From Candidatus Pacearchaeota archaeon (GTDB lineage Archaea; Nanobdellota; Nanobdellia; Pacearchaeales; GW2011-AR1): a DNA stretch of 64,000 nucleotides. Made by a program: the position numbers and the translations under genes. Positions within the stretch are counted from its first letter, which is position 1. Every line of letters begins with the position of its first letter. The notes beneath the pieces were generated by a model that saw only the letters and a list, made by a program, of their open reading frames with translations, was not told where the DNA came from and did not search any database. The stretch is from NCBI GenBank assembly GCA_041649295.1, contig JBAZNI010000001.1, positions 11,456 to 75,455 of the forward strand. The letters run 5' to 3'. Shown in pieces: positions 1 to 64,000 of this stretch.

Positions 1-106
1 AAACATATCCGTCTGTAAGCCATCTCACTCCACGAAATTTTGCTATTCTTCTATCAGGAAAAACATAATTTTCCCCCTCTGTTAAATATAAAAGATTTTT
101 ATCCAT
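1..106 (-). CDS. 5' end of an unidentified gene running off the window (MDKNLLYLTEGENYVFPDRRIAKFRGVRWLTDGYV...)
   Basis: ATG at 106-104 on the minus strand, open to position 1, directly downstream of the uL23 stop. I cannot recognise it as uL2, which usually follows uL23. Confidence 0.3.
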   Translation of the reverse strand, partial: MDKNLLYLTEGENYVFPDRRIAKFRGVRWLTDGYV

Positions 107-107
107 T

Positions 108-368
108 TTAAATTACCCCCAGTTTTGTTGCAATATCAATTGCAGGAGTTTTTTTATCAATTTTAACATAAGCTATTTTTTTTGCCCCTTTATTAAGGAC
201 ATTTATTTTTTCAACTTTAACCTTGAAAAGTTTTTCTACATTTTCTTTTATCTTGCTTTGATTGTCTCTCGAACTAACTTCAAATAAGATTATATTATCT
301 GCTTCTATTAATCTTACTGCTTTTTCTGTTGTGATAGGTTTAATTATCATTTTCTTTTCCTCCTTCAT
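108..368 (-). CDS. rpl23: 50S ribosomal protein uL23
   Basis: 86-aa ORF with IIKPITTEKAVRLIE...FEV...KIKENVEKLFKVKV, typical of uL23. It follows uL4 in the conserved L3-L4-L23 order. An alternative start is at 350. Confidence 0.9.
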   Translation of the reverse strand: MKEEKKMIIKPITTEKAVRLIEADNIILFEVSSRDNQSKIKENVEKLFKVKVEKINVLNKGAKKIAYVKIDKKTPAIDIATKLGVI

Positions 369-1143
369 GCCTTAAATCCGCAATTGCTTTTTCTGTATAA
401 ACAACTAATCTTCCTAACGGATATAAATCAGTTATAGACAACTCTCCGACTCTCCTATTGTCAACTGCCATTGTTTTTATGTTTTCTTTATTCCCAATAA
501 TAAGCAAAACTCCTCTTGAAGTTTTATATTTCCTGTTTCTTGATTTTCCCTTGCCACACCTTATCCTTTTTATTTTTTCAGCAGCAATATAAAGGTTTCC
601 AAGTATTCTTTCAAGTGCTTTTTTTAATTCATTTGTTTTTAATTCTGTAATTCTTGATTCAACAATTATAGGGACATTTTCAATTTTAACATTTTTTAAT
701 TTTTCATATCTTGATTTTACTGCTGTTGAATCAGCTGTTCCTGCAATTGCAGATTCAAATGCAATTTTCATTTCTTTTTTATTTATTTTAGCTGTTTTAA
801 CCATTGACTCTGGTTTTGGAGGATGTGCTCTTCTTCCGCCTCTTGCTCCAGAGATTTCAGCACCAACCCAATAAAACTGGCTTCCTCTTCTCCACATAAT
901 TTTTCTTGGAACTCTGCTTTTTCCATGCCCATATCCTGATTTCCAAACATGCCTTAAATGCCTTACAACACCTGCAGCAGAACTCTTCTTTCCAGCTTCT
1001 TTATCTGGTCCGTATGGCTGCCATATTTTTTCAGATTCAAATGCTTTTTTTACAATATCTTCTCTTATTTTTCCTGAAAATATATCTGGAAGTTCAATTT
1101 CTTTTAATTTTTCTCCTTTAATAGATAATATTTGCGATTTCAT
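340..1143 (-). CDS. rpl4: 50S ribosomal protein uL4
   Basis: 267 aa; WRRGSQFYWVGAEISGARGGRRAHPPKPE and HGKSRVPR motifs of archaeal L4; operon position between L3 and L23. Confidence 0.9.
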   Translation of the reverse strand: MKSQILSIKGEKLKEIELPDIFSGKIREDIVKKAFESEKIWQPYGPDKEAGKKSSAAGVVRHLRHVWKSGYGHGKSRVPRKIMWRRGSQFYWVGAEISGARGGRRAHPPKPESMVKTAKINKKEMKIAFESAIAGTADSTAVKSRYEKLKNVKIENVPIIVESRITELKTNELKKALERILGNLYIAAEKIKRIRCGKGKSRNRKYKTSRGVLLIIGNKENIKTMAVDNRRVGELSITDLYPLGRLVVYTEKAIADLRHEGGKENDN

Positions 1144-2105
1144 CTTAATTCAATTAATTCATAATTTTTTTTAGATTGTTTCTTTGTAGCCCTAACCGGG
1201 TATGTTAGAATAAGTGCTCTTTTCTGTGGCCCCTGAACACTTCCTGCTAAAATAATATAATCTGTTTTAATATTGCCAAAATTCTTAAAACCTTCTTTTA
1301 TTTTATTGTCTTTGCTCGCCCCAATATCAATTATTTTATTATTATAAACAACTCTTGTAAACATTCCAGTCTGTCCTGCCATCGGTGTTCTAAAAATAAC
1401 TCTTGCAGGATGCCACGGTCCAAGCGAACCTGGTCTTCTTACACCTTTTTCAGATTTATGGGACTTTAGGGATATTCCGTATCTTTTTACAGGACCTTGC
1501 AACCCCTTTCCCTTTGTAACCCCCCTTATATCTGCTAGTTTCATTTTTTCAAAGACTTCACTAACATGAATTTCTTTTCCCAGTTTTTCTTTTATGAATG
1601 AGATTTTATTATCAACATTTCCCCCAAGCCCAAGTTCAATCATGTCTGGTTTTTTCTTTATTCCTGTGTTTTTAACAGCAGAATAAGCAATTATGGAAAC
1701 GTCATCATAATCTTTAATGTCATCTATTTTTTTAGAAAGGTTTTTTGGAAATTTTATAATTTTTTTTAGTTCTTTATCTAGATTGTGCGAGAGAACTTCT
1801 GTCATTACTTTTCCGTTTTTATAAAACCTTACAGAAAATATTTTTACAGGAGGGCATTCAATAATTGTTGCAGGCACAGAAATCTTTTTGCTTTTTGTCA
1901 TGGATTGCTCAGTCATATCTTTTACATAAGCACTAATCATCCCCACTTTGTATCCGATAAACCCTAAAATTCCGTTAAAATCGTTTTTTTCAGAAATAGC
2001 CTTCCAGTTAGCACTAGGTAAAATCTTCTTAGCCCGTTTTCTGGGCCAAAACTGTAAGCTTCCTCGACGAGGTCTTGATATCTTTGCCATAGTGTAATTT
2101 ATCAA
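1140..2105 (-). CDS. rpl3: 50S ribosomal protein uL3
   Basis: 321 aa; MAKISRPRRGSLQFWPRKRA N-terminus and GKGLQGPVKRYG motif of archaeal L3. The likely true start is MAKIS at 2090. Confidence 0.92.
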   Translation of the reverse strand: MINYTMAKISRPRRGSLQFWPRKRAKKILPSANWKAISEKNDFNGILGFIGYKVGMISAYVKDMTEQSMTKSKKISVPATIIECPPVKIFSVRFYKNGKVMTEVLSHNLDKELKKIIKFPKNLSKKIDDIKDYDDVSIIAYSAVKNTGIKKKPDMIELGLGGNVDNKISFIKEKLGKEIHVSEVFEKMKLADIRGVTKGKGLQGPVKRYGISLKSHKSEKGVRRPGSLGPWHPARVIFRTPMAGQTGMFTRVVYNNKIIDIGASKDNKIKEGFKNFGNIKTDYIILAGSVQGPQKRALILTYPVRATKKQSKKNYELIELR

Positions 2106-2157
2106 TGGATATTACCATTTTACTAATAAGGTATCCAAAAAAAAGTGGTTTATAAAT

Positions 2158-2877
2158 TTATGCTTCAAAGGCAATTTCCCTTATTTTTTCAATTCCATTC
2201 ACTTTTAATCTTCTTATTATCTTGCCTTTTCTTATTGTATTTTCCCTCATTTTAATCGGGTCTTTTTCATTTTTAGGTATCTCCAATGCATTGATTATGA
2301 AATTATGGCTTATTTCAACAGATTTAAAGTCATCGACATCAAAAATAATGGTTTTTACAAGAAAGAGGTCATTTGTTTTTAATTTGCAGAAATCACAAAC
2401 TGGGCTTTCTTCTGATTTAGTTGACGGTTTTGCTGATTTTGGGGATTTTTGCTTTATTTTTAATTCACTGTCATCTGCTGAAAAAGAGAATGCAATAAAT
2501 GATGTTGGCAGCAGATTAAGGATATTAATTATCTGCCTGCCAGTCATTGTTTCTTCTATTTGAAACTGCTTTACCCCCATGAACTGCTTTACATTTGCAT
2601 GTGCAAGTGTTTTTTGAAATTCTGGCATTTCTTTAAGGTTTCTTGTTGAAACAATTACCCCTTTTACATTTGCTGTTTTATCCCCCAATTTTTCAGCCAT
2701 GCTTCTTACAAGTTCATTTGCATATTCATAGGTTGTAGAAATTGAAAATCCCCCTGAAGATTTTTTTGCATTTACCGAAGCTTTTCCTTTAAATTCGCCC
2801 CTGCTGAATTTTTGAAATTGTCTATGCACAAATTCGTCATTTTTTCCTTCAAATATTTTTTTAATAAAACTATCCAT
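2158..2877 (-). CDS. hypothetical protein (239 aa)
   Basis: Long ORF with no competing frame, upstream of rpl3. I recognise no motif. Confidence 0.5.
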   Translation of the reverse strand: MDSFIKKIFEGKNDEFVHRQFQKFSRGEFKGKASVNAKKSSGGFSISTTYEYANELVRSMAEKLGDKTANVKGVIVSTRNLKEMPEFQKTLAHANVKQFMGVKQFQIEETMTGRQIINILNLLPTSFIAFSFSADDSELKIKQKSPKSAKPSTKSEESPVCDFCKLKTNDLFLVKTIIFDVDDFKSVEISHNFIINALEIPKNEKDPIKMRENTIRKGKIIRRLKVNGIEKIREIAFEA

Positions 2878-2971
2878 TACTATAATCTGAAAATAAAACT
2901 TATAAACATTTTCATTTTAGATATTTCTATTGATTCCAAAGTTTTAAATATATCAGTGCACATTTTTATTA

Positions 2972-4000
2972 ATGATAAATGAGTCAAATATAAAACAGAT
3001 TATAGGGATGGTTTTTATTGCCATCCTTTTAGTATTTTGCTATATACTTATCCGTCCGATTTTTTTTGCAATTATATGCGGGTTTATTCTTTCATATATA
3101 TTTAATCCAATAGATAAGCTTTTATTAAAATTTGTGAAAAATAAAACTATATCTGCATTTATCACCTGCTTTGCTGTTTTTATTATATTTTTAATTGCAG
3201 CAATTTATACACTTCCACTGCTTGCTAAACAGATTTTTGAATCTTACCAGATAATTCAGTCTTTTGATATGACTAATTTTGTAACAACATATCTCCCATT
3301 TATACCAGAAGAGGTTAGGCCAACATTTTTATCAGCTTACAGCACATTTTTATCTTCAGCAAGCAAAGAAGCTCTTACAAAAGTTACAGGTGCGTTAATA
3401 GACCTTCCAAATACTATATTAAAAATATTGGTTGTTTTCATTGTTTTTTTCTACGGGCTTAGAGATGGAGGCAAACTGCTTGAAATGCTCAAAGATTCTC
3501 TTCCATTTAAACGGGAGCTTACTGAAAGATTTATTAAAAAGTCAAAAGATGTTACTTATTCAGTTGTTTTTGGCAGGATTGTTGTTGGAATTGCTACTGG
3601 ATTGCTTTTTAGCTTAGGGTTGTATATTGTGGGGATTAAAAACATTATTTTATTGACTGTTCTTGCTATGCTTGCAAGCATTATTCCAATAATTGGTCCG
3701 TGGGCTATTTGGATTCCAATAGTGATTGTAATGTTAGTAAATGGAAAAATCATACCGGGTATTTTCCTCCTTGTTTATTGCACTATAGTTGTTTCCTTAT
3801 TTGAAAATATTTCTACTCCTCTTATTGTTTCAAAAAAATCAAAAATCCCAACGTCTATAACCCTTATTGGATTAATTGGAGGGCTTATAGTCTTTGGAGT
3901 TTTTGGAATCATTTTAGGTCCACTCATTGTTGCATATGTTGTAGTTTTGTTTGAAGTATACCTTGAATATAATTCTAGGAAGAATGCGCAAGGAAATTAA
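2972..4000 (+). CDS. AI-2E family transporter (PerM/UPF0118-like permease)
   Basis: 342 aa with about 8 hydrophobic segments. The layout and the GLRDGGKLLE / VFGRIVVGIATGL regions resemble AI-2E family permeases. Confidence 0.75.
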   Translation: MINESNIKQIIGMVFIAILLVFCYILIRPIFFAIICGFILSYIFNPIDKLLLKFVKNKTISAFITCFAVFIIFLIAAIYTLPLLAKQIFESYQIIQSFDMTNFVTTYLPFIPEEVRPTFLSAYSTFLSSASKEALTKVTGALIDLPNTILKILVVFIVFFYGLRDGGKLLEMLKDSLPFKRELTERFIKKSKDVTYSVVFGRIVVGIATGLLFSLGLYIVGIKNIILLTVLAMLASIIPIIGPWAIWIPIVIVMLVNGKIIPGIFLLVYCTIVVSLFENISTPLIVSKKSKIPTSITLIGLIGGLIVFGVFGIILGPLIVAYVVVLFEVYLEYNSRKNAQGN

Positions 4001-4042
4001 TAACATAACATATAAAAACGATATTTTATTAATAATGATAAA

Positions 4043-5509
4043 ATGAGGCTGAAAGCAAAATTTTCTAACTGGTTTGCTGGAAAAGCAATTGTCATTCTTA
4101 ATGAAGCTTCTGCAGCAAAAATTAATGCACATGTTGGCGACAGGGTTTTGATTAGTTCTAAATCTGGAGATGCTGTTGCAGTCATGGATATTTCAAATCA
4201 GCTTGTTGATGACAGTCATGTTATTCTTTCTCAGGAGATTATTCCAGAATTGAATATAAGCAAAGGGCAGTTTGTTGATGTTGAAGTAGCAAAAAATCCA
4301 AAAATGTCGTATATTATAAATAAAAAATTAGATGGAAAATCTCTTTCTGAAAGAGAAATATTTCTTATAGTGAATTCAATTGTGAAAAACGAGCTTTCTG
4401 AAATAGAAATTGCCTTCTTTATTTCAGCAGTTTATAAATCTGGAATGAGTTTAGATGAAATAGGATATTTTACAAAAGCTATTTTTAATACCGGAGACAA
4501 ACTTAGCATTAATGGAAAGTATATTGTTGACAAGCATTGTATAGGAGGGTTAGCAGGAAATAGAACAACCCCAATTATAGTTTCAATATGCTCTTCTGAA
4601 GGATTGATTTTCCCAAAAAATTCTTCAAGAGCGATAACTTCAGCAGCAGGGACTGCAGATGTTATGGAGACAATATGCAAAGTGGATTTTAATGAAAAAG
4701 AGATTAAACAAATTGTTAAAAAAACAGGGGCGTGCCTTGTTTGGGGGGGTTCACTGGGATTTGCCCCTGCAGATGATAAAATAATAAGTGTTGAAAGAAT
4801 GATAAACATTGACCCGGAACCAAACTTAATTGCTTCAATAATTTCAAAAAAACTTGCAGCAGGAAGCAAATACATATTAATTGATATTCCCTTCGGGGTG
4901 CACGCAAAAGTTTCAAAAAAACAAGGGCTTGCTCTTAAGAGGAAATTTGAAACTCTTGGGAGAAGATTTAATCTCAAATTAAAGTGCGTTCTCACTCCAG
5001 GAAATGAACCAATTGGAAATGGAATTGGCCCAGCTTTAGAAATCAGAGATGTGATATCTGTTTTAAATGGCGATGGCCCTCAGGACTTAAGAGACAAATC
5101 ATTATTTTTGTCAGGCGAAATTTTTGAATTAGCGGGAAAATGCAAAAAAGGTGAAGGAAAGATAATGGCAAGGCAAGCACTTGATTCTGGAAGGGCATTT
5201 AATCAATTTAGCAAGATTGTTGAAGCCCAGCACGGAAAAATTCAAAAAGTTCCACTTGGAAAATTTTCAAGAACAATAAAATCCTCTAAAAATGGAAAAA
5301 TAGCCTCGATAAATAATAAAGATATAAATTTAATTGCGCGCATTTCAGGATGCCCAAAAGATAAAAGAGCAGGAATTTATCTTCATGTTCATGTAGGGTA
5401 TAAAGTAAAAAAGTTTCAGCCATTACTGACAATTTATTCCCAATCCCTAAGCAAATTAAATCAGGCAGTGGAATTTTACAAAGAGCACGAGACAATTAAA
5501 TTTGGTTAG
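4043..5509 (+). CDS. deoA: AMP phosphorylase / thymidine phosphorylase family protein
   Basis: 488 aa. It has the archaeal-type N-terminal extra domain (VILNEASAAKINAHVGDRVLI) followed by HCIGGLAGNRTTPIIV and SSRAITSAAGTADVME motifs of the pyrimidine-nucleoside phosphorylase fold. Confidence 0.85.
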   Translation: MRLKAKFSNWFAGKAIVILNEASAAKINAHVGDRVLISSKSGDAVAVMDISNQLVDDSHVILSQEIIPELNISKGQFVDVEVAKNPKMSYIINKKLDGKSLSEREIFLIVNSIVKNELSEIEIAFFISAVYKSGMSLDEIGYFTKAIFNTGDKLSINGKYIVDKHCIGGLAGNRTTPIIVSICSSEGLIFPKNSSRAITSAAGTADVMETICKVDFNEKEIKQIVKKTGACLVWGGSLGFAPADDKIISVERMINIDPEPNLIASIISKKLAAGSKYILIDIPFGVHAKVSKKQGLALKRKFETLGRRFNLKLKCVLTPGNEPIGNGIGPALEIRDVISVLNGDGPQDLRDKSLFLSGEIFELAGKCKKGEGKIMARQALDSGRAFNQFSKIVEAQHGKIQKVPLGKFSRTIKSSKNGKIASINNKDINLIARISGCPKDKRAGIYLHVHVGYKVKKFQPLLTIYSQSLSKLNQAVEFYKEHETIKFG

Positions 5510-5605
5510 TTAGATACCAGACAATAAAAATAGGATTTAGATTAAAATAATAGCTATCTTTCTAAATACTTAAATAAGTAATAGCGTACTCAAAATTTAA
5601 TTAAT

Positions 5606-5631
5606 TATGAATACGCCGACGCCCTGTCCGG
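5606..5631 (-). repeat. duplicate 1 of the tRNA-Ser 3' end plus its 3' flank
   Basis: tatgaatacgccgacgccc is identical to 5759-5777 (the last 11 nt of the tRNA plus 8 nt of downstream flank). It continues as ctgtccgg, as in duplicate 2. Confidence 0.7.
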
Positions 5632-5694
5632 TCGCCAGCTACCTAAGTTTTCTTTGACTCTAAGAACTTTATTTTTCTAAAAGAAAGTTGTTAA

Positions 5695-5712
5695 CGCCGA
5701 CGCCCTGTCCGG
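5695..5712 (-). repeat. duplicate 2 of the tRNA-Ser 3' end
   Basis: cgccgacgccctgtccgg is identical to 5614-5631 and shares cgccgacgccc with the real tRNA 3' end at 5767-5777. Confidence 0.7.
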
Positions 5713-5766
5713 CTCGTCGTCTAGATGATATTCACAGCATAATCAACTTTCAGTTGACTATGAATA

Positions 5767-5960
5767 CGCCGACGCCCGGAATCGAACCGGGGGGCCCCGG
5801 AGGGCTCTGGTATCTTGAGTTTCACTTTCTCTCCAAGGAGGGGTGTGTGAGAGCCAGGAGAATCTATGATTCTCTGGCCCAGAGAACATGTTTGTTCTCT
5901 AGGGGGAACTACGTTCCCTTCATTCTCAAGCCAGATGCAATACCACTATGCGACGTCGGC
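5767..5960 (-). tRNA. tRNA-Ser (anticodon UGA) with a ~113-nt intron in the anticodon loop
   Basis: Folded by hand. Acceptor GCCGACG/CGTCGGC with discriminator G; D arm GCA-TAGTGGTAT-TGC; anticodon stem TCTGG/CCAGA with loop CTTGAG.A. Long variable arm GCCC-TCCG-GGGC; T arm CCCGG-TTCGATT-CCGGG. Exon 1 is about 5925-5960 and exon 2 about 5767-5811. Intron sequence CTCAAG pairs with the anticodon-loop CTTGAG, as expected around a bulge-helix-bulge site. No CCA is encoded. Confidence 0.75.
5835..5929. repeat. three-hairpin structured element, copy A (inside the tRNA-Ser intron, antisense to the tRNA)
   Basis: aaggaggggtgtgtgagagcc-aggagaat(ctatg)attctctggc-ccagagaaca(tgtt)tgttctctaggg-gggaac(tac)gttccc...ttctcaa is collinear with 35796-35884 and, reverse-complemented, with 47215-47290. 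Confidence 0.7.
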
Positions 5961-6099
5961 ATGATAATTATGTTAGAATTTGAGACTTTTTAAAGATTGA
6001 TATTCAGTTAAATTATAAATTTAGCGGACAATTATATCTCATAATTTATCCATGTTAAGACATTGAAAGATTATTAAACTATCAGTTATTATTAACTTT

Positions 6100-6708
6100 A
6101 TGAAAATCTATAAACAAGAAACTGATAAATCTTGTGGGATTGCTTGTCTAAGGAGTATTTTAAACCATTATGGAAATAATTTTTCTGAAAAAGATATTTG
6201 GGATAAACACAGTCCCTTTCAAACTAAAAGTGAAGGAATTAGAAATCCAATTTTAAATTTAGGAGTAACTGCACTTAAATTCGGTTTTGATGTGACTTAT
6301 ATTGGATACAATCCAATTATCACAAATAATAATCATTCAGACGATTTAAAAAAATCTCTTCAAGAAAAATCAAAAACCTATTTTGATTATGGGAAGTTTT
6401 ATGTTGAAGAAGCACTAAAGTTCTTAGAATTAAAAGGAAAATTAAAAATAGAAAAATTGAATATAGAAAAAATTAAGAAGATAATTGATGAAAACAAATT
6501 TGCTTTGGTTGAAATTAAACCTGCATTTATTAATAAAAATGGCTCAATAAATATGAATCATAAGGTCATCATTGTAGGTTATACTAAGAAAGGATTTAAA
6601 ATTCTTAATCCCTCAGATGCAAAAGAGCACCTTTGGGATTTTGATACTTTTTTATTGGCTTTTTATGCTGCGACTCCTGAATTGTTGATTATTAAAAACA
6701 AAAAGTAA
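6100..6708 (+). CDS. stand-alone peptidase C39-like (papain-fold cysteine peptidase) domain protein
   Basis: 202 aa. The N-terminal QETDKSCGIACLRSILNHYG matches the Q...C-G-x-A-C-L catalytic-Cys signature of C39-type domains, with a later HKVIIVGY His region. Confidence 0.55.
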   Translation: MKIYKQETDKSCGIACLRSILNHYGNNFSEKDIWDKHSPFQTKSEGIRNPILNLGVTALKFGFDVTYIGYNPIITNNNHSDDLKKSLQEKSKTYFDYGKFYVEEALKFLELKGKLKIEKLNIEKIKKIIDENKFALVEIKPAFINKNGSINMNHKVIIVGYTKKGFKILNPSDAKEHLWDFDTFLLAFYAATPELLIIKNKK

Positions 6709-6802
6709 ATTATGTTCCACTTTTGAGCTCGAATTTATAAAACCATTGCAATAGAATTAGCACTACAACTGCAGGTTTATCGTAAACAGCTTAAAATTAA
6801 AA

Positions 6803-7087
6803 TTAACCAAATAATGACGACAAACCTTCTGCAGCTGCTTCTTTCTTTTCTTCCTTTTTCTCTTCTTTAGCTCCTTCTGGTGCATGGCTTCCTGCAACAG
6901 GTGCTGCAACAGCTACTGCATTTTCTAATTCACTGTCAATGTTTACACCCTTGAGACTTGCTACTAGCAATTTGACTTTTCCTTCATCAACGTTTTCTCC
7001 AGTAGCAGAGATGACTTTTTTCAAATGCTCTTCATTAATCTCTTTGCCAAGCTTATGCAGTAAAAGAGCTGCATATATGTATTCCAT
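6803..7087 (-). CDS. rpl12: 50S ribosomal stalk protein P1 (aL12)
   Basis: 94 aa; [11 protein letters not shown] start, Ala/Glu/Lys-rich hinge and C-terminal GLSSLFG. Confidence 0.9.
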
Positions 7088-7091
7088 TTAT

Positions 7092-7907
7092 TTATTCCTC
7101 CGAATTTGAATTTACATTTAATAAATTTGAAATAATCCTTTCTTCTGCACCTGCCTTTGAAATCATCATCCCGATTGTATCATTGCAGATGTATCCAAGG
7201 TTAATTGCGAATGCCCTTAATTTAGCGAAGATTATTTTTAATTCACATATTGCAGCTTCTTTGTCAATTTCAAGTTCTTTGAAAATTTCTTTGTTTTTTG
7301 AATCATAAGCAATAAGAGGGACAAATCCTACTGAAAAAGGCATTATATTAAGCTTACTCATAACACTTGCAACTGATTCACTTATGATTTGTTCTTTTTT
7401 AACAATTATTTTAGGCTTTAAAATTTCAATCTTGCCTTCTTTTATCTGAACAGTCAATCCAATTCCCCCTAATTCACTTACTGCAGGCCCTGCAGGCAAA
7501 TCTGTCGGCCCAGCCTCAATTTCAATATCTTTTTCAGATTTTTGCCCTGCCTTTGCTTTTACAGGAGAACGGCTTTTTCCAAGCATTTCAGACAACTCAA
7601 ATGCATCCAATTGCGAGAATAGCAATGCCTGGTCTTCCCTAACTTCCTTTTTTAATTCAGATATCCCTTCTTTTTTTGATAAATCAATTGCTCTTAAAAT
7701 TATTCTTTTTTTAGGAACTTGGATGTTTACATTTACTTTTAAGGATTTCTTTATTTTTTGGAAATTTGCAGTTGGCAACCCCTTTATAGACGCAATCATA
7801 ATTGTGTTGTTTTCATTAATTAATTTTGCAAGGTTTTCAACCAGTTTTATTTTATATTTTGGAACTTCCCGTTTTTCAACTTGTTTTTTTACAATTGTTG
7901 TTTTCAT
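7092..7907 (-). CDS. rpl10: 50S ribosomal protein uL10 (P0)
   Basis: 271 aa, located between L1 and P1 in the conserved L1-L10-L12 order. The N-terminal region matches the uL10 pattern (VENLAKLINENNTIMIASIKGLP). Confidence 0.88.
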   Translation of the reverse strand: MKTTIVKKQVEKREVPKYKIKLVENLAKLINENNTIMIASIKGLPTANFQKIKKSLKVNVNIQVPKKRIILRAIDLSKKEGISELKKEVREDQALLFSQLDAFELSEMLGKSRSPVKAKAGQKSEKDIEIEAGPTDLPAGPAVSELGGIGLTVQIKEGKIEILKPKIIVKKEQIISESVASVMSKLNIMPFSVGFVPLIAYDSKNKEIFKELEIDKEAAICELKIIFAKLRAFAINLGYICNDTIGMMISKAGAEERIISNLLNVNSNSEE

Positions 7908-7908
7908 T

Positions 7909-8535
7909 TTAAATCTCGAATTTTATAGGATGTGACATTGTTAATTTAATCATAAGTGAACGGATATTTTCTTTCCCTTTTGGAAGTTCATTTAATAATG
8001 TCCTGTAAACAGCATTTATATTATCCATAATTTCTGAATCTTTCATAGAAACTTTTCCGATAATTACCTTAATTGAGGGCTCTTTTGTCTGTAGCCTTAT
8101 TGATTTGCTTACTTTTTCAACAATAGATTTAATTTCTTCAGGAGATTCCTGCATTAAAATTCCCATTTTTGGAGAGGGCATTTTTCCAGCAGGCCCAAGT
8201 ACACGTCCGAAAGTTGTTGCGACCGCAGGCATGTTTTGAGCAGAAGAAATAAAGAAATCGTATTTTCCAACAAGCACCTTTATATCTTTTTTATTTTTAA
8301 ATGTTGGAAATTCTTTTTTTGAAATAGTATCAATAACATTTGTTTTTGTTTCGATAAACCCGCAGATTCTCTTATCTTTTATCTTGTGTGGCAGTGCGAC
8401 AAAAGTGTTTATCTGTGTTTTTTTAATGTCAAAATCTTTCAAATTTATAATCAAGTCTACACTTTGGTTAAACTTTCTTTCTTTGTCTTTTCTTATTTCT
8501 TCTATTGCTTTTTCTAGTTTTAGTATTTCTGCCAT
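7909..8535 (-). CDS. rpl1: 50S ribosomal protein uL1
   Basis: 208 aa; FNQSVDLIINLKD, GRVLGPAGKMPSP and TMSHPIK motifs of uL1. Confidence 0.92.
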   Translation of the reverse strand: MAEILKLEKAIEEIRKDKERKFNQSVDLIINLKDFDIKKTQINTFVALPHKIKDKRICGFIETKTNVIDTISKKEFPTFKNKKDIKVLVGKYDFFISSAQNMPAVATTFGRVLGPAGKMPSPKMGILMQESPEEIKSIVEKVSKSIRLQTKEPSIKVIIGKVSMKDSEIMDNINAVYRTLLNELPKGKENIRSLMIKLTMSHPIKFEI

Positions 8536-8845
8536 TTTTCTTTAGTTTATTTTACCTGCTACCTATGCGCCAGAATGTTAGAAAATAACACCGTGCGATG
8601 TAGTTGATGGTAACTTTTCATAGGGAAGGGGGTTTTTAAACCTTATTGCTACATTATGCCCGGTTTTAAGTAACTATAAAGATATATCTTAAAAGAAAAA
8701 TTAAATTATCTAATGAAGAAGAATCACAAACTTTTTTATTTAATTGTTATAATCTGTCCTTTCTGGGCAGAGCACTAAACTGATAGGTTTTAAACCATAA
8801 GATTTAAAAGGAAGTTGAGTGTTAAGAATTTATTGGTGTCTTACA

Positions 8846-9016
8846 ATGGCTAAAGATGGCGGAATAAGCATGCCCGGAGTGTTTGGCGGGTTAATGCGTT
8901 ATAATGAGGAGTATAAAAGCAAGTTTATGATTAAGCCTGCTCATGTAATTGCATTTATAGTTTTGATAGCACTAGTAGTTATAGGATTGAAGATGTTTTT
9001 CCCAATTGGAAGTTAA
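8846..9016 (+). CDS. preprotein translocase subunit Sec61beta (archaeal SecG)
   Basis: 56 aa from MAKDGGISMPGVFGGLMRYNEE...KPAHVIAFIVLIALVVIGL: a short tail-anchored protein with the GL-x-RY motif. The track ORF starts earlier, at 8819. Confidence 0.75.
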   Translation: MAKDGGISMPGVFGGLMRYNEEYKSKFMIKPAHVIAFIVLIALVVIGLKMFFPIGS

Positions 9017-9104
9017 TTATTTCTAGGTTTTTAATTTTCTATTAATAGAAATCAAAATTATATTTCTAACAAAAAAAGGAATTGTTTATTTGTAATGATT
9101 ATAG

Positions 9105-10568
9105 CTAAAGAATCACTTTAAATATCCACCATGCCATTAATATTACTAATCCCATGTATAAAATATAATTCATTAGTTTAACCATTTGTTTTGCCACTTT
9201 TTTTGATTTTGTAATTGATTCAATAGTTAGTTCAAAGAATCTTCCACCATCAAGCCCCCCAAGAGGAAGCATATTAAAAAGTGCAACCATTAAATTAATG
9301 GCAACTATCCACCATGCAAGGTAATAAGCATAACTTGAAACTCCTCTGAATCTCTCAGAATAATAAACCCCTCCCTTTACCTGAAGGTTTGCTGTCTGTG
9401 TAGAGGAAATGAAATGTGCAATATCCTCTATAAACCACGAAAAACTTCCGTAAGTCACTATCCCAAGATATGCACTTCCATTGTTATGAGGATTTTCTTC
9501 AAGAGTGATTTCATACATCTTTTCCATCCCACCGATTATTGTTTTAACTTCTATTTTTTCATTCGGAGAATATTTGGATAATTCACTGCTGAAATCCTCT
9601 TTGCTTTTTATTTTTACCCCATTTATCTCGCTTATAATTCCTGTTAGCCCTGCATTTATTGCAGGGGCATCTTCATATAATGTTATAAATTCGGCACTAT
9701 TGTTTTGTAAATCAATCATCTGCCTTGTTGCAATATACGTACTTTCGTGAGTTGTTATTACTATTGTTTTATTTTTTTCAATTTCTTTGATAGCATTTGT
9801 TAGGTTAGTATAATTAGGATTTTCAAGGCTTATATTATTTATCGAAGTTATATTTGAAATAGCAACAGGAGAGTATGCATAATCAGCAAAAATAATTCCT
9901 ATAGGCGAAAAAGCAAGGCTGAAAATGCATATTAAAATTACAAAAAAGAAAATTGAAGTTATAACATTTGCAAATGTCCCTGCAGATAGAATTGACATTT
10001 GCTGGAACTTGGGTTTTTCATTCATATCCTTGTCGTCCTGCTCAACAAATGCCCCAAGTATTGCAGGAAAGTATTTTAGAAAGGCAAACCCGGTTGATTT
10101 TATTCCAACACCCCATCTTTTTGCAAATATTCCGTGGGAAAATTCGTGGACTGTTGCTACAACTAAAATAGCTAGTATAAAATAAATTGCGCCAAAAGGG
10201 GGGAGAAAATCGCTTAATCCGAAAATTGTTGTGAAATAAGGTATTAATGGAGCAATAGGAGGGGCTTTAATAGCCTCTGTTATCTCTGGTTTTGCAATGT
10301 AAGAATAAACTGTGTTAATTAATAGGTACAAAATTCCTGCCATTAAGATGTATCCTAAGATTACTGAAACATAAGATAAAGCCTTTAAGGTTTTTTTGTA
10401 TTTTCCCCCGATGTAATCAATTGTTTTAATTCCCCAGCTTGTTTTGTACAAAAATAAAGCCCCTTCTGTTTTTAAGTTCTTTTTGTTTTTCCAGAGAAAA
10501 AATCCCAAGGCTAGTAAGAAGATAATCAATACTGAAAAATCAAATATGCTATATATGCTAAAATCCAT
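9105..10568 (-). CDS. site-2 protease family (M50) membrane metalloprotease with a PDZ-like insert
   Basis: HEFSHGIFAKRWG (HExxH) in a TM segment, a later NLMVALFNMLPLGGLDGG motif, and multiple TMs. The start is placed at MDFSIYS (10568) because 10569-10625 overlaps the eL40 gene. Confidence 0.8.
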   Translation of the reverse strand: MDFSIYSIFDFSVLIIFLLALGFFLWKNKKNLKTEGALFLYKTSWGIKTIDYIGGKYKKTLKALSYVSVILGYILMAGILYLLINTVYSYIAKPEITEAIKAPPIAPLIPYFTTIFGLSDFLPPFGAIYFILAILVVATVHEFSHGIFAKRWGVGIKSTGFAFLKYFPAILGAFVEQDDKDMNEKPKFQQMSILSAGTFANVITSIFFFVILICIFSLAFSPIGIIFADYAYSPVAISNITSINNISLENPNYTNLTNAIKEIEKNKTIVITTHESTYIATRQMIDLQNNSAEFITLYEDAPAINAGLTGIISEINGVKIKSKEDFSSELSKYSPNEKIEVKTIIGGMEKMYEITLEENPHNNGSAYLGIVTYGSFSWFIEDIAHFISSTQTANLQVKGGVYYSERFRGVSSYAYYLAWWIVAINLMVALFNMLPLGGLDGGRFFELTIESITKSKKVAKQMVKLMNYILYMGLVILMAWWIFKVIL

Positions 10569-10576
10569 TTTATTTG

Positions 10577-10738
10577 TTATTTTTTGCTTGGAGCCCTGAA
10601 TTTCTTTTTCTTGCACCTTCTGCATCGAATCTTGCCTTCAAGTATTTTTTTAGGGTCAACTTTTATTTTAGCCCCGCAACTCTTGCAGAGAAACAAATTC
10701 TTAAACAATCTTGCCTGTGCTACTGCTAACTTAGCCAT
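10577..10738 (-). CDS. rpl40e: 50S ribosomal protein eL40
   Basis: Not on the ORF track (53 aa). Translation: MAKLAVAQARLFKNLFLCKSCGAKIKVDPKKILEGKIRCRRCKKKKFRAPSKK, a C4 zinc ribbon with the typical A..RLF...C..C leader. Confidence 0.8.
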   Translation of the reverse strand: MAKLAVAQARLFKNLFLCKSCGAKIKVDPKKILEGKIRCRRCKKKKFRAPSKK

Positions 10739-10749
10739 TTTAATTATTT

Positions 10750-11130
10750 TTAAATTTTCCTTTTAATTATTTTCCTTCCATCAATGTCCCAGTATTCAAC
10801 CTGATCACCTTCTTTAACTTCAATGCCTTCATCTAGTGGAATATCAAAATTTTCAAATGTTTCCAAATCCATTACATTTGCAGTTTCACTAATAGATAAA
10901 ACCTGCGCTTTTTTCTTGTCAATCATCGGAACTTCAAATCTTTCATGCCCCGGGCGCACTATAACTCTTTTTTTTCCGTCAAAAATTCCACTGGCTTCAA
11001 TTCTTGCTTTAGCATGCCCGTGCTTTCCTGTTTTTGAAATATCTATAGACCTGACAGTGCACGGCTCCCCATCAATTATAATTGTTGTTCCAACTTTTGC
11101 TTCTGTTGCATTAATAAGCTTGTAAGCCAT
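10750..11130 (-). CDS. eif5a: translation initiation factor 5A (aIF5A)
   Basis: 126 aa; the hypusination loop SKTGKHGHAKARIE is present. Confidence 0.92.
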   Translation of the reverse strand: MAYKLINATEAKVGTTIIIDGEPCTVRSIDISKTGKHGHAKARIEASGIFDGKKRVIVRPGHERFEVPMIDKKKAQVLSISETANVMDLETFENFDIPLDEGIEVKEGDQVEYWDIDGRKIIKRKI

Positions 11131-11138
11131 ATCTAAAA

Positions 11139-11849
11139 ATGAAAAAATACATTTATAAACGTTGCCTTTTATCTCTTTCTATGTCATTGACTAAAAAAAA
11201 TGATTTTATTGAAATAGAATTTATCGGCAGAGTTAAAGATGGGGAAGTTTTTGACACTAATGTTCCTAGCGAAGCAAAAAAAATTGGCATAAAACTTGAT
11301 GAGTATCCATTAGTAGTTTGCATAGGAAAAGGAATGGTGATTGAAGGGCTTGATTCTGATTTATCTGGAAAGGAAATAAGTAAAGAATATCAAATTGAAA
11401 TACCTTATGAAAAAGCATTTGGACCAAGAATAAGGGAATTAGTCAGATTAATCCCAAAAAATTTATTTCTTGAACAAAAAGTTAATCCTAAGCCGGGAAT
11501 GACTTTGGCTTTGGACAATAATTTGGTTAAGATTGTCTCAGTTTCAGGAGGGAGAGTTTTATGTGACTTTAACAGTCCGTTAGCAGGAAAAGCAATTATT
11601 TATAATTTTAAAATCAAAAAGGTTGTAGATGACAATAAAGAAAAAGTAAATTCTCTTCTTGATTTTTTCTTGAGAAAAAGGCTTAAATTTGAAATAAATG
11701 AAAATAAGGTAATTTTTGACGAATCAGCTGCATATAAAAGTCTGATTGATATGCTTAATGAAAAATTTAAAGATGTTCTATGCATGGAAATGGTTTTAAA
11801 GGAAGAAGCAGGGGAAAAAGATGGGAAAAACCCACAGGGCAAGATTTAA
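11139..11849 (+). CDS. FKBP-type peptidyl-prolyl cis-trans isomerase (SlyD-like, with an insert domain)
   Basis: DFIEIEFIGRVKDGEVFDTN...GKGMVIEGLD...LAGKAIIYNFKI is the pattern of archaeal short or long FKBPs. The probable start is MSLTKK at 11178. Confidence 0.7.
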   Translation: MKKYIYKRCLLSLSMSLTKKNDFIEIEFIGRVKDGEVFDTNVPSEAKKIGIKLDEYPLVVCIGKGMVIEGLDSDLSGKEISKEYQIEIPYEKAFGPRIRELVRLIPKNLFLEQKVNPKPGMTLALDNNLVKIVSVSGGRVLCDFNSPLAGKAIIYNFKIKKVVDDNKEKVNSLLDFFLRKRLKFEINENKVIFDESAAYKSLIDMLNEKFKDVLCMEMVLKEEAGEKDGKNPQGKI

Positions 11850-11873
11850 CCCCCAATTCCTACCACAACAAAT

Positions 11874-11881
11874 CTTATAAA
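11874..11881 (+). promoter_or_regulatory. TATA-box-like element for ftsZ
   Basis: cttataaa lies 22 nt upstream of the ftsZ ATG. The same TTTATAAA-like box at the same spacing recurs before many genes in this window. Confidence 0.45.
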
Positions 11882-11902
11882 TGAACTAAATTTAATTTAA
11901 TT

Positions 11903-13060
11903 ATGGGTGAGTTTTATGAAAAAAGAGGCGTGAATTCTGATTCAGAAGATTATAATCCTAAAACAAGTTCTGCAACTCGTGTTGAAAGAGAATTAGCCCC
12001 CGAAGTTATGGATATTGACAGAGAACTGGAAGAATTAATTAAAAAACAAAGTGCTAAAATAAAAGTAGTTGGCTGCGGAGGTGCAGGAAATAACACTCTT
12101 ACGAGAATACACGAAATTGGAATAAAAGGCGGAGAGATGATTGCAGTTAATACAGATGCTCAGGATTTATTATATGCGAGTGCAGATAAAAAAATTCTAA
12201 TTGGAAGAGAGTTAACAAAAGGGCTTGGCGCAGGAAGCAACCCAAGAATAGGAGAAGAAGCTGCTAAAGAAACAGAACATGAAATTAAGAAAAAATTAGA
12301 AGGCAGTGATATGGTTTTTATTACATGCGGACTGGGTGGGGGAACTGGAACAGGAGCAGCTCCTGTTGTTGCAGACATAGCAAAAAAATTAGGGGCGCTG
12401 GTAATTGGGGTTGTTACAATGCCATTTACTGTTGAAGGTGAAAAAAGAATTGAAAATGCCAATGAAGGGCTGGAAAAACTAGAGAGCATTGTAGACACGC
12501 TAATTGTGATTCCAAATGATAAACTCCTTGAATTAGTCCCTGATTTGCCTTTGCAGACAGCATTTAAAGTTGCAGATGAAGTTTTAACAAATGCAGTTAA
12601 AGGTACAGCAGAACTTGTTACAAAGGCAGGATTAGTGAACCTTGACTTTGCAGATGTAAAAACAATTATGTCAAATGGGGGCGTTTCTTTAATCGGGGTT
12701 GGAGAAAGTGATTCAGCAAATAGAGCAGTAGAAGCTGTTGAAAAAGCACTCAATAACCCATTATTAGATGTGGATATTTCAAACGCAACAGGTGCTCTTG
12801 TAAATGTTATCGGAGGCCCGGATTTAAGCCTTGATGAATCAAGAATTGTTATTGATGAAATTGGAAAATCATTGAGTGATAATGCAAGATTAATCTGGGG
12901 GGCTCAAATATCTCCAGATATGGAAAAAACACTAAAGGTTATGGTTATTATAACTGGGGTAAAAAGCCCGCAGATATCCGGGCATTCAAGGGTTATCTCA
13001 ACAGAAGAAAGGCTTAAAGGCGAGCTTTCAAACGAGCTGGGAATTGATTTTGTAAAATAA
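11903..13060 (+). CDS. ftsZ: cell division protein FtsZ
   Basis: 385 aa; [19 protein letters not shown] and [15 protein letters not shown] tubulin/FtsZ signatures. Confidence 0.95.
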
Positions 13061-13219
13061 AAAATCGCATAAAAATCCGTTAATTTTTTAAACTATGTTT
13101 TTGTATAAAAATTATGAATAGATTAATGTTAGATTGTCTGGCAATCCCAAAAAAATAATCTTAATTTGAATTCTATTTATTAAACTTCTTATCAATACTA
13201 AAATTATATTTTAATTCAG

Positions 13220-14194
13220 ATGAAAATTAATAAAAAAAATAAAATTGCAAGAGAAAATCTGCTTAGAAAGAGCAAAGAAGCTCAAGGACAGGATATTAAA
13301 GGCTATGATTTTAACCTTGGAGCAGATTATTCAAAAATTTTGGACAGCTATATGACTACAGGAGCACAGGCAACTAATCTGGCAAAGGCAATTGAAATAA
13401 TTAAAAAAATGAAAAAAGAAAATGCATTTATTTATTTTGGATATACCTCTAATATGGTTACAACAGGCATAAGAGAAGCAATAAGATATCTTGCTGAACA
13501 TAAGCTGATTGATTATCTTGTTACAACTGCCGGGGGAATTGAAGAAGATTTTATCAAGTGCCTTGGCACATTTAAACTTGGAGAGTTTAACTTAGATGGA
13601 AAAAAATTAAGAGATGCTGGAATAAACCGGGCAGGAAATATCCTTATTCCAAATTTAAGATATTGCGATTTTGAAGATTTTGTTATGCCCATATTGGATA
13701 AATATAAAGACAAAATAAAAACTCCTTCAGATTTAATAAGAATTTTTGGGAAAGAAATCAATAATAAAGAAAGCATTTATTACTGGTGTTATAAAAATGG
13801 TATTCCTGTTCACTGCCCTGCAATTATGGACGGAAGTTTAGGGGATATGATTTACTTTTATAAACATAAAAACGAAAATTTCAAATTAGATATTGTTGAA
13901 GATACAAAAAATTTGAACGACAGCACAATTGGAAAAAAGAAAACAGGGGTAATTATCTTGGGCGGGGGCGTTGTTAAGCATTCTATATGCAATGCCAATA
14001 TGTACAGAAATGGAGCAGATTATGCAGTTTATATAAATACTGCACAGGAATTTGATGGAGGAGATTCCGGGGCAATGCCCGACGAAGCTGTTTCATGGGG
14101 GAAAATATCAAAAACTGCTGAAAGTGTCAAGGTTTTTTCAGACGCAACTCTTGTCTTTCCATTAATTGTTGCAAAAGCATTTTTAGAAGATTAG
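13220..14194 (+). CDS. dys: deoxyhypusine synthase
   Basis: 324 aa; [11 protein letters not shown]...[15 protein letters not shown] and [13 protein letters not shown] motifs. It is functionally linked to the nearby aIF5A. Confidence 0.9.
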
Positions 14195-14475
14195 ATGGTT
14201 TCTCTTAATGCATCACGAAGATAAGCAATTATTTCTAACCAGAATAATTTTTCTTCAGTATCATCAATATCTCCAAATGTTCTATTTGGACAATTGTCTC
14301 TATATATAGAATGTGCTCTTTTAGCATACGCAATATACCTGCTTATAGCACAATGACCCGCGCCTCTTGGGTGTTGCATCAGTTTTGCACCGCATTCTAC
14401 ACCTAAATCAGTTAAACGTCTTTCTTTAAATTCTTCTGTTAATTCTCTTATCCTTTCATCAGATAATTTTTTCAT
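14191..14475 (-). CDS. hypothetical protein (94 aa, 3 Cys), last gene of the isc-like operon
   Basis: ORF immediately downstream of iscU on the same strand. I recognise no family. Confidence 0.45.
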
Positions 14476-14505
14476 TAAGAATTCTCTGAATAGAGATATA
14501 AAAAC

Positions 14506-14880
14506 CTATCTTTTCTTCTCGTAATCTTTAATTGCATTTCTTAATGCCTGAGTTCCGAGAACAGAGCAGTGAATTTTTATATTTGGAACTTCTCCGCCCA
14601 TTTTTTTAATTATTTCATCATAACTTATTTTCTTTGCTTCTTCAAGGGTTTTTCCTTTTGCCAATTCACACATTGCATCACTTGCAGCAATTGCCGCGAC
14701 ACATCCGTATGTTTTGAACTTAATGTCAATTATTTTCTTGGTTTTTTTATCCACTTTTAAGAAAATTCTCATTACGTCACCGCATTTCATATTTCCCTCT
14801 TGTCCAACTGCATCGGGATTTTTAATTTCTCCTGCAAATTTTGGGTTTTGAAATCTCCTAATAATTTTTTGCGAATACAT
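14506..14880 (-). CDS. iscU: Fe-S cluster assembly scaffold IscU/NifU-like
   Basis: 124 aa; GNMKCGDVM, YGCVAAIAASD and KIHCSVLG give the three conserved Cys of IscU. Confidence 0.9.
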   Translation of the reverse strand: MYSQKIIRRFQNPKFAGEIKNPDAVGQEGNMKCGDVMRIFLKVDKKTKKIIDIKFKTYGCVAAIAASDAMCELAKGKTLEEAKKISYDEIIKKMGGEVPNIKIHCSVLGTQALRNAIKDYEKKR

Positions 14881-14889
14881 TTTAGGATG

Positions 14890-14976
14890 TTAACAATTAC
14901 AGCATTTGCATTTTGGTTTGCATTTGCACGGGTTGCATCCACAGCAACTGCATACTTTTTTCTTTTTAGCTTTCAT
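14890..14976 (-). CDS. 28-aa cysteine-rich micro-protein (MKAKKKKVCSCCGCNPCKCKPKCKCCNC)
   Basis: Not on the ORF track. The ATG at 14976 is preceded by AGGAGG (14983-14988, minus strand) with a 6-nt spacer. The ORF exactly fills the iscS-iscU gap. 10 of 28 residues are Cys. Confidence 0.5.
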   Translation of the reverse strand: MKAKKKKVCSCCGCNPCKCKPKCKCCNC

Positions 14977-14995
14977 ATTTTTCCTCCTGTTTTAT

Positions 14996-16147
14996 TTAAA
15001 ATGGCGAGATTAATTTTAGTTTTTTGATAATTCCTGGCAAAACATCTAATACATAGTTAATTTCTTCTTCTGTTGTAAATCTGCTTAAAGTCAATCTTAA
15101 ACTTCCATTTGCTTCTTCATCTGTTAAACCAATTGCCTTTAGTACATAACTTGGTTCTAGTGATGCTTCACTGCATGCGCTTCCTGTTGAACTTGCAATT
15201 CCCTTTTGGTCTAAATAACCTCCTATTGCCTCACCTTCTACCCCTTTAAAAGAGAAGTTTGCATTATTGCAAAGCCGGTTATTGCCAGTTGCACCATTTA
15301 ATTTTGAATTTGGAATTTGCAATACTTCTGAAATGAGTTTATCTCTTAACTTATTCATATGTTCAGTATATTTTTTATTGCCTGCTAATTTGACAGCTTC
15401 TGCAAATCCAACAATTCCCGCAACATTTTCTGTTCCAGAACGCATGTCATTTTCCTGCCCTCCCCCATGTTGCATAGGGATTATTTTTACACCTTTTTTT
15501 ATGTATAATGCCCCAACTCCTTTTGGTCCGTGAATCTTATGAGCGTTTAATGTTACTAAATCTAAATTTTGTTTTTTTACATCTAACCTTGTTTTTGTAT
15601 AGCTTTGACAGGCATCTGTATGAAAATAAACATTATTCTTCTTACAAATTTCTCCTATTTTTTCCAAATCCTGAACAGTCCCTATTTCATTATTTCCATG
15701 AATGACAGATACTAAAATAGTTTCTTTTTTAATTTCTTTTTTTAATTCATCCAAATCAACAAAACCTTCTTTGTCAACATTAAGGTATGTTACCCTAAAT
15801 CCCTGGGTTTCAAGCCATTTACAGCTGTTTAAAACACATTTATGCTCTATTTTTGTTGTTATAATGTGGTTTCCTCTATTTTTATTTGCAAACGCAACTC
15901 CTTTTATTGTCCAATTGTTTGACTCTGTTCCGCCAGATGTAAAGAATATTTCTTCAGAATCTGCATTTATCGAATTTGCAATCACTTTTCTTGCATTTTC
16001 CAAAGCATTTTTTGCATCTCTCCCAAATGAATGAGTTGAGGAAGCATTTCCAAATTCTTTATTAAAATATTTGCTCATAGCTTCAGCTGCTTTTTCATCA
16101 ACCATTGTTGTTGCACCATTATCCAGATATATTTTTTTAAACCACAT
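14996..16147 (-). CDS. iscS: cysteine desulfurase (IscS/NifS family, PLP-dependent)
   Basis: 383 aa; SGGTESNN, the HKIHGPKGVGALY PLP-Lys region and the SSGSACSE active-site Cys loop. Confidence 0.92.
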   Translation of the reverse strand: MWFKKIYLDNGATTMVDEKAAEAMSKYFNKEFGNASSTHSFGRDAKNALENARKVIANSINADSEEIFFTSGGTESNNWTIKGVAFANKNRGNHIITTKIEHKCVLNSCKWLETQGFRVTYLNVDKEGFVDLDELKKEIKKETILVSVIHGNNEIGTVQDLEKIGEICKKNNVYFHTDACQSYTKTRLDVKKQNLDLVTLNAHKIHGPKGVGALYIKKGVKIIPMQHGGGQENDMRSGTENVAGIVGFAEAVKLAGNKKYTEHMNKLRDKLISEVLQIPNSKLNGATGNNRLCNNANFSFKGVEGEAIGGYLDQKGIASSTGSACSEASLEPSYVLKAIGLTDEEANGSLRLTLSRFTTEEEINYVLDVLPGIIKKLKLISPF

Positions 16148-16148
16148 T

Positions 16149-16466
16149 TTAGCATTTGCATAACGAGCATTTTTTAGGGCATGTTTTCGGGCAGTTTTTC
16201 ATAACATGTTTTTCAACTATTTTTAGTAAAGGTATTGCAGTTTCTTTATTCAGCGAATATATTCTTTCCTTTCCTTTCTTCTTAACATCAACTATCTGGC
16301 ATTCTGCAAGTTTTATCAAATTGTGTGAAACTTTGCTTTGCTCTTCTCCAACAGCATTTACAATCTCACTTACATTCATTGGTTTTTCTTTTAAAATTAA
16401 AATTATACTTAGCTTTGTTTTATTTGAAAAATTCATAAAAAAGTTTTCATAAGATGAATTAGACAT
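16149..16466 (-). CDS. ArsR/SmtB-family winged-helix regulator with a Cys-rich C-terminal tail
   Basis: 105 aa; LSIILILKEKPMNVSEIVNAVGEEQSKVSHNLIKL is the HTH pattern. The tail NCPKTCPKKCSLCKC has 5 Cys in 15 aa. It is the first gene of the isc-like operon. Confidence 0.8.
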   Translation of the reverse strand: MSNSSYENFFMNFSNKTKLSIILILKEKPMNVSEIVNAVGEEQSKVSHNLIKLAECQIVDVKKKGKERIYSLNKETAIPLLKIVEKHVMKNCPKTCPKKCSLCKC

Positions 16467-16485
16467 ATGAATTATAATTCATATG
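16464..16485. promoter_or_regulatory. perfect 22-bp palindrome (catatgaattataattcatatg), candidate ArsR-family operator
   Basis: Verified by hand as a perfect inverted repeat. It has the TGAA-N6-TTCA core typical of ArsR/SmtB operators. It lies between the TTTATAAA box (16489-16496) and the start codon of the regulator gene, which it overlaps. Confidence 0.55.
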
Positions 16486-16558
16486 TGTTTATAAATGTTT
16501 TGGCCGGGTTTCATAAGCTTTAACTTGTTACTATTTATAAGTTAATACCGATAGAAAT

Positions 16559-16567
16559 GTTTATAAA
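16559..16567 (+). promoter_or_regulatory. TATA-box-like element for the DGR target gene
   Basis: tttataaat lies 22 nt upstream of the ATG at 16590, which argues that the track start at 16557 is too early. Confidence 0.45.
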
Positions 16568-16589
16568 TATATATTTTCTAGAAAAAGTT

Positions 16590-17396
16590 ATGGTAAAATT
16601 AATTCCAAGAGAAATAAAAGAAGCAAATTGGCCAGAAGCAAGAGAATTAAATAATGAAGAACAGCAAAATTATGGGTCTGCTGTTGCTGGATTTACTTCA
16701 AAAACAGCAAGAGATATTTTAGGAAAGGAATCAACATTATTTAGAATTTTATTATTAAACAAAATTGGAATAAGAACCGGAACAATTCCCGAATTAGATT
16801 TGCTTTGGCATAATACTCCAAATTTTATAAAAGGGCATTATTGTGACTCAAGAGAAGTTGTTTTAAGAAGTGCAGAAGATCCTTATAAACCTAATGTCCA
16901 AATTGCAAAAGACTTGGCTAAATTAGCTGAAGTGCATACACTAACAACTCCCTTGATATTAAAAGGTTTGATTCCTGTTGAAACAGATGATGAAAACTAT
17001 GCTCAATATTGCATGAGACTTGATAGAGGAGATAATTTTGAGGTTATTCCCGCTCCCGACTTTTCATTTAAAAATGATCGAAGAAAATTAAAAGCAATTA
17101 ATCCAGACTATACTATTGAGTGGTGTGAAGCTGAAGAAGAAGGAACAAGAACATTTTATGCAAAGAATGGTGGAGTTTCGTGGGTGTGCCTGCGTGACTC
17201 CAATGTCGACTCCGATTGGAGCGATTTTGATGACTCTAGTAGCAGCGGCAGGGTGGTTGTTGTCGACGCCGAAGGCGTCGTGCCGAAAAATTTAAGCAAT
17301 TACATGAATAGGTTAAAAGAACAAAAAGCAGCCCAAATTGCAGAAATTGAAGCAAGATATCAAAAGGCATGTAATTTAATGTATGGAAAAAAATAA
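16590..17396 (+). CDS. DGR variable (target) protein, no signal peptide, VR near the C-terminus
   Basis: VR encodes GVSWVCLRDSNVDSDWSDFDDSSSSGRVV, whereas TR in the same frame reads IVSRANLNDSNVNSNWSDFDNSNSNGRMA (AAY Asn codons). The GG.SW....R....GxRVV pattern resembles C-type-lectin/FGE-like DGR scaffolds. A 46-aa helical-looking tail follows the VR. Confidence 0.8.
   Translation: MVKLIPREIKEANWPEARELNNEEQQNYGSAVAGFTSKTARDILGKESTLFRILLLNKIGIRTGTIPELDLLWHNTPNFIKGHYCDSREVVLRSAEDPYKPNVQIAKDLAKLAEVHTLTTPLILKGLIPVETDDENYAQYCMRLDRGDNFEVIPAPDFSFKNDRRKLKAINPDYTIEWCEAEEEGTRTFYAKNGGVSWVCLRDSNVDSDWSDFDDSSSSGRVVVVDAEGVVPKNLSNYMNRLKEQKAAQIAEIEARYQKACNLMYGKK
17174..17256 (+). repeat. DGR variable repeat (VR)
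   Basis: Ungapped 83-nt hand alignment to 17560-17642 gives 14 mismatches. In 12 of them TR has A and VR has another base; in none does VR have A against a non-A in TR. Confidence 0.8.
17264..17280 (+). promoter_or_regulatory. GC-rich hairpin cgacgcc-GAA-ggcgtcg just 3' of VR (candidate DGR target-recognition hairpin)
   Basis: Perfect 7-bp stem with a GAA loop, starting 8 nt after the VR/TR homology ends. No equivalent follows TR. Confidence 0.5.
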
Positions 17397-17559
17397 AAAG
17401 GTAACTTTAATCCTAAGATTCCTAGCCAATTATGGTTAGGCCACAAGCCATTTAATAGTGCTTTTTAAAAGCCATGAAATTCAACCGCAACAATTAGTAG
17501 TTATGATATGAATGCGAAACTTGAAGTGGTGGTGATTTACTTTTAATTAATTGGCTAAT

Positions 17560-17642
17560 AGTTTCGAGGGCGAACCTGAATGACTCCAATGTCAACTCCA
17601 ATTGGAGCGATTTTGATAACTCGAATAGCAACGGCAGAATGG
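17560..17642 (+). repeat. DGR template repeat (TR)
   Basis: Non-coding copy of VR, 22 nt upstream of the RT start codon. It is rich in AAC/AAT triplets in the VR reading frame. Confidence 0.8.
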
Positions 17643-17664
17643 CTTAACAATTGGTTAGTTTATA

Positions 17665-18717
17665 ATGAAAACTTATAAAAATCTTTACCCGCAAATTTAC
17701 AATCTATCTAATTTAATTCTTGCTTGGAGAGAAGCAAGAAAAGGCAAAACTAAAAAACCTTATGTAATAGAATTTGAAAAAGATACAATTGGAAACTTAT
17801 TAGCCTTGCAGGAAGAATTAAAAAATCAAACTTACTCTCCAAAGCCATTGGTAACTTTTATTTTGCGAGACCCAAAAACACGCAAAATCTCTAAAGCAGA
17901 TTTTAGAGACAGAATAGTCCATCATGCCATTGTAAGAATTTTAGAGCCAATTTTTGACAAAACTTTCATTTATGATTCTTGTGCAAATAGAAAAAGAAAA
18001 GGAAATCTATTTGCAATTAAAAGATTTAAGAAATTTTTAAAAAAGGTTTCAAGAAATGGAAAAACTAATGGTTGGTTTAATGAAAATCAGGTAAAAGGAT
18101 ATTGTTTCAAAGCAGACATAAAACATTATTTTGAGGAAGTTAATCATGGAATTCTTTTAGATATAATTCAAAAAAAGGTAAAAGACGAACAAACTATTTG
18201 GTTAATAGAGCAGATTATAAAAAATTATGATAATAAAGAAAAAGGAATGCCCTTGGGAAATTTAACATCACAATTTTTTGCAAATGTTTATCTTAATGAC
18301 TTAGATTATTTTGTTAAGCATAAGTTAAAAGCAAAGTATTATATTCGATATGTTGATGACTTTGTCTTGTTGAGCAGTTCTAAAGTTCAATTAAAATTAT
18401 GGATGGGAGATATCGAACATTTTTTAATAGATAAGTTAACCCTCGAATTACATAAACAAAAATCAAAGATTACCTCCCTATCAAGAGGAATAGACTTTGT
18501 TGGTTTTAGAAACTTTTATTATTATAGATTAGTCAGAACAAGAAATATTAGGAACATACGAAATAAAATTAATGATTATAAAAAGTTTAAAATTCCTTAT
18601 GTTAACATATTGGATAGTTTTCAAGGATGGCAGGCATATGCAATGTGGGCAGATGCTTATAGATTGAGAGAGAATCTTTTAAAACAAATAATTTTAAATA
18701 CTCCCCCATCTCCATAA
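17665..18717 (+). CDS. DGR-type reverse transcriptase
   Basis: 350 aa. RT motifs are PKPLVTFILRDPKTRKISKADFRDRIVHHAI, FKADIKHYF, MPLGNLTSQFFANVYLNDLD (the GxxxSQ hallmark of DGR RTs) and YIRYVDDF. There is no maturase or endonuclease tail. Confidence 0.88.
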   Translation: MKTYKNLYPQIYNLSNLILAWREARKGKTKKPYVIEFEKDTIGNLLALQEELKNQTYSPKPLVTFILRDPKTRKISKADFRDRIVHHAIVRILEPIFDKTFIYDSCANRKRKGNLFAIKRFKKFLKKVSRNGKTNGWFNENQVKGYCFKADIKHYFEEVNHGILLDIIQKKVKDEQTIWLIEQIIKNYDNKEKGMPLGNLTSQFFANVYLNDLDYFVKHKLKAKYYIRYVDDFVLLSSSKVQLKLWMGDIEHFLIDKLTLELHKQKSKITSLSRGIDFVGFRNFYYYRLVRTRNIRNIRNKINDYKKFKIPYVNILDSFQGWQAYAMWADAYRLRENLLKQIILNTPPSP

Positions 18718-18721
18718 ATCC

Positions 18722-18892
18722 ATGGAATGGAATGTTATAAACTTTTTTAGAAAATGCGCGAGAGTATGGGTGGTGCTTAGAAAACCTACAAGAGATGAAT
18801 GGTCTATGATTGCAAAAGTTTCTGCTGTTGGAATTTTGGTTATAGGGTTGCTGGGATTTGCAGTATCTCTTCTCTTAAGATTTGTAGCATAG
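18722..18892 (+). CDS. secE: preprotein translocase subunit SecE (Sec61gamma)
   Basis: Not on the ORF track (56 aa). Translation: MEWNVINFFRKCARVWVVLRKPTRDEWSMIAKVSAVGILVIGLLGFAVSLLLRFVA. It lies upstream of spt5-rpl11, the conserved archaeal order. Confidence 0.8.
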   Translation: MEWNVINFFRKCARVWVVLRKPTRDEWSMIAKVSAVGILVIGLLGFAVSLLLRFVA

Positions 18893-18967
18893 AGATTTTA
18901 AAAACCAAAACTTTAAAAACACCCATTTTCATTTATAATTATTCTTCTTTGACTTTATCTTTTTGAG

Positions 18968-19462
18968 GTGTTAAAGAAGATTAGAAACAAGATGATTTTC
19001 GTAATAAAAGTAACAACAAATAAAGAAGAAAAAGCAGTGGAGTTAATAGCAGAGCATGTTATGAGAAAAGAAATAGCAATTTATTCTATTGCAAAATTAA
19101 AGGGGCTTAGAGGGTATATAATCCTCGAAGCTGAAGATAGAGAATCTGCAGAAGATGCCTGTTTTAATCTTCCGTATGTAAAAGGAATTATCGGGAAGAC
19201 AATTTCATACGAGGAAATTAAAAATATGCTTGAGCCAAATATTGAGGCCGTGAATATAGAAAAAGATGATATTGTTGAAATTCTTACAGAACCATTTAAA
19301 AAAGAAAAAGCAAAAGTTTTAAGAATAGACAAACAGAAAGGAGATATAGTAGTAAGTTTACTAGGAGCTGTTGTTCAGATACCTGTAACAATCAAAATAG
19401 AAAATGTCAAAGTTATTAGAAGAAGCACAGATGAAGCAATGGAGGGTGAAGATGAGAAATAA
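18968..19462 (+). CDS. spt5: transcription elongation factor Spt5 (NusG)
   Basis: NGN domain (IFVIKVTTNKEEKAVELI...GYIILEAED) plus KOW (IVEILTEPFKKEKAKVLRID). An ATG alternative start is at 18992. Confidence 0.88.
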   Translation: MLKKIRNKMIFVIKVTTNKEEKAVELIAEHVMRKEIAIYSIAKLKGLRGYIILEAEDRESAEDACFNLPYVKGIIGKTISYEEIKNMLEPNIEAVNIEKDDIVEILTEPFKKEKAKVLRIDKQKGDIVVSLLGAVVQIPVTIKIENVKVIRRSTDEAMEGEDEK

Positions 19463-19503
19463 ATTAGATACTGAAAGTGTGAGAAATCCCCAGGAGGTTT
19501 TCA

Positions 19504-20232
19504 ATGATAATTAATCTTTTAGTAGAAGGTGGTGCTATGGCTCCAGGTCCTGCACTTGCACAGAAACTTGGTCCAATGGGGATAAATATGGGAAAGGTTA
19601 TTTCTGAAATTAACAAAGCAACTTCAGGATTCAAGGGAATAAAAGTCCCTGTTGATTTGAATGTAGACCCTGCAACAAAAGAATTTACAATAATAGTCAA
19701 ATCCCCCCCTGTTTCAGAATTAATAAAAAAAGAGATGAAGATAGAAAAAGGAAGCGGGGACCACAAAAATTTACAGGCAGGGAATATTGCAATTGAGCAG
19801 ATTATACTTATTGCAAAAACAAAACTTCCAGACATGTTAGAAAAAGATTTGAAAGCAGCAGTACGTTCTGTGATAGGAACATGCGTCAGTCTAGGTGTTC
19901 TTATTGAGAATAAACCTGCGAAAGAAATAGAGCAGGAAATTACTGACGGAAAATATGATAAAGAAATAAAATCTGAAAAATCAGAAGTTTCCCCTGAGAA
20001 AAAGAAAGAACTAGATTTATTCTTTGCAGCTCTTCGTAAAAAACAAGAAGCTAAGATTAAAGAAGCTGAAGAAGCTAAAGCAGCAGAAGCTAAGCCTGAA
20101 GAAGCTAAGCCTGAAGAAGCTAAAGCAGCAGAAGCTAAAACCCCTGCTAAAGCTGGTGCTAAAGCAGAACCTAAGAAAGCAGAAGCAAAGAAACCCGAAG
20201 CTAAAAAATCAGGGGATGCAAAGAAAAAATAA
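19504..20232 (+). CDS. rpl11: 50S ribosomal protein uL11 with a ~90-aa Lys/Ala/Glu-rich C-terminal extension
   Basis: The uL11 core (LVEGGAMAPGPALAQKLGPMGINMGKV...PPVSELIKKE...GTCVSLGV) is followed by KEAEEAKAAEAKPEEAKPEEAKAAEAK...KKPEAKKSGDAKKK. Confidence 0.9.
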   Translation: MIINLLVEGGAMAPGPALAQKLGPMGINMGKVISEINKATSGFKGIKVPVDLNVDPATKEFTIIVKSPPVSELIKKEMKIEKGSGDHKNLQAGNIAIEQIILIAKTKLPDMLEKDLKAAVRSVIGTCVSLGVLIENKPAKEIEQEITDGKYDKEIKSEKSEVSPEKKKELDLFFAALRKKQEAKIKEAEEAKAAEAKPEEAKPEEAKAAEAKTPAKAGAKAEPKKAEAKKPEAKKSGDAKKK

Positions 20233-20245
20233 TAGAGTTTTTGAT

Positions 20246-23200
20246 CTATCTCATTGGCCAATATCTGCAAGTTGAGAATACGCATTGAGATAATTGTTGT
20301 ATATCTAGTGCGTTAAACTGCTGGTCATTATTTGTATCTCCACAAGGGTATCCTATTATTGTTGCCTTACCTTCTATAAGTAATCCAATTATGCTTGCAT
20401 CTAATGCATCAACATACCCATCCTGATTTAAGTCTCCGACCCTTTTGTCAGTATGGCATTTGCAATCTGCTTCACAATTATTTTTTGTTTCTTCTCTCTG
20501 GCAAAATCCATTGTTGCATGTATCCGGAATTACTAATTTATCTATTTTAATGATTAATATTTTTCTAAAAAATATATCTCTTTCAATACCTATAAGTTTT
20601 ATATTAATCGGGGCGATATTTTGATTGATCTCTCTACATCCTTCTTTAGAGAGCCAAAAAGTTACGTTTTTATCATTGGTCGGGTTTTTTATATCAATCA
20701 GTGCTCTTTTACCTGCGATATTAATCTTTTTTCCTAAAATTTCATAATCCTTTCTATTAACATTTATAACTTTCTTTCTTCCTTCAATTAGTTTAATATT
20801 AAAAGGCAAACTATCATTTTCAGATAGGGCAATAGACTTAACAATAAATTTTTCATCAGGTACAGAGTATCCAACCCATTCCCCATTAGCAAACTGAATA
20901 TCTCCCAACCCATCATTATCAATATCCTTTATGACAAATTCTGCAATATATGAAGGAAAAGAACTGCCAGAAGCAATATTATCATATTGAGGTATAGCTA
21001 TAATTCTTGGCATTTCATTTACCGGTATTTCTCCAATTTTGATAAAATCATTATCATAAATATAGACCCCCAATTTTATATCTGGATAGGTTATTCCATA
21101 TATATTTAAAAAATCTTGCGACATTGAGAAAGGAACCCCTTTATCAAATTCTTGGATAATAAATCCTGTTTTTTGGTCGGGCAGTATTTTATTAGAATAT
21201 CCCCATAGATAAGAGTTATTTAAAATTGCAAGTTCAGTACCATCACTTTCATTAAGAGAATGAATTGTCCAATCTCCAGATAATATTAAAGCTTTGTTTT
21301 TACATACACTCCATTCAGGATAGTAATCTGGGCAATCAAGTACTGCTCTGCACCCAGGTTCTCCCCTGCGAGTATAAAGTTTATACTGTTCTATTAAACA
21401 CGCATTAAAATTCTCTTCTCTTAATAAAAATCTACTGAATATAATTGCATCAGTATTATTTAATTTTATCCTTGAGTCACTAAATCTATGTATTTGCCCA
21501 TTTGTAAAATTCCCTATCCGTTCAACAGGAGGGTTATTTTCATATAACCTGTTTATTTCTTGAAATTTAGTGTTTTCATAGGAGAAAAATTTAGCCCATT
21601 TAACTCTTCTAGAACTTAAGTTATCATCAGACTCAATAACTCCCACATAATAAACAGCATTTCCCTCCCCCCCGACAGGAGAGCCCGCAACAAAAACATC
21701 TCTTATTTTACCGCTGTCCGTTTTATAGATAGAGTGTGTCCCATAATTCCTTCCAGAAGAAGAATCGCTGTTTGTATTGTCGGAAATTTTTTCAATATCA
21801 TATTCTAACTTGTTTAATACTTTCCCATCAAATCCAGAAATAATAATCTGCTTTCTGTGATAAATTAAATTAATATCTTCCCAACCATCATTATTAAAAT
21901 CATATAAATACGTCCCAATTTCTTTGAATCCATAAGGGGTTAATGTACCATCGTCTCTTAACCCCTGAGTGAGATTTATCTCCATAAAATTGGGACCACA
22001 TCTTCCATTATTTTTAGTCCCGGGTTTAAATAAGCAAATATATCCCCATAATACTTTCCCAAACACCCCATTACCTAATGCAGTAGTTGAATCTCCGTCA
22101 CTTGCAGGAACTAAAAACGGATATTCTTTATTATTTGGTCCACTTAGATACCCAATATGCCCCCATCTTGAAGCGCCTTCTTCTATAATTGGTCCGTATG
22201 TTTTTGCAACTACCTTTTTTGAAGAAATATCAATAATTGCAACTGCATTTTTTCTTGAGCTTAAATTATTATATTCACAATATTCCACTGCAATTTCAGA
22301 ATTACTATCCCCAAAAAAATTACCTATAGCTTCAATATTTCTCCCAATAGATTTATCAGAACATACTTTCCCAGAAGTTTCACTTATAATAATTTCAGAA
22401 GCAATTTGCCCATTATCTATTATTAAGCACAATTTATTTAAATCATTCGTACAGTAGTCAATTAAAAACAGAGAATTGGAGAAGGAGGTGTTAACAAATT
22501 TGTCTGTTTTTTTACATAATTTATCATTTGATTCACAGATAAAAGAATAAGAATATAAATTATTTACAGAAAAAAATTCTTTTGAATAAGTATCATAAAA
22601 ATTAAACCAAAAAATACCATGACTATTATCTATGTTTGTTTCTATGCAATTGCCTTCAAAAATATCGCATATCTGTGAGTTATCATAATTTATGAAGGTA
22701 GATTCTACACTTGCAAGATTTATTCTGTTGAAATCGGTGTTTGCTTTAAATATAAACCCCCCAAAAATGGTTTTTGCATCAAATTCAATTGTATAATCTG
22801 TATTCTTTTCACAATTAATTTTTGAACTAAGAACTAATGGGAAGTAGTTGGATTTCTCTGTTAATATTCTTACCCCATCAGAATAAGGTTTATCAAGTAT
22901 AGCCTGGGTTGGGTGGCTATCAGAAATTCCCGGTCCAACATAATAATCTAAAAGCGGATAGGAATAACTATGATAAAACCATCTTTGAATATTATACCAG
23001 TTATAATCTTCGATAACAATTTCATTGTTAATTACACTTTTTTTTATATTATCAAATTCTGGAATACTTAAAACAGGAGTCCCATCTTTTGTTTTTAAAT
23101 TTTTTAGAGTAAAATAAGAAATACCTGGATTTTCATATGGATAATTATTATAAACAGAAATCGCAATTTTTTCATTATCCCCACTATTAAATTTTAATTC

Positions 23201-23344
23201 ATAATGTTTCCATTCATTGTCTATTTCAGAGGTGCTGACCGTTTTTCCACTTATTTTTGTTTCATAAATTATTAACAAAATAGCAAAGAATATAACGATG
23301 GTAAGAATAAATAAAATAATAATTTCTCTCCTCTTTTTATTCAT
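20246..23344 (-). CDS. large membrane-anchored surface protein with FG-GAP/VCBS-like repeats and a C-terminal dockerin-like module
   Basis: 1032 aa with an N-terminal TM anchor. It has GNFFGDSNSEIAV, DFNNDGWEDI and DIDNDGLGDI calcium-loop-like repeats. The C-terminal GDLNQDGYVDALDASII ... GDTNNDQQFNALDIQQL forms a duplicated dockerin-type EF-hand pair. Confidence 0.7.
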   Translation of the reverse strand: MNKKRREIIILFILTIVIFFAILLIIYETKISGKTVSTSEIDNEWKHYELKFNSGDNEKIAISVYNNYPYENPGISYFTLKNLKTKDGTPVLSIPEFDNIKKSVINNEIVIEDYNWYNIQRWFYHSYSYPLLDYYVGPGISDSHPTQAILDKPYSDGVRILTEKSNYFPLVLSSKINCEKNTDYTIEFDAKTIFGGFIFKANTDFNRINLASVESTFINYDNSQICDIFEGNCIETNIDNSHGIFWFNFYDTYSKEFFSVNNLYSYSFICESNDKLCKKTDKFVNTSFSNSLFLIDYCTNDLNKLCLIIDNGQIASEIIISETSGKVCSDKSIGRNIEAIGNFFGDSNSEIAVEYCEYNNLSSRKNAVAIIDISSKKVVAKTYGPIIEEGASRWGHIGYLSGPNNKEYPFLVPASDGDSTTALGNGVFGKVLWGYICLFKPGTKNNGRCGPNFMEINLTQGLRDDGTLTPYGFKEIGTYLYDFNNDGWEDINLIYHRKQIIISGFDGKVLNKLEYDIEKISDNTNSDSSSGRNYGTHSIYKTDSGKIRDVFVAGSPVGGEGNAVYYVGVIESDDNLSSRRVKWAKFFSYENTKFQEINRLYENNPPVERIGNFTNGQIHRFSDSRIKLNNTDAIIFSRFLLREENFNACLIEQYKLYTRRGEPGCRAVLDCPDYYPEWSVCKNKALILSGDWTIHSLNESDGTELAILNNSYLWGYSNKILPDQKTGFIIQEFDKGVPFSMSQDFLNIYGITYPDIKLGVYIYDNDFIKIGEIPVNEMPRIIAIPQYDNIASGSSFPSYIAEFVIKDIDNDGLGDIQFANGEWVGYSVPDEKFIVKSIALSENDSLPFNIKLIEGRKKVINVNRKDYEILGKKINIAGKRALIDIKNPTNDKNVTFWLSKEGCREINQNIAPINIKLIGIERDIFFRKILIIKIDKLVIPDTCNNGFCQREETKNNCEADCKCHTDKRVGDLNQDGYVDALDASIIGLLIEGKATIIGYPCGDTNNDQQFNALDIQQLSQCVFSTCRYWPMR

Positions 23345-23428
23345 ATAAAAAATAATAGACTATTACTTATAAACTTTGCTTATTATAACTATTTTAATAA
23401 ACATTCATACAATAACTTTTGCGCTATA

Positions 23429-23436
23429 TTTATAAA
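23429..23436 (+). promoter_or_regulatory. TATA-box-like element for tRNA-Pro
   Basis: tttataaa ends 24 nt upstream of the first tRNA nucleotide. Confidence 0.4.
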
Positions 23437-23460
23437 CACCCTCCCCCCTAATATTTTTAA

Positions 23461-23533
23461 GGGGATGTGGGCCAGTTTGGTATGCTTTCAGGTTTGGGAC
23501 CTGACGACCCCGGTTCAAATCCGGGCATCCCCA
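23461..23533 (+). tRNA. tRNA-Pro (anticodon UGG)
   Basis: Folded by hand. Acceptor GGGGATG/CATCCCC with discriminator A; anticodon stem TCAGG/CCTGA with loop TTTGGGA; T arm CCCGG-TTCAAAT-CCGGG. No intron and no encoded CCA. Confidence 0.9.
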
Positions 23534-23613
23534 TAGAAGAGGATAATTCGGATTTTCAAATAGTTAGTTTCGTAAGAAAATAACTTGCCAAAATTATGAA
23601 GTAATTTTTAGCA

Positions 23614-23624
23614 CCGGGCATCCC
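23614..23624 (+). repeat. 11-nt duplicate of the tRNA-Pro 3' region (ccgggcatccc)
   Basis: Identical to 23521-23531 (T-stem 3' strand plus acceptor), 93 nt downstream of the original. Confidence 0.4.
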
Positions 23625-23678
23625 TATTGTATCTTAGAGAATATAAAATAATTTAAACCTACTTTTAATCTTGTTTTT

Positions 23679-24074
23679 ATGGGAAAACCAATTCAGGTAA
23701 GTGAAGAATTTAGACAAGCAGTTATTACCTCAAGCACAAGTGATGTTGAATGTGGATTTTGTGGCAGGATGCATTTTTATGGATGTGAAGATGGAGAATT
23801 TGATTGGGATGAGGGTGAACTTGAAACCCTGTTAGCCAAAAGTAAAAAGTCCCCTGATAGATTTATATGCCATGAATATCCTGTTGAATGGGGTTTTTTA
23901 GACGGGAAGAAATATGTGCCTGATTGCCCCTGTAATTCTGGTTCAAAATATGAACAATTGTTTCTTAATGAGCGTTTTCTTATTGGGAGATTTTTATTAG
24001 CTCGTGCAGAAAAAATAAGAAGAGAATCAGCACAAGAATCAGCTTTAGCCGGTTCCATTTTAGAAATAAAATAG
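23679..24074 (+). CDS. hypothetical Cys-containing protein (131 aa)
   Basis: Clean ORF between tRNA-Pro and rpl37ae with CGFCGR...C...C..CPC motifs. I recognise no family. Confidence 0.45.
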   Translation: MGKPIQVSEEFRQAVITSSTSDVECGFCGRMHFYGCEDGEFDWDEGELETLLAKSKKSPDRFICHEYPVEWGFLDGKKYVPDCPCNSGSKYEQLFLNERFLIGRFLLARAEKIRRESAQESALAGSILEIK

Positions 24075-24163
24075 AATAATTTAAAAACACTCTTTTTTTG
24101 ATATAATTATTAAATTTTCTCTAAAAGGAAAATGTGTTAGAGAAAATTGCAGGTTGTCTTCAA

Positions 24164-24379
24164 ATGGCAAGAACAAAAAAAGTAAAAGCATCAGGAAAAC
24201 ACAAAGTTGGATACGGAACTAATGTTCGTAGAAAGTTAGTGGCTGCTGAAACAAAACAAAGAAGAAAACAAATTTGCCCTTTTTGTAAAAAACCAACTGC
24301 TAAAAGAAAAGCAACAGGCATCTGGTATTGTAAAAAATGCGGAAAAACATTTGCAGGCGGAGCTTATTACCTAGAATAG
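24164..24379 (+). CDS. rpl37ae: 50S ribosomal protein eL43 (L37Ae)
   Basis: MARTKKVKASGKHKVGYG...CPFCKK...WYCKKCGKTFAGGAY zinc ribbon. The track ORF starts earlier, at 24134. Confidence 0.9.
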   Translation: MARTKKVKASGKHKVGYGTNVRRKLVAAETKQRRKQICPFCKKPTAKRKATGIWYCKKCGKTFAGGAYYLE

Positions 24380-24422
24380 TAAACTAATTAAATACAAATT
24401 AATAAAACAATATATAATCAAA

Positions 24423-24560
24423 ATGGCAGAATATAAATGTTTCAAATGTGGAAAAGCAATTTCTTCTAAAAAGCTTGATAAAAGATTCACATGCCCTTAT
24501 TGTAATTCAAAAATATTTTACAAACCAAGAAAAGCAGTTGTAAAAATAAAAGCAGAATAA
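24423..24560 (+). CDS. rpoP: DNA-directed RNA polymerase subunit P (Rpo12/RpoP)
   Basis: Not on the ORF track (45 aa). Translation: MAEYKCFKCGKAISSKKLDKRFTCPYCNSKIFYKPRKAVVKIKAE, a C4 zinc ribbon in the conserved L37Ae-RpoP-prefoldin neighbourhood. Confidence 0.8.
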   Translation: MAEYKCFKCGKAISSKKLDKRFTCPYCNSKIFYKPRKAVVKIKAE

Positions 24561-24561
24561 A

Positions 24562-24897
24562 ATGGCACCAAATATCGATGAGGAAACAGGGAGAAAAATA
24601 CAGGAGCTTCAAATTTTAGAGCAGAACTATCAGGCTTTGCTTATGCAAAAACAGGCATTTCAGCTTGAGTCAAATGAATTAAAAAATGCACTTGAAGAAG
24701 TTGAAAAATCAAAAGGAGATGCTTTCAAAGTTATTGGGCAGGTAATGGTAAAAACAGATAAAAAAGTTCTGAAAAAGGATATCTCTGAAAAACAGGAACT
24801 TTTAACATTAAGATTAAAATCAATTAACAAGCAGGAAACTTCTTTAAGAGAAGATATTGAAAGAATCCGAAGCGATGTTGTCAGCAGAATTCAGTAA
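24562..24897 (+). CDS. pfdB: prefoldin subunit beta
   Basis: 111 aa; two coiled-coil arms flanking the hairpin region AFKVIGQVMVKTDK. Confidence 0.85.
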   Translation: MAPNIDEETGRKIQELQILEQNYQALLMQKQAFQLESNELKNALEEVEKSKGDAFKVIGQVMVKTDKKVLKKDISEKQELLTLRLKSINKQETSLREDIERIRSDVVSRIQ

Positions 24898-25002
24898 TAT
24901 TTTTTTAAATTGTCGAATATATTCTGCAAGTTGGCTGTAAAAATATTGTTTCTTTATAAGGATAAAACAGAGTTAAACACAACATTTTCAAATACAGAAA
25001 TA

Positions 25003-25010
25003 TTTATAAA
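25003..25010 (+). promoter_or_regulatory. TATA-box-like element for sepF
   Basis: tttataaa ends 21 nt upstream of the ATG at 25032. Confidence 0.45.
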
Positions 25011-25031
25011 GCAGGCTAAATTATTTCTTTT

Positions 25032-25439
25032 ATGGTATTTGATTCATTAAAAAAACTGGTGGGAGCAGATTCAGCTCCTGAAGAATATTTAGAGCTTGAC
25101 CCTGATCACGGAGAAAAAAAATTAAAAATAAGTGTCCGCCCATTTGTATTAAAAAAGTTTGAAGATGTTAATGAGATCTTAAATTCATTAAGAGAAGGAT
25201 ATACTATTGCAGTTATTGATATTGCAACACTGAGAAAAAAGGATGTTATTGAATTAAAGAGGGCAATTGCTAAGATTAAGAAAACTACAGAAGCACTTGA
25301 GGGGAATATTACTGGATTTGGGGAAAATATTGTAATTGCAACTCCTCAATTTGCAGAAATCAGCACATTAAGGATGTCTGCTACAAACGAACAGCAGCCA
25401 GGTTCTCAACAACAAGGCGGAAAATTCGAAACTTATTAG
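25032..25439 (+). CDS. sepF: cell division protein SepF (FtsZ membrane anchor, DUF552)
   Basis: 135 aa. It has an N-terminal amphipathic MVFDSLKKLV and a core VRPFVLKKFEDVNEILNSLREGYTIAVIDIATL...LEGNITGFGENIVIATP typical of SepF. Confidence 0.8.
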   Translation: MVFDSLKKLVGADSAPEEYLELDPDHGEKKLKISVRPFVLKKFEDVNEILNSLREGYTIAVIDIATLRKKDVIELKRAIAKIKKTTEALEGNITGFGENIVIATPQFAEISTLRMSATNEQQPGSQQQGGKFETY

Positions 25440-26049
25440 TTTTATTCTTCTTTTAGGGAATTTAATTAAAATAGCTTTTGGTGCGTCTTTTACCCAGATA
25501 ATTAAGTTAATGCTGGAAACATACCTTTAACTACACCAATTCTTAAATAATGCCCCCTAATTAGTTATGGGCTGCAAAAACAGAATAAAAATATAAACAT
25601 CAATTTATTCTCGATAATAGTAAGTTCTTAACATTTTCAGTTTTTTAACAAGTTTATCTTGCCAAAGGCAGATAAAATTAGATAATATCATTTTTCCGAA
25701 GGAAAAATGTAATTGGCAGCATAAAACGATAAAATTGTGGTTCTAACATATTTGATGACAAGTATTATGGTTTGGGGTATTTAACAAATATTATCTTTTA
25801 TGATATGCTTGATTTATTATCTAATTATAAAAACTAGAATATTTACAACAGATTTTATTGATATTAATTTACCCTCAAAGTTTTCTTCACATTAAGTTAT
25901 ATTATTATAGCATTATCCTGCCTAATAAATAACTCTGTTGCGTATCTAACTAATCAATTACACAATAAATACATTGTCTCTAACATTAAAGGATATTTAT
26001 CTTCCAAAGTTTTCTCCACATTAGCCCTATTATTATATATATTAATAGG

Positions 26050-26418
26050 TTAACTGACTCTTGATACAGAGAAAACGGTTTTTAGAGCTACTATTATTGT
26101 AGCAGGTATAAACATTGTTAAAAGAGAGTTTAATATAGTAACTATCAGCAATCCTATATCTCCTATTAATATTAGTCTTTCCTGCCCCATTGAGCTTACT
26201 ATAACCAAAGAGATAATGGCAATTAAGAAAGTTGAAGCTTCTTTTGAATCTGCCCTGATACTTACCAATCCTATTATAATCCCTATGAATACAAGAAGAA
26301 TAAAAAGCCATTCTTTATGAGATACAAGAACAGTTTTCTGAAATATTCCCAGGATAACAGCAATAATCACTCCTGTGAACACAGCCCATGCCCCAAAAAG
26401 ATTTTCCTTTGATTTCAT
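26050..26418 (-). CDS. small integral membrane protein (122 aa, ~4 TM)
   Basis: Hydrophobic ORF. The overlapping alternative-frame ORF 26042-26311 is rejected. Confidence 0.5.
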   Translation of the reverse strand: MKSKENLFGAWAVFTGVIIAVILGIFQKTVLVSHKEWLFILLVFIGIIIGLVSIRADSKEASTFLIAIISLVIVSSMGQERLILIGDIGLLIVTILNSLLTMFIPATIIVALKTVFSVSRVS

Positions 26419-26639
26419 CTGATTATTAACATCTTAAACATTATAAATTTTGTTATATATGTTTTATAGGTAAAACTGCTAAAAATTGTAATCTTTTGAA
26501 AAAAACCTAAAAAACCTGAAAATAAGGCAAATTCACATTTTTTAACTTTATCGTCGTAAAAATCTGTTTTTAATTTTAACCAAAATTGCAGCAATAGAAA
26601 AATTTATAAATGGGTGTAACTCAAAAATTACAACACAAA

Positions 26640-28247
26640 ATGAAACAATATTTACTTACAGCAGTTCTATGCACATTGTTTTTAGCAAGTATAGTAAGTG
26701 CAATTACATTAAGTATTTCTACTCAGCCCGCAGTTTTGACAAGAGATGATAATGTTACCACATTTAGAATAACTTCAAATGAGAATGTTACTTTCAGCTC
26801 TCCTTCAAGTTTAATAATTGAAGATAATGATGGAAATCAGGCACTGCTTTCAATTATTAATACTACTGCTCTTTCAGAAACAACAAGTGCAACATACAGA
26901 GCTACTTTGACTTCAATTAATTCTGATTTTAATCTGGGGAAATACACAGAAAATGTTAATATTAATGCAATGAATATAACAGACAGCACAGTTATTAGTT
27001 CAATAAGTGTTCCTTTATCATTTGAACAAGATTATTGTGAAGTCGGGAATGTTGGAGATTTGGATATAGATGTAGATATTCAGAATGTAGAGGGATATGG
27101 AGAAAAAGATTTGGAATGGTATATGTTTGATAAAATTGAAGTAGAAGTGACTGTTGAAAACAACGGAAATGACGACTTAGGGGATGTTATAGTTGAATGG
27201 GGTGTTTATAATAAAAGAACAGGGGAATTTGTAATTGAGGAAGAAGAAGATGCAGGGGATATTGATGAAGATGAAGAAGGAGAGGTAAAAATAGCATTTA
27301 CATTAGACCCAAATGATTTTGACGCAGATGATAACGAAGATGACTTTGTTTTCTTTGTTAAAGCTTATAGTGATGAGTCTGAAGAAGCAAATCAGTGTAT
27401 TTCAGCTTCAGAAGATGTTACAATAATGAAAGACAAGCACTTTGTCATTGTGGGAAATATTAAAGTTCCTGAAACAGCTCAGTGTGGCGATACAGTAGAA
27501 GTTACAGCAGAAGTTTGGAATATCGGAGACAATGATGAAGAAAATGTTTATGTTACTGTTGAAAATAAGGAATTAAAGATTGACGAGAAAATAGAAGTTG
27601 GAGACCTGGATGTTTTTGATGACAAGAAAATCTCGTTTGAGTTTGTTGTTCCTTCAGGAATTTCAGAAAAACTATATGGATTAGACTTTAAAGTTTATGA
27701 TGAAGATGATGATGTTTACCAGAATGACGAAGATGAAGAATCTACTGCTAATAAAATATTAAAAGTTTCTGGAAATTGCCAGGCAAGCCAGCAGAAAGTA
27801 AGCATTTCTGCAGTTCTTGATTCAGAAGAAGCTGTTGCAGGAAAAGAATTTAGTGTTAAGGCAACTTTAACAAATCTTGGAAGTGAAAAAACAAGCTATC
27901 AAGTATTAGCAACAGGATATGAATCTTGGGCAAATATTGTTTCTACAATACCATCAATTTTAGAGCTTGAGCCAGGGCAATCAAAAGATGTAATAATCAA
28001 ACTTGTTCCAAATAAAGATGCATCTGGAGACAACGAGTTTAAAATACAAGCTGTATCTGGAGATAAAATAACAGAACAGAGAGTAAGTGTTGTAATCAAG
28101 AAATCTGGTGGTTTCTTCAGTGGATTAACTGGATTCACTATTTCAGATAATCTTGGCGGAAACTGGTTTATCTGGGCTATTGCAATACTTAATGTAATTT
28201 TGATAGTGATTATAATTATAGTTGCAATTAAGATTGCTTCTAAATAG
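26640..28247 (+). CDS. acidic secreted surface protein with CARDB-like beta domains and a C-terminal TM anchor
   Basis: Signal peptide MKQYLLTAVLCTLFLASIVSA; repeated VTVENNGNDDLGDV / VWNIGDNDEENVYV motifs; the C-terminus has a single TM followed by KIASK. The start at 26640 is preferred because the track ATG (26610) abuts the TATA box at 26603-26610. Confidence 0.65.
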   Translation: MKQYLLTAVLCTLFLASIVSAITLSISTQPAVLTRDDNVTTFRITSNENVTFSSPSSLIIEDNDGNQALLSIINTTALSETTSATYRATLTSINSDFNLGKYTENVNINAMNITDSTVISSISVPLSFEQDYCEVGNVGDLDIDVDIQNVEGYGEKDLEWYMFDKIEVEVTVENNGNDDLGDVIVEWGVYNKRTGEFVIEEEEDAGDIDEDEEGEVKIAFTLDPNDFDADDNEDDFVFFVKAYSDESEEANQCISASEDVTIMKDKHFVIVGNIKVPETAQCGDTVEVTAEVWNIGDNDEENVYVTVENKELKIDEKIEVGDLDVFDDKKISFEFVVPSGISEKLYGLDFKVYDEDDDVYQNDEDEESTANKILKVSGNCQASQQKVSISAVLDSEEAVAGKEFSVKATLTNLGSEKTSYQVLATGYESWANIVSTIPSILELEPGQSKDVIIKLVPNKDASGDNEFKIQAVSGDKITEQRVSVVIKKSGGFFSGLTGFTISDNLGGNWFIWAIAILNVILIVIIIIVAIKIASK

Positions 28248-28260
28248 TTCTTAAACTAAA

Positions 28261-28599
28261 ATGAAAAGCAGAAAAACAGATAGAAAAAAACTTGAAGATA
28301 GAGGGTACTATTTTGATAATTGTCCTGCTGATGGTAGAGGACGTGTTTTTTCAAGACATTGTAATTTTCCTCCTAAACCTATTGCCTCTTTTGGAAAATA
28401 CCCTATTAGAGGTTTAGTCATAGAATACAACATAGAAGATACTGAAGTTCTAACTGCTCAGGCATGTTTAAAAAAAGTTTTAGATGAAGAAGGTATTGCA
28501 TATAAAGAAAGACCCTCGAGAAAAGAAGTATTACCAATTCTAAGATGCAAGGCAGAAATATATTTAGCACTAGAAAGAAGAATAAGAGGAAAAGAATAA
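28261..28599 (+). CDS. hypothetical protein (112 aa)
   Basis: ORF only; I recognise no motif. Confidence 0.4.
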   Translation: MKSRKTDRKKLEDRGYYFDNCPADGRGRVFSRHCNFPPKPIASFGKYPIRGLVIEYNIEDTEVLTAQACLKKVLDEEGIAYKERPSRKEVLPILRCKAEIYLALERRIRGKE

Positions 28600-28611
28600 A
28601 CGGAAGTTAAA

Positions 28612-29829
28612 ATGTACACGTTTGCAATTCAGTTAATAGACTTGATTAAACTGCGTTATATCCAGTTATTCGCAGTGTTCTTCGTGTTAAGTTGGGCAAT
28701 ATACTTAACAAAATTAATTTATTCAAGCAAGTATTGGGGAATCAAATTTAAGGATTATGATTTCAAAGGTAAAGTTTCAGTTCTAATTCCTGTGGTAGAT
28801 GAAGATGAAGAAGTTTGGAAAAAAGTTTTGGAATCAATTAAAAATGGATTAAAAAATGTTAAACACGAAGTAATTGTTATAGCAAATGGAAAAAATGGAG
28901 AGGAAAATATAAAACTCGCCTTAAAATATGGATTTAAAGTAATAAGATTATCTGAAGCGAGTAAAAGAAAAGCAATTGAGGCAGGAGTAGAAAAAGCAAC
29001 AGGAGAGATTACTATAATTTTAGATTCAGATACAATAGTCTTAGAAGATTCTATTAAAAAATTACTGAAGCCATTTAGAAATCCACAGGTTGGAGGAACA
29101 ACACCAAGACACATTATTTTTAATCGTAAAAGAAGTTTATATACTAGAATATCCGACTGGCTTGAGGACATAAGATTTAATGAGGTAGTTGCAGGGCAGT
29201 CAATACACGGGGCTGTTTCCTGCCTTCCTGGAAGATTACTTGCTGTAAGAACTAATTTATTAAAAAGATTAGTCCCTGAATTAGTAAACCAGAAATTTTT
29301 AGGGGCAAGATGTATTTCTGGAGATGATAGATTTCTAACTTCTTGGTTGCTAGAAAGAGGATACTATACAGCATATGTCCCTGAAAGTGTGGTTATGACG
29401 AATGCTCCAGAAACACTCGAGGCATTTGTAAAACAAAGGCTAAGATGGTCAAGGACTTCTCTTAGGGAAACAATAAGGTCATTAGGATGGATTTGGAATT
29501 ATCCATTTACTGCTTTCACAACTATCTCTAATGTAGTATTAAGGTGGTTGTTTTTTGCAGTTATAATTTTAGCATTATTTAAATGGGTAGGGATAATTAA
29601 TATCCCCCATTATGTTAATTTTACATGGTATTTTGTTTCGTTTGGAACTATAGCAGGATTTTTTATTAGCGGGTTTTTGAGGCAGTTTAGACACATTTAT
29701 AGATATCCAGAAGATTTACTATATCTTCCATTATTCTTAATTGTTACCACATTTATTTTAACACCTGTTGAGTGGCTAGGAAATATTACTTTGAAAGAAA
29801 GCAAGTGGATGACGAGGAATACCAAATGA
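28612..29829 (+). CDS. processive family-2 glycosyltransferase (hyaluronan/chitin/NodC-synthase-like)
   Basis: 405 aa. Motifs are VLIPVVDED, ILDSDT, GDDRFLT and QRLRWSRT (D,D,D,QxxRW), with an N-terminal TM and several C-terminal TMs. Confidence 0.85.
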   Translation: MYTFAIQLIDLIKLRYIQLFAVFFVLSWAIYLTKLIYSSKYWGIKFKDYDFKGKVSVLIPVVDEDEEVWKKVLESIKNGLKNVKHEVIVIANGKNGEENIKLALKYGFKVIRLSEASKRKAIEAGVEKATGEITIILDSDTIVLEDSIKKLLKPFRNPQVGGTTPRHIIFNRKRSLYTRISDWLEDIRFNEVVAGQSIHGAVSCLPGRLLAVRTNLLKRLVPELVNQKFLGARCISGDDRFLTSWLLERGYYTAYVPESVVMTNAPETLEAFVKQRLRWSRTSLRETIRSLGWIWNYPFTAFTTISNVVLRWLFFAVIILALFKWVGIINIPHYVNFTWYFVSFGTIAGFFISGFLRQFRHIYRYPEDLLYLPLFLIVTTFILTPVEWLGNITLKESKWMTRNTK

Positions 29830-29890
29830 TAGGGAATATAGTTATCTTTTTGAATAACGACACACGCGCCTATACCTTAAAATAATTCAC

Positions 29891-30517
29891 TTACTTTCTC
29901 CTAAACACTTTTCTTATATATGAGTTTATCCTTTTTCCAAAAGAATGTTTTTGTTCTATTTCAAGAACAGCAAAACCAATTAATAACCCGATTAATGCTC
30001 CGGCAATAACATCGCTTAAGTAATGCACTCCACAATAAATTCTGGAAAAACCCACAATAAATGCAAAAATTATCCAAAAATATTTTAATTTTGGAAACTC
30101 TTTGTTAAGTATAGGAAGAGCAGCAAATACTACAACACTATGCATAGAAGGCATTGAAGAGCTCCATGTGCTCATATTGCTTTCAATTGCAGAACTTACA
30201 ACAGGCAGTCCAATTTGGAAAGGGCGCGGACGTTTTATTAAAATCTTAATTAAGTAAGTTAAACAAGCAGAGAAGAATAAAGTGAGCCATAAAGGCGGGA
30301 TATATCTTCTTTTATTCTCATTCCATAAAAACATGCTCGTCAATATAAAAAACATTATAATTGTCGAAGAAAGAAATCCAATTCCAAACAATATGTTTGT
30401 TAATAATTCAAATCTTATTTTAGCTGTTAATTCAATAATTAAACTGTCAAATTTTATGCTTATTATTGACAGCAGGGCAATAACCGACAGCAGTAAAATA
30501 AACCTCTCTTTCTTCAT
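29891..30517 (-). CDS. PAP2-family lipid phosphatase
   Basis: 208 aa; KRPRPF, SMPSMHS and SRIYCGVHYLSDV give the three PAP2 motifs. Multi-pass membrane protein. Confidence 0.85.
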   Translation of the reverse strand: MKKERFILLLSVIALLSIISIKFDSLIIELTAKIRFELLTNILFGIGFLSSTIIMFFILTSMFLWNENKRRYIPPLWLTLFFSACLTYLIKILIKRPRPFQIGLPVVSSAIESNMSTWSSSMPSMHSVVVFAALPILNKEFPKLKYFWIIFAFIVGFSRIYCGVHYLSDVIAGALIGLLIGFAVLEIEQKHSFGKRINSYIRKVFRRK

Positions 30518-30567
30518 AATATCTTAAAAAAGAATTTATTTAAATAGTTTGGTGTTTTTATGCCACC

Positions 30568-31089
30568 ATGGAAAAGCAGGATATCAAGGTGCTTTATATT
30601 GTCTTAAGATACTTGTTAATTTTGTTATTCGGTTTAGGGAATTTCTATTTGATTTATAAAATATTTGCCCCAATTACAGTTTATCTATCTTATTTTATGC
30701 TAAGCATTTTTTATAATCCTGTTGTTTTAAATAATGTTATTTTTATAAATAACTATGAAATTGAAATAATCAGTTCGTGCATTGCAGGAAGTGCTTATTT
30801 TTTCTTGCTCGGGCTTAATTTATCAGTTCCAATGGATTATAAAAAAAGAATTTACACCCTATTCTGTGCTGTTTTAATTTTTCTCTCATTGAATGTGCTT
30901 AGGATTGTTTTTTTATCGTCGCTGTTTATAAATGACTGTATATATTTTGATGTTATCCATAAATTTTTATGGTGGTTTTTTAGCACATTTTTAATATTAT
31001 TTATTTGGTTTTCAGAAGTTTTGATTTTTAAGATAAAGCCAATTCCCATTTATTCAGATTTTAAATTTGTTAAAAGACTAATTAAGTAA
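30568..31089 (+). CDS. exosortase/archaeosortase-family protein (small, pacearchaeosortase-like)
   Basis: 173 aa, polytopic. Candidate catalytic Cys in ISSCIAGS, Arg in NVLRIVF and His in DVIHKF, in the order expected for the exosortase/archaeosortase Cys-Arg-His triad. Confidence 0.55.
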   Translation: MEKQDIKVLYIVLRYLLILLFGLGNFYLIYKIFAPITVYLSYFMLSIFYNPVVLNNVIFINNYEIEIISSCIAGSAYFFLLGLNLSVPMDYKKRIYTLFCAVLIFLSLNVLRIVFLSSLFINDCIYFDVIHKFLWWFFSTFLILFIWFSEVLIFKIKPIPIYSDFKFVKRLIK

Positions 31090-31090
31090 A

Positions 31091-31272
31091 GAATATCCTA
31101 CCAATGTGTTTATTCAAAAAGGAGATTCGGCATTAAATAATAATTCTACAATATTATTAAATCAGATGAGGACTATTGATAAAAGAAGAATTTTGAGGAA
31201 ATTAGGTTCTTTAGATGTTTTTTAATGAATAAATTAGACTTAGCTATTAAACTTTGTTTGGCTCTAGATTAA
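31091..31272 (+). pseudogene. 5'-truncated, frameshifted mazF/pemK remnant
   Basis: Translates as EYPTNVFIQKGDSALNNNSTILLNQMRTIDKRRILRKLGSLDVF*, then after a frameshift MNKLDLAIKLCLALD*. This is collinear with residues ~54-114 of the intact MazF at 40017-40361 (EYPTNVFISKQDSHLNKDSTIMLNQIRTIDKSRIIKRISSLDFYSMNKVDFAIKISLGLE). Confidence 0.75.
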
Positions 31273-31285
31273 ACTCTAACTTAAA

Positions 31286-32104
31286 TTAACTTGCAGAGTA
31301 TTCTGGAGAAACAACATTTTTCATTGACTCTTCATATTCTTCAATGCTTTGCAGTTGTTTTAGGAGTTCTGCTTCAAATCTCTCAATAACTCTTATATCT
31401 TCATCGCATTTGTTAAATGTAAGAATATAACAGTTGGGATTTTTTTCATCCTGCACTATTTTAGTTTCATTTCCTTTTGTCAATAGAATTACAGTATTCT
31501 CTGCTTTATTTGTGCAATCAGCAAAGGTTACATTATTTTCTATTGCAGATTCATTTGTTGCTACAGCAGTTACTATGCCAAATTTAATCCCATTCATAAA
31601 CTGTGTAAACATTGCAGGAGCAACTGCCCCGCATTCATTAACATTTGCACTTAAATTTGCTGAGAAATAAGTTTTTCTCTTTGCAGTAATGCTTATATTT
31701 CCCTCCAGGGACACAATTTTTTCCAATGTTTTTGGCTTGTTTCTGAAAATAGTTGTGAAATTAACAATTTCTTCATCGCTATTTATCCCTTCGATTTTTG
31801 CAGTGTAAATTTTAAGTCCTGCAGGAAGTGTAGTTTCCTGCCAGTTAAAATCAGCATACTTGAATTTATTAGACTCTGAAATTACCCATGCCCCTAAAAA
31901 AATACCAAGTATTACCACTACAAGTATTATCAAAAGCCATACAGCTTCCCCCTCTTGTTTTTTTTCAACAGATTCAGGAAATGTATTTTCAGCACCAGAA
32001 TCTTCTTTAGTTTCTTCTTTAGAATTTTCTTCAGATGTTGCTTCAGGAATAAGTGCTTTAAGCACATCCCTTTTTTCTTTATTTGCTTCTTTTTTTCCTT
32101 TCAT
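31286..32104 (-). CDS. hypothetical single-pass membrane protein (Lys/Glu-rich N-tail, TM, extracytoplasmic domain)
   Basis: 272-aa ORF with one TM (VWLLIILVVVILGIFLGAWVI), start-to-stop adjacent to the upstream gene. Confidence 0.5.
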   Translation of the reverse strand: MKGKKEANKEKRDVLKALIPEATSEENSKEETKEDSGAENTFPESVEKKQEGEAVWLLIILVVVILGIFLGAWVISESNKFKYADFNWQETTLPAGLKIYTAKIEGINSDEEIVNFTTIFRNKPKTLEKIVSLEGNISITAKRKTYFSANLSANVNECGAVAPAMFTQFMNGIKFGIVTAVATNESAIENNVTFADCTNKAENTVILLTKGNETKIVQDEKNPNCYILTFNKCDEDIRVIERFEAELLKQLQSIEEYEESMKNVVSPEYSAS

Positions 32105-32694
32105 TATTGAACCCCAAGCATTTTAAAAATAATCCTGTCTGCTGATTTAATCTGTTCACTTTCACTGCTCTTAATAAAAAGGCAGTTATCTTGTTTATAA
32201 ATATTTGTTTCATTTGATATGCTAAAAAACATTATATTGCTTGAGCAGTTTTTTACAGGGGCATTTTCATTATCACATTTAATTCCTTCAACACATACAT
32301 CTCTTTGGTATCTTTGGATATATCTGCCAATATTGTTTAATATTTCTGCTTCTGCATACTGCTCTTTAAACACTCCATATAGTGGCTTTTGATAATATTG
32401 CTCAATAGTTATGTCAAAATCCAGCGAGATGTCTTCTGTTTCTTTTGGGTTGTAAAGTGTGATAAATTTTTCTCCATCTATTTCAATTTCCCAATATCCG
32501 TTATCATTTCTATTAAATTCAAAGCCATTATAAGTTATTTTATTTTTATTATTTTTATTATCTTCATTAAAAAAAGAATAACCTGCTGTGCTTATAACCA
32601 TCAGCCCGATTAAAATAACTCCTATGATAATCTGGTTTCTTCTTTTTTTCTTGTCCTGCTCTTCTTTGCTTTTTATTTCTCTCATAGCAAACAA
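32104..32694 (-). CDS. hypothetical single-pass membrane protein (same architecture as 31286-32104)
   Basis: 196 aa with a basic N-tail and the TM IIIGVILIGLMVISTAGYSF. Its stop overlaps the next gene's start. Confidence 0.5.
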   Translation of the reverse strand: MFAMREIKSKEEQDKKKRRNQIIIGVILIGLMVISTAGYSFFNEDNKNNKNKITYNGFEFNRNDNGYWEIEIDGEKFITLYNPKETEDISLDFDITIEQYYQKPLYGVFKEQYAEAEILNNIGRYIQRYQRDVCVEGIKCDNENAPVKNCSSNIMFFSISNETNIYKQDNCLFIKSSESEQIKSADRIIFKMLGVQ

Positions 32695-32983
32695 TCGTAA
32701 TGTTAATTTAAAAACTTTTAGAAAGTTTTTAATAGGTTATATGATATTATAGCATAAGACATTGATATTTCCTCGTTTATGTCTTTGCTATCAAGGGAAA
32801 GATATACAATTATGGTGGAAAACTTATGTCTTTCACTATAGTTAAGATTCTTAATGTTAGAAACGCAAATCAATTCATAAATTTATTTTATATCTTGTAA
32901 AAAGGTTTTCTTCACGTTAACAAAAGTGAGCAAAGCGAACGTTATTTATATTGCTTTTATTTTTACGAGAGTTCTCACAAGAA

Positions 32984-33022
32984 GTGAAAAAGAAAGAAAA
33001 AGTAAAATAAAAAATCAAAATT
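32984..33022 (-). terminator. oligo-T-rich putative terminator after the S-layer gene
   Basis: The minus strand just after the stop reads ttttgattttttattttactttttctttcttttt. Archaeal termination uses T-tracts. Confidence 0.35.
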
Positions 33023-33025
33023 TAT

Positions 33026-35365
33026 TTATGCTGGTCCTACTAATTTCTGGCCTGCTGCGATATTCAAAGTACTTGTTGTTAGGTAATTTGCTGCAGCAGT
33101 TGTATCAGCTGCGTTATATCCTGCAACTACAGTAGCTAGTTTGCCACTATATGAATATGTTGCAATTAGATATTGCCCGTCACCTACACTAGTAGCAGTA
33201 GTAAAATCTGGTCCACATGTTCCAGATGCAACTCCTAAAACACTAGCAGCAACACTATTGATGCAACTTCCACCAATAACTACTAGGTTCTTTCCAGATG
33301 CATTAGCAACTTCGCTGTCTTTTAATATTACAACAGCACCATCACTACCTCCGAAAGATGTTTCTGGAGCAGTTATATATAACTGTCCGTAAGATTCTCC
33401 TCCGTGGTAAACAAGTTTAACGCTATTCTGTCCAGAACTTGGTTTTTTCCACAAGATTTCAGTACCTAGAGCAGAGTATACAAAGTCTCTAAATTCTTTT
33501 GTATCTCCGATTTCTGTGCTTGTTGCATTTCCTCCAGTTATACCATCTACTTCAACTTCTGGTGTAGAAGCTGAGTTAAATCCAAGTGTCAGGTTTACGC
33601 TTCTTCCTGCAGCAGGTGTATCATCTTTGTTTTCTTCTTGGAAAACTAAATTGAATGTAGCTGAATTATTTCCACCTTCTGTACATGACTCGTTCAACAA
33701 TCCAAGTCCTAGTTGGAATGTCTCTCCAGAAGTCATGTTAAATGGCAACCAAACTTTCATTCCTTCTTTTGAATAAAGTGTTTGGAAGTCTACATTTGAG
33801 CCTGCAGTAACGTTTACAGTCTTAGCATTTTTGTCAATAAATCCAACAGTGAACTCAAGGTTACCTATTGTAACAACATCAGCTTGCTGTGCATCTTCTT
33901 TTGCACTAGTCCAAACTCCGTCTTTTTTATACTGGAAAGTAGTTTTGTTTATAAGACTTTCTACTTTAAAGTTAGTAGCTTTTAATAAGTAAGATTCAGC
34001 ATCGCTTCCATCATCCCAAGAAGCAACAAAATAAGCATCTGTGTCTCCATCAAAAGTGATGTTTGCACCAGTTTGCCCAGGAGCTGTTCTTAGCATATTA
34101 TCGCCATCTTTTCCAATACCTATATAGTTTGTGCTGTTTGCATATAAGATGTTTATATCTTCAGTACTGCCCTTTAATGGGAAATCTTCTAAAGTTATTA
34201 CTGTTGTACTTGAACCAGAAACAGTTATTGTTTCTGATTTTGGATATACCATTCCAGGGAATGATAATTTAACTGCACCAAATCCTGGCATAGTAATTTG
34301 GCTGTCTGGAGTGATGAATAAATCATCGTCTGCTTTCCATTGAAGCACAATTTTTACTAATTTCCCAGAAGTGTCAGTTATATATGCAGCAAGGTTTGAT
34401 ATTGCCTCATCATTTAGTTCAATATCAGAGCCGTCAACTAATTTTAATTTACCGCTACCAATACTAAATTCTACTTTGTTTACATCAGCTTCTTTTGAAG
34501 AATAATAAACTGTTTTAACTCCAACATAAGCACCATCTGCTAATCTCTGAGTTTGTCCAGCACTAAGACTATTTGTTGAATCTCCGTTAATAGTAAATGT
34601 AACTGCAGAACTACTTGTAATAAAGTCTACAGAAACATCATATGTTTTACCATTTACAGTTATTGTAGAAGATTCTCCTAATGCAAGAGTATTTTCTTGT
34701 GCTGAATCAAGCAAATCCATTGATGCAGAACCACTTGAACTATTTGTTTGTAAGATGTAGTAATCTTTTCCAAGTAATCTAACATCTGAACTTGATAAAT
34801 CATCCCAGTTTGGCTGATCTGTCATTTCCATTGTATAGTTAAGTACGTGAGCAGCATTAGCTATTCTAATAGCCATAGTTGGTGTATCTGTTTTATAATC
34901 ATTGTCATCAAACATTGCCAATTGTAAATTAGCAAGATTAATTTTTTGTGTGTAGTCAAATTCATCATTATCATTATCCACATATTTGCCGTCAGCTAAT
35001 AATGTTGGCAACCCTCCGTTTGGACTATCTTCTGTAATTGCAGTTGCTACAACATCTTGGATTCCATATCCTGTTTGTAACTTTGTAGAAGATTTTTCTA
35101 ACAAAAGACTTTCACCTCCTGATGGAGTTTGTCCTGCAATTGATTGTGTTGTTACAGAAGCTAATAAATTAGTTTGTACTGTCTGAGCTGCAAGGTAGTC
35201 TGATTGAGCTGCACTTGAACCATAGACAATAGCTACATTTGACACACCACCTGAAACCAAAGGTTCGGGGTATGCAGCAGCAGCAAGTCCGAAAGTAGCA
35301 CCTAACATAGCTGCACTAGCAAGAACTGATGAAACTTTCTTAAAATTTATTTTCATTTTTTTCAA
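33026..35365 (-). CDS. S-layer protein
   Basis: 779 aa. Signal peptide ...ASAAMLGATFGLAAAA, then VAIVYGSSAAQSDYLAAQTV. The C-terminal NLVVIGGSCINSVAASVLGV resembles methanococcal-type S-layer N and C regions. Thr/Ser/Gly/Asn-rich beta composition, a strong AAGGAGG Shine-Dalgarno sequence and a long leader. Confidence 0.7.
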   Translation of the reverse strand: MKKMKINFKKVSSVLASAAMLGATFGLAAAAYPEPLVSGGVSNVAIVYGSSAAQSDYLAAQTVQTNLLASVTTQSIAGQTPSGGESLLLEKSSTKLQTGYGIQDVVATAITEDSPNGGLPTLLADGKYVDNDNDEFDYTQKINLANLQLAMFDDNDYKTDTPTMAIRIANAAHVLNYTMEMTDQPNWDDLSSSDVRLLGKDYYILQTNSSSGSASMDLLDSAQENTLALGESSTITVNGKTYDVSVDFITSSSAVTFTINGDSTNSLSAGQTQRLADGAYVGVKTVYYSSKEADVNKVEFSIGSGKLKLVDGSDIELNDEAISNLAAYITDTSGKLVKIVLQWKADDDLFITPDSQITMPGFGAVKLSFPGMVYPKSETITVSGSSTTVITLEDFPLKGSTEDINILYANSTNYIGIGKDGDNMLRTAPGQTGANITFDGDTDAYFVASWDDGSDAESYLLKATNFKVESLINKTTFQYKKDGVWTSAKEDAQQADVVTIGNLEFTVGFIDKNAKTVNVTAGSNVDFQTLYSKEGMKVWLPFNMTSGETFQLGLGLLNESCTEGGNNSATFNLVFQEENKDDTPAAGRSVNLTLGFNSASTPEVEVDGITGGNATSTEIGDTKEFRDFVYSALGTEILWKKPSSGQNSVKLVYHGGESYGQLYITAPETSFGGSDGAVVILKDSEVANASGKNLVVIGGSCINSVAASVLGVASGTCGPDFTTATSVGDGQYLIATYSYSGKLATVVAGYNAADTTAAANYLTTSTLNIAAGQKLVGPA

Positions 35366-35795
35366 CCTCCTTTCAATTGTCTGTTATTTTTCGATACAAA
35401 GTATCGGCATACTGGTTAAAGTTTATTTCTTTTTAGATTCTTCAGCCAGCAGATTATAACAATCCCTTATCAGGAATGTTGTCGTCGGCAGATATGTTAA
35501 CAATATGTTATATTTTTTTTCATTTATAAATCTTTTGCTATAAACCTTAATTTTAACAAAAAAACACTCAAAAATTGGGCATTTATTTATAAACCTTTCG
35601 TTGTTACTCCATTATTAAACAAATTCTAAACAGCTAAAATAGAAACATTTATTAACATATATGATATTATTACACATATATGTTTTTTCCAAACACATAT
35701 TATAGATAGAATGTATAAATATAGGGTTAAAAATACCATATATTGTTTATCGAAGATAAAATAAAAATACCAAATTAAATGAAAAACATATAAAA

Positions 35796-35884
35796 AGGAA
35801 AGTGTGTGAGAGCCTAGAGAATAAAATATTCTCTGGCCCAGAGAACAAGTATGTTCTCTTGGGAAAACCTTCGGTTATCTTCAA
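35796..35884 (+). repeat. three-hairpin structured element, copy B (5' leader of the wHTH regulator gene)
   Basis: aaggaaagtgtgtgagagcc-tagagaat(aaaat)attctctggc-ccagagaaca(agta)tgttctcttggg-aaaacc(ttc)ggttat-cttcaa, ending at the ATG at 35885. Collinear with 5835-5929. Confidence 0.65.
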
Positions 35885-36244
35885 ATGGCAGAAAAAACAA
35901 GAATAATTGACATTTATGAAAAAACAGGAACATTTACTTCAGTTTTTAGAAGATTTACAGGTGAAAAAAAAGACTATAATTATGATGATTTAGCTGTATT
36001 AAGAAGGTTATTATCTAATGAAAAAGCACGTATTCTTCACGCTATAAAAAACCAAAAACCCCTCTCTATATATGCTTTGGCAAAGTTTCTTCATAGAGAC
36101 TTTAAGTCTGTAAGAGAAGATATTCTCTTGCTTAAGAAATTTGGGTTTATTGACTTAATTCAGGAAAAATCAGGAAAGACAAATAGGATAAATCACCGCC
36201 CGGTAATTTCTGCAACAACTGTAAACATAGTGATTAGGATTTAA
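35885..36244 (+). CDS. winged-helix transcriptional regulator (archaeal MarR/ArsR-like, COG4190-style)
   Basis: 119 aa. LSNEKARILHAIKNQKPLSIYALAKFLHRDFKSVREDILLLKKFGFIDL is an HTH plus wing pattern. Confidence 0.6.
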   Translation: MAEKTRIIDIYEKTGTFTSVFRRFTGEKKDYNYDDLAVLRRLLSNEKARILHAIKNQKPLSIYALAKFLHRDFKSVREDILLLKKFGFIDLIQEKSGKTNRINHRPVISATTVNIVIRI

Positions 36245-36786
36245 CTCAGATTATAGCACATTTCAACTCTCATAGTTGCAACTTCAGAACTCGAGCCTAT
36301 ATAAAAAGTGTTTTTTCCAAACATCTTTGTAGAAGGGCAGAAAGTAGCAGGCCCCTTTCCAGCAAATATAGGGGAAATTATGTCTGTTTTTTCCTCACTT
36401 CCGGTATATAACTTCATCTCATAATACCTTCTATAGCTTTCTTCTCCAACATCAAAACTATTATTTAAAATTTCTTTTATTGTGTTTTCCAGGTATTTGC
36501 ATGTATCTTCCCCATTTTCACAGCTTTGTCTTCTATAGCATAAATCAACAAGACTTTCAATTGTCTGAAAGCTTCCAAGTCTTTCACAACCAGTTGTTAC
36601 TGGTTTTATGCCTGTTAAAAATGCAGATAGTTCATTGCTTTCTTGTATTGTAGTTGAATTGGGTTTCCTGAGATAAATGCCAAGAAGAACAATGCCAACT
36701 ATTGCAACTAAAACTACAATTAGCACAAAACCAACCATTTCTTCCTGAGCTTTTATTTTTTTAGCTTTCATCTTCTTCCACATCAA
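36241..36786 (-). CDS. type IV pilin-like protein (class III signal peptide)
   Basis: 181 aa. The N-terminus KKIKAQ/EEMVGFVLIVVLVAIVGIVLLGIYL is a basic stretch, A/G-Q, then about 20 hydrophobic residues. Confidence 0.6.
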   Translation of the reverse strand: MMWKKMKAKKIKAQEEMVGFVLIVVLVAIVGIVLLGIYLRKPNSTTIQESNELSAFLTGIKPVTTGCERLGSFQTIESLVDLCYRRQSCENGEDTCKYLENTIKEILNNSFDVGEESYRRYYEMKLYTGSEEKTDIISPIFAGKGPATFCPSTKMFGKNTFYIGSSSEVATMRVEMCYNLS

Positions 36787-37291
36787 TCATCAATATGCCT
36801 AATTCACACTTATCATAGGCAACTCCATTATAAGTCTGTTTTTTGCACAAAGGGACAAAAGAATACACTTTTGCAGAGTCTTTTTCAGTGTATATTTTTA
36901 TTATTCTGCAATCTGGGTAATTTCCGCTGTCGCATTCCCTGTCTTTTGTATCTTTTGGATAAACTTTCTCAATAATAAACCCTTTGATATTTTTTCCCCA
37001 AAAATCCTTATATCTCTCTTTGTTTTCAGATGATTTTAAAATCATAAGCTTGTCAAGATCAACACTGTTAGGAATGTTTTCATTAAACGAAAATTCAGGG
37101 GTTGAAGCGATTTTAGATACTAAGGCAATTGCTTTTTGTTTTTCCAATTCCTTAACATCTGAATGAAGATTTGAGAATTTTATAGATACATAAAACAGGA
37201 CTACTAAAACAAAAAATAATGTTACTGCAACTATCATAAATATTGTTTGTTGCATTTTAAACTGCGCTTTTTTTCTTAATATAACTCGCAT
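36761..37291 (-). CDS. type IV pilin-like protein (class III signal peptide)
   Basis: 176 aa. N-terminus LRKKAQ/FKMQQTIFMIVAVTLFFVLVVLF. It overlaps its neighbours in the operon. Confidence 0.6.
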   Translation of the reverse strand: MRVILRKKAQFKMQQTIFMIVAVTLFFVLVVLFYVSIKFSNLHSDVKELEKQKAIALVSKIASTPEFSFNENIPNSVDLDKLMILKSSENKERYKDFWGKNIKGFIIEKVYPKDTKDRECDSGNYPDCRIIKIYTEKDSAKVYSFVPLCKKQTYNGVAYDKCELGILMIDVEEDES

Positions 37292-38235
37292 TGCAACTCC
37301 TGATTTTTGTGGTCTATTTCATCTGCCTTTTCTTTAATAACTTTTAAGCCTATTGGCGAATTCAGGTTATTTGCCAGATTTGCCAGAATAATAATATCAG
37401 AGTATAGTCCGCTATTGCATGTACCAACAACTAATTTTGATTTATCTGCATAAATTTCAGAAACATATCCTATTCTTTTTGCAATTCTTTTCATATTGCA
37501 CTCGTAATTTGCCTTTGAACTAAATATCCTGCCAAATAAAAGACTTTCTGCAAAATATAGTGTTTCTTCATCTTTAGAGACAAAACCTTCACTGCATTCA
37601 GAGTCTTTGCATTCTACATTTATGTTGCAGTTTGCATTTGTGAAACAAACTGTTTTGGAATTTTCCAAACAGTCAGAAAGAGAATCTGCAATTGTTACAT
37701 TGGAATTTTCACTGCTTGAAAGGCTTAAAAGACTATTTTTAACATCTTCAGGAGCATTAACAAAGCAATAATTATCTGTGTATGCTATAACAATATCTGC
37801 TGCCTTAAAAGGCATTTTAAAGGAACTTATAAAAAAATAGATTTGTTTGCCCTGAATCATGGATTCTGTAAATAAATACTGGTTTTTTGTTGGCACATCC
37901 CCCCCTTTTTCACTCCATCCTTCTTTTGCCAAACTTGTTTTTTCAGAAAACTGTATTCTTATTTCTCCAAAATTGCCTGCATTATTGCATGAAGTATAAA
38001 CTCTTGTTTCTTTCGGGAGCATAATTGAAGTCATTGCCAATTCTTCAGATGTTGTCTGCAATGAATCAAGAGCATTTGCATAATCTCTTGCAGTTTTTGT
38101 GTTTATCTCTACTGTATTTGTTTTTATTATATTTGCTGCAATATAAATTGCAAGTATTAATATAATTGCTCCTGCTATAATTGATAAAATCCATACAAAA
38201 CTCATTTCAATTGCTTTCTTATTCATACTAAACAA
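37276..38235 (-). CDS. type IV pilin-like protein, larger Cys-containing ectodomain
   Basis: 319 aa. N-terminus MNKKA/IEMSFVWILSIIAGAIILILAIYIAA, with about 11 Cys in the ectodomain. Confidence 0.6.
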   Translation of the reverse strand: MFSMNKKAIEMSFVWILSIIAGAIILILAIYIAANIIKTNTVEINTKTARDYANALDSLQTTSEELAMTSIMLPKETRVYTSCNNAGNFGEIRIQFSEKTSLAKEGWSEKGGDVPTKNQYLFTESMIQGKQIYFFISSFKMPFKAADIVIAYTDNYCFVNAPEDVKNSLLSLSSSENSNVTIADSLSDCLENSKTVCFTNANCNINVECKDSECSEGFVSKDEETLYFAESLLFGRIFSSKANYECNMKRIAKRIGYVSEIYADKSKLVVGTCNSGLYSDIIILANLANNLNSPIGLKVIKEKADEIDHKNQELQCELY

Positions 38236-38722
38236 CCTTTGACACGCTTATAAGAGAACTTCCTTCTTTTTTTTCAAGGAAAATCTTTATTTTTTCTTCA
38301 GCAACATTAATACAATAAGGATTGGATGTAAATGAATCCATGTCAATATATTTAATTTCGACAGAAGGAAGTGCAGAATTTCTTGGATAGAAATAAAAAT
38401 TATGCACATTGCTCACTCTTTTTAATTCAGATACAATTCCTTTATCACTTCCTGTTGTGCTTTTTGAACTATCCCAAAAACAGACTTTTTCCACATTTCC
38501 CGGAATAGATTCTTCAAATATATAACTTGCCCCTAAAATACTGCTTCTGTGCAATTCTAAAACTTTTTCTTCAAAGTCTTCTACAAATTGCGCCTTTGCC
38601 GTTTTGTCTTTTAAATCCAAAAACATATTAATTGCATAAAAAGCAACAGCCATAAATGCTATGATAAGGATTATAGAAAATATCATTCCAAATGATAAAT
38701 TTATCTGCCCCCTTTTTTTCAT
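38228..38722 (-). CDS. type IV pilin-like protein (class III signal peptide, DUF361-like GQ-x-x-LSF)
   Basis: 164 aa. N-terminus MKKRGQ/INLSFGMIFSIILIIAFMAVAFYAI. First gene of a four-gene overlapping operon. Confidence 0.65.
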   Translation of the reverse strand: MKKRGQINLSFGMIFSIILIIAFMAVAFYAINMFLDLKDKTAKAQFVEDFEEKVLELHRSSILGASYIFEESIPGNVEKVCFWDSSKSTTGSDKGIVSELKRVSNVHNFYFYPRNSALPSVEIKYIDMDSFTSNPYCINVAEEKIKIFLEKKEGSSLISVSKVV

Positions 38723-38930
38723 AATAAGATAATCATACCAAGATTATTAAATGTTTTGAAAATACCTAAAATAACTTAATAGTTCATTTTAACCTCCTTG
38801 TTGATTTAATCAAAAACAACAGAAAATAATTTAATTAAGGGCTTTGGATAAAATAGTTTCACCTTCATTTGATAGGTAACATGCCCCATGAGAGACTGAA
38901 CTAAAAAGTACACATTCCTTAAAAATATGC

Positions 38931-39830
38931 CTAAAATATCCCTTTGCTACTCTTCAAAATTTCAGACAACAATTTGACCAAAGGTTTTAGATCCCCCTTA
39001 ATTTGTGCAGACTCTAATGCTTCATAATACTTATGTTTTATAGAATTTGGGATATTTACCATAGGAAAATTATTCTTATGCAATATAAAATTCATTAATA
39101 ACCTTCCAGTTCTACCATTTCCATCAACAAATGGATGCACTGTCTCAAATCCAGCATGGAAATAAGCTGAAACTATTAGCGGATGTAATTTTTCTTTATT
39201 TTTAGAGTACCAAAATAAAAGTGATTTTATTTCTTTTGGAACATCTTCTGGTTTTGGAGGAAGCCAATCTGTACCTCTTATATATACTTGCAAATTTCTA
39301 AAACACCCAATTTGTGTTTTTAATTCTTCTTTTAGAGTATCCTTTACAACAATTTTATGCAGTTCACAAATAAACTCTTTAGTTATGTCTCCATTATAAC
39401 TTAATATAAAGTCAAAAGCTTTTTTATGATTTAAAACCTCATTTATTTCTCTCATTGGTTTTCTAGGAGTTATGCCTTCAAAGAGTAACTGTGCTGTCTC
39501 CTGTAGTGTGAGCGTATTTCCTTCAATTGCAGTAGAATTATAAGTAAAATCAGAAGTAAAAACTTCATATCTATTTTCAAAACTTTCTTTTGGCTGTTTT
39601 TTATATTTTTCCTTTATATTATCTAACTCTTTTATATCTTGTTCTGTTAATAAGTTATTTAGGTATAATAATGTTTTATCTGCATTTTTTCCTTTTTTTA
39701 AAATTTCTTTTTTATTTAAATTAACCCCAAGATAAACTCTTTCCTTGTTAACTTTTTTCCCCCTTCTTACAGATTTAACTCTATAATAATACTTTTTTCC
39801 ATTTTTTTCTTTTATCTCCGTATATGGCAT
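38931..39830 (-). CDS. Fic-family protein (AMPylase-type) with an intramolecular inhibitory motif
   Basis: 299 aa. It has the Fic motif HPFVDGNGRTGRLL and an upstream STAIEGN, matching the (S/T)xxxE(G/N) alpha-inh motif. Confidence 0.9.
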   Translation of the reverse strand: MPYTEIKEKNGKKYYYRVKSVRRGKKVNKERVYLGVNLNKKEILKKGKNADKTLLYLNNLLTEQDIKELDNIKEKYKKQPKESFENRYEVFTSDFTYNSTAIEGNTLTLQETAQLLFEGITPRKPMREINEVLNHKKAFDFILSYNGDITKEFICELHKIVVKDTLKEELKTQIGCFRNLQVYIRGTDWLPPKPEDVPKEIKSLLFWYSKNKEKLHPLIVSAYFHAGFETVHPFVDGNGRTGRLLMNFILHKNNFPMVNIPNSIKHKYYEALESAQIKGDLKPLVKLLSEILKSSKGIF

Positions 39831-39972
39831 AATTCTTATACGTCTACATAGTATATAAATTTAACTGTTGTGTGGACGTGATTATGAGAAAGCTTAGTCA
39901 AAAGGTTCTACTCTTCAACTTTTATTTTTACTGGTTTATCATCGATAAAAAGGATGCCCCCGAGCAGTTAGT

Positions 39973-39990
39973 CCCAAGTATTAACTCCTC
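39973..39990 (+). repeat. degenerate copy of the tRNA 3'-half fragment found at 62297-62323
   Basis: cccaagtatt+aactcctc equals 62297-62306 plus 62316-62323, with the intervening 9 nt (ccgaggttc) missing. Confidence 0.4.
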
Positions 39991-40016
39991 TGCTTTTTGT
40001 TCAATTATTTCAAGAA

Positions 40017-40361
40017 TTATTCTAATCCCAAACTTATTTTTATAGCGAAATCTACTTTATTCATAGAATAAAAATCTAAAGAACTTATTCTTTTAATAAT
40101 TCTTGATTTATCAATTGTCCTTATTTGATTAAGCATAATTGTTGAATCTTTATTTAAATGAGAATCTTGTTTAGAGATAAAGACATTGGTCGGATACTCT
40201 TTTTCAGGAACTTTTGAAGTAATTGCAGCCACAATTGTTACTGGAGAAAATTTATTAGAAATATCATTCTGAATCACCAAACATGGCCTTATTCCTCCTT
40301 GTTCACTTCCTTTAACAGGTTCAAAATCAACGAGTAAAATCTCACCTCTTTTTATTTCCAT
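40017..40361 (-). CDS. mazF: MazF/PemK-family endoribonuclease toxin
   Basis: 114 aa; RGEILLVDFEPVKGSEQGGIRPCLVIQND...VTIVAAITSK is the canonical MazF pattern. Confidence 0.9.
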   Translation of the reverse strand: MEIKRGEILLVDFEPVKGSEQGGIRPCLVIQNDISNKFSPVTIVAAITSKVPEKEYPTNVFISKQDSHLNKDSTIMLNQIRTIDKSRIIKRISSLDFYSMNKVDFAIKISLGLE

Positions 40362-40638
40362 TTTTAATTTTCTTTATATCTTTAAGATATTTTTCTGGGA
40401 TTAAATCTTTACATTCCCAATCCTTAAAATCTTCTATTGCTTCAAATTCTCTTGTAATCTTCAAGCTTTCTTCGGCCATTACCTTGCAGCCTTCAATAAG
40501 TAATTGCTCTTGTTCTCTTTTGCATTTTTCTGCAATTTTCATTAGGCTTACAATAACCTCTTCGTAAGTTTCTTTATTGGATTTTAATCTATCCAAAGCG
40601 CTTTTCACATTTTCATTTAGTTGAATTGTTGTTACCAT
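40342..40638 (-). CDS. putative RHH-type antitoxin partner of MazF
   Basis: 98 aa, overlapping the mazF start by 20 nt. The N-terminal TTIQLNENVKSALDRLKSNKETYEEVIVSLM looks like strand-helix-helix. Confidence 0.55.
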   Translation of the reverse strand: MVTTIQLNENVKSALDRLKSNKETYEEVIVSLMKIAEKCKREQEQLLIEGCKVMAEESLKITREFEAIEDFKDWECKDLIPEKYLKDIKKIKNGNKKR

Positions 40639-40755
40639 GATACTATAGAATAACTATAGTTTATATATCTTTCTTTTTTCTTTTGCGATTACTTCCCAAC
40701 TTTTTCCTCACGATATAAGAAAACCTTAATAAACTGAATTCTCTTAACATGTAAA

Positions 40756-41430
40756 ATGAGAAAAGTTAAACTTATTTGGTATGCTTTAACAATTATTCCA
40801 ATAATTTTAATAATCTTAGGTTATATTTTTCCTTCTACATTTTTTTCGAGTCAAGAATCAATAAGAAATTTTGTTAGCCAATTTGGAGTATTTGCTCCTA
40901 TTGCTTTTATTATTCTTCAAATTTTACAAGTTGTCTTAACTCCAATTAGCCATTACACTGTTTCAATTGCAGGAGGGTTTATTTTTGGATTATGGCAAGG
41001 TTTTATTTACAATTATATCGGAAGAGTTATTGGAACAGCAATAGCATTTTATCTTGGTAGAAAGTTTGGAAGAAAAATAATTAAACATGTTGTTAAACCA
41101 GAAACACTCCAAAAATATGATTGTTATTTTAATAAAGGAAAACTATTATTATTTCTAGCATACTTCTTGCCTTTATTCCCAGATGACGAAATTTCTTATT
41201 TGGCAGGATTTTCTTCTATAAGTCCTTGGATTTTCTTACCACTTATGGCAATTGGGCACTTAAGTGGCAGCTTAAGTTTAGCCTATATTGGAAATGGGAT
41301 ACAATCAATTAAAGAACCAATGTTTGTCTTTCTTTCTTTGATAACTCTAATTGGGGGAGTTTTATTTGCGCTTTATTATAAAAAAATTATTTCTAATAAA
41401 CATAGTTCAACTCCCCTTCCAAGCATCTAG
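40756..41430 (+). CDS. TVP38/TMEM64 (DedA/SNARE-associated) family membrane protein
   Basis: 224 aa; GVFAPIAFIILQILQVVLTPIS...GGFIFG...GRVIGTAIAFYLGRKFGR...LFPDDEISYLAGFS. Confidence 0.85.
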   Translation: MRKVKLIWYALTIIPIILIILGYIFPSTFFSSQESIRNFVSQFGVFAPIAFIILQILQVVLTPISHYTVSIAGGFIFGLWQGFIYNYIGRVIGTAIAFYLGRKFGRKIIKHVVKPETLQKYDCYFNKGKLLLFLAYFLPLFPDDEISYLAGFSSISPWIFLPLMAIGHLSGSLSLAYIGNGIQSIKEPMFVFLSLITLIGGVLFALYYKKIISNKHSSTPLPSI

Positions 41431-41598
41431 CCAGATAGTCCTACGCCCCATTCGTAACTTAACCCAAAAACCTCATTAGTTATTCGGTTTATGTAGAGAA
41501 GTTAATCTTAATGATGAAAGAACCCACGATTTGTATTACACTCTATATGACGCATTTTGTAATAAAATTTATGATAAGAAGTGAATACTAATAAAATT

Positions 41599-43848
41599 TT
41601 ATTCCTCTTCACTCACAGCCCATTGTTCAGGTCTTGCAATAACAGAACATTCTGTATCTATTGGCATTCTTCCGTTTATATCCATGCATTTTATATAATA
41701 ATTTTGCTCTAACTGCCATCTTGCTAAATGAATTGTTTTTTCATCAACAGGGTCGTGAACCATCTGAGTTCCTTCTTCAATATTATAATTGCATTTTGTG
41801 CTTTCATCATTGCTGTAAGAACATGTCGCATCTTCATTAGTTATTATTTTTAAGTTGCTTCCATCATTCATTATTCTTGCAATTAACGGTTCATCTGTGT
41901 CTACATAGACACTGAAAGTTGTATTAGTTGATGCTGAATTTCCCCCTAAATCTAAACATTTCAGGTAATAAGTATAAGTTCCAGATGATAAATCCTGCCT
42001 CTGCTTGTGTTTGTAGCTGTTTGTTTCTGCAAATTTTACATAACTATCTTCACTTCCAATGCTATAATAACATTCAGCTTCTCCTTCTTTATAGCCATTT
42101 TCTGTTTCTATTCCTATATTTACCTCTACACTTGAAGTTGCTCCTGTAACTTTTTCTCCATTTTCAGGTGTTACACTATCTTCTTTTATATTCAACGGGT
42201 TTGTTCCGATTAATTTAAAAACATATGATGTAGTCATCGGATTTCTGTCTTCTTTTGCCATCCATGGCTGGTCCTCACATCTGAAATAAAATGTATTTTC
42301 TTTTCTGTCTTTAATTCCAGTTAATGCTCCATCACACGCATACAATAAATTCTTAGACATTGCAGAAGGGCTTTGAGCGCAAGTCATTGTATTTTCCATA
42401 TCATTAATACTCTGGTCTGTGAAAGACCATTTGCAGTTTGCAGGTTCATTAGTGTAAATAGTTATTGGAGTTGCTCCAATTTCGCCATTATAGCTAACCT
42501 GATATTGAACAGGGCTTCCATTGTCAATGCTTGTTTCTTCAATATATGGAGGGGTTAAATCAGGCCCATCATCAACGCAAATATCAATTCCATAAGGAGC
42601 TTCATTATAGAAACCATTTGCACTTATGCATCTTACATACAAATTATAAGATTTTGCATTTTCAATTATCATCCTAGAATCTTCTTCTGTTAATTCTTCT
42701 GAGTCATTTGATGTAGCTTTTATGTAAGAATCAATTGCTCTTGGGCTTGGCATATTCATTTTTTGCGAATGATTGTATGCAAATAAATTTGACTCTCCGA
42801 AAAAGTAAGCCATTTCATCATAAGTGTCTGTCAGTGAAAAATCAATTTTACATTGTGCTGGTTTGTTAGTTTGTATTCCAAATTCAAGTGGGGTAAATGC
42901 AGGTATACATCCATCTTTTTTTCCAGGCATTATAATCTTTGTTCCCCACGACGGAGGCATTTCTTTTATCTCTGAATATTTTAATCCTTTTGTCAGCACA
43001 TCTTCCCACGGGCGAATCATCGGGCTTTTAACATCTTTTGGATTTATCCACACACATCTTTCTTCAGCTGTCCCGGCATTAACAATATCACATGCCTGCC
43101 CTAAACTCTTGCACCTATATTCTGAACATGGTTGAACACCGTCGTTGCACTTCTCGCAGTCAGCTCCTCCAATAGGAGCTTCCCACGGCAAACAATCAAA
43201 ATCAACTGTTTTATAAGAAACTTTTTTATATGTCATTATAAATACAACAGCTCCGACAGCAATTCCAGTTATCCAGGGGTTTTGTCCGATTAAACCAAGT
43301 GCTCCATGCTCAGCAAACATCCCTCCTTCTGCAAACATTCCTGTTGCTCCTTCAGCTTGTCCTGATGCCTGCAAAGCTGCTAAACTTTTTCCAGTAAATG
43401 CAGCAGCTGCCAATCCATTCTGAAGTGCTTTTGTCGTCGGTTCTTCTAAACCAAGAGCATTCCCAATCCATCCAGATGCAAAGTATGCAACTCCCGCCCA
43501 CACAACTCCACCAATAACTCCTTTTGCTCCAGGAGCACTAGGGGCGAGGAATTGTTTTATGAGTCCAGGTTCGTCTGTAGCTACGCCCTCGGCAGTATGA
43601 GAAGTTTTTGATGCTTCTTTAAGTTTATTAAACTCTGTAGGAGAATGCATTTTACCATCAACATTACTAATCCATTTATCTTCTACAGCATTATATGTAA
43701 ACGGAACATTTCCTAAAGAATCTGTTGCTCCATTTGTTATATCCGCTTTCACAAGTTTTATATCCAATCCAATCATAAATGCTATAGCAAAAATAGAGAG
43801 AATTATATTTATAATTATTAAAATAGCATTCCTCTTTTTATTCATCAA
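41599..43848 (-). CDS. large Cys-rich surface protein, type B (Gly/Ala-rich membrane region, CxxC knot, four Cys-framed beta modules)
   Basis: 749 aa. Residues ~215-749 are collinear with the C-terminal ~560 aa of the 48251-52171 product (e.g. CEKCNDGVQPCSEYRCKSLGQAC vs CGECNKDEQKPCSKYKCESLGMNC; NKPAQCKIDFS vs NIPAQCKFSTD). A TTTATAAA box lies at 43867-43874. Confidence 0.7.
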   Translation of the reverse strand: MMNKKRNAILIIINIILSIFAIAFMIGLDIKLVKADITNGATDSLGNVPFTYNAVEDKWISNVDGKMHSPTEFNKLKEASKTSHTAEGVATDEPGLIKQFLAPSAPGAKGVIGGVVWAGVAYFASGWIGNALGLEEPTTKALQNGLAAAAFTGKSLAALQASGQAEGATGMFAEGGMFAEHGALGLIGQNPWITGIAVGAVVFIMTYKKVSYKTVDFDCLPWEAPIGGADCEKCNDGVQPCSEYRCKSLGQACDIVNAGTAEERCVWINPKDVKSPMIRPWEDVLTKGLKYSEIKEMPPSWGTKIIMPGKKDGCIPAFTPLEFGIQTNKPAQCKIDFSLTDTYDEMAYFFGESNLFAYNHSQKMNMPSPRAIDSYIKATSNDSEELTEEDSRMIIENAKSYNLYVRCISANGFYNEAPYGIDICVDDGPDLTPPYIEETSIDNGSPVQYQVSYNGEIGATPITIYTNEPANCKWSFTDQSINDMENTMTCAQSPSAMSKNLLYACDGALTGIKDRKENTFYFRCEDQPWMAKEDRNPMTTSYVFKLIGTNPLNIKEDSVTPENGEKVTGATSSVEVNIGIETENGYKEGEAECYYSIGSEDSYVKFAETNSYKHKQRQDLSSGTYTYYLKCLDLGGNSASTNTTFSVYVDTDEPLIARIMNDGSNLKIITNEDATCSYSNDESTKCNYNIEEGTQMVHDPVDEKTIHLARWQLEQNYYIKCMDINGRMPIDTECSVIARPEQWAVSEEE

Positions 43849-43927
43849 TTTTACAGGAAAAACAGATTTATAAATTTGTTTATATTGAAGATAATTTACT
43901 TAAATTTTTTTTACTCTACTTTTTATA

Positions 43928-44362
43928 CTAATTATCACAAATAGAAGTTATATTTTTTTTAAAATAACCAAAGTCTGAATCGCCAATTTTCATACTAATC
44001 AAAGGATCATCTTGTTTAGTTATCTTTCCATAAGCTATAACTTTTTCTCCAAGACAATTAATAGAGCAAACAACATCCTCTCCCATTGGGATAGAATAAA
44101 TCTTCCTAACACCATTCTTAATTTCTTGAATTACTTGTCCATTAGAACTGCTATTTTCCCTTCCTACTTCATTAACATTAACCTCGACATTAGTCCCCTT
44201 AGGATCTAATGCTCCAGAGATAGCCGAACCTGCTGTTTGATAAACTAAAAATTCTCCGAATGCATTTCCAGCAGGAGTTGTCTGACAGCCAGTTAGTGCA
44301 GTTGCTAAACCCGCTAATCCAACTAATCCTCCATTAATTAATTGTCTTGTTTTTCTTATCAT
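43928..44362 (-). CDS. putative lipoprotein (lipobox LTGC)
   Basis: 144 aa. The N-terminus is MIRKTRQLINGGLVGLAGLATALTGC. Its start overlaps the upstream gene's stop. Confidence 0.55.
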   Translation of the reverse strand: MIRKTRQLINGGLVGLAGLATALTGCQTTPAGNAFGEFLVYQTAGSAISGALDPKGTNVEVNVNEVGRENSSSNGQVIQEIKNGVRKIYSIPMGEDVVCSINCLGEKVIAYGKITKQDDPLISMKIGDSDFGYFKKNITSICDN

Positions 44363-44775
44363 ATTACTACTCCATAGTTACATGTATTTAAATCTTTTGT
44401 TTTCTCATTATAAGCAACACCAGCCCACACAACTCCTTGTGCCATTCCCCAACCACCCAAATCCGCATCTTTAGGATTTTTATATAAATATTCATACCAA
44501 GATAATTTGTCAGGATTTAAACTTGCAGGAGTGTTAGTTGAAGAGCCATAGGCAAATTCTGCCTCCTTTTTTGTCATGGCCTCTTCCGTTTTTACAGCAT
44601 CTACTGTTTGTTGATCTGGTAACCCCTTAGCATAATTAAACCACCAGTCACCATCAGGAGCACTCACCAACTCACTCTCCAACCCAATCATAAACGCAAT
44701 TGCAAAAATAGAGATTAAGATATTGACTAATATAACCAAACATTCACTCTTTTTTATCACCTCTGTTTTTACCAT
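44359..44775 (-). CDS. small signal-anchored protein sharing its N-terminus and the GVVWAGVAY motif with the 749-aa protein
   Basis: 138 aa. NILISIFAIAFMIGLE compares with NIILSIFAIAFMIGLD in 41599-43848; GVVWAGVAY is present in both. Confidence 0.55.
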   Translation of the reverse strand: MVKTEVIKKSECLVILVNILISIFAIAFMIGLESELVSAPDGDWWFNYAKGLPDQQTVDAVKTEEAMTKKEAEFAYGSSTNTPASLNPDKLSWYEYLYKNPKDADLGGWGMAQGVVWAGVAYNEKTKDLNTCNYGVVI

Positions 44776-44783
44776 TTTGTTTT

Positions 44784-45257
44784 TTAACTATCAATTAATT
44801 GAGTAATCCAACCCGTTCTAATAGTCGAATATCCTCTGAATTTTGTGGGTTTGCCATCCTCTAATTCTTGCATTACATATACACTCATTTTATCAGGCCT
44901 TCTCCATTTAATTTCTCCCCAATATTCAAATCTTTTACCATCACAATTAAAAGCTACATAATCTAATTGTCTAGGTTGACTTGGTTGAGCATATTGCCCT
45001 TGATTACCACCATTGTAAATATTAACTTTTGTTCCGCTGTTTTCAAGTGCTTGTGTACTTCCTGCTGCTTGAAGTCCTGTTCCTATTGTAGAAAGTGCTT
45101 GCGCTTGTTTAAATGTTTTAGCTCCAGGCACTAGTAAGTTAACTCCTGTTCCAAGTAAACTAGTATTAGAGCCAGTAGCACAACCAACTAAACTTCCAAG
45201 TCCAACCAATCCAACTAATCCTTTTGCAAAATCTCTTCGTGTTATTTTTTGGGCCAT
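44784..45257 (-). CDS. putative Tat-exported lipoprotein
   Basis: 157 aa. ITRRDFAKGLVGLVGLGSLVGC has a twin-arginine motif plus a lipobox. Its own TTTATAAA box at 45285-45292 is 28 nt upstream. Confidence 0.6.
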   Translation of the reverse strand: MAQKITRRDFAKGLVGLVGLGSLVGCATGSNTSLLGTGVNLLVPGAKTFKQAQALSTIGTGLQAAGSTQALENSGTKVNIYNGGNQGQYAQPSQPRQLDYVAFNCDGKRFEYWGEIKWRRPDKMSVYVMQELEDGKPTKFRGYSTIRTGWITQLIDS

Positions 45258-45299
45258 TTTGTTATTATTTTATAGTAACATCATTATTTATAAACTTTT

Positions 45300-47192
45300 C
45301 TATCCTACCTCATTCGTTGCCTTTGTTGTGCTTTCACTATCAGTGTCTGTAGTAGTCTCTGTATTTGTTGAAAACTCTCCGCCGGTGCTTCCCCCGAACT
45401 GCTGTTTGGTATCAACTTCTGCTGCTTTCTTTTCATCTTCTGTTCCTGTTTTCTCACCTGATTTTGAAATTGTTACTCTGAAACCGCCATCAACATATTT
45501 TCCTATATAATTTCTGTCACTTCCACAATCTCCGTAATTTGTGCATAATCTGTTAACTTGGAAAGCTGTTAGTGGTTCTAAACATTCGCAGTTCTCAACA
45601 CATGTTCCGTCTCCCTTGCCCCATAATTTTTTTTCATATTTTACAATGCAAGATTGAGATGCTAAATCACACTGGTTTTCACTGCCTTCATCCCAGAAAG
45701 AAATTCCAGGAGCAACATCTGGAACACATCTCCAGTTCCGATTGTCTTCTTCAACATTTTGTTCTAATTTAAGCATGCTCCCAATTAACCCCTCATTAAT
45801 GCTTCCGATTGTCTGTGCAAGTATATCTTCTTCTGTTATTTTTTCTATTAATATTGGAACCCACTTGCAGTCTCTTTTATCTGTGTTGCGACAGTCTCTA
45901 GAGCTATTTTGCATAATGCAATCCTCCCACCTGTTAGCAACACATCCAGCTTGGGCAAAATCCTCTTTTTCCCCAATAGTGTCTTGAACGCAAACTTCTT
46001 TCCTATAATCATCACAAGGCTCAACAATTTCTTCACTTAAGAAACATATATGCCTGAAATGCCTGCTTCCAGGAGCATCGCTATCTTCTTTTCCAGAATC
46101 ATAAACACACCACGATTCCCCATTTTTGTAATCTTTTCCATTATATGTATCATAACAGTTTAAATCAGAGCAGATAAAACTCCCATATGTCGGCTTTCTG
46201 CTTCCTGCGGATTTACAAATGCTTCCTTCAAGATAATTGCAGTTTCCACAGCTCTTAGATTCTGCATTTGCAGAATTACTGCCTCCCCCACAACTTTCAT
46301 CTTTAGGAACAACCTTAGCCCAGTAAGCAACATCATTTATTTTAGAAGCGTCGTAAATATTTGCAGGATTCCCGCATGTGTCGATAAAATAAACTTCATC
46401 TTTGCCTTCAATACAGACAGTTTCTTTAGTTTTTTCGCAGATAGTGTTTAATTCCTGTGCTGTGCATAAGTAATTTTTATGAAAAACAATAGAAGATGTA
46501 TTTGTAGTGCCTTTTACACTTTCAGAATTGCATTCAGCTCTTGTAGTAAATTTGCATGTTGTCTGGTAATCAGATTCAAAAACACATGCACCAACATCCT
46601 GCGAACTTGCTAATGCAATGCAAGACAATTCATCTGCAACATTTTTCCTAAAATCAGTTATTAATCCATAATATCCAGATAATTTTTTGCATCTTACTAA
46701 TGGAACATAAGCTGCCTGCTGCCCTAGAACGCAACATCCTAATTCGCATTTTGGAGTTGCTTTGCAGTCAGCACCTTCATCCCACTCTCCTCCAGAACTA
46801 ACACAGGCTTCTCTTGGAACATTTTCCATACAAACACCTTCATCAGAATCATAACAACATCCTCTTTTGCAGAATGAAGTTGCTTCGCACGAAGTCGGAG
46901 TTTTTTGAAATTTAGCATCGCATTGTTCTAACGGGGAATTCTGGCAATAAGCTCCTGATAAAGTTTTTTCACAGCAATAACTAACTTCAACAGCAGAAGT
47001 CATCTGCATAGTTAATACTAAAATTAAATATAGTGATAATGTGAAGACAGCTAATTTAAAATAAGCACTATTAACTTTTAAGCCAGCTCTTTTTCTCATA
47101 TTGTTAATTGTTTTACTGCTCTTATTAATTTTTAGTCTCTCAATTATACTATTTTTTTCCATCTTAAATATTTCTATACTCTTATTTGCCAT
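45300..47192 (-). CDS. large Cys-rich secreted protein, type A
   Basis: 630-aa ORF. The likely real start is MRKRAG at 47099, which places the signal peptide (LAVFTLSLYLILVLTMQMTSA) at the N-terminus. It is collinear with residues ~50-545 of the 48251-52171 product (GCCYDSDEGVC / GCCFDTEEGLC; ELSCIALASSQDVGACVF / ELSCIESTQSLEKGACRF; EVYFIDTCGNPANIYD / EVYWFDSCGNPENIYD). Confidence 0.7.
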   Translation of the reverse strand: MANKSIEIFKMEKNSIIERLKINKSSKTINNMRKRAGLKVNSAYFKLAVFTLSLYLILVLTMQMTSAVEVSYCCEKTLSGAYCQNSPLEQCDAKFQKTPTSCEATSFCKRGCCYDSDEGVCMENVPREACVSSGGEWDEGADCKATPKCELGCCVLGQQAAYVPLVRCKKLSGYYGLITDFRKNVADELSCIALASSQDVGACVFESDYQTTCKFTTRAECNSESVKGTTNTSSIVFHKNYLCTAQELNTICEKTKETVCIEGKDEVYFIDTCGNPANIYDASKINDVAYWAKVVPKDESCGGGSNSANAESKSCGNCNYLEGSICKSAGSRKPTYGSFICSDLNCYDTYNGKDYKNGESWCVYDSGKEDSDAPGSRHFRHICFLSEEIVEPCDDYRKEVCVQDTIGEKEDFAQAGCVANRWEDCIMQNSSRDCRNTDKRDCKWVPILIEKITEEDILAQTIGSINEGLIGSMLKLEQNVEEDNRNWRCVPDVAPGISFWDEGSENQCDLASQSCIVKYEKKLWGKGDGTCVENCECLEPLTAFQVNRLCTNYGDCGSDRNYIGKYVDGGFRVTISKSGEKTGTEDEKKAAEVDTKQQFGGSTGGEFSTNTETTTDTDSESTTKATNEVG

Positions 47193-47214
47193 TTTGTTTT
47201 TATTTATTTTTTAT

Positions 47215-47290
47215 ATTCTCGCTTTTGTCTAATCTTTCCTAAAGAACATATTTGTTCTTTGAACAGAGAATTTTTAATTCTCTTGGTTAT
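47215..47290 (-). repeat. three-hairpin structured element, copy C (between the pilin-like gene and the type-A Cys-rich gene)
   Basis: The minus strand reads ccaagagaat(taaaa)attctctgtt-caaagaaca(aata)tgttctttagg..., the same hairpin order and loop lengths as copies A and B. Hairpin 2 carries a compensated G:C to A:T change. Confidence 0.55.
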
Positions 47291-47298
47291 GGAAAAGA

Positions 47299-48090
47299 TT
47301 AATAACCATAACCTACAGGAAATACAAGACTCTTAACAGCAAAATTAAAACTTTCTTTGCTGTCTCTGTCTGAAACATAGTAAAGTGTCGAGCCATCACC
47401 CTGTTTTAACATTTCCACCCTGATGTTTGGATACATTGCCATATACACAACAGGGTCGCTGTTTCCAAATCTTGCCTCATAATTTAATATTGATGTTGAT
47501 ATCATTATTAAGTCATAATAATTGCTTTTAACAGACACTTCAAAAGGGCTGTCAAATCTGGCACTTGTCTCGCTTCTGCTTATTGTGATAGGATAATCAA
47601 TTATAAATTTTATTTCACTTGGCACAAATTCAAGAGTAAAATTAATATTTCCAGATGCAACAGAATAACCGCTTGCTTTCAGCTCTTTTTCAACCTGATT
47701 AATACAGCCAATTATTTCATCTTTAACAGCATCCTTTGCCTCTTTTTCTATACCTTGCAACAACAGGGGTTTTTGCATTGTGCATGTTTTATAATACTCA
47801 TTTGTATAGCAGAGATATTCTAATTTTTTGCCGTCGTGCATGTAAGCATGTTCAGGATTTGCACTTCCTCCTTGGGATAAAATCACATCAATCGAATTTT
47901 TAATTTGTGGATTTTTTTCAATGCAGTTTTTTAAATTAGAATTTACATCATATTCAATCCCAAAAACTCTGTTGACTATGCCTCTTCCCGAATCTGTAAA
48001 TGCAAAAAATAATATCAGCAATCCTACAATTACCACAGCAATTATTATAAATACAGTTACTTGTCCTTTTTTGCTTTTATTTAACACCAT
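47299..48090 (-). CDS. pilin-like protein (class III signal peptide), paralog of 52168-52941
   Basis: 263 aa. N-terminus NKSKKGQ/VTVFIIIAVVIVGLLILFF. Shared motifs with the paralog are YLCYT, EARFGNSDP/EAKYCNSDYP and FNFAVK/WGFAVR. Confidence 0.65.
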   Translation of the reverse strand: MVLNKSKKGQVTVFIIIAVVIVGLLILFFAFTDSGRGIVNRVFGIEYDVNSNLKNCIEKNPQIKNSIDVILSQGGSANPEHAYMHDGKKLEYLCYTNEYYKTCTMQKPLLLQGIEKEAKDAVKDEIIGCINQVEKELKASGYSVASGNINFTLEFVPSEIKFIIDYPITISRSETSARFDSPFEVSVKSNYYDLIMISTSILNYEARFGNSDPVVYMAMYPNIRVEMLKQGDGSTLYYVSDRDSKESFNFAVKSLVFPVGYGY

Positions 48091-48250
48091 CTTTTATTTT
48101 TTAAATTATTGCACTTTTATTGATAATTTATCTAGGTTTATGCAACTTAAATAAAGTTCATATTTTGGCATATTGCGCTTCTTTTCCCAAAACCTCTTTT
48201 ATTTTTTTCATATTTTCTTAACGATAAATTTCTTTATAAATTTATTTAAA

Positions 48251-51200
48251 TTATACCGATGCATCATGTTTGACAATTACAGCACATTCGCTGTTCTGAT
48301 TGTCAAATCTGTCCTTGCATTTAATATAATATGTAAGTTTGTCATTTCTTTCAGCAATATGTATTTTTTTTAATTCTTCACTCATTGAAATGCCATTATC
48401 AAAGGCAAATTCACATTTATTGAGTGCATTGTTGCTGTAAACACATTTGGAATTTTTATTTGTTAAAACAATGATGTCTCCTCCCTGTGAATAAACTCTT
48501 GTTACTTCAGGTGCTAAATTGTTATTAGTTTCATTATCTGAATTATTGTCCCCTTCAGGATAATCATTAGGATCATTAGGGTCTGTTCCATTTTCTGCTT
48601 CTTCTTCATCAGTCCATCCATCCCCGTCACTATCAACTCCTTCAGCTGTTCCCTGAACCAGCTCAAATTTTGCTTCATTATAAGCTGTATTTCCACCTGT
48701 ATCAATACACCTTACTTTGATAGTATAATTTCTAAACAGCATTGAATTCAGCATTTGGTTATGTTCGGATTTTCCAGTATCATAAAAAGTTATAAAAATG
48801 TCCTCTCCTAAACTGCTTAAACTATACTGACAATAGGCATCTCCGTTTACTCCCCCGCTTGTTTCTGCCTTTAACTCAACAGAAGCTGGCTCTAATTCTG
48901 AATAAACAGTTCCCCTAGGGGTTATTGAATCAATTACTAGTGCAGAATCTGACCTGTATAGCTTATATTCGTAAACACTTCCAATATTCCTTGAATTGTT
49001 TTCTTCTAGCCATGGCTGGTCTCTGCAAACTATATAGAAATTATTTTCTTTTTGTTTTATTTGTAAGGTTGCATTGCATAGGTAACCTAATAAACTCCCA
49101 CTACCAACATCATCTTCACAATACATATTATTTGTCATTGCAAAATATTGCTCCTCGCTTGTGCCTGCTAATATTTCATCAGAGAACCTGCATTCAGCAG
49201 GTTCATTAACATAAAATCCTGCATTCCATTGTGTTGCATTGTAAGCAACAATTGAATCTTCAGGAGGCGAAGTTGCAATTATAACTGGAGGAGTTCTGTC
49301 AGGCCCGTCATCAACGCAAAAATTGATTTTATAATTTGCAACATTTGTAACACCTTTAGTATTTGCACATTTTACATAAATATTTACATCGCCCAATATA
49401 TCTAAAATGCCCCCCATTACAGTTTCATTAGAAATTAGTGTGTTAAATTCATCAGTGTTTAATGTCTCTCCTGCAATAACACTTTCAGCACTTGGCAAGT
49501 AAGTTGTTGTTGTATGATTTTTCGAATATAAATCTCCTTCTAAAAATGAATATTCCATGCTGTCAAATAAAATTTTTGGGTCTGTTGAAAATTTGCATTG
49601 TGCAGGAATATTTGTATTTACCCCAAATGCAACATGCTCAAATGCAGGCAGGCACTTTCCATCTTTTGTTCTAACATTAAATCCATTTAAACCAACACTT
49701 GTATAAGAATACTTGTTCTTATTTAAAACTTCATAGTTTGGACTAATAACTGGAATTCCTTCTCCTGTTTCAACTGTTACACATTCAGGATTTGCTGTAT
49801 CTTCATTAATAAGTTTGCAATTCATTCCCAAACTCTCACACTTATACTTCGAGCACGGTTTCTGTTCGTCTTTGTTGCACTCCCCACAATTTCCAACAGC
49901 AGGGCGTTGCCACTGCTTGCATGTAAATGTTATTTCTGTTTCTTCTGTTTCTCCGCAACCCATGAGGTAGGATAATCCGAGGTAGGCTAATACACCAACA
50001 CCTACCCAAGCAGTAGGACCTAATCCCAACAAAGTTCCACCAGATGTCGATGCACCTCCCGCTCCTGCACCACCTGCTGCAGCAGTTGTAGTTCCAGCTC
50101 CACCTACAGTTCCTGTAACTCCTGAAGACAATGTCACTGTTGAACCTGATACGCTAGTAACTCCTGCTAATCCTGTGCTAGTTACACCTATTCCTCCTTG
50201 TACTCCAGTTAATGTAACACCATTAGATAATGTAAGTGTAGAACCTGCTCCTAAAGTTGCTGTTGAACCTCCTGATAAAACAGTTCCAGATGCTATTGCT
50301 CCTGCACCAAGCGCATGACCTCCAAGTGAAGCAACTCCTAATCCTGCACCAGTTGCTCCTACTGCCGAACCCCCTAAAGTATTGCTTAACTGCCCACCTG
50401 AAAACATACCACTATCAATCTCTTTTCCCATATAATTTCCAAATATTTCATCTATCCCATACATTTGAAGATTATCTAATCCATTAATATTATTAAAAAA
50501 ACCGGGCTTTGCACTTTGCCCAGGAATTGCAATTGCAAAAATTCCGTATATCTTGTCAATGCCTGTTAATCTTGGAGGTTTTTTTGCTTTTCCACCTTTT
50601 TTAGATATTGAGTAACCTCCTTCTGTAACTTTTCCTGCAATATTTGATTTAGCACCACAGTCTCCTAAATTCTGGCAGTATTCATTCATTTGAGCAGTAA
50701 ATATTATCTTTTCACATTCGCAGTTTTTTACACACTCCCATTTACAAAAAGGTGCAATCCCCTTTTTTTGGTAAACAACAGTGCAGGTTTTTGTTCCTTT
50801 ACTGCACGGATTATCACTTTGTCCTAAGTTTCCAAGTGCTCCTAATCCACTTGATGATAGCTGTCCTCCTAATTCTCCTGTTAACTGGTCTGTTGCACCC
50901 TCAACAATTCCTCCTAATTCAAACCCCGGAGGGTATTTTGGAACACATCCTGTAAAATAAAAATCATTAGATACATAAACAACTTTTGGCATGCAGTCAG
51001 GATTTTGGGCGCAATTAAGAACAGTTCTACCTCCACAATCTTCCCACATGTTGGTTCTGCAAAAAGCTCCGCTCTGGTCAGGTAAACTGCTAGAAACTAA
51101 TCCACTAACTCCAGGAATATCCGCAGCTAATCCTCCGACAACACTCCCCATTGCAGATGTTTCAACGCAAATTTCCTTCCGATAATCTGCACAAGGTTCT

Positions 51201-52171
51201 GTTTTTATCTCTCCATTTACGCATAATTCCCTATAATGTCTGCTGCCGACAACATCCCTGCCACTTCCAACAACTCCGTCATAAACACACCACGATTCCC
51301 CATTCTTCCTTGTTTTTAATCCATCTTTGCAATTTAAATTTCTGCAAGTGTAATCTCCATTTAATTTTTTCTTATCAACGCCTTTTCTATAAGCGCCACA
51401 GATACTTCCTTTATTATAGTCGCAATTCCCGCATGTAGATAGTAGCGAGTTATCACCAATTGGATTGCAGGATAATTCTTTGCTTAAAACTTTGCCATTA
51501 TTCCACGAACGAGCTTTGTTAGAATCATAGATATTTTCAGGATTTCCGCACGAATCAAACCAATACACCTCATCTTTTTCATCTACACACCCAGTTGTTT
51601 TTTGCCTTTCACAGTTTGTTTCTAGTTCAGGGTTTGAACATAAGTAATTATTAAAAAATTCTCCTCTTACAGAATCACATTCTGTCTTAGTTGTAAATTT
51701 GCAGTTATACTTAACTTCACTTTCTGTTTTAAATCTGCACGCACCCTTTTCCAAACTTTGAGTTGATTCAATACATGATAATTCACTAGTTATTGATTTG
51801 TCAAATTTAGATTCAACTCCAAACATTTCACTTAATTTTGAACATCTTGTTTCTGTTACTAATTGGGATTCTAACCCTAAAGAACAGCATCCTTTTGCGC
51901 ATAATAAATTGTCGCACCCCTCTCCTGCTATCCATTTTCCATTTTCATTAGCTTCGCATGTTTTACTTCCTGAATTAGGAGAGCACAAACCTTCTTCTGT
52001 ATCAAAACAACATCCAGGAGTTCCACCTGAGCTTTCTAAGGTACCTTCAATGCTAAAATCATCAGCAGCAGAAACAGGTTTAATTTCTAAACCAACTAAA
52101 TAAGCAAATGCCACAATCCCAAATATCAATAAAGTTATTTCAAATGTAGATATTTTTCCTTTAGTTTTCAT
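48251..52171 (-). CDS. giant Cys-rich surface protein, a fusion of type-A and type-B proteins via a Gly/Thr/Ser/Ala-rich linker and a TM
   Basis: The track ORF is 1319 aa. The start is placed at MKTKGK (52171), which overlaps the upstream stop as ATGA. It has a signal peptide ending VSA, an N-terminal half like 45300-47192, low complexity at about 49958-50404, and a C-terminal half like 41599-43848. Confidence 0.75.
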   Translation of the reverse strand: MKTKGKISTFEITLLIFGIVAFAYLVGLEIKPVSAADDFSIEGTLESSGGTPGCCFDTEEGLCSPNSGSKTCEANENGKWIAGEGCDNLLCAKGCCSLGLESQLVTETRCSKLSEMFGVESKFDKSITSELSCIESTQSLEKGACRFKTESEVKYNCKFTTKTECDSVRGEFFNNYLCSNPELETNCERQKTTGCVDEKDEVYWFDSCGNPENIYDSNKARSWNNGKVLSKELSCNPIGDNSLLSTCGNCDYNKGSICGAYRKGVDKKKLNGDYTCRNLNCKDGLKTRKNGESWCVYDGVVGSGRDVVGSRHYRELCVNGEIKTEPCADYRKEICVETSAMGSVVGGLAADIPGVSGLVSSSLPDQSGAFCRTNMWEDCGGRTVLNCAQNPDCMPKVVYVSNDFYFTGCVPKYPPGFELGGIVEGATDQLTGELGGQLSSSGLGALGNLGQSDNPCSKGTKTCTVVYQKKGIAPFCKWECVKNCECEKIIFTAQMNEYCQNLGDCGAKSNIAGKVTEGGYSISKKGGKAKKPPRLTGIDKIYGIFAIAIPGQSAKPGFFNNINGLDNLQMYGIDEIFGNYMGKEIDSGMFSGGQLSNTLGGSAVGATGAGLGVASLGGHALGAGAIASGTVLSGGSTATLGAGSTLTLSNGVTLTGVQGGIGVTSTGLAGVTSVSGSTVTLSSGVTGTVGGAGTTTAAAGGAGAGGASTSGGTLLGLGPTAWVGVGVLAYLGLSYLMGCGETEETEITFTCKQWQRPAVGNCGECNKDEQKPCSKYKCESLGMNCKLINEDTANPECVTVETGEGIPVISPNYEVLNKNKYSYTSVGLNGFNVRTKDGKCLPAFEHVAFGVNTNIPAQCKFSTDPKILFDSMEYSFLEGDLYSKNHTTTTYLPSAESVIAGETLNTDEFNTLISNETVMGGILDILGDVNIYVKCANTKGVTNVANYKINFCVDDGPDRTPPVIIATSPPEDSIVAYNATQWNAGFYVNEPAECRFSDEILAGTSEEQYFAMTNNMYCEDDVGSGSLLGYLCNATLQIKQKENNFYIVCRDQPWLEENNSRNIGSVYEYKLYRSDSALVIDSITPRGTVYSELEPASVELKAETSGGVNGDAYCQYSLSSLGEDIFITFYDTGKSEHNQMLNSMLFRNYTIKVRCIDTGGNTAYNEAKFELVQGTAEGVDSDGDGWTDEEEAENGTDPNDPNDYPEGDNNSDNETNNNLAPEVTRVYSQGGDIIVLTNKNSKCVYSNNALNKCEFAFDNGISMSEELKKIHIAERNDKLTYYIKCKDRFDNQNSECAVIVKHDASV

Positions 52172-52941
52172 GGAGTCTCTAATACGCATCCGCGGACAGC
52201 GAACCCCCACAATTTATTTGTTCTTGTATCTTTAACAGTATAAATTTTATTGTCATCGCCTGTCTGGAATTTCTCAATATTTGCCCATGTATTTGCTCTC
52301 ATAATTAGAGGATAATCTGAATTGCAGTATTTTGCTTCTTGTTCTATTATTGTATGGACAACAACAGCAATATTATAAATAGGGCTTGGAATCTGAATTT
52401 CATATTTGCTAAATCCTTTTTTATCATCTGCTTTTGAAATTTTAAATTCCCGGTTTATATTAATTTCTATTTTTCCAGAAAGCAGAACAACTTCATAATC
52501 CATATCTTTTTCAAGAACAACTTCATACCCCTCTTTTTCATATTTTGCTTTTATATCATTAAAGCATTTTTGGGCTTTTGGCAGGGAATAATCATAAATT
52601 TCATCTTCTATATGATTTATTAAAACAGGATTTACAGGCTGGCATTTTGCATTGTTTTTTGAAGTATAGCATAAATAAGGGTATTCTTTATTTTCGAATT
52701 TTTTAACTTCATTTGGCAGTTTTACATAACCTCCGTTATCAATAATCATATTTGATGCATCTTCAACAGCTTCTCTTACACACTGCATAACCTCCTGATT
52801 TGGCTCTTGTGATGGTTTTGGGGATATTGGAAGTTTTCCATTTTTATATAGAATAAATAAAAAAATAACAGCCACAATTATTAATACTGCAATAATTATA
52901 AAAATTGTCACCTGCCCTTTTTTATTTTTCACCTTTTTCAT
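52168..52941 (-). CDS. pilin-like protein (class III signal peptide), paralog of 47299-48090
   Basis: 257 aa. N-terminus KNKKGQ/VTIFIIIAVLIIVAVIFLF. It has ATGA overlaps with both the upstream RHH gene and the downstream giant gene. Confidence 0.65.
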   Translation of the reverse strand: MKKVKNKKGQVTIFIIIAVLIIVAVIFLFILYKNGKLPISPKPSQEPNQEVMQCVREAVEDASNMIIDNGGYVKLPNEVKKFENKEYPYLCYTSKNNAKCQPVNPVLINHIEDEIYDYSLPKAQKCFNDIKAKYEKEGYEVVLEKDMDYEVVLLSGKIEININREFKISKADDKKGFSKYEIQIPSPIYNIAVVVHTIIEQEAKYCNSDYPLIMRANTWANIEKFQTGDDNKIYTVKDTRTNKLWGFAVRGCVLETP

Positions 52942-53075
52942 TTTTTACTATTCACTAAGTTTAATATTGCTTCCTCAATAGCATGAGAAACATTCCTGAA
53001 ACTTGATTTTTTTAAGAAATCCTCTAATTTTTTTTTAGTGCTCTCTTCAATAGTCGCAGACACCCTTACTTTCAT
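52938..53075 (-). CDS. 45-aa ribbon-helix-helix (CopG/Arc-like) protein
   Basis: Not on the ORF track. Translation: MKVRVSATIEESTKKKLEDFLKKSSFRNVSHAIEEAILNLVNSKK, a strand-helix-helix pattern. Its stop TGA overlaps the ATG of the pilin-like gene. A TATA-like tatataaag lies about 25 nt upstream. Confidence 0.6.
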   Translation of the reverse strand: MKVRVSATIEESTKKKLEDFLKKSSFRNVSHAIEEAILNLVNSKK

Positions 53076-53178
53076 TTAATTAATACAAAATAATACTTTA
53101 TATACTTTTTCATATTTAGTGGATTTTGTGTGATGAAGTAATATAAACAAGTAGGTAATAAATAATCACCCCCTACAA

Positions 53179-53820
53179 TTACATTGGGTAATAAATTCCA
53201 TCGATGCATACTTGACCAGCAGGACGAATACTTGATTCGTGGTAATCAATGAAACAATAATCTCGAATAAGACTTGCAAATGGAAATGCTTTTATAGCGC
53301 ATTCTTTTGCTGCTTCCAGCCCCACTCTACAACAATTTGTAATTTTATAATATTTTGGTTTAACACAAGTTCCAGTTTCCTTGCCTTTTGGTATGCAACA
53401 TTTTGTAGGTATAGCATTTATATAGATGCCATAACAATTGGAATTAGTTTTACATCCACATTTAGATGCAGTTACACCGTTAGTATTTTGAAAATTATTA
53501 ATACATATGTGCCCTGCAGAACTTTTTGAACAGTCTGAATCAAGACTGCAAAATACACAATGGCAGTCATGCGGATCAAGACTTGAGCATCCAAGAGTGG
53601 TGTCTATTTTCATAACACATCGTGGTGTTCCACGTTCACAATGTTCATCATTATAACAACAAGAACCTTCTTTTGGATTTTTACATCCCTCATCACCAGG
53701 GCTAAGTAAAATATTTTTGCTTTTCAAATAATTTCCAACACCAACCAAAACAAGAGCAATTATCAAAACAGAAATAACAATATAAATAAGTTTCCTGTTT
53801 TTCCTAACCCCTTTTTTCAT
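53179..53820 (-). CDS. Cys-rich secreted or anchored protein (213 aa, ~29 Cys)
   Basis: N-terminal TM or signal IYIVISVLIIALVLVGVG, followed by dense CC/CxC patterning (GSCCYNDEHC, CHCVFC, CGC, KCCIP, NCC). Confidence 0.55.
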   Translation of the reverse strand: MKKGVRKNRKLIYIVISVLIIALVLVGVGNYLKSKNILLSPGDEGCKNPKEGSCCYNDEHCERGTPRCVMKIDTTLGCSSLDPHDCHCVFCSLDSDCSKSSAGHICINNFQNTNGVTASKCGCKTNSNCYGIYINAIPTKCCIPKGKETGTCVKPKYYKITNCCRVGLEAAKECAIKAFPFASLIRDYCFIDYHESSIRPAGQVCIDGIYYPM

Positions 53821-53831
53821 TTTTATCTAAA

Positions 53832-54506
53832 TTGAACAGTATTTATAAATATTGTTATTTTTTACAGAATATGTTAAATAATAAAACTAAAAAAATAATT
53901 TTATTGGTATCCGGAAGTTTTTTTATCTTATTTGGATTATTTGCAATGTTTTTTTCAGTTTATAATGGGACCCCTGAATGGATTTTATGGGCGTGCTATA
54001 TTGGAATGATAATAATTGGAATTGGAATTCTTATAAAAGATGGAGAGTTAATTGCGAGCCAGTTAAATATTTTAACAATTCCCTTATTGCTTTGGACTTT
54101 TGATTTTATTTACACTTTATTTACTGGCAGGAATATTTTAGGAATGGCAGAATATTTTTTTGATAGAGTTGATTTAGTTCCAAAAGTAATAAGTTTAGAA
54201 CATTTATTCCTCCTTCCTATTGGATTTTTTGCACTTTATCTTATAGGGTTGAAAGAAAGAGATTCATGGAAGATAAGTTATATTCAGCTTACAGCAGTCT
54301 TTTTGATAATGAAACTATTTAGAATAACAGATTCAAATGTAAATTGTATTTCTTACCCTTGCTGGAATTTCCCGATTTTTCAGCCGTATTTTATTGAATG
54401 GTTCTTAATTATTTTTACAGCAGTTGCACTTACATCCTTTATGATTAATAAACTTTTTTTAACAAAAACCACTAATCCTCATTATCAACTCTTGGAGCAA
54501 GGATAA
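53832..54506 (+). CDS. polytopic membrane protein (hypothetical)
   Basis: 224 aa with about 6 hydrophobic segments. The probable start is MLNNKTKK at 53871. Confidence 0.5.
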   Translation: MNSIYKYCYFLQNMLNNKTKKIILLVSGSFFILFGLFAMFFSVYNGTPEWILWACYIGMIIIGIGILIKDGELIASQLNILTIPLLLWTFDFIYTLFTGRNILGMAEYFFDRVDLVPKVISLEHLFLLPIGFFALYLIGLKERDSWKISYIQLTAVFLIMKLFRITDSNVNCISYPCWNFPIFQPYFIEWFLIIFTAVALTSFMINKLFLTKTTNPHYQLLEQG

Positions 54507-55203
54507 AAGAGAGATTTACATTGTTTATTTTGAAATCGAGCTTGACAGGATGGTCTGATGAAAAATTTACATAAACTGTATCAGTTAATTTGCTTGCTTT
54601 GATAAATTTCTGAAGATATTCCAGGCTGTATTTTGATTTTGATTCGCCCGAGATTATTTTAACTTCATCTGTTGAAAATTCAGCTCTTGCAGAGTTTAAT
54701 CCTGATGCTTCAATAACAAAACTTTCAGGAGTTGCAATCAGAGTGCATGCGTCTGCGACAACTAGACAATCTTCAACTGCATCAACCAAATCCTGTGAAT
54801 TCATCTGTATCTGGGATAAAAATTCCAAACTTGGAGGTTCTTTGTCCTCACTTTCTATTTCAATTAGTGCTATTGAAAAACTTCTTTTAACTCTGTCAAA
54901 AATATCGATTTTAAGAGCTCCTTCACTGCTTTCAAGAGATATGTAGCTTCCTGCTTTTGCTCTTTTTAAAACCGCTTTTAAATTATCGAGATTTACGCCA
55001 AGAATCTCATTTCCCCCATTGAATTCACTAAATGACTCTTTTGGAATTTTAAAAGAAACCATTGCAACATTTGCAGGGTCAATTGCATTTATTCTAATGC
55101 CTGTTCCATCTACTTTGATTTTAACTTCTGTAACAAGCTCTGAAATTATAGATATAATATCTGATAACACCTTAGGATTCTCAAGTTTAGCAAACATATT
55201 CAA
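54472..55203 (-). CDS. pcn: DNA polymerase sliding clamp (PCNA)
   Basis: 243 aa. FAKLENPKVLSDIISIISELVTEVKIKVDGTGIRINAIDPANVAMVSF is the typical archaeal PCNA N-terminus, and the length is typical. Confidence 0.88.
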   Translation of the reverse strand: MNMFAKLENPKVLSDIISIISELVTEVKIKVDGTGIRINAIDPANVAMVSFKIPKESFSEFNGGNEILGVNLDNLKAVLKRAKAGSYISLESSEGALKIDIFDRVKRSFSIALIEIESEDKEPPSLEFLSQIQMNSQDLVDAVEDCLVVADACTLIATPESFVIEASGLNSARAEFSTDEVKIISGESKSKYSLEYLQKFIKASKLTDTVYVNFSSDHPVKLDFKINNVNLSFILAPRVDNED

Positions 55204-55292
55204 CTTAATATGAGTTTGCTTTTAAGTTTTGTTATAGTTCTGTTGCTATAGTAAGAGGCATAAAATAAGAAGAATTGTCTCCTTAAAGTTAA

Positions 55293-55619
55293 TCAAAAAA
55301 TAATAATTCCTCTTTCTTTTGCTTCTTTTGCAATTGTAACCATCTTAGACAATCGGTTAAACTCTTTCGGAGTATAGCAAATAACCTCCAAATCAATATA
55401 TTCATCCCAATATCCAATAACTTCAGACATTCTTTTTCTAAATGGGACCCCTTTAAAATCTTTTGAGATTAATATTAAATCCACATCGCTGTTAAATACC
55501 CAATCTCCTCTCGCTCTGCTTCCAAATAAGATAGCTCTGTCTATTTTAAATTTTTTATTTACTTTTTTAAGATATTCGTTTAGCAATTTAATTACTCTTT
55601 CATTTGTGTACTTATCCAT
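55293..55619 (-). CDS. minimal nucleotidyltransferase (MNT) domain protein
   Basis: 108 aa with the LFGSRARGDWVFNSDVDLILIS (GS-x10-DxD) motif. Confidence 0.85.
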   Translation of the reverse strand: MDKYTNERVIKLLNEYLKKVNKKFKIDRAILFGSRARGDWVFNSDVDLILISKDFKGVPFRKRMSEVIGYWDEYIDLEVICYTPKEFNRLSKMVTIAKEAKERGIIIF

Positions 55620-55987
55620 TCAATTACCTCCTTCGTGTTATTTAGTAGTTTTAGACTTTCTTTTTTACTATAAAGTTTATAAGGTATTTCTCCACTTGCA
55701 TCAGCATATCTTGTAGCATAATATTCTGGAGATATATTTTTTAAAGTTTCTTCATACCTCTTTGGGATTCCTGCAATTCTTCCCAATTTAATTAAGGAGT
55801 GGATAAACGGATTTTCTTTATTATACAAAAGAATATACGATTTAAGTGCTTTTTCTAAAGATTGCTGGCACCAAAAAACAGAAGCATAATAATCCCCTGA
55901 TTTTAAACTGTTCTCAGCAGTTCTAAGGTCAGCTTTTGCCTGTTCCCAGTTGTTTTTTATTTCTTCTCTCATAATGCTTGTTAGCAA
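55592..55987 (-). CDS. HEPN domain protein (pairs with MNT)
   Basis: 131 aa, overlapping the MNT gene start. It has a helical HEPN pattern (AENSLKSGDYYASVFWCQQSLEKALKSYIL ... YATRYAD). Confidence 0.8.
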   Translation of the reverse strand: MLTSIMREEIKNNWEQAKADLRTAENSLKSGDYYASVFWCQQSLEKALKSYILLYNKENPFIHSLIKLGRIAGIPKRYEETLKNISPEYYATRYADASGEIPYKLYSKKESLKLLNNTKEVIEWISTQMKE

Positions 55988-56118
55988 GAAGAATATTTAA
56001 ACTTTCACTAAGATTTTTACTAATTGTATAGTTTAATGACATGTGTCTGCGGTTAAACAGATTATGCTATAGATATTTAACTGTCTAAATGTATTTAAAA
56101 TATTCTTAGCAATTAGAA

Positions 56119-57687
56119 ATGTGTAAAATGGCTGAAAAAGAGGAGTTTAGCAAAGAAATAAAAGAACAGAGAGTAAGAAAAATAGCACTCTCTTATTATT
56201 CTAGAAAAGATGTTTTAGATGCTCTTTACAAATTTTCTGAATACAGGGAAATCTCCCCTAGGTATTTTGAAGGATTTGGAAAGCGCCCAGATTCATTCCA
56301 GTATCCTTCTGATATTCTTGCACTTGTTAAAAAAGGAGCAACAAGCTTTCATGCAAGTGAAGAATTATGGGCTAATCCCCTTGATTTGATTACAGGAATT
56401 GATACAGAAGAGCTTAAAAAACTAAGAACCGGATGGGATTTGGTAATAGATATAGACTGCAAATGGATAGAATATAGCAAAAAAGCAGCACAGGCGATTA
56501 TAAAATCTTTAGAATACATGGGTGTTAAAAATATAGGGGTGAAATTCTCGGGCAACAAAGGGTTTCATATAATTGTCCCTTCAAAAGCTTTTCCAGAGAA
56601 ATTAGGGGATATAAAAACTAGTGATATGTTTCCTGAATGGCCAAGAGCAATACTGGGATATGTAACTGAACTTTCAAGCCCGATTCTTGCAGATTTAATA
56701 AAAGACACAGCATCTGATTTTTCATCAATAAAAGGTTTTACAGGGATAAAATGTGAAAACTGCAATAATATATCTCAGGAAAAGTTTAAAGTCACTTTAA
56801 GGTGCAATAATCATTCTTCGCCATATATTGAAACATTTAATTCTTCAACAGGAGAATATTCCAAGAAGAAATGCCCTAATTGCAATAAAGAATTAAAAGA
56901 AATAACAAGGGAAAAATATTATTACTGTTCAAAATGCAGTTTAAACTCAATTGAGCATAAAGGAAATTTTAATGAGACAATTCTTTCAACAGATTTATAT
57001 AAGATTTTAGGATTGGATGTCCAGCTGGTTTCTTCACGCCATTTATTTAGAATGCCTTATTCTTTGCATGAAAAAACATCATTGGCAAGTGTTGTAATTG
57101 ATAAAAGTGATTTAAAGAATTTTAGTTTAAAAGATGCAGACCCCCTTAATATTAAGATTAAAAATTTTATCCCAGATTCAAAAGAAGGTGAAGCAGGAAA
57201 ACTGCTTTTGCAGGCAATTGACTGGCAGAAGTCGCAGGAAAAAGAAAATAAGATAACTTATGAAAATAAAGAAAATTCAAAAAGTAAAAAATTTAAGCCA
57301 CTTGAATTGGGAGCAGTCAGGGAGGAATTTTTCCCTCCTGCAATTAACAAGATATTAAAAGGTATGACTGATGGAAAAAAAAGGGCGCTATTTATTTTAA
57401 TAAACTTTTTCCGTTCAATTAATTTAAGTGCAGAAGAAACTGAGAAAAGAATAAATGAATGGAATAAGCTTAATAGTCCCCAATTAAGACAGGGATATGT
57501 TAATTCTCAGTTAATATGGGCAGCAAAGCATGAAATTGTTCCCCCTCCGAATTTTGATAATGAAATCTATAAGGCAATAGGAGTTTATGAAACAGACAGT
57601 TTAAGTGAAAAAGTTAAAAATCCTTTGACATATGTTTCACGCAGAATAAATATGGAAAAAAAGCAGAAAAAATATTCTAGAAAATGA
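56119..57687 (+). CDS. fused DNA primase: PriS catalytic domain, Zn ribbon insert and a Cys-less PriL-CTD-like helical domain
   Basis: 522 aa. AEP motifs are WDLVIDIDCK, FSGNKGFHIIVP and RMPYSLHEKTS, with CENCNN...CPNC...CSKC zinc-binding pairs. The C-terminal FPPAINKILKGMTDGKKRALFILINFFRSINLS resembles the PriL FPPC(M/I) helix-bundle region, with Ala in place of Cys. Confidence 0.8.
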   Translation: MCKMAEKEEFSKEIKEQRVRKIALSYYSRKDVLDALYKFSEYREISPRYFEGFGKRPDSFQYPSDILALVKKGATSFHASEELWANPLDLITGIDTEELKKLRTGWDLVIDIDCKWIEYSKKAAQAIIKSLEYMGVKNIGVKFSGNKGFHIIVPSKAFPEKLGDIKTSDMFPEWPRAILGYVTELSSPILADLIKDTASDFSSIKGFTGIKCENCNNISQEKFKVTLRCNNHSSPYIETFNSSTGEYSKKKCPNCNKELKEITREKYYYCSKCSLNSIEHKGNFNETILSTDLYKILGLDVQLVSSRHLFRMPYSLHEKTSLASVVIDKSDLKNFSLKDADPLNIKIKNFIPDSKEGEAGKLLLQAIDWQKSQEKENKITYENKENSKSKKFKPLELGAVREEFFPPAINKILKGMTDGKKRALFILINFFRSINLSAEETEKRINEWNKLNSPQLRQGYVNSQLIWAAKHEIVPPPNFDNEIYKAIGVYETDSLSEKVKNPLTYVSRRINMEKKQKKYSRK

Positions 57688-57720
57688 TTGTTATAATATA
57701 GAAAAACTTATATTCTTATT

Positions 57721-58023
57721 ATGTTTAAACCAGATATGCCAGAAATAAATAGAGGAGAGTTTATTGAAAAAATAGGATTAGCAGGAGTTATATCTTTCTT
57801 TACATCATGTGCTGCCCAAAAGACCCGGGAGATTAACCCTGAGAAAAGAGATATTTTAGATATTCAAAGAGTTGAACGTTTTGATATTAGTGGAAGAAGG
57901 CAGAATTATTATAGGGTTGTATATAAGGGCGATGATGTTAGAAACATTCAATTTAAAGTTACTCCTGATGATAATGATTATAGAAGAGTTGATTTAGAAT
58001 ACAGAAAGGTATATGGGCATTAG
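57721..58023 (+). CDS. small putative lipoprotein
   Basis: 100 aa. INRGEFIEKIGLAGVISFFTSC is a signal-like segment ending in a lipobox-like Cys. Confidence 0.45.
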   Translation: MFKPDMPEINRGEFIEKIGLAGVISFFTSCAAQKTREINPEKRDILDIQRVERFDISGRRQNYYRVVYKGDDVRNIQFKVTPDDNDYRRVDLEYRKVYGH

Positions 58024-58064
58024 TTGCTCTTAACAAAATTTTTAAACTCTCTCTTCTTTAGATT

Positions 58065-59975
58065 ATGATGAAAAGAGGGATATTATTTGTTTTAGTTTTA
58101 TTATTTATAGTTATATTCTCTTTTAATTTTGTACTTGCTTCAAATACAACTTTAAGCACTGAAGAACAATCTCTTTCAAAAGCATACGATTGTATGAAAG
58201 AAAAAGTTGGCGGTGACTGTTCAAAATTAAATTTAGAAGAGACAATTTATTCTGCTTTAGCATTGGGAGATTATAATGATTGCAAAGAGCAGTTAATTTC
58301 TCTTTCAAATAATGGGGAATGCTGGCCTAAAACAGGATGCAAATTAAAAGAAACATCTCTTGCTTTTTTAGCTTTAGACAGAATGGGGGAAGACACAGAT
58401 AAAATTTCTGCATGGCTTTTGAATCAGACAAAACCTGCTTCTGATTTAGTTTGGTTTTTGCAGATTGATTCAGATTCAAAAACAACATGCACTATAAAAT
58501 ATTCAGGTTCTTCTAATTCAGTTGTAATTTCAGCAGATAAAAAAGTATCTGGAAATGCAGGAGCATGTTTAGCAGTTTCTTCAAGTGGTTATTGGCTTCA
58601 GATTGCATCTTCTCCTGAATCATGCATGGAAAAATTATATACCATCTCCTGCGATAAATCATTTAAGACAAATCTTTTATATAAAACAAAATCATCTTCT
58701 ACAATTCATGTTTTAGAAAATCTTCATAGTGCTGTTGAAGGAGGGGAAACAGAAGAGCAGGTTAATTATAAGTGTTTCAAGCAAGGAAGTTCCTGCAATT
58801 ATGAAGGGAGTTTATGGGCTACTTTAGTTCTTGATTATAATTCAGAAGATACAACTGCATTTGTTCCATATGTTAATGCATTTACAGACGAGAATGAAGT
58901 GCTTTTCCCAGAATCATTTTTATATAAAATTACCGGAGATGAAGATTTTTTAACATCAATTATTAATAAATTTAAAGGAAATTACTGGGATGTTGGAGGG
59001 GCTTATTCAAGGTATTATTCTACTGCCTTGGCATTTTTGTCATTGCAAGGGCAAACCCCAGCAGAAGCTGAAACCGCAAAATCATATCTTCTTGATGGAA
59101 AAAGGCAGAATGGAGATGGATGCTGGAATAATATAAGAGATACAGGATTTTTGCTTTATTCTGGATGGACACTGGTAAATCATGACTCTGAATCTGAACC
59201 AGAACCAGATTCTGAATGTGAAACAGACGCAGATTGCGAGGATGACGAGGAATGCACGACTGCAGGATTTTGCGAAGAAATAGAAGAAGATTGTGAAGAA
59301 AAAGGAAATTATTGTTTATACACCAGCGAATGCGAAGATGTTGAAGGTGTTGAACTTCCAAGTTTTGGAGGGTGTTTAGGTTTTGAAGTTTGCTGTTCAA
59401 AGTCACTGCCAACCTGCATTGAAAAAGAAGGAGACCTTTGTCTAAATACACAGGAGTGCAAAGGGACATTGCTGGCTGTTTCAGATGATGGTGATTGTTG
59501 CGATGAAGAGTGTGTAAATAAAGAAGAACCTGAACCAGAGCCAGAAAATGAATGTGAAACAGCTGATGGAATTTGCAGAAGTTCTTGCAATGAGGATGAA
59601 AAAACAACTTCTGATAATTGTGATTTAACTAGTGAAATTTGTTGTGTGAAAAAATCTACTTCATCTAACTGGTGGATTTGGATTGTGGTGCTGTTAATTC
59701 TGATTGCATTAGCAGTTATTGCAATAATCTTTAAAGATAAAATAAAAATGTTTTTGTTTAAGAGGAAATCAAAGTTTAAGTCAGGGCCTGTAAATTCTAC
59801 TCGCCCGGGATTATTCCCCCCAAGTTCTTTGTCAAGAGCACCACCCACAAATATGTTCAGGCGTTCTCCTATTTCTCAGCCAGTTGCAAGGCAATCTTCA
59901 AGGCAATTGCCGCGTTCTTCTCAAGACAAAGATTTTGAAGAAACCATGAAAAGACTGAGAGATATGAGCAGGTGA
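58065..59975 (+). CDS. surface protein: alpha/alpha-toroid (prenyltransferase/terpene-cyclase-like repeats), acidic Cys-rich stalk, TM and a basic/Pro-rich cytoplasmic tail
   Basis: 636 aa with a signal peptide. It has QW-like repeats (NNGECWPKTG, RQNGDGCWNNIRDTG) and acidic EPEPD linkers between CC-containing knots. The TM is WWIWIVVLLILIALAVIAIIF, followed by an ~80-aa tail. Confidence 0.55.
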   Translation: MMKRGILFVLVLLFIVIFSFNFVLASNTTLSTEEQSLSKAYDCMKEKVGGDCSKLNLEETIYSALALGDYNDCKEQLISLSNNGECWPKTGCKLKETSLAFLALDRMGEDTDKISAWLLNQTKPASDLVWFLQIDSDSKTTCTIKYSGSSNSVVISADKKVSGNAGACLAVSSSGYWLQIASSPESCMEKLYTISCDKSFKTNLLYKTKSSSTIHVLENLHSAVEGGETEEQVNYKCFKQGSSCNYEGSLWATLVLDYNSEDTTAFVPYVNAFTDENEVLFPESFLYKITGDEDFLTSIINKFKGNYWDVGGAYSRYYSTALAFLSLQGQTPAEAETAKSYLLDGKRQNGDGCWNNIRDTGFLLYSGWTLVNHDSESEPEPDSECETDADCEDDEECTTAGFCEEIEEDCEEKGNYCLYTSECEDVEGVELPSFGGCLGFEVCCSKSLPTCIEKEGDLCLNTQECKGTLLAVSDDGDCCDEECVNKEEPEPEPENECETADGICRSSCNEDEKTTSDNCDLTSEICCVKKSTSSNWWIWIVVLLILIALAVIAIIFKDKIKMFLFKRKSKFKSGPVNSTRPGLFPPSSLSRAPPTNMFRRSPISQPVARQSSRQLPRSSQDKDFEETMKRLRDMSR

Positions 59976-60021
59976 TTTTATAAAAATAGATAATTAGGTT
60001 AATGATAGGAAAACCAAATAA

Positions 60022-60828
60022 TTATTCTCCATGGACAACAACTTCTTTAACTTTTATATTAAACTTTTTACTTAATTCTGCGACTTCTTTTCTCACTTCT
60101 TCCTGCCATAATTTTTGATTATTTCTTGCCCATTCAAACTCTTCGAGTTCTTGCTGAAAATATTTTTTGTAAAAAGGAAGCAGTTTATCAATAGAAGACT
60201 TTCTCATATTAAATAATTCAACCCAAACATATGAAACTTTAATGTTACTTAATTCTTTAAAAATCTCTTCCAGATTACTTATACCTGGCAAGACAGGAGA
60301 AATAAAACCAAAAGTTATAATTCCCTTCTTTTTTGCTTCTTTTAGTGTTGCTAATCGCAATCTTGGCGGACTCGCCCCGGGCTCTAATATTTGTGCAATC
60401 CTTTCATCCAGCTGATTAATTGACATCCCGAATTCCGCGTTTAATTTTTTTAATAAATCAAAATCTCTTTTTACAAGTGCAGATTTTGTCAAAATCTCAA
60501 CATCAAATTTTTTACTCTTTGAGAGAATTTCTAAAATTTTTCTTGTTAACTGAAAGTTTTCTTCTTCAGGCATATAACAATCGCATACACTTGATATAAA
60601 AATATGCCCTGGCTTATTCTTCTCTAACTCTTTTTTTAGCAATTCGGGGCAATTCACTTTAGCAAAGACAAATTCGCCCCATTTATCTGGGATGTTCTGA
60701 AACCTCTTTATAAAATCAGCATAACAATATTTACATCCATGCGAACATCCGGTATATGGATTAATCACATAATCAGTAAGTTTACTTTTATTCAGGCAAG
60801 TTTTTACTTGGATTTGTTTGATTTTCAT
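60022..60828 (-). CDS. radical SAM protein (SplB/COG1533-like)
   Basis: 268 aa. INPYTGCSHGCKYCYA carries the Cx3Cx2C cluster motif in the context typical of the DNA-photolyase-like radical SAM group. Confidence 0.75.
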   Translation of the reverse strand: MKIKQIQVKTCLNKSKLTDYVINPYTGCSHGCKYCYADFIKRFQNIPDKWGEFVFAKVNCPELLKKELEKNKPGHIFISSVCDCYMPEEENFQLTRKILEILSKSKKFDVEILTKSALVKRDFDLLKKLNAEFGMSINQLDERIAQILEPGASPPRLRLATLKEAKKKGIITFGFISPVLPGISNLEEIFKELSNIKVSYVWVELFNMRKSSIDKLLPFYKKYFQQELEEFEWARNNQKLWQEEVRKEVAELSKKFNIKVKEVVVHGE

Positions 60829-60976
60829 TTATTCTAAAGAGGTTCTAGCTATAAAAGCTTTGTTTAGCGTATCTATAGATTAAACATCTTAGCTTATTGG
60901 CGTTTTAACCATTAAAATTATTATCTATCTACTTTTTGTTAGATAAATTTATTAATCCCCTTCTTCTTTTTAAAAC

Positions 60977-62287
60977 ATGAAAAAAGAGCTGGTAATGTTG
61001 TGCTTTTTAGTATTGTTTATTTCATCAGTTTCAGCTCTAGAGATACAATCAGAAACTTCATTTAGCAAAGGAGAAACTTTTTTAGCAAGTATTGGCGGAA
61101 ATATCTTAGATAATATTCAATTTGAAGATGTAAAATTTCTTAAGGGGCATGTTCAGCAGAATTTCAAACACGATATTTTGAAAATAAATAACAACTATTA
61201 TATTTATGCAGTTCTTCCATATAATGAAGCAGAATACACCTTAGTTTTAGAAAATGTTTATTATATGGAAAATAATAAAATAATATTAACAGATTTAACA
61301 AAGAATTTTACAATAATAAATACAACAGTTTCTTTCAATGTTTATCCTGGAGTGATAATAACTGACAAAGATTTCAAAATTACTGTGTATAACAACGAAT
61401 TTTATGATTCTTTGTTAACTTATACTTTATCAAATAAAACAGATACAGAAACAGTTAAAGCACAGGAATTGACAGAAGTGGAAATATCTATAAAAGGTGT
61501 TGAAGAAACAACTTTTGAAACTTTGAGTTTAAGTTTGAGCACAACAAGTTATGAAATTCCTGTTTATATTATAACTAATCAGACAATTGGGGAAAATGAG
61601 AGTGAAGAAACAACCCCAGTTAAACTTGTTTTTGCAGATTCAGAAATACAGGACATTTTAAATATTGGAAAGGAATATTCTTATTTTTCAGATTTGTTTA
61701 ATATTGGGGAAAACGAATCAAAAAAAGTAAATCTTTCAGTTTCTTCCAGCTTAACACCATTTTTAAAATTAAATGCAACTTCTTTTGCAAGCATAAATTC
61801 TAAACAAAAGGCAAGTATTGAGTTTAAAGTTAATTTTACAGATACAGGGCTATTTGAAGGTTTTATAAGGGCAGATTCTGACAATTCTTCAGATATTCTT
61901 TCAATTATATTCTTAGTCGGGCAAGATATCCCTCCAGATATTGAAAGAAATGGAACAATACCTCCAAATATAAATATAACTAATATCACAAAGAAAAAAA
62001 CCTGCTCTGAAATGGGTGGCAAGAAATGCACAGGAACATGTTCTGATAACACTAAATTAAAGCTAGCTTCTGACGGGTTATGCTGTCTTGGAACATGCTC
62101 AGAAGATGAAAAACCAAAACGAAATTGGACAGTTATAATAATTATTGTTTTTGCTCTTGCAGTAATTGGATTTTTTGTCTGGTGGAAAGTTAAGAAGCCA
62201 AAAACCTCAGAAAAAGATATTTTTAATAAGAGAGAAAAATCTTTCGAAGAAAGGTATGAAACAAGCGGAAAATTAACAAGAGAGTGA
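60977..62287 (+). CDS. surface protein with beta-rich ectodomain, juxtamembrane Cys knot, TM and a cytoplasmic tail
   Basis: 436 aa with a signal peptide ending SVSA. CSEMGGKKCTGTCSDNTKLKLASDGLCCLGTCSE lies immediately before the TM WTVIIIIVFALAVIGFFVWW. Confidence 0.55.
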   Translation: MKKELVMLCFLVLFISSVSALEIQSETSFSKGETFLASIGGNILDNIQFEDVKFLKGHVQQNFKHDILKINNNYYIYAVLPYNEAEYTLVLENVYYMENNKIILTDLTKNFTIINTTVSFNVYPGVIITDKDFKITVYNNEFYDSLLTYTLSNKTDTETVKAQELTEVEISIKGVEETTFETLSLSLSTTSYEIPVYIITNQTIGENESEETTPVKLVFADSEIQDILNIGKEYSYFSDLFNIGENESKKVNLSVSSSLTPFLKLNATSFASINSKQKASIEFKVNFTDTGLFEGFIRADSDNSSDILSIIFLVGQDIPPDIERNGTIPPNINITNITKKKTCSEMGGKKCTGTCSDNTKLKLASDGLCCLGTCSEDEKPKRNWTVIIIIVFALAVIGFFVWWKVKKPKTSEKDIFNKREKSFEERYETSGKLTRE

Positions 62288-62295
62288 TTATTTAC

Positions 62296-62332
62296 GCCCA
62301 AGTATTCCGAGGTTCAACTCCTCGTGGGACCA
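62296..62332 (+). pseudogene. orphan tRNA 3'-half fragment (T arm, acceptor 3' strand and discriminator)
   Basis: CGAGG-TTCAACT-CCTCG T arm followed by TGGGACC-A. No matching 5' half (GGTCCCA...) is visible upstream or elsewhere in the window. Confidence 0.55.
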
Positions 62333-62380
62333 TATAAACTTAATGGGCTCAAAACTCATGTAAATAAAGTGTTTGTTAGA

Positions 62381-62443
62381 AAAGGTTACCTTTAGGATAC
62401 ATTTGTTTACACAAAGTATATCAAAAAGGATATTATTTCTTAA
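62381..62443 (+). repeat. ~60-bp direct repeat, copy 1 (upstream of the deoxyribosyltransferase-like gene)
   Basis: cctttaggata.att..tttacacaaagtatatcaaaaagga.at..tttctta is shared with 63054-63118, including a 25-nt identical core. Confidence 0.65.
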
Positions 62444-62529
62444 CCTGCTCTTTATATAGAGTATTTACTACTCATTTTTGATTAAATATTTCTGGCAATA
62501 TATTTAAAGAGATAAAAATTAAATAATAT

Positions 62530-63054
62530 ATGGAAATCAAAGGTTATCTTTCTAATCAATGGGGATTTTCTGAGACAGGTAGAATTCTTGTAAAACAAGT
62601 TAAAGATAGGATTAAAGATATTGGAATTGTAGTTTTAGATCCATTTGAAGAGTGTGGGAAAGAATTAGATTTTGGAGAACTTGCTAAACTAACTGATTTT
62701 GAAGCAAAAAGAAAATATTGGGAACAATTTAGCAGAAAAGTAACTCCTATAAACAATAAATTGATGAGACAAGCGCATTGTCAATTTTCAATCTTAGATG
62801 GAGGTCCCTCTGTTGATGACGGAGTTTCATCTGAGATAGGTTATTATGCTGCTCTGGTTGAGGAAGGAGCAATCCCAAAGGGGTTTGGAAGAATCTTTGC
62901 ATTAAGGAGTGATTTTCGATTAGGAGAAAATATTGGGTGTTTAGTAAATCCCCAGATTGAAGGATATATTCATCAAACAGGTGGAAAAATATCCCAAAAC
63001 TTAGATGATTGGTTTAAAGAAATTAATTCTTGGTATCAACAAGTTAAGAATTAG
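62530..63054 (+). CDS. nucleoside 2-deoxyribosyltransferase-family protein
   Basis: 174 aa. GYLSNQWGFSETGR ... ILDGGPSVDDGVSSEIGYYAA gives the D-x-G...E-x-G pattern of this Rossmann-like family. Confidence 0.55.
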   Translation: MEIKGYLSNQWGFSETGRILVKQVKDRIKDIGIVVLDPFEECGKELDFGELAKLTDFEAKRKYWEQFSRKVTPINNKLMRQAHCQFSILDGGPSVDDGVSSEIGYYAALVEEGAIPKGFGRIFALRSDFRLGENIGCLVNPQIEGYIHQTGGKISQNLDDWFKEINSWYQQVKN

Positions 63055-63118
63055 AAAGTATATCCTTTAGGATATATTCTTTTACACAAAGTATATCAAA
63101 AAGGACATACTTTCTTAT
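63054..63118 (+). repeat. ~60-bp direct repeat, copy 2 (immediately downstream of the same gene)
   Basis: See 62381-62443. This copy contains a perfect small palindrome, atatcc-ttta-ggatat. Confidence 0.65.
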
Positions 63119-64000
63119 AATTTTTCTTCAAGAAGCCACTTCCAAACAGGAATTACTTTTATTTTCTTGCTTTCAATTTTAATCTCTTCTTCTTGACTGT
63201 TTGTTAATATTAATCCTCCGTTTAACTTAAATTTATCCATTGCTTCTTTCAATCCAGAAATCTCTCTTTCTCTGTTGTCTTCATTTAAATCATAACAAAC
63301 TTGAATTGCATTAATTACTGCTTTATTTTTAACTAAGAGGAAATCACATTCATTTTTATTAAAATAGTAAAAAACATCATTATTTTTATTTAAAGAATTA
63401 AATACCAAATTTTCGAGTAGCCATCCTTTATCTTTTGTAAGCTTCTTGGATAAAACTCCTACAAATCCATTGTCTATTATATAAAATTTTTTATCATTTA
63501 TTAACTGCTTTTTTAATGAATAATCAAATTTGTTTATTGTTTTAGCAAAATAAGTTTCTTCAAGATAATGTATAAACTTTTTGATAGTATTAACGCTATT
63601 AATGTCTGTTATCTTCTTCAATGAATTAAAGCTAAATTTATTAGCAAAATTAGATATTAAAATGGAGTATAAATTTCTCAAAATAATTATATTATCTACC
63701 TTATGCCTAACAGCTATATCTTTTAACACAGTATCTTCATAAACTTTTGTTAAAAGTTCAGGGTCATTATAAATTAAATATTCTGGCATCCCGCCATTTA
63801 CTAAATATTCTTCAAAATATTTTTTTATTTCTATCTTTAATTCAGTTTTATAAATACTATCTTTCTCAAATTTAAACCCTTTTAACTCCAAAAACTCTAA
63901 AAAAGAAAAAGGCTTAACAATAATATCAACATGTCTTCCTGTAAGTTTTGTTCCTAATTCTTTGGAGAGTAATGTTGCACTTGAACCAGTTATAAAAAAT
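63115..64000 (-). CDS. AAA-type ATPase with a DUF4143-like C-terminal domain (COG1373), 5' end beyond the window
   Basis: The frame stays open upstream of the track Met to position 64000 (…ITGSSATLLSKELGTKLTGRHVDIIVKPFSFLEFLELKGF…), the typical ITGS...L.GR...PLSF.EF pattern. Confidence 0.65.
   Translation of the reverse strand, partial: FFITGSSATLLSKELGTKLTGRHVDIIVKPFSFLEFLELKGFKFEKDSIYKTELKIEIKKYFEEYLVNGGMPEYLIYNDPELLTKVYEDTVLKDIAVRHKVDNIIILRNLYSILISNFANKFSFNSLKKITDINSVNTIKKFIHYLEETYFAKTINKFDYSLKKQLINDKKFYIIDNGFVGVLSKKLTKDKGWLLENLVFNSLNKNNDVFYYFNKNECDFLLVKNKAVINAIQVCYDLNEDNREREISGLKEAMDKFKLNGGLILTNSQEEEIKIESKKIKVIPVWKWLLEEKL

Follow-up and report, generated by a model that had tools for sequence, protein, structure and literature searches.

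A dispersed twin-hairpin repeat makes up most of a 113-nt tRNA-Ser(UGA) intron in a Pacearchaeota-like DPANN archaeon

Structure of the tRNA-Ser(UGA) gene

The window, i.e., the whole 64-kb stretch of DNA analysed here, has a G+C content of about 32% and encodes, among others, the archaeal ribosomal proteins P0, P1, L1, L3 and L4, FtsZ, PCNA, a primase and an S-layer protein. Based on this gene content and on homologues named as Pacearchaeota or Nanoarchaeota, it belongs to the chromosome of a DPANN archaeon. Two further samples (ENA ERZ27247363 and Logan SRR8542065) yielded contigs that match the window at 100% identity wherever they overlap it, the tRNA locus described below included.

A gene for tRNA-Ser(UGA) lies at positions 5767-5960 on the minus strand. 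It is missed by ARAGORN under default settings, which calls only a tRNA-Pro in the window, and a scan of Rfam at gathering scores returned no tRNA at 5767-5960. With introns allowed (ARAGORN -i), the gene is found at c[5766,5961] with an intron (38,113), that is, an intron of 113 nt at 5812-5924 on the minus strand, at the canonical position 37/38. This matches exactly the gene and intron of the original prediction, which had also suggested this type of intron calling. The 5' exon (5925-5960, minus strand) comprises positions 1-37 of the tRNA, with the anticodon UGA at 5928-5926, and the 3' exon (5767-5811, minus strand) carries the long variable arm, the T arm, the acceptor strand and the discriminator G. 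A TATA-box-like sequence, CTTTAAAAAG (5986-5995, minus strand), is found 26-35 nt upstream of the mature 5' end and is a putative promoter element. Removal of the intron yields a canonical cloverleaf, and the cloverleaf is also present in the minimum free energy (MFE) fold of the pre-tRNA (5767-5960, minus strand; z-score -6.0).

In the same MFE fold, the 3' end of the intron (CUCAAG, 5819-5814) pairs with CUUGAG of the anticodon loop (5930-5925) in a helix of 6 bp. The 3' splice site falls inside a 3-nt bulge (A5813-U5812|A5811), and the 5' splice site coincides with the helix-multiloop junction, outside any 3-nt bulge, which makes the motif a relaxed BHB (bulge-helix-loop). Accordingly, a BHB scan of the intron found no strict hBHBh' motif (two 3-nt bulges with a 4-bp helix between them and flanking helices), and the single relaxed motif that it detected is the true splice site. 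Splicing endonucleases of DPANN archaea that carry an L3 loop are reported to accompany relaxed BHB motifs and a high number of disrupted tRNA genes (PMC5829648), an association that makes a relaxed BHB plausible here. The archaeal splicing endonuclease would excise the intron by means of the relaxed motif and a helix of 4-6 bp between anticodon loop and intron; we assume that such a motif would be spliced even with an intron of 113 nt that folds into four hairpins.

The composition of this intron is unusual. Some 90 of its 113 nt (∼80%) correspond to one copy of a repeat that is dispersed in the window and in related genomes. The last ∼23 nt lie outside the repeat, form the splice-site helix and contain the helix-forming sequence CUCAAGAU; this repeat-free tail is within the length range of the short introns found in relatives. 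A movement of the intron as a whole is not what we see, since the splice-site helix is not part of the shared sequence.

The locus in related genomes

A scan of the GTDB species genomes with the T-arm and acceptor end of this tRNA gave 35 loci for comparison. Across Pacearchaeota the gene is found in a syntenic position, with AMP phosphorylase/AI-2E genes on one side and the ribosomal P1-P0-L1 genes on the other. Some of the tRNA-Ser(UGA) orthologues have no intron; the others contain introns of 13-108 nt at 37/38, unrelated in sequence to the one in the window, nearly all of which end in ...CAAG-NN|A. At 113 nt the window intron is the longest among the orthologues examined, and its length is indeed as unusual as had been claimed. 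The two loci with the most similar exons (L027 and L032) belong to the intronless group: the 5' exon is 92.9% identical to both over 42 nt, and the 3' exon is 94% identical to that of L027 over 50 nt, with no conservation of the flanks of the tRNA locus. Exon conservation, synteny and the variety of introns among orthologues argue for a functional gene with a fast turnover of intron content. In one of these relatives (L029), the tRNA-Ser intron shares 31 of 36 nt with a tRNA-Lys intron.

A gene of this structure might be a pseudogene, disrupted by the repeat and left unspliced, and the missing strict hBHBh' motif, the unusual intron length and the degenerate tRNA fragments that adjoin the gene (see below) would fit such a state. 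Yet according to ARAGORN none of the four arms is damaged, nor is the anticodon loop, the long variable arm or the discriminator. The exons keep 93-94% identity to those of orthologues, the locus is at the syntenic site that is conserved for tRNA-Ser(UGA) in the clade, and the intron is placed exactly at 37/38, with an anticodon-intron helix and a 3' bulge like those of the short introns of orthologues. The same sequence was moreover assembled in both ERZ27247363 and SRR8542065. Taken together, a pseudogene is extremely unlikely, and we read tRNA-Ser(UGA) at 5767-5960 as a functional single-locus gene of this archaeon. Since default tRNA finders miss this essential gene, genomes of this kind will appear deficient in tRNAs.

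The dispersed twin-hairpin repeat

Three copies of the repeat are present in the 64 kb of the window, retrieved by nhmmer with E values from 1e-24 to 3e-14; apart from reverse-strand self-matches, nhmmer found no further match in the window at E<1e-5. An additional 10 kb of the source genome, covering a ribosomal protein cluster, holds no further copies (altogether 74 kb of a 565-kb contig were read). Copy A, in the tRNA intron, extends over 5835-5929 on the plus strand, and thus antisense to the tRNA (nhmmer 8.6e-25; 75.3 bits with the covariance model CM R1; included in an eight-copy alignment). In this copy a flank, GTGTGTGAGAGCC, is followed by the twin-hairpin core (5854-5903), and the core by a third hairpin, GGGAACTACGTTCCC. 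Copy B (35796-35884, plus strand; core 35813-35862; 81.6 bits with CM R1) has a TATA-like box, CATATAAAAA (35779-35788), on one side and on the other the gene (35885-36244) of a 119-aa wHTH regulator of the HVO_A0114 family, the end of the repeat abutting the ATG at 35885. Copy C (47215-47290, minus strand; core 47238-47286; 72.1 bits with CM R1) starts 9 nt past the stop codon of a 263-aa gene (47299-48090), upstream of a TATA-like AT-rich stretch and of a 630-aa gene (45300-47192), and its end is separated by 23 nt from the ATG at 47192, or by 53 nt from the publicly called start. The antisense orientation of the intron copy and the position of the two others 5' of genes had both been noted in the original prediction and hold.

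Nearly the whole intron had also been described as collinear with both other sites. This is borne out for copy B, which shares with copy A 80.5% identity over 82 nt (BLAST E 6e-13), the left flank GTGTGTGAGAGCC (13 of 13 nt) and a weak third hairpin. The resemblance to copy C is weaker and restricted to the core, whose identity to the other copies is 73-88%; copy C has a different tail, AGATTAGACAAAA.

The core of ∼50 nt has the form CC.AGAGAAT-(3-5)-ATTCTCTGG, one base, CCAGAGAACA-(4)-TGTTCTCT.GG, and folds into two adjacent hairpins of ∼24 nt with nearly the same stem, AGAGAAY...RTTCTCT. The corresponding pattern AGAGAAY-N3-9-RTTCTCT occurs four times in the window versus none in 100 shuffles. 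In the eight-copy alignment, 95.6% of the cells pair and 6 of the 20 base pairs show compensatory changes, a value that none of 500 shuffles reached, whereas slid partners pair in only 33-54% of cases. Such pairing with compensatory changes across eight copies indicates that hairpin formation is maintained. Core identity ranges from 73 to 90% among all copies when the diverged downstream unit of L046 (58-71%) is left out, and is 76-82% between the copies of the source genome. Because the stems are palindromic, as had been claimed, the same stems form from either strand, and a test of G.U versus A.C pairs (4 vs 2) revealed no strand preference. No match at gathering score was obtained in Rfam 15, the best hit for 5500-6100 having an E value of 0.84 and all scores being far below the family thresholds.

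With respect to hallmarks of insertion, the ends of the repeat, CCNAGAGAA...TTCTCTNGG, are inverted, yet these are the outer arms of the two hairpins, and no clear terminal inverted repeats could be defined beyond them. An alignment of the copies likewise showed A-rich flanks and no consistent target-site duplication.

Copies in other genomes

We scanned GTDB species genomes, viral contigs and JGI metagenome contigs with the element pattern, and found no match in the first two sets and five in the JGI contigs, one of which (L048) is probably due to chance. The covariance model CM R1, built from the copies as had been proposed, found further diverged members when used for scanning. Among the copies on metagenome contigs, one core resides in a second tRNA intron (L046), of 110 nt, at position 37/38 of a tRNA-Ile(GAU) gene and with a strict BHB, on a contig that is chromosomal as judged by its genes for TBP, MCM and DNA ligase. 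This core is identical to that of the window intron at 47 of 54 positions. With respect to their tRNAs the two are inverted, the element running antisense in the tRNA-Ser intron and sense in the tRNA-Ile intron. Outside introns, L047 has two tandem copies between two genes, in antisense and starting 9 nt past a stop codon, and L050 has one in an intergenic spacer. A diverged copy in L056 sits in the spacer upstream of a 267-aa gene, one spacer over from that of copy C, with which it has the tail AGATTAGACAAAA in common. A further copy is found in L029, and in L015 and L022 a copy, one of those retrieved with the covariance model, lies within a duplicated 5' fragment of tRNA-Ser, upstream of the intact gene. 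The copy in L050 was considered as an orthologue of site C (74% over 111 nt) and rejected; its flanking genes differ, and it is rather a paralogous member of the same subfamily. Similarly, we do not retain the idea that 'CTCAAG' in the downstream units of L046 is what remains of the end of a tRNA-Ser intron, since it aligns equally well to the T-loop of tRNA-Ile (TTCAAAT).

About ten independent copies were seen in total, and their apparent association with tRNAs is biased because many of the relative loci had been fetched for containing tRNA-Ser. Among the copies found without reference to tRNAs, two of about six are inside tRNA introns, so that the share of tRNA introns looks enriched, albeit on small numbers.

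In L046, the flanks of the repeat within the tRNA-Ile intron form a hairpin of their own, AACTTTCTTT...AAAGAAAGTT, which hosts the twin hairpin. A short module just downstream of the tRNA-Ser gene in the window (5649-5693, minus strand), TAACAACTTTCTTTTAGAA...AAAGTTCTTAGAGTCAAAGAAA, matches these intron flanks by BLAST at 18 of 19 and 22 of 22 positions and lacks the twin hairpin, thus representing a host hairpin in the 'empty' state. A second empty version, which this module resembles as well, is the 5' hairpin of the tRNA-Lys(UUU) intron in L029. Although these sites are non-orthologous and come from different genomes, the host hairpin being filled in L046 and empty at 5649-5693 and in L029 points to the twin hairpin, with ∼58 nt, as a unit of insertion or deletion. 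Fragments of the tRNA itself lie near the empty module: a repeat search identified a 3'-end fragment of tRNA-Ser, CCGGACAGGGCGTCGGCGT, in a proximal copy at 5694-5712 (minus strand; family D2) and in a distal copy at 5613-5631 (minus strand; families D1 and D2), the latter followed by a diverged copy of the tRNA-Ser gene's own 3' flank.

Palindromes of this kind could also be binding sites for proteins at the DNA level, either operators of a dimeric transcription factor such as the adjacent wHTH regulator, or core or arm sites of a site-specific recombinase that would be linked to the tRNA-fragment repeats beside the tRNA-Ser gene. The core can be read as a tandem pair of dyad-symmetric sites that share the half-site AGAGAA, copy B adjoins a regulator gene, and duplications of tRNA 3'- or 5'-end fragments, typical of integration sites, are found beside several copies. 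Recognition of half-sites does not account well for the symmetric compensatory changes, which include loop-adjacent positions and fit a hairpin. No recombinase gene was found nearby among the ORFs scanned, the intron copies have no flanking direct repeats, and orthologues of the regulator have another upstream palindrome, TATAGGGT...ACCCTATA, that is clean only in L004 (ACCTTATA in L006 and L009). We therefore regard DNA-level sites as an improbable explanation. An operator for the adjacent HVO_A0114-type regulator in particular was discarded, as the orthologous upstream regions do not have the element and the compensatory changes fit hairpins.

Leader, antisense and host-function readings

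The original prediction had offered two options, a structured element captured as a tRNA intron, or an intron-like element that had spread to mRNA leaders. The neighbourhood of the regulator gene next to copy B (an S-layer gene, four small genes and Fic) is conserved across Pacearchaeota, but copy B is absent upstream of the regulator orthologues with 65-76% amino acid identity (L053, L004, L006, L009). For this reason copy B is, judging from the sequences compared, a recent, species-specific insertion. A role as an mRNA-leader element is thus not supported, the copy being missing even upstream of the closest orthologue at 76% amino acid identity; copy C, starting 9 nt past the stop codon of the upstream gene, and the L047 copies, antisense between genes, speak against it as well. 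Processing of the non-tRNA copies through BHB motifs, which had also been evoked, found no support, as the counts of the BHB scan were not clearly above those obtained after shuffling the flanks, and none of the motifs enclosed a copy convincingly. The first option fits best: the repeat is intergenic in several related genomes, is found in a tRNA-Ile intron in the opposite orientation, and is absent from the orthologous tRNA-Ser genes.

Archaeal tRNA introns are often circularised, and the excised, probably circular tRNA-Ser intron could act in trans as an antisense RNA that pairs with the leader formed by copy B as far as the start codon. Over 82 nt this leader and the intron RNA are reverse complements at 80% identity, and cofolding yields a gain of -38 kcal/mol over separate folds, versus -9 for the sense-strand control and -3.6 for copy C. 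Both partners are nevertheless held in stable intramolecular hairpins, copy B is recent and species-specific, and the element is sense in the tRNA-Ile intron of L046, such that antisense polarity is not a property of the family. Regulation of this sort is very unlikely as an explanation of the locus; if true, it would couple tRNA processing to the expression of an HVO_A0114-type regulator.

Alternatively, the twin hairpin could be an RNA module selected by the host, serving as a site for an RNA-binding protein or as an REP-like barrier to exonucleases, which would be independent of orientation owing to its palindromic stems, and whose presence in leaders and intercistronic spacers as well as in tRNA introns would reflect function and not selfish spread. 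Bacterial REPs are known as exonuclease barriers and transcript stabilisers. Compensatory changes preserve the stems while loops and flanks diverge, and a core identity of 73-90% suggests old, maintained copies. The copies B, C and that of L056 are directly 5' of start codons in the orientation of the gene, and copy C and those of L047 start 9 nt after a stop codon. On the other hand, position and orientation relative to genes are inconsistent overall, the element is missing at orthologous sites in relatives, neither an Rfam match nor a G.U strand bias was found, and a function within a tRNA intron that is spliced out is hard to rationalise. While this reading is unlikely as the main explanation, the divergence of the copies and their compensatory changes leave room for a host function, for instance as an REP-like stabiliser of transcript ends.

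Probable intron growth by insertion of a small repeat

We consider it probable that the locus is a working tRNA-Ser(UGA) gene whose canonical intron, with a relaxed BHB, has been enlarged by an REP/MITE-like dispersed hairpin repeat. The repeat would have inserted into a short intron that already existed. Its spread would take place in DNA and depend on an enzyme that recognises hairpins, for which no candidate was found in the sequence read. It seems to behave as a small non-autonomous insertion unit of the REP/BIME, MITE or PATE type, and its sites are diverse: it occurs in either orientation, single or in tandem, in spacers between genes, within another hairpin, in two different tRNA introns and in a fragment of a tRNA. 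Few sites in a compact genome can take up such an insertion without harm, and a tRNA intron would be one of them: the insert is removed by splicing provided that the ∼8 nt pairing with the anticodon loop are intact; these ∼8 nt sit in the repeat-free tail of ∼23 nt.

Pfam scans of approximately 48 of the 67 ORFs in the window and of nine ORFs of L046 returned no transposase, integrase or RAYT, the only gene of a mobile-element type in the scanned ORFs being a DGR reverse transcriptase, and no similarity to phages was found. The core identity of 76-82% within the source genome is also low for a recently active mobile element.

A further-reaching proposal is that archaea harbour a class of twin-hairpin mobile elements that has not been described before and that preferentially lands, or arises, in tRNA genes, as the copies in the introns of two tRNAs and in a tRNA 5' fragment, and the tandem units bounded by tRNA 3' ends, could suggest. 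We judge this generalisation rather unlikely. If it were true, the gain and growth of tRNA introns in DPANN archaea would be driven by hairpin-recognising recombination or by retro-insertion, a process in which spliced introns in circular form might take part, together with the reverse transcriptases that are common in these genomes. The excised intron might, in addition, regulate the leader of the regulator gene by antisense pairing.

The best-known evidence on the origin and growth of archaeal tRNA introns consists of the 'transposition' in Thermoproteales and of a single population-genomic case in Caldiarchaeum. A twin hairpin of ∼50 nt that is defined in sequence offers a testable model, the expansion of introns by insertion of small repeats at a 'safe', spliced site, and the repeat, if mobile, would be as far as we know a rare case of an REP/MITE-like system in DPANN archaea.

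Comparison with known systems

Compared to canonical archaeal BHB introns of tRNAs, which are removed by EndA and whose exons are ligated by RtcB, the tRNA-Ser intron has the exact 37/38 position, the helix between anticodon loop and intron, the 3-nt bulge at the 3' splice site, and orthologues with short introns built on the same design. It differs from them in its 113 nt, far over the usual length, in the relaxed bulge-helix-loop whose 5' site has no 3-nt bulge, and in that ∼80% of it is made of a dispersed repeat.

The intron of archaeal tRNA-Trp houses a C/D-box sRNA, and is likewise a structured RNA in a tRNA intron at the canonical position. The element described here has neither C/D boxes nor an Rfam match; it is antisense in tRNA-Ser and sense in tRNA-Ile, and is also found outside introns.

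Transposed tRNA introns have been described in Thermoproteales (Fujishima et al., 2010, as cited in PMC10714607), and a mobile-element model of tRNA gene disruption has been put forward for Caldiarchaeum (PMC3293823). As in these systems, related intron sequences are found across tRNA species (Ser/Ile across genomes, and Ser/Lys in L029), and tRNA fragments are scattered beside tRNA genes. The lineage here is DPANN, however, and no recombinase-bearing element was seen in the sequence read. What is common to the introns is an internal twin hairpin, not a whole intron with its BHB-forming ends, and this twin hairpin also occurs outside tRNA genes, in both orientations.

MITEs and the IS200/IS605-derived PATEs are small, non-coding and hairpin-rich like the repeat, and have filled versus empty sites. 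In contrast to them, neither a target-site duplication nor, apart from the arms of the hairpins, terminal inverted repeats could be made out for the copies; a parental IS or a TnpA/TnpB gene was not seen in the sequence read, and the cores are 73-90% identical, not near-identical.

Bacterial REP, BIME and REPIN sequences occur in another domain of life, whereas the host here is archaeal and some copies are within tRNA introns. The twin-hairpin copies begin with CC-N-AGAGAA and do not have the conserved GTAG or CGTC tetranucleotide given for the head of REP palindromes in the title of PMC3733652. REP systems comprise a single-copy RAYT (a Y1/HUH transposase) and copies in the tens to hundreds per genome; here three copies lie in 64 kb, and no RAYT was found among the ORFs scanned. 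The likeness to these bacterial elements lies in palindromes of ∼24 nt that are paired as similar units, extragenic, in either orientation and sometimes in tandem, in stems that are kept by compensatory changes, and in a stem sequence that varies across genomes, as seen in the diverged copies of L015/L022, L029 and L056.

Intron sequence shared between tRNA genes

A single genome was found to carry intron sequence common to two tRNA species. In L029 (626-733 and 6647-6792), a metagenome-assembled genome (MAG) whose deposited name is Candidatus Woesearchaeota, the tRNA-Ser(UGA) intron of 108 nt and the tRNA-Lys(UUU) intron of 69 nt have a 36-nt segment in common, which is identical at 31 of 36 positions and lies in the same orientation in both. 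Common intron sequence was also seen between genomes, as the tRNA-Ser(UGA) introns of L016 (3419-3475, 57 nt) and L041 (5320-5386, 67 nt), which belong to different genomes, are homologous (80% identity over 40 nt) and unrelated to the intron of the window.

The tRNA-Ser(UGA) gene of the window (5767-5960, minus strand) was called neither by ARAGORN without its intron option nor by Rfam's tRNA model with the gathering cutoff, and many of its intron-bearing orthologues are misnamed Ala, Thr or Leu by ARAGORN. Automated annotation of such genomes would list tRNA-Ser(UGA) as absent.

Duplicated tRNA fragments

Downstream of tRNA-Ser in the window (5583-5784), the tRNA 3'-end fragment CCGGACAGGGCGTCGGCGT occurs in two extra copies (5694-5712 and, more distally, 5613-5631). 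After the distal one, the sequence that flanks the tRNA itself on its 3' side is repeated in diverged form. Units of this kind, 60-290 nt long and bounded by tRNA 3'-end copies, come after tRNA-Ser in the related loci L018, L019, L029, L039 and L044, and after tRNA-Ile in the metagenome contig L046 (2 × 87 nt). These units may be relics of integration or of tandem duplication.

A 5' fragment of tRNA-Ser is duplicated upstream of the intact tRNA-Ser(UGA) in L015 (4220-4430) and L022 (305-515), two contigs of the same MAG with identical arrangements. This fragment (GCCGACGTGGGA|...|CAATGGTAC) is split by a diverged twin hairpin, the core of the dispersed repeat also present in the tRNA-Ser intron of the window; behind the fragment, the D-arm sequence occurs again in inverted orientation (CATTGTCCCAC).

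Other elements of the window

Several Pacearchaeota have, upstream of their HVO_A0114-family regulator gene, an inverted repeat separate from the twin hairpin, TATAGGGT ... ACCCTATA (35720-35760 in the window, ∼2840-2990 in L004, L006 and L009), reading ACCTTATA in L006 and L009; it may represent the regulator's own operator. The surrounding cluster, consisting of S-layer, regulator, four small genes and Fic, is kept across the Pacearchaeota genomes compared.

The window also carries a complete diversity-generating retroelement (16557-18717). It is made up of a target gene (16557-17396) with the variable repeat inside it (17174-17256), an RT-16 RNA that scores 104.7 bits with Rfam (17421-17563), the template repeat at ∼17560-17642, and the gene for an RVT_1 reverse transcriptase (17665-18717). 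Between template and variable repeats, 12 of the 14 mismatches fall at template adenines.

What the first reader, a model, noticed from the sequence alone, without database searches (positions are those of the whole stretch)
14890..14976. Hidden 28-aa, 10-cysteine micro-ORF with a strong Shine-Dalgarno sequence between iscS and iscU
The 115-nt iscS-iscU spacer encodes, on the operon strand, MKAKKKKVCSCCGCNPCKCKPKCKCCNC. AGGAGG lies 6 nt upstream of its ATG, directly after the iscS stop. Its TAA lies 9 nt before the iscU ATG. CxC, CC and CxxC spacing with interspersed Lys resembles metallothionein-like or metal-chaperone peptides. Its position inside a cysteine-desulfurase/scaffold operon suggests a role in Fe, S or metal handling or buffering. 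A coupling or leader peptide is another possibility. The operon's regulator carries a similar Cys/Lys/Pro tail (see next finding). The ORF is too short for the supplied ORF track.
Basis: seen in the sequence. Interest (0 to 1): 0.65.

Follow-up and report, generated by a model that had tools for sequence, protein, structure and literature searches.

The report
Conserved cysteine-rich micropeptide gene before iscU
The 28-codon, 10-cysteine reading frame between the cysteine desulfurase and the iron-sulfur scaffold gene is a real, unannotated, protein-level-conserved gene found at the same spot in at least four other small-genome archaea, and it looks like a metallothionein-type metal/sulfur-binding helper of the simplest known iron-sulfur cluster machinery.

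Summary
The ORF is window 14890-14976 (-), MKAKKKKVCSCCGCNPCKCKPKCKCCNC. AGGAGG lies 6 nt upstream and TAA lies 9 nt before the iscU ATG. It is the strongest Cys outlier of all six-frame ORFs in the window.

Four more distinct homologues (33-36 aa, 12-13 Cys) were found in independent metagenomes. Each sits directly upstream of iscU on the operon strand, 1-25 nt from its ATG.

Thirteen positions are invariant:
- nine Cys
- one Pro
- three Lys

Third codon positions vary in 17 of 19 core columns and second positions in 4 of 19. TGC and TGT flip at 7 of 8 invariant core Cys. This shows selection on the encoded peptide.

Composition is metallothionein-like: 33-39% Cys, with no aromatic residues or His among 100 non-Cys residues. 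No Pfam, NCBIfam, PDB or protein-database hit exists, and gene callers miss the ORF.

Best reading: a metal-thiolate or Fe-S-binding accessory micropeptide made together with IscU in an otherwise two-component archaeal IscS-IscU (MIS-type) system. Main rival: a Cys-tRNA-sensing upstream ORF that gates iscU translation. The function is inferred, not shown.

The parts
14983..14988 (-). Shine-Dalgarno AGGAGG of the micro-ORF, 6 nt before its ATG and 7 nt after the iscS stop
   Evidence: Read directly. The motif with its upstream context AAACAGGAGG is conserved in 4 of 5 family members. GGAGG followed by ATG is otherwise seen mainly at ribosomal-protein and S-layer-like genes in the window.
14890..14976 (-). 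Micro-ORF, 28 codons plus TAA: MKAKKKKVCSCCGCNPCKCKPKCKCCNC. It has a Lys-rich N-terminal stretch followed by a 10-Cys core.
   Evidence: establish the ORF and its outlier Cys content. Four distinct homologues were found. Alignment A1 has 13 invariant positions. The codon-position pattern is 8/4/17 variable columns of 19, with pN 0.06-0.21 and pS saturated. The family profile scores members at 41-52 bits and background at 16 bits or less.
14881..14889 (-). 9-nt junction CATCCTAAA between the micro-ORF stop and the iscU ATG; iscU has no SD of its own
   Evidence: The corresponding distances in homologous loci are 1, 3, 15 and 25 nt.
14506..14880 (-). iscU (MisU-type scaffold), 124 aa, with ligand motifs CGD, GC and HC present
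   Evidence: Pfam NifU_N 3.1e-43. NCBIfam NifU/IscU models match.
14996..16147 (-). iscS/nifS-type cysteine desulfurase, 383 aa
   Evidence: Pfam Aminotran_5 7.8e-86. NCBIfam FeS_nifS 1.2e-152 and IscS 6.7e-135.
16149..16466 (-). ArsR/SmtB-family regulator, 105 aa, with a 5-Cys C-terminal tail (NCPKTCPKKCSLCKC). It is the first gene of the operon and its stop lies 1 nt before the iscS ATG.
   Evidence: HTH_5 1.3e-08. NF033788 4.8e-17. The tail is conserved as a 4-5 Cys cluster in relatives with and without the micro-ORF.
16464..16495 (-). Operon promoter and operator: TATA-like TTTATAAA (16495-16488) and a perfect 22-nt palindrome CATATGAATTATAATTCATATG (16485-16464) that overlaps the regulator's ATG. 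This predicts a leaderless, autoregulated transcript.
   Evidence: Read. The same TATA plus ATATGAAT-N-ATTCATATG arrangement is present upstream of the regulator in L166, L203, L170, L200, L168, L001 and L002.

Best explanation
The micro-ORF is a translated gene for a 28-aa metallothionein-like micropeptide. It has a Lys-rich N-terminal stretch and a core with the pattern [VI]-C-x-C-C-x-C-x-P-C-x-C-x-x-x-C-K-C-C-...-C.

It is transcribed as part of the leaderless ArsR-iscS-(micro-ORF)-iscU operon. It is initiated from its own strong SD and is made next to, and probably in step with, the IscU scaffold.

The 10-13 thiolates would wrap a small metal-thiolate or iron-sulfur cluster, by analogy with 9-11-Cys metallothionein domains that hold 3-4 divalent ions. 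The peptide would then serve the two-component archaeal IscS-IscU (MIS-type) machinery as a holder, donor or buffer of iron, sulfur or nascent cluster, or as a protective thiol or Zn buffer for the scaffold.

Shown: the ORF, its SD, its conservation, its protein-level purifying selection, its composition and its fixed position before iscU.

Inferred: translation, metal or Fe-S binding, and partnership with IscU.
For: 1. Five distinct homologues sit in the same place and on the same strand, directly before iscU. They come from independent metagenomes.

2. In L166 an HD-domain gene separates iscS from the micro-ORF, so the gene stays with iscU.

3. Thirteen positions are invariant, including 9 Cys, Pro16 and Lys24.

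4. Coding periodicity is clear. In the 19-codon core, variable columns number 8, 4 and 17 at codon positions 1, 2 and 3. pN is 0.06-0.21 and synonymous sites are saturated. TGC and TGT flip in 7 of 8 invariant Cys columns.

5. Non-Cys positions are also constrained. There are no aromatic residues or His among 100 non-Cys residues, against 10.9% in the window proteome. Only 7 are hydrophobic, against 36.6%. Cys content is 33-39%, with CxC, CC and CxxC arrays. These are the textbook metallothionein hallmarks (PMC2234263, PMC7558416).

6. A strong SD in the conserved context AAACAGGAGG is present in 4 of 5 members.

7. The spacer has no significant RNA structure: z = +0.69 for the window sequence, and the alignment consensus is only -7.8 kcal/mol. 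No repeat or paralogue in the window explains it.

8. Other small Cys-bearing ORFs recur in related isc operons. Examples are DUF1858, a 64-aa ORF with 16 Cys, and a 40-aa ORF with a CEPCVECGYCK tail. This shows that small thiol proteins are habitual partners of this operon.

9. The MIS system is described as lacking known accessory factors (PMC13066941).
Against: - There is no direct evidence of translation or metal binding. Only DNA runs hold the sequence.
- There is no sequence relationship to any curated metallothionein family or solved structure.
- The distribution is patchy. Several relatives at 70-80% IscS or IscU identity have iscS and iscU abutting without it. It is therefore dispensable for the core machinery.
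- One core Cys is replaced by Gly in L203.
- Net charge varies from +2 to +10.
- Conservation of Cys codons is also what a Cys-sensing upstream ORF would show.
Confidence: 0.5

Rival explanations
1. Cysteine-sensing upstream ORF. The point is the act of translating 10-13 Cys codons, not the peptide. iscU has no SD and starts 1-25 nt after the micro-ORF stop. Its translation would therefore depend on ribosomes finishing the micro-ORF. When Cys-tRNA(Cys) is scarce, ribosomes stall and scaffold synthesis drops, or changes, matching IscU output to the supply of the desulfurase's substrate.
For: - Runs of 2 to 5 consecutive Cys codons are present.
- All five micro-ORF loci lack an SD within 3-14 nt of the iscU ATG, while the micro-ORF carries the strong SD.
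- There is a precedent for polycysteine sORFs acting as Cys-responsive attenuators in mycobacteria (bioRxiv 10.1101/834739).
- The operon consumes cysteine.
Against: - Individual Cys positions, a Pro, Lys residues and the exclusion of aromatic and hydrophobic residues are conserved across saturated synonymous divergence. A codon-count sensor would not require this.
- There is no RNA duplex to be opened by a stalled ribosome.
- The ORF is internal and SD-led, not a leaderless first ORF.
- The stop-to-start distance varies from 1 to 25 nt. Termination-reinitiation is almost abolished at about 20 nt in the archaeon and bacterium tested (PMC10666635).
- Several relatives without the micro-ORF also lack an SD before iscU.
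Confidence: 0.2
2. A general metallothionein or thiol buffer for heavy-metal or oxidant protection, for example in metal-rich landfill or sediment habitats. It would sit in the isc operon only to borrow its expression, with no specific role in Fe-S assembly.
For: - The composition is metallothionein-like.
- The source is a landfill metagenome.
- The operon regulator belongs to the ArsR/SmtB metalloregulator family, the family that controls bacterial metallothioneins (PMC8790569, abstract listed).
- The patchy, accessory-like distribution fits.
Against: In five independent lineages it is always at exactly the same place, immediately before iscU. This holds even when another gene is inserted after iscS. 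The regulator and its operator are conserved in relatives that lack the micro-ORF, so the regulator did not arrive with the peptide.
Confidence: 0.12
3. Stop-codon readthrough or an ancestral fusion. The micro-ORF would be an N-terminal Cys-rich extension of IscU, separated from it by one stop codon.
For: In the window, L166 and L206 the micro-ORF is in frame with iscU. The two are separated by the stop plus 9, 3 and 15 nt.
Against: - It is out of frame in L203/L204 and L205. Three of five in frame is expected by chance about one time in five.
- The stops differ (TAA, TAG).
- A search with the hypothetical fusion found no IscU with a Cys-rich N-terminal extension among the best 120 of 1,417 hits.
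Confidence: 0.03
4. Not a gene. It would be a chance ORF in a spacer whose TGCAAA-type repeats serve as a DNA or RNA element, such as a regulator binding site, a processing site or a terminator.
For: There is a weak hexamer periodicity: GCATTT x4.5, score 33. TGCAAATGC occurs twice in the ORF and once at the end of the regulator gene.
Against: - The codon-position pattern of substitutions and the conserved frame in five lineages point to coding.
- The likely operator is a different, palindromic sequence at the promoter.
- There is no significant RNA structure.
- There is no terminator on the operon strand.
Confidence: 0.03

Closest known systems
Metallothioneins, especially the smallest ones (single-domain fungal Cu-MTs of about 25 aa, the 9-Cys beta-domain of vertebrate MT, mycobacterial MymT)
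   Same: - Very small size.
- About one third Cys, arranged as CxC, CC and CxxC.
- No aromatic residues or His.
- Fillers are Lys, Ser, Asn, Gly, Pro and Glu.
- Unannotated because of its size. MymT was likewise found as a non-annotated ORF (PMC7558416).
- Length variation arises by adding Cys-containing units at the C-terminus.
   Different: - No sequence homology to any curated MT family.
- It is archaeal. The reviews read here list eukaryotic and bacterial MTs only.
- It is embedded in an Fe-S assembly operon, immediately before iscU, rather than standing alone or sitting next to metal-efflux genes.
- It has a conserved Lys-rich N-terminal stretch.
- Metal binding is untested.

The sizes and Cys counts of the fungal and vertebrate examples are from my own knowledge.
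Polycysteine leaderless sORF attenuators of mycobacteria (Canestrari et al., bioRxiv 10.1101/834739)
   Same: A short unannotated ORF, rich in Cys codons including consecutive ones, sits upstream of an operonic gene in sulfur or cysteine-related metabolism.
   Different: - The mycobacterial sORFs are leaderless first ORFs of cysteine-biosynthesis operons. The characterised one works by a stalled ribosome opening an RNA duplex that hides the next RBS.
- Here the ORF is internal and SD-led.
- No duplex is predicted here.
- The pathway here consumes cysteine.
- The peptide sequence, not only the Cys count, is conserved here.
Accessory factors of Fe-S assembly systems (IscX, CyaY/frataxin, ferredoxin, A-type carriers; archaeal IssA storage protein)
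   Same: It is a small protein encoded with the desulfurase and scaffold genes. It could supply or hold iron, sulfur, electrons or clusters. It would fill a gap in the MIS system, which is described as having only MisS and MisU (PMC13066941).
   Different: It has no homology to any of these. It is far smaller. It is basic rather than acidic, whereas IscX and CyaY are acidic (my own knowledge). Its Cys density is far higher.
DUF1858 and other small Cys proteins in DPANN isc operons
   Same: They share the operon neighbourhood. DUF1858 follows iscU in many relatives. Other small Cys-bearing ORFs occur in L081, L089, L007 and L090.
   Different: The sequences are unrelated. DUF1858 has a single CxxC-type motif and is 65-80 aa long. 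DUF1858 and the micro-ORF can co-occur, as in L203 and L204.

Membership tests
Metallothionein (operational definition) | Low molecular weight | tested here: met
   The five members are 28-36 aa.
Metallothionein (operational definition) | High Cys content (about 30% or more) arranged as CxC, CC and CxxC | tested here: met
   Cys is 33-39% in all five members. The window peptide has C-x-C five times, CC twice, CxxC once and CxxxC once.
Metallothionein (operational definition) | Absence of aromatic residues and histidine | tested here: met
   None among 100 non-Cys residues across the five members, against 10.9% in the window's proteome.
Metallothionein (operational definition) | Binds several metal ions in metal-thiolate clusters | not testable with these tools
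   This needs peptide chemistry: ESI-MS, UV-vis or CD titration.
Curated metallothionein sequence families (Pfam) or solved MT structures | Significant sequence match to a family model or a PDB chain | tested here: not met
   No Pfam hit at E up to 10 for any member. No NCBIfam hit. The single-sequence PDB search gave only a conotoxin at E 0.61. The profile search gave nothing.
Polycysteine attenuator sORFs (mycobacterial type) | At least two consecutive Cys codons in a short ORF upstream of operonic genes | tested here: met
   CC occurs twice in the window peptide. Relatives have CCCC or CCCCC.
Polycysteine attenuator sORFs (mycobacterial type) | Leaderless first ORF of the transcript | tested here: not met
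   The ORF is internal, after the regulator and iscS, and is SD-led.
Polycysteine attenuator sORFs (mycobacterial type) | RNA duplex that sequesters the downstream ribosome-binding site and is opened by a stalled ribosome (shown for the one sORF characterised in detail, Ms5788A) | tested here: not met
   The MFE z-score is +0.69. The alifold consensus is -7.8 kcal/mol with no convincing covariation.
Polycysteine attenuator sORFs (mycobacterial type) | Cysteine-responsive expression of the downstream gene | not testable with these tools
   This needs a reporter assay under cysteine limitation.
Minimal IscS-IscU (MIS-type) Fe-S assembly operon | Adjacent class-V aminotransferase-type cysteine desulfurase and single-domain NifU_N scaffold, with no chaperones or carriers in the operon | tested here: met
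   Searches identify the two genes. The neighbours are an ArsR regulator and an unknown 94-aa ORF. Phylogenetic placement within MisS/MisU was not done.
Translationally coupled (termination-reinitiation) gene pair | Overlap or very short stop-to-start distance (coupling almost lost at about 20 nt) | tested here: inconclusive
   The distances are 9 nt in the window and 1, 3, 15 and 25 nt in relatives. The criterion is from PMC10666635.
Cys-rich RiPP precursors (SCIFF / ranthipeptide type) | Match to a precursor family model and an adjacent radical-SAM maturase | tested here: not met
   No NCBIfam hit. No radical-SAM gene is present in the operon or its flanks in any of the loci.

The most novel reading that the evidence does not exclude
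This would be the first archaeal metallothionein-type peptide and the first dedicated accessory factor of the minimal IscS-IscU (MIS) system. The micropeptide would hold Fe(II) or a nascent Fe-S cluster on 10-13 thiolates and hand it to, or take it from, IscU. Translating its many Cys codons immediately upstream would also tie scaffold synthesis to cysteine supply. One 87-nt gene would then act both as cofactor donor and as substrate sensor.
Probability: 0.25. Interest if true: 0.85.

Novelty: new variant of a known kind. Interest (0 to 1): 0.7.

Why it matters
The source of iron, and the need for any helper, in the two-component archaeal IscS-IscU system is an open question. A recent review calls MIS the least studied system and expects novel supporting factors (PMC13066941).

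This peptide family is invisible to gene callers and to every protein database searched here: 5.8 billion proteins, 1.84 billion representatives, Pfam, NCBIfam and PDB. Yet it is under clear protein-level selection at a fixed position in front of the scaffold gene. It therefore gives a concrete candidate that can be made synthetically.

A 28-aa peptide can be synthesised. It can be titrated with metals and added to an IscS-IscU reconstitution. The hypothesis is therefore directly testable even though the organisms are uncultured.

It would also extend metallothionein-like peptides to archaea. It illustrates how many functional micro-genes may hide in 'spacers' of DPANN genomes.

Tried and rejected
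1. IscS-based locus retrieval in genome contigs and metagenome contigs found no micro-ORF in the nearest relatives returned there, at up to 72% identity. Taken alone this would have suggested an orphan.

2. The peptide is too short for the homologue search. A doubled-peptide query found nothing among 5.8e9 proteins. A 33-aa upstream-extended query found nothing among 1.84e9 representatives.

3. Population variation: only two landfill DNA runs hold the sequence. Both are identical there, and no RNA run holds it.

4. A degenerate DNA pattern for the Cys core was searched in viral contigs. It gave 27 matches, all off-frame chance matches without a start codon and with hydrophobic tails.

5. Origin by duplication of the regulator's Cys tail was rejected. 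Only an 11-mer is shared.

6. A DNA-repeat or operator explanation was rejected. There is only a weak hexamer periodicity, and the real palindromic operator lies elsewhere.

7. A structured RNA or terminator was rejected.

8. A readthrough fusion to IscU was rejected. Two lineages are out of frame and no fused homologues were found.

9. SD presence before iscU was tried as a discriminator between loci with and without the micro-ORF. It was not clean, because several loci without it also lack an SD.

What worked:
- Closest IscS homologues from the large protein collection were looked up on their contigs.
- Two IscU entries carried spurious N-terminal extensions that were the micro-ORF read in another frame.

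Full report
**Observation**

On the minus strand the sequence reads as follows:
- iscS ends with TAA at 14998-14996.
- Seven nt later comes AGGAGG (14988-14983).
- Six nt later comes ATG (14976).
- Then come 28 codons, MKAKKKKVCSCCGCNPCKCKPKCKCCNC.
- TAA is at 14892-14890.
- Nine nt follow (CATCCTAAA).
- The iscU ATG is at 14880.

- a class-V aminotransferase-type cysteine desulfurase (Aminotran_5 7.8e-86; NifS/IscS models 1e-152/7e-135)
- a single-domain NifU_N scaffold (3.1e-43)
- an ArsR/SmtB-type regulator (NF033788 4.8e-17) ending in NCPKTCPKKCSLCKC

The window has 32% G+C. Of about 1,700 six-frame ORFs of at least 20 aa, this one has 10 Cys in 21 residues; the runner-up has 7.

Strong SD sequences are rare here. 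In a crude gene set, 4 of 64 genes have one. GGAGG followed by ATG mostly marks ribosomal-protein genes and an S-layer-like gene. So the SD is informative.

**Is it a gene? Comparative evidence**

The first round looked negative. Loci retrieved through IscS from one-genome-per-species contigs and from JGI metagenomes were at most 72% identical. They showed iscS and iscU abutting or overlapping, or separated by other small genes, with no Cys-rich ORF.

The identical spacer exists in two other assemblies: a 107-kb ENA contig and a landfill run at about 16x depth. That shows it is not an assembly error, but it gives no variation.

The peptide itself finds nothing:
- Pfam and NCBIfam
- PDB
- 5.8 billion proteins, using a doubled query because the tool needs at least 40 aa
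- 1.84 billion representatives, using a 33-aa upstream-extended query

The breakthrough came from the closest IscS and IscU proteins of the large collection, looked up on their contigs. Four further, mutually distinct homologues emerged. All lie on the operon strand directly before iscU:

| Locus | Peptide | Length / Cys | Distance from stop to iscU ATG | Notes |
|---|---|---|---|---|
| L166/L167 | MKQKIKQKQVCECCKCSPCECKSDCKCCCCCEC | 33 aa / 13 Cys | 3 nt | AGGAGG 7 nt upstream |
| L203/L204 | MKQKTKEKEICSCCECSPCKCESGGKCCCCNCC | 33 aa / 12 Cys | 25 nt | |
| L205 | MKQKSKEKKICSCCECSPCKCEPECKCCCCNCNCQ | 35 aa / 13 Cys | 1 nt | |
| L206 | MKKKKQIKKKVCECCKCNPCKCEPTCKCCNCKPCKC | 36 aa / 12 Cys | 15 nt | starts 2 nt after the iscS stop |

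In L166 an HD-domain gene lies between iscS and the micro-ORF, so the micro-ORF travels with iscU. L203 and L205 were spotted because gene callers had given their IscU a spurious N-terminal extension. That extension is the micro-ORF read in another frame. None of the micro-ORFs was called as a gene in any source.

**Selection**

The alignment (A1) has 13 invariant positions, in window numbering: K2, K6, C9, C11, C12, C14, P16, C17, C19, K24, C25, C26 and C28.

In the gap-free 19-codon core:
- Variable columns number 8, 4 and 17 at codon positions 1, 2 and 3.
- Pairwise pN is 0.06-0.21, while synonymous sites are saturated.
- Seven of the eight invariant core Cys columns switch between TGC and TGT.

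That is the signature of a translated sequence under purifying selection. It is not the signature of a DNA or RNA element.

A profile built from the five peptides scores the members at 41-52 bits against the six-frame translation of all about 210 fetched loci. Nothing else exceeds 16 bits.

The spacer has no significant RNA structure: z = +0.69, with an alignment consensus of -7.8 kcal/mol. There is no operon-strand terminator. There is only a weak hexamer periodicity that reflects the Cys-Lys repeats.

**What kind of peptide**

Cys makes up 33-39% of each member. Among 100 non-Cys residues there is no aromatic residue or His, against 10.9% in the window proteome. Only 7 are hydrophobic, against 36.6%. 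The rest are Lys, Glu, Ser, Pro, Asn, Gln and Gly. The Cys are arranged as CxC, CC and CxxC.

These are the operational hallmarks of metallothioneins (PMC2234263, PMC7558416). However, there is no homology to any curated MT family or to any structure. It is therefore metallothionein-like by composition, not a member of a known MT sequence family.

The N-terminal 7-10 residues are always Lys-rich. The C-terminus varies by adding Cys units (CC-N-C; CCCC-N-CC; CCCCC-E-C; an extra KPCKC).

**Context**

The operon is conserved in these DPANN-type archaea. The nearest IscS relatives are Nanoarchaeota, Woesearchaeota and Pacearchaeota MAGs. The order is ArsR-type regulator, then iscS, then iscU. It is often followed by a DUF1858 protein, and FtsZ is nearby.

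The promoter is a TATA-like TTTATAAA plus a perfect 22-nt palindrome that overlaps the regulator's ATG. This implies a leaderless, autoregulated transcript. The arrangement is conserved in relatives.

The regulator's Cys tail is family-wide:
- One subtype has Cys3 and a 2-3-Cys tail.
- The other, which includes the window, lacks Cys3 and has a 4-5-Cys tail.

The tail occurs with or without the micro-ORF. It is therefore most likely the regulator's own metal or Fe-S sensing site. It is not related to the micropeptide, with which it shares only an 11-mer.

The micro-ORF is patchy. About 5 of about 21 distinct archaeal loci carrying iscU have it. These loci are interleaved, by IscU and IscS identity, with loci that lack it.

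**Mechanism**

Most likely (about 0.5): a translated micropeptide that folds around a metal-thiolate or Fe-S cluster and works with IscU as holder, donor or buffer of iron, sulfur or cluster.

What supports the peptide being the functional entity:
- the position-specific conservation of Cys, Pro and Lys
- the exclusion of bulky residues
- the fixed location

What is inferred: metal binding and the link to IscU chemistry. The MIS-type system is described as having only the desulfurase and the scaffold, with additional factors expected (PMC13066941).

Main rival (about 0.2): a Cys-tRNA-sensing upstream ORF that gates iscU translation.
- iscU lacks an SD in all five loci, while the micro-ORF has a strong one in four.
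- Polycysteine sORF attenuators exist in mycobacteria (10.1101/834739).
- However, those are leaderless first ORFs, and the one characterised in detail acts through an RNA duplex. Here the ORF is internal and no duplex is predicted.
- The stop-to-start distance ranges from 1 to 25 nt, and coupling is nearly lost at about 20 nt in tested species (PMC10666635).
- Residue-level conservation goes beyond what a codon counter needs.

The two ideas are not exclusive.

Minor rivals:
- A general detoxifying metallothionein that merely uses the operon for expression (0.12). The invariant position before iscU argues against it.
- Readthrough fusion to IscU (0.03). Two lineages are out of frame, and no fused IscU was found.
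- Not a gene (0.03). The codon pattern refutes this.

**Novelty and verdict**

I found no description of such a peptide in the literature searched and no database entry. It is best classed as a new variant of a known kind: metallothionein-like Cys-rich micropeptides, here in archaea, in a new family and a new genomic role. It is directly testable with a synthetic peptide and recombinant IscS and IscU. Interest 0.7.

Noticed in passing
window 16464-16495 (-); also L166, L203, L170, L200, L168, L001, L002 upstream of the regulator: There is a conserved promoter and operator. A TATA-like TTTATAAA is followed by a perfect 22-nt palindrome, CATATGAATTATAATTCATATG, that overlaps the ArsR-type regulator's ATG. 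This predicts a leaderless, autorepressed isc operon.
   Followed up: partly
window 16149-16200 (-) and the regulators in L001, L002, L081, L084, L165, L166, L170, L199, L200, L203: The isc regulator comes in two subtypes. One has Cys at position 3 (MKCKSY...) and a short 2-3-Cys tail. The other, which includes the window, lacks Cys3 and has a 4-5-Cys tail. This looks like a relocated ligand set for a metal or Fe-S sensor.
   Followed up: partly
L089 2285-2479 (+): An unannotated 64-aa ORF with 16 Cys lies just upstream of the isc regulator in another DPANN-type contig. Its sequence is MEICPTCGLEADNICSSCNSCTNCCGCSNDNSLKICPQCGNEVFNLCPMCGKCQTCCECQENNF and it has a two-fold internal repeat. It is a different Cys-rich small protein next to the same operon.
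   Followed up: no
L007 2267-2377 (+); L090 4173-4295 (+): A conserved, very acidic 36-40-aa ORF lies between iscS and a DUF1858 gene that precedes iscU. An example is MKSYSKHFCGFKNESECREEIEEEMLDYDEALEELE, with a C-x7-C motif. It may be an acidic partner in the manner of IscX.
   Followed up: no
L081/L082 4754-4876 (+): A 40-aa ORF ending in KKKCEPCVECGYCK lies between the DUF1858 gene and a glutaredoxin-like gene, downstream of iscU.
   Followed up: no
L163 3219-4670; L166 3849 onward: IscU is interrupted by an intein (Intein_splicing/LAGLIDADG hits) in two relatives. One of them also carries the micro-ORF.
   Followed up: no
window 14191-14475 (-): A 94-aa ORF lies right after iscU, 30 nt downstream. 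It has no Pfam or NCBIfam hit and contains three Cys. It occupies the place where relatives have DUF1858, and its 3' end overlaps the convergent deoxyhypusine synthase gene by 4 nt.
   Followed up: no
window 17665-18717 (+): A 350-aa reverse transcriptase (RVT_1 hit on record) lies next to the isc locus. It is probably a group II intron or retron-type element.
   Followed up: no
L203 2136-2163 (+): The 25-nt gap between the micro-ORF stop and iscU contains a tandem duplication of about 14 nt (TAAGTTTGTTAAAAT twice). This explains why the gap is longer here than in the other members.
   Followed up: no
window, whole: Only about 4-6 of about 64 genes have a GGAGG-type SD. Most starts are preceded by A/T-rich sequence, which suggests mostly leaderless or SD-independent initiation in this genome.
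   Followed up: partly

Follow-up and report, generated by a model that had tools for sequence, protein, structure and literature searches.

To our knowledge, diversity-generating retroelements (DGRs) constitute the only natural system of targeted protein hypermutation in prokaryotes, and they are under development as in vivo diversification tools. The one DGR that we know to be understood mechanistically needs the protein Avd and a 140-nt RNA spacer located 3′ of the template. Avd is present in about 74% of DGRs and is not universal. The survey of Wu et al., 2018 explicitly left open how Avd-less DGRs work, and the question has stood since. This question is raised by a locus in a 64-kb stretch of DNA from a Candidatus Pacearchaeota archaeon (the window; 64,000 nt of a ~565-kb genome), which is a complete DGR of a large DPANN-archaeal clade: a target gene containing a variable repeat (VR), a template repeat (TR) and a DGR-type reverse transcriptase (RT), without Avd.

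16590–17396, + strand: target gene, 268 aa (open reading frame, 23 homologues, AF2 model)
17174–17256, + strand: VR, an 83-nt ungapped match to the TR with 12 adenine-specific and 2 other mismatches
17560–17642, + strand: TR, from its ungapped alignment to the VR at an offset of 386
17665–18717, + strand: DGR-type RT, 350 aa, with LGNLTSQ and YVDD (Pfam RVT_1, 1.7e-16)

The computed ungapped alignment of VR and TR has 69 identities and 14 mismatches over 83 nt, exactly as described in an initial annotation made from the sequence alone. Twelve mismatches lie at TR adenines, where the VR has G (nine sites), T (two) or C (one). The other two are at non-adenines (TR C17571/VR T17185 and TR G17623/VR T17237), and nowhere in the 83-nt alignment is a VR adenine opposite a different TR base. 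Changes thus affect 12 of the 26 TR adenines and 2 of the 57 other TR positions (Fisher exact p = 6e-6), and 11 of the 12 changed adenines occupy the first or second position of a codon in the VR frame. Read in that frame, the TR encodes IVSRANLNDSNVNSNWSDFDNSNSNGRMA and the VR encodes GVSWVCLRDSNVDSDWSDFDDSSSSGRVVV, in agreement with the codon readings made earlier. Clade-wide, across 54 loci, TR-to-VR changes were observed at 714 of 1352 TR-A positions and 16 of 3074 non-A positions. The VR lies in the 3′ part of CDS 16590–17396, with 46 codons remaining after it, and corresponds to the hypervariable block in the protein alignment of the target family. As annotated, 22 nt separate the TR from the RT start codon (ATG at 17665), and no further VR-like copy or remote target was found on either strand of the 64-kb window. 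With all testable hallmarks of a DGR present, the core of the initial annotation, a complete DGR without Avd, stands.

The RT contains the LGNLTSQ motif reported earlier, which is of the (I/L/V)GxxxSQ type (motif 4), and the catalytic YVDD. Its best relative of solved structure is 8ub7_A, a 328-aa chain named 'Reverse transcriptase' that matches over the full length (E 1.1e-41) and that we take to be the bRT of Bordetella phage BPP-1, judging from its length of 328 aa and from the set of nine entries that includes 8ub7 and 8ub8–8ube. The PDB matches that follow, all at 2e-19 or weaker, are to group II or 'retron-type' RTs. Database matches therefore suggest that the RT falls in the DGR clade, closest to bRT. 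NCBIfam models for group II, retron and Drt RTs all scored far below their cut-offs, with 132.9 bits for TIGR04416 (group II; cut-off 300) and 45.4 bits for NF038233 (retron St85 RT; cut-off 235). We ruled out a group II intron based on the TIGR04416 score, the lack of any Rfam group II intron match in the window, and an RT of only 350 aa. Similarly, a retron was ruled out by the RT family, by the existence of a VR with adenine-specific changes, and by the lack of any conserved neighbor other than the VR-bearing target.

Non-adenine differences between TR and VR are found at 3.5% of positions in the window (2 in 57) versus 0.5% clade-wide, suggesting that this copy may lack recent homing. Taken further, the same excess could mean that the cassette is a decaying, inactive DGR whose adenine-biased differences record past activity only, and we found no VR variants of the same strain that would speak for ongoing change: the sole other contig with an identical RT is identical over 5053 bp, and the 90% cluster of the target holds a start-codon variant only. 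We nonetheless consider decay improbable, since neither the target ORF nor the RT ORF is disrupted, the RT retains both YVDD and LGNLTSQ, and the RNA features described below (an RT-16 score among the best of its family, the clamp, the hairpin and the IMH-like end) are all preserved.

Neither in the window nor at distances up to ~6 kb from 80 related RTs did we find an ORF resembling bAvd/23S_rRNA_IVP, and this family did not recur among 105 small ORFs. Likewise, searching the window and 80 clade loci with an HMM of the four nearest Avd proteins returned nothing with E below 0.3. As a positive control, bAvd was found in four viral relatives, which are the closest of a more distant set. The search in the source organism spanned the 64-kb window of the ~565-kb genome, elsewhere in which an Avd-like or other cofactor could be encoded. 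Hence, Avd is absent from the cassette as annotated; its absence is not special, however, because the whole clade shares it and because accessory-gene-free DGRs have been published, namely Architecture A DGRs without accessory genes and Lineage 3 without avd (Wu et al., 2018; PMC5758913). The locus resembles these DGRs and those of the archaeal 'clade 5' (PMC8144416) in its target-TR-RT layout without avd, in a target that lacks transmembrane segments, a signal peptide and known domains, and in its DPANN host. In those surveys, an 'Avd-independent' mechanism was proposed without an RNA component; by contrast, the locus described here has a conserved RNA and a pairing that involves the TR.

The non-coding stretch 17397–17559 had been treated as featureless, and we found no gene-like ORF of ≥30 aa between 17397 and 17664. 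This region instead holds a conserved structured RNA.

17421–17563, + strand: RT-16 RNA (Rfam RF03019), between the target stop codon and the TR (covariance model, 104.7 bits)

The window RNA is a full-length, high-scoring member of the RT-16 family, covering model positions 1–158 of 158 at 104.7 bits (gathering score 50) and scoring 120.4 bits with our own covariance model, R1. Among 79 copies, 95.5% of cells were paired, as compared to 31–48% in slid controls, and compensatory changes were observed at 20/20 pairs, with 484 double-change cells. RT-16 was detected in 77 of 80 related RT loci. It was not found even at E ≤ 1 in L022, L030 and L068, and two of the three exceptions lack upstream DNA. 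One locus, L025, holds two RT-16-TR units. In 50/57 loci, the TR start lies no more than 6 nt from the RT-16 3′ end; the median distance from that end to the RT ATG is 114 nt, and the outer core helix of RT-16, P2 (5′ strand from 17447), closes a few nucleotides before the TR starts. We conclude that the TR does not stand on its own: it continues, on the 3′ side, a conserved structured RNA that is the most informative part of the locus. RT-16 was published as an orphan motif near RT genes, one of RT-1 to RT-19, of which only RT-10 was tied to a DGR and many were speculated to take part in retrons (Weinberg et al., 2017; PMC5737381). We found no link between RT-16 and DGRs in the papers that we searched; an upstream RNA may have been noted in the supplements of Weinberg et al., 2017 or in Paul et al., 2017 (PMC5436926). 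Relative to the published motif, the present analysis places RT-16 directly 5′ of DGR TRs and adds to it a long-range helix that the Rfam model does not include.

17422–17443, + strand: clamp 5′ strand, comprising both arms of the RT-16 P1 hairpin and GCCA (pairing, MFE fold, covariation)
17640–17658, + strand: clamp 3′ strand, comprising the last 3 nt of the TR and 16 nt of spacer (pairing, MFE fold, covariation)

This helix, the clamp, encloses the RT-16 core and the TR, and is supported by covariation. Positions 17422–17431 pair with 17649–17658, and 17435–17443 with 17640–17648. The clamp is the unconstrained MFE structure of 17415–17664, at −59.6 kcal/mol versus −56.9 kcal/mol with the local P1 hairpin enforced. 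Because the MAFFT alignment A1 misaligns the variable P1 hairpin, we tested the clamp using duplex energies and an anchored synthetic alignment, A5, rather than A1 or A3. Cognate strands across loci gave a duplex energy of −25.5 kcal/mol versus −17.9 kcal/mol for non-cognate strands (0/5000 permutations), and each half of the clamp behaved in the same way when considered separately (−11.65 versus −6.52 and −14.67 versus −9.43, each 0/5000). With anchors chosen independently of pairing, 76% of positions were paired, as compared to 27–46% in slid controls. One pair is UA in 40 loci, CG in 26 and UG in 1, with none unpaired; another is GU in 36, GC in 23 and AU in 5. The clamp sets an invariant 5′-ACA-3′ (17443–17445), at the inner end of the 5′ strand and a candidate priming site, opposite an invariant 3′-UAAG-5′ (17640–17637). 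The invariant GAA at 17637–17639 precedes the 3′ strand, and GAAU varies little or not at all across 67 loci. The clamp has a competitor in the local hairpin P1 of the Rfam model; this hairpin also covaries and, in the window, is only ~3 kcal/mol less stable, suggesting that the clamp may be one of two states, or may serve another purpose. Archaeal bulge-helix-bulge processing or circularization was considered as a role for the clamp and set aside, its bulge being 3 nt in the window and of very different sizes elsewhere.

The clamp tail resembles the 3′ arm of P1, and the RT-16-TR unit moves, as shown by its presence twice in L025 and its inversion in six loci. The complementarity could then be a DNA-level direct or inverted repeat, such as a recombination or mobility site flanking the unit, rather than an RNA helix. 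We consider this very improbable: pairing survives G-U wobbles and is kept where the tail and the local 3′ arm have changed in different ways, GATTGGG and GATCAGG in L001 each pair with CCTGGTC, and the GU/GC/AU variation at a single position indicates RNA pairing, not DNA identity.

The position of the clamp also invites a regulatory or processing role rather than a catalytic one, through occlusion of the RT ribosome-binding region, a terminator or attenuator between target and RT, or the processed ends of the RNA. In the window, 6 nt lie between the clamp 3′ strand and the RT ATG, and a local hairpin that alternates with a long-range helix is a classic switch layout. The same six loci, however, have the RNA unit on the opposite strand, with no RT gene following, and they keep the clamp; moreover, the clamp takes in TR bases and the invariant ACA/GAAU juxtaposition, neither of which a translational occluder needs. 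A regulatory function is therefore, in our judgment, quite unlikely to be the explanation.

In BPP-1, the TR 3′ end pairs with spacer nucleotides 47–56, A56 primes synthesis, the first base to be copied is G117, and synthesis is halted by a duplex that lies upstream of the TR (bioRxiv 10.1101/2023.10.23.563531; the work covered Avd-containing DGRs only). The window DGR resembles BPP-1 (mtd-avd-TR-brt, with Rfam RT-10 as its RNA) in its adenine-specific TR-to-VR transfer, in its RT family (8ub7, taken as bRT, E 1e-41), in a helix directly upstream of the TR that could stop synthesis, and in a TR 3′ end that is predicted to pair with a strand ending in adenosine. Unlike BPP-1, it lacks Avd, its structured RNA is 5′ rather than 3′ of the TR and belongs to RT-16 rather than RT-10, its Sp spacer is reduced to ~22 nt, its host is a cellular archaeon rather than a phage, and its target has no recognizable C-type-lectin match and has a 46-aa helix after the VR. 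The more distant viral relatives are arranged differently from the clade. None of 17 such DGR RT loci has RT-16, even at E ≤ 1; the TR was found in 15 of the 17 and ends 112–172 nt before the RT; and in seven loci that 3′ spacer contains another Rfam RT motif (RT-14 or RT-18). Thus, the distant viral relatives bear a structured RNA 3′ of the TR, whereas the clade bears RT-16 5′ of it.

These comparisons bear on whether the clade primes as BPP-1 does, from an element 3′ of the TR that would overlap the short spacer and the 5′ end of the RT gene, leaving RT-16 as an upstream accessory only (for example, the upstream strand of a 'cPRT Stop' duplex, an RNA stabilizer or an RT-binding handle). BPP-1 requires a duplex formed by sequences on the two sides of the TR, with putative equivalents in 207 other DGRs (10.1101/2023.10.23.563531), and the clamp could be exactly such a stop duplex. 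RT-16 and RT-10, the BPP-1 RNA, both contain sarcin-ricin-like loops (PMC13085918), which fits a shared RT-binding handle, and the RT coding sequence could, in its 5′ part, overlap with an Sp-like element. By contrast, the gap between TR and RT ATG is ~22 nt, as compared to 112–172 nt in relatives, and all 22 nt are used by the clamp. Where the RNA unit is inverted, the clamp is kept although no RT gene follows. The clamp also engages the last bases of the TR, a task that falls to the primer strand in BPP-1 and not to the stop duplex. We therefore regard a canonical arrangement as unlikely, although it is the strongest of the alternatives.

The reading that we prefer, in which the clamp and RT-16 position the template from its 5′ side, would also have the cDNA guided to the VR. 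Features at the repeat ends and beyond the VR are candidates for this step.

17247–17256, + strand: IMH-like G-rich 3′ end of the VR, GGCAGGGTGG (fixed difference from the TR)
17633–17642, + strand: TR counterpart of the IMH-like end, GGCAGAATGG (comparison with the VR end)
17264–17280, + strand: GC-rich hairpin CGACGCC-GAA-GGCGTCG, 7 nt after the VR, a candidate target-recognition hairpin (seen in sequence)

The TR adenines at 17638–17639 correspond to GG in 64/64 VR copies across the clade (TR GAA, VR GGG), and the first of the two changes is synonymous in the window (AGA to AGG), pointing to a fixed nucleotide-level difference between the repeat ends rather than random mutagenesis. Downstream of the VR, a hairpin with ≥4 GC pairs within 45 nt was found in 34/54 related loci, as compared to 1% of control windows. 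A GAA loop is present in 19 of the 34, and the stems covary (GCC/GGC, GGC/GCC and CGC/GCG). Both features have parallels in BPP-1, where the G-rich VR end differs from the TR end at fixed positions (cf. IMH/IMH*) and a GC hairpin lies downstream of the VR.

Taken as a whole, a complete Avd-less DGR with an RT-16/clamp RNA and the mechanism that we infer from it is, on balance, a probable explanation of the locus. A single transcript would comprise a clamp strand, the RT-16 core, the TR and the second clamp strand. The RT would bind the RT-16 core, and the TR 3′ end would be brought to the active site beside the 2′-OH of a priming adenosine, for which A17445 and A17443 are candidates. cDNA synthesis would start at G17637 (or A17639), proceed 5′-ward through the TR with misincorporation at adenines, and stop at P2, the RT-16 helix that closes a few nucleotides upstream of the TR. 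Replacement of the VR by the cDNA would follow, with the G-rich VR end (GGG versus GAA in the TR) and the downstream hairpin as guides. The upstream RNA scaffold would take over the positioning that Avd and the downstream spacer RNA perform in canonical DGRs, suggesting a way for such elements to work without Avd. This self-priming mechanism, with an RNA permuted in the manner of a retron, is a possible account that in our view falls just short of probable. More tentative still is the specific proposal that the clade's DGR RNA is circularly permuted relative to the canonical one and operates in the manner of a retron ncRNA. The ~140-nt RT-16 scaffold 5′ of the template and the covarying clamp would then, unaided, recruit the RT, set the TR 3′ end on a priming adenosine through ACA/GAAU and stop synthesis at P2, making Avd and the 3′ spacer RNA dispensable.

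The order of structured RNA, template and RT gene is that of a retron (a1 - msr - msd - a2, then ret), in which terminal inverted repeats likewise close the unit and set the template 3′ end by a conserved purine at the inner end of the 5′ strand. This resemblance is one of possible working, not of family membership. Unlike a retron, the locus has a DGR RT (45 bits with the St85 model, against 235), no effector gene, and a template with a homologous VR that differs at adenines. A mechanistic continuum between DGRs and retrons is hinted at. The locus and its 80 relatives offer a concrete, sequence-defined candidate answer for Avd-less DGRs, consisting of an orphan Rfam RNA with strong covariation, a helix that pairs the template 3′ end, and the invariant ACA/GAAU. 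If this answer is correct, it would give the mechanism of 'Avd-independent mutagenic retrohoming' and a minimal two-component system (RT and one RNA) for targeted hypermutation. The RT-16 family would gain a function and, in passing, so would RT-14 and RT-18.

The target belongs to a conserved DPANN family and adds to the question of what ultra-small archaea diversify inside or on their cells. Its start is at 16590 (M-VKLIPRE...), because all 23 homologues begin at the equivalent site; 16557 is only the start of the longest ORF. The homologues are all unnamed or 'hypothetical', and the organism, where named, is Nanoarchaeota. Neither Pfam, NCBIfam, PADLOC nor a PDB sequence profile gave a match to the target, Pfam matched none of the 23 homologues or the 79 VR-bearing clade targets, and FGE-sulfatase and DUF1566 in particular were absent from those 79. 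The target has no signal peptide and no transmembrane-like segment (maximum KD19 1.15), as the initial annotation stated; its view of this as unusual did not hold, given that archaeal DGR targets without signal peptide, transmembrane segment or known domain are reported as typical (Roux et al., 2021; PMC8144416). The genomic setting, directly upstream of secE-spt5-rpl11, had also been singled out. We rejected synteny with secE-spt5-rpl11, ArsR and NifS as meaningful; the neighborhood is incidental, because it is conserved in 0/80 related loci. In the AF2 model (pLDDT 86.8, pTM 0.77), a helical N-terminal domain is followed by a central alpha/beta domain containing the VR, by an invariant GRVVVV motif and by a long C-terminal helix (aa 232–264). 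We predict a soluble binding protein, probably oligomeric in view of the C-terminal helix. Foldseek searches of PDB and BFVD with the model gave nothing with E below 0.2, the weak matches being crAss-like phage proteins, a tail-collar fibre protein (TM 0.28) and NK-receptor C-type lectins (E 3–6). A tail of 40–57 aa after the VR is common to 22/78 clade targets; the remainder end 1–33 aa past the VR, except for two outliers of 67 and 604 aa.

We aligned the variable repeat (VR) in the target gene without gaps to the template repeat (TR) that precedes the reverse transcriptase (RT) gene. The elements of the cassette are as follows:

16590-17396, + strand: target gene
17174-17256, + strand: VR
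17264-17280: hairpin CGACGCC-GAA-GGCGTCG, 7 nt 3' of the VR
17560-17642, + strand: TR
17665-18717, + strand: RT gene

The repeats differed at 14 of 83 nt. Twelve of these mismatches fell on TR adenines and two on other bases, with none in the reverse sense (Fisher p = 6e-6 for adenine bias; the TR contains 26 A and 57 non-A), so that computation reproduced both the coordinates and the counts of the initial annotation. Eleven of the 12 changed adenines were at codon position 1 or 2, and TR Asn codons became Cys, Arg, Asp or Ser in the VR, as had been described. No further VR copy was found in the 64-kb window. The RT (350 aa, motifs LGNLTSQ and YVDD, ATG 22 nt past the TR end) was also borne out in the sequence, and it matched Pfam RVT_1. 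Its closest solved structure, matched over the full length, was chain 8ub7_A, a 328-aa 'Reverse transcriptase' (E 1.1e-41) deposited in nine entries, including 8ub7-8ube, which we take to be the Bordetella phage bRT. Group II and 'retron-type' RT structures matched at E 2e-19 or weaker, the RT scored far under every cut-off of the NCBIfam group II, retron and Drt models, and an Rfam scan of the window detected no group II intron RNA.

We identified 267 relatives of the RT in GTDB genomes and studied the loci around the best 80 (49-72% identity), nearly all of which are hosted by Pace-, Woese- or Nanoarchaeota MAGs. TR/VR pairs were located in 54 of these loci, where changes affected 714 of 1352 TR adenines versus 16 of 3074 other bases. 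Adenines were replaced by G (519; 73%), T (167; 23%) or C (28; 4%), and the skew towards G persisted when the fixed GG of the TR end was left out; either a misincorporation bias of the RT or selection favouring Asp, Gly and Ser codons may underlie it. A GC-rich hairpin, mostly with a GAA loop, followed the VR in 34 of the 54 loci, compared with 1% of control windows. Its stems covary (GCC-GAA-GGC, GGC-GAA-GCC, CGC-GAA-GCG), indicating that the 'AEG/GEA' residues conserved after GRVVVV in the protein alignment reflect a nucleic-acid constraint. With its adenine-specific differences, a bRT-like RT and a hairpin after the VR, the locus is a complete and genuine diversity-generating retroelement (DGR), as first proposed, and it is typical of the large DPANN clade to which it belongs. 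The MAGs behind eight related loci (L001, L015, L052, L055, L064, L068, L069 and L079) bear the labels 'bacterium', 'Paceibacterota' or 'Methanosarcinales'. These loci carry the archaeal-type RT and, except for L068, the RT-16 RNA described below, and L015 also holds close homologues of window genes; the odd labels suggest mislabelling or mis-binning rather than transfer.

The features that the initial annotation had singled out as unusual are already known or incidental. The absence of Avd was confirmed across the 64 kb of source genome searched: no bAvd/23S_rRNA_IVP family recurred in a set of 105 small ORFs drawn from both the window and the surroundings of related RTs, and an HMM of the four closest Avd proteins matched no six-frame ORF in the window or the 80 loci. 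The same procedure readily detected bAvd beside the four closest viral relatives. However, DGRs without accessory genes ('Architecture A') and a lineage that lacks avd have been described, in whose genomes avd was sought elsewhere without success, leading to the proposal of an unknown Avd-independent mechanism (Wu et al., 2018; PMC5758913). The secE-spt5-rpl11 neighbourhood was shared by none of the 80 related loci, and is therefore incidental. We observed no TM-like segment in the window target or any of 79 clade targets, and no domain match in any library searched. Although this agrees with the cytoplasmic appearance noted initially, archaeal DGR targets typically lack TM segments, signal peptides and conserved domains (Roux et al., 2021; PMC8144416). 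The 46-aa tail after the VR was confidently predicted to form a long helix (aa 232-264; AF2 model), and it marks a subclass: tails of 40-57 aa occur in 22 of 78 clade targets, whereas in most of the remainder the protein stops no more than about 20 aa after the VR.

The true start of the target is 16590, the start point of all homologues. The target family is small, with 24 clusters at 90% identity, and of the 80 loci, 27 hold members detected by its profile. Its alignment is marked by the C-terminal helix, by a hypervariable block and by GRVVVV, which is invariant. The AF2 model (pLDDT 86.8, pTM 0.77) had no significant structural neighbour in PDB or BFVD; the best non-significant matches were crAss-like phage proteins, a tail-collar fibre protein and NK-receptor C-type lectins. 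The 'GG.SW...GRVVV' of the target resembles lectin-type VRs, and a divergent C-type-lectin fold is plausible.

The DNA that separates the target stop codon from the TR, initially described simply as non-coding, in fact encodes a structured RNA:

17421-17563: Rfam RT-16 (RF03019), full-length model match, 104.7 bits (gathering score 50)

RT-16 belongs to a set of 19 orphan 'RT' motifs, of which only RT-10 was tied to a DGR (that of BPP-1), a retron role being speculated for many (Weinberg et al., 2017; PMC5737381). A literature search found no paper connecting RT-16 with DGRs. A covariance model built from 19 copies recognised RT-16 at 77 of the 80 related loci as well as in the window; of the three loci without a match, two lack upstream DNA. 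Pairing was observed in 95.5% of RT-16 cells, versus 31-48% when partners were slid, and compensatory changes occurred at 20 of 20 pairs, values reached by none of 500 shuffles. The RNA ended within 6 nt of the TR in 50 of 57 loci, at a median of 114 nt from the RT ATG, equal to the TR plus about 22 nt. One locus, L025, contains two RT-16 units (2670-2888 and 5671-5896); its stretch 5746-5871 recurs at 2734-2859 with only three differences, and this repeat is a duplicated RT-16-TR unit, not a VR. In six loci (L041, L042, L043, L047, L050 and L057) the RT-16-TR unit lies on the strand opposite the RT. Five of these have a longer called RT ORF (465-575 aa), and in L047 none was called; they represent a different cassette architecture within the RT-16 RNA family.

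The centroid fold of the window RNA indicated that P1, the 5' hairpin of RT-16, can open and pair with sequence 3' of the TR. This long-range clamp comprises 19 bp and a 3-nt bulge:

17422-17431 with 17649-17658: clamp pairing
17435-17443 with 17640-17648: clamp pairing

The unconstrained minimum-energy fold of RNA 17415-17664 contained the clamp (-59.6 kcal/mol, versus -56.9 with local P1 enforced); P1, which also covaries, competes with it. Across 72 loci, cognate duplexes of the 5' and 3' segments were more stable than non-cognate ones (-25.5 versus -17.9 kcal/mol; 0 of 5000 permutations), and cognate pairing was also better for each half separately. We also anchored one strand by its CM column and the other by a GAAU motif, so that neither anchor depended on pairing. 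The inner helix was then 76% paired and scored 0.53 for covariation, whereas slid controls reached 27-46% and at most 0.25. One column pair was UA in 40 cases, CG in 26 and UG in one, and never unpaired. Complementarity of this kind could instead stem from a DNA repeat. However, the tail and the local 3' arm differ, yet both still pair with the 5' arm, and G-U wobbles are present, indicating that the clamp is an RNA helix. A regulatory switch is another reading of a helix that competes with P1, but both clamp halves are kept in the six opposite-strand loci, where no RT gene lies downstream of the unit, arguing against a device that controls RT translation.

The base of the clamp is marked by invariant nucleotides. 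The 5' strand terminates in ACA, with A as the last paired base followed by CA in 56 of 62 loci; in an anchored synthetic alignment, the C and second A were invariant. The 3' strand starts with U, preceded by GAA, and in the same alignment AAU was invariant and the G nearly so. The adenine pair at the TR end was GG in 64 of 64 VR copies. The first of these two changes is synonymous in the window (AGA to AGG), which together with the uniform GG indicates a fixed nucleotide-level difference between TR and VR ends rather than random mutagenesis, like IMH* versus IMH of BPP-1. TR/VR homology ended 1-2 nt beyond these adenines in 30 of 49 loci. In BPP-1, spacer nt 47-56 form a helix with the 3' end of the TR, synthesis is primed by the 2'-OH of A56 and begins by copying G117, and a duplex directly upstream of the TR halts it (10.1101/2023.10.23.563531). 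The window has the same geometry: ACA (17443-17445) lies opposite GAAU (17637-17640), and the outer core helix of RT-16, P2, is closed a few nt before the TR begins, where it could halt synthesis.

We next compared the clade with 17 viral DGR RT loci (25-42% identity), in none of which RT-16 was detected. Where a TR was found (15 of 17), it ended 112-172 nt before the RT, and in seven loci the 3' spacer (Sp) contained Rfam RT-14 or RT-18; the four closest relatives also encode bAvd. Thus the viral relatives have RNA 3' of the TR, whereas in the RT-16 clade the structured RNA precedes the TR, the 3' spacer is almost gone and Avd is absent. The stretches L083:2830-2979, L085:2927-3003, L087:2921-2993, L094:2302-2382, L095:2923-3000, L096:2923-3000 and L097:2911-2990 are probably Sp-type DGR RNAs of their own lineages. 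Retron ncRNAs have the order a1-msr-msd-a2-ret, which is also that of the RT-16 clade (clamp strand, structured RNA, template, clamp strand, RT gene), although the window RT is not a retron RT by its structure matches or the NCBIfam models.

We tentatively propose, giving the mechanism as a whole slightly less than an even chance, that an RT-16-TR RNA scaffold substitutes for Avd and the spacer. RT-16 and the TR would form a single transcript, whose RT-16 core would be bound by the RT; a sarcin-ricin-like loop occurs in both RT-16 and RT-10 (PMC13085918). The clamp would bring the TR 3' end to a candidate priming adenosine, cDNA, with its 5' end predicted opposite G17637 or A17639, would be copied through the TR with adenine misincorporation and halt at P2, giving a predicted 3' end at about 17556-17560, and the GGG end and the hairpin would then guide this cDNA as it takes the place of the VR. 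Besides the DNA repeat and the regulatory switch considered above, rival readings are that priming is canonical, from a 3' element that overlaps the RT gene, or that the element is dead; the two non-adenine TR/VR differences of this copy also count as a caveat. The value of the locus lies in its RT-16/TR architecture, which no paper that we found describes and which makes 'Avd-independent retrohoming' a specific, testable model.

Elsewhere in the window, a PemK/MazF-like protein with a small partner (40017-40638, - strand) and a nucleotidyltransferase with a HEPN protein (55293-55972, - strand) look like toxin-antitoxin modules, judged from their sequences and a family list in which families are not assigned to individual ORFs. 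Ribosomal protein L11 (19504-20232, + strand; 242 aa) is extended at its C terminus by ~90 aa with abundant Lys, Ala, Glu and Pro (…EAKAAEAKPEEAKPEEAKAAEAK…KKPEAKKSGDAKKK), and the ORF opposite its gene (19464-20285) is likely spurious. The protein encoded just downstream, at 20246-23344 (- strand), is 1032 aa long; a hydrophobic segment lies at its N terminus and a dockerin type I domain (E 1e-6) at its C terminus.
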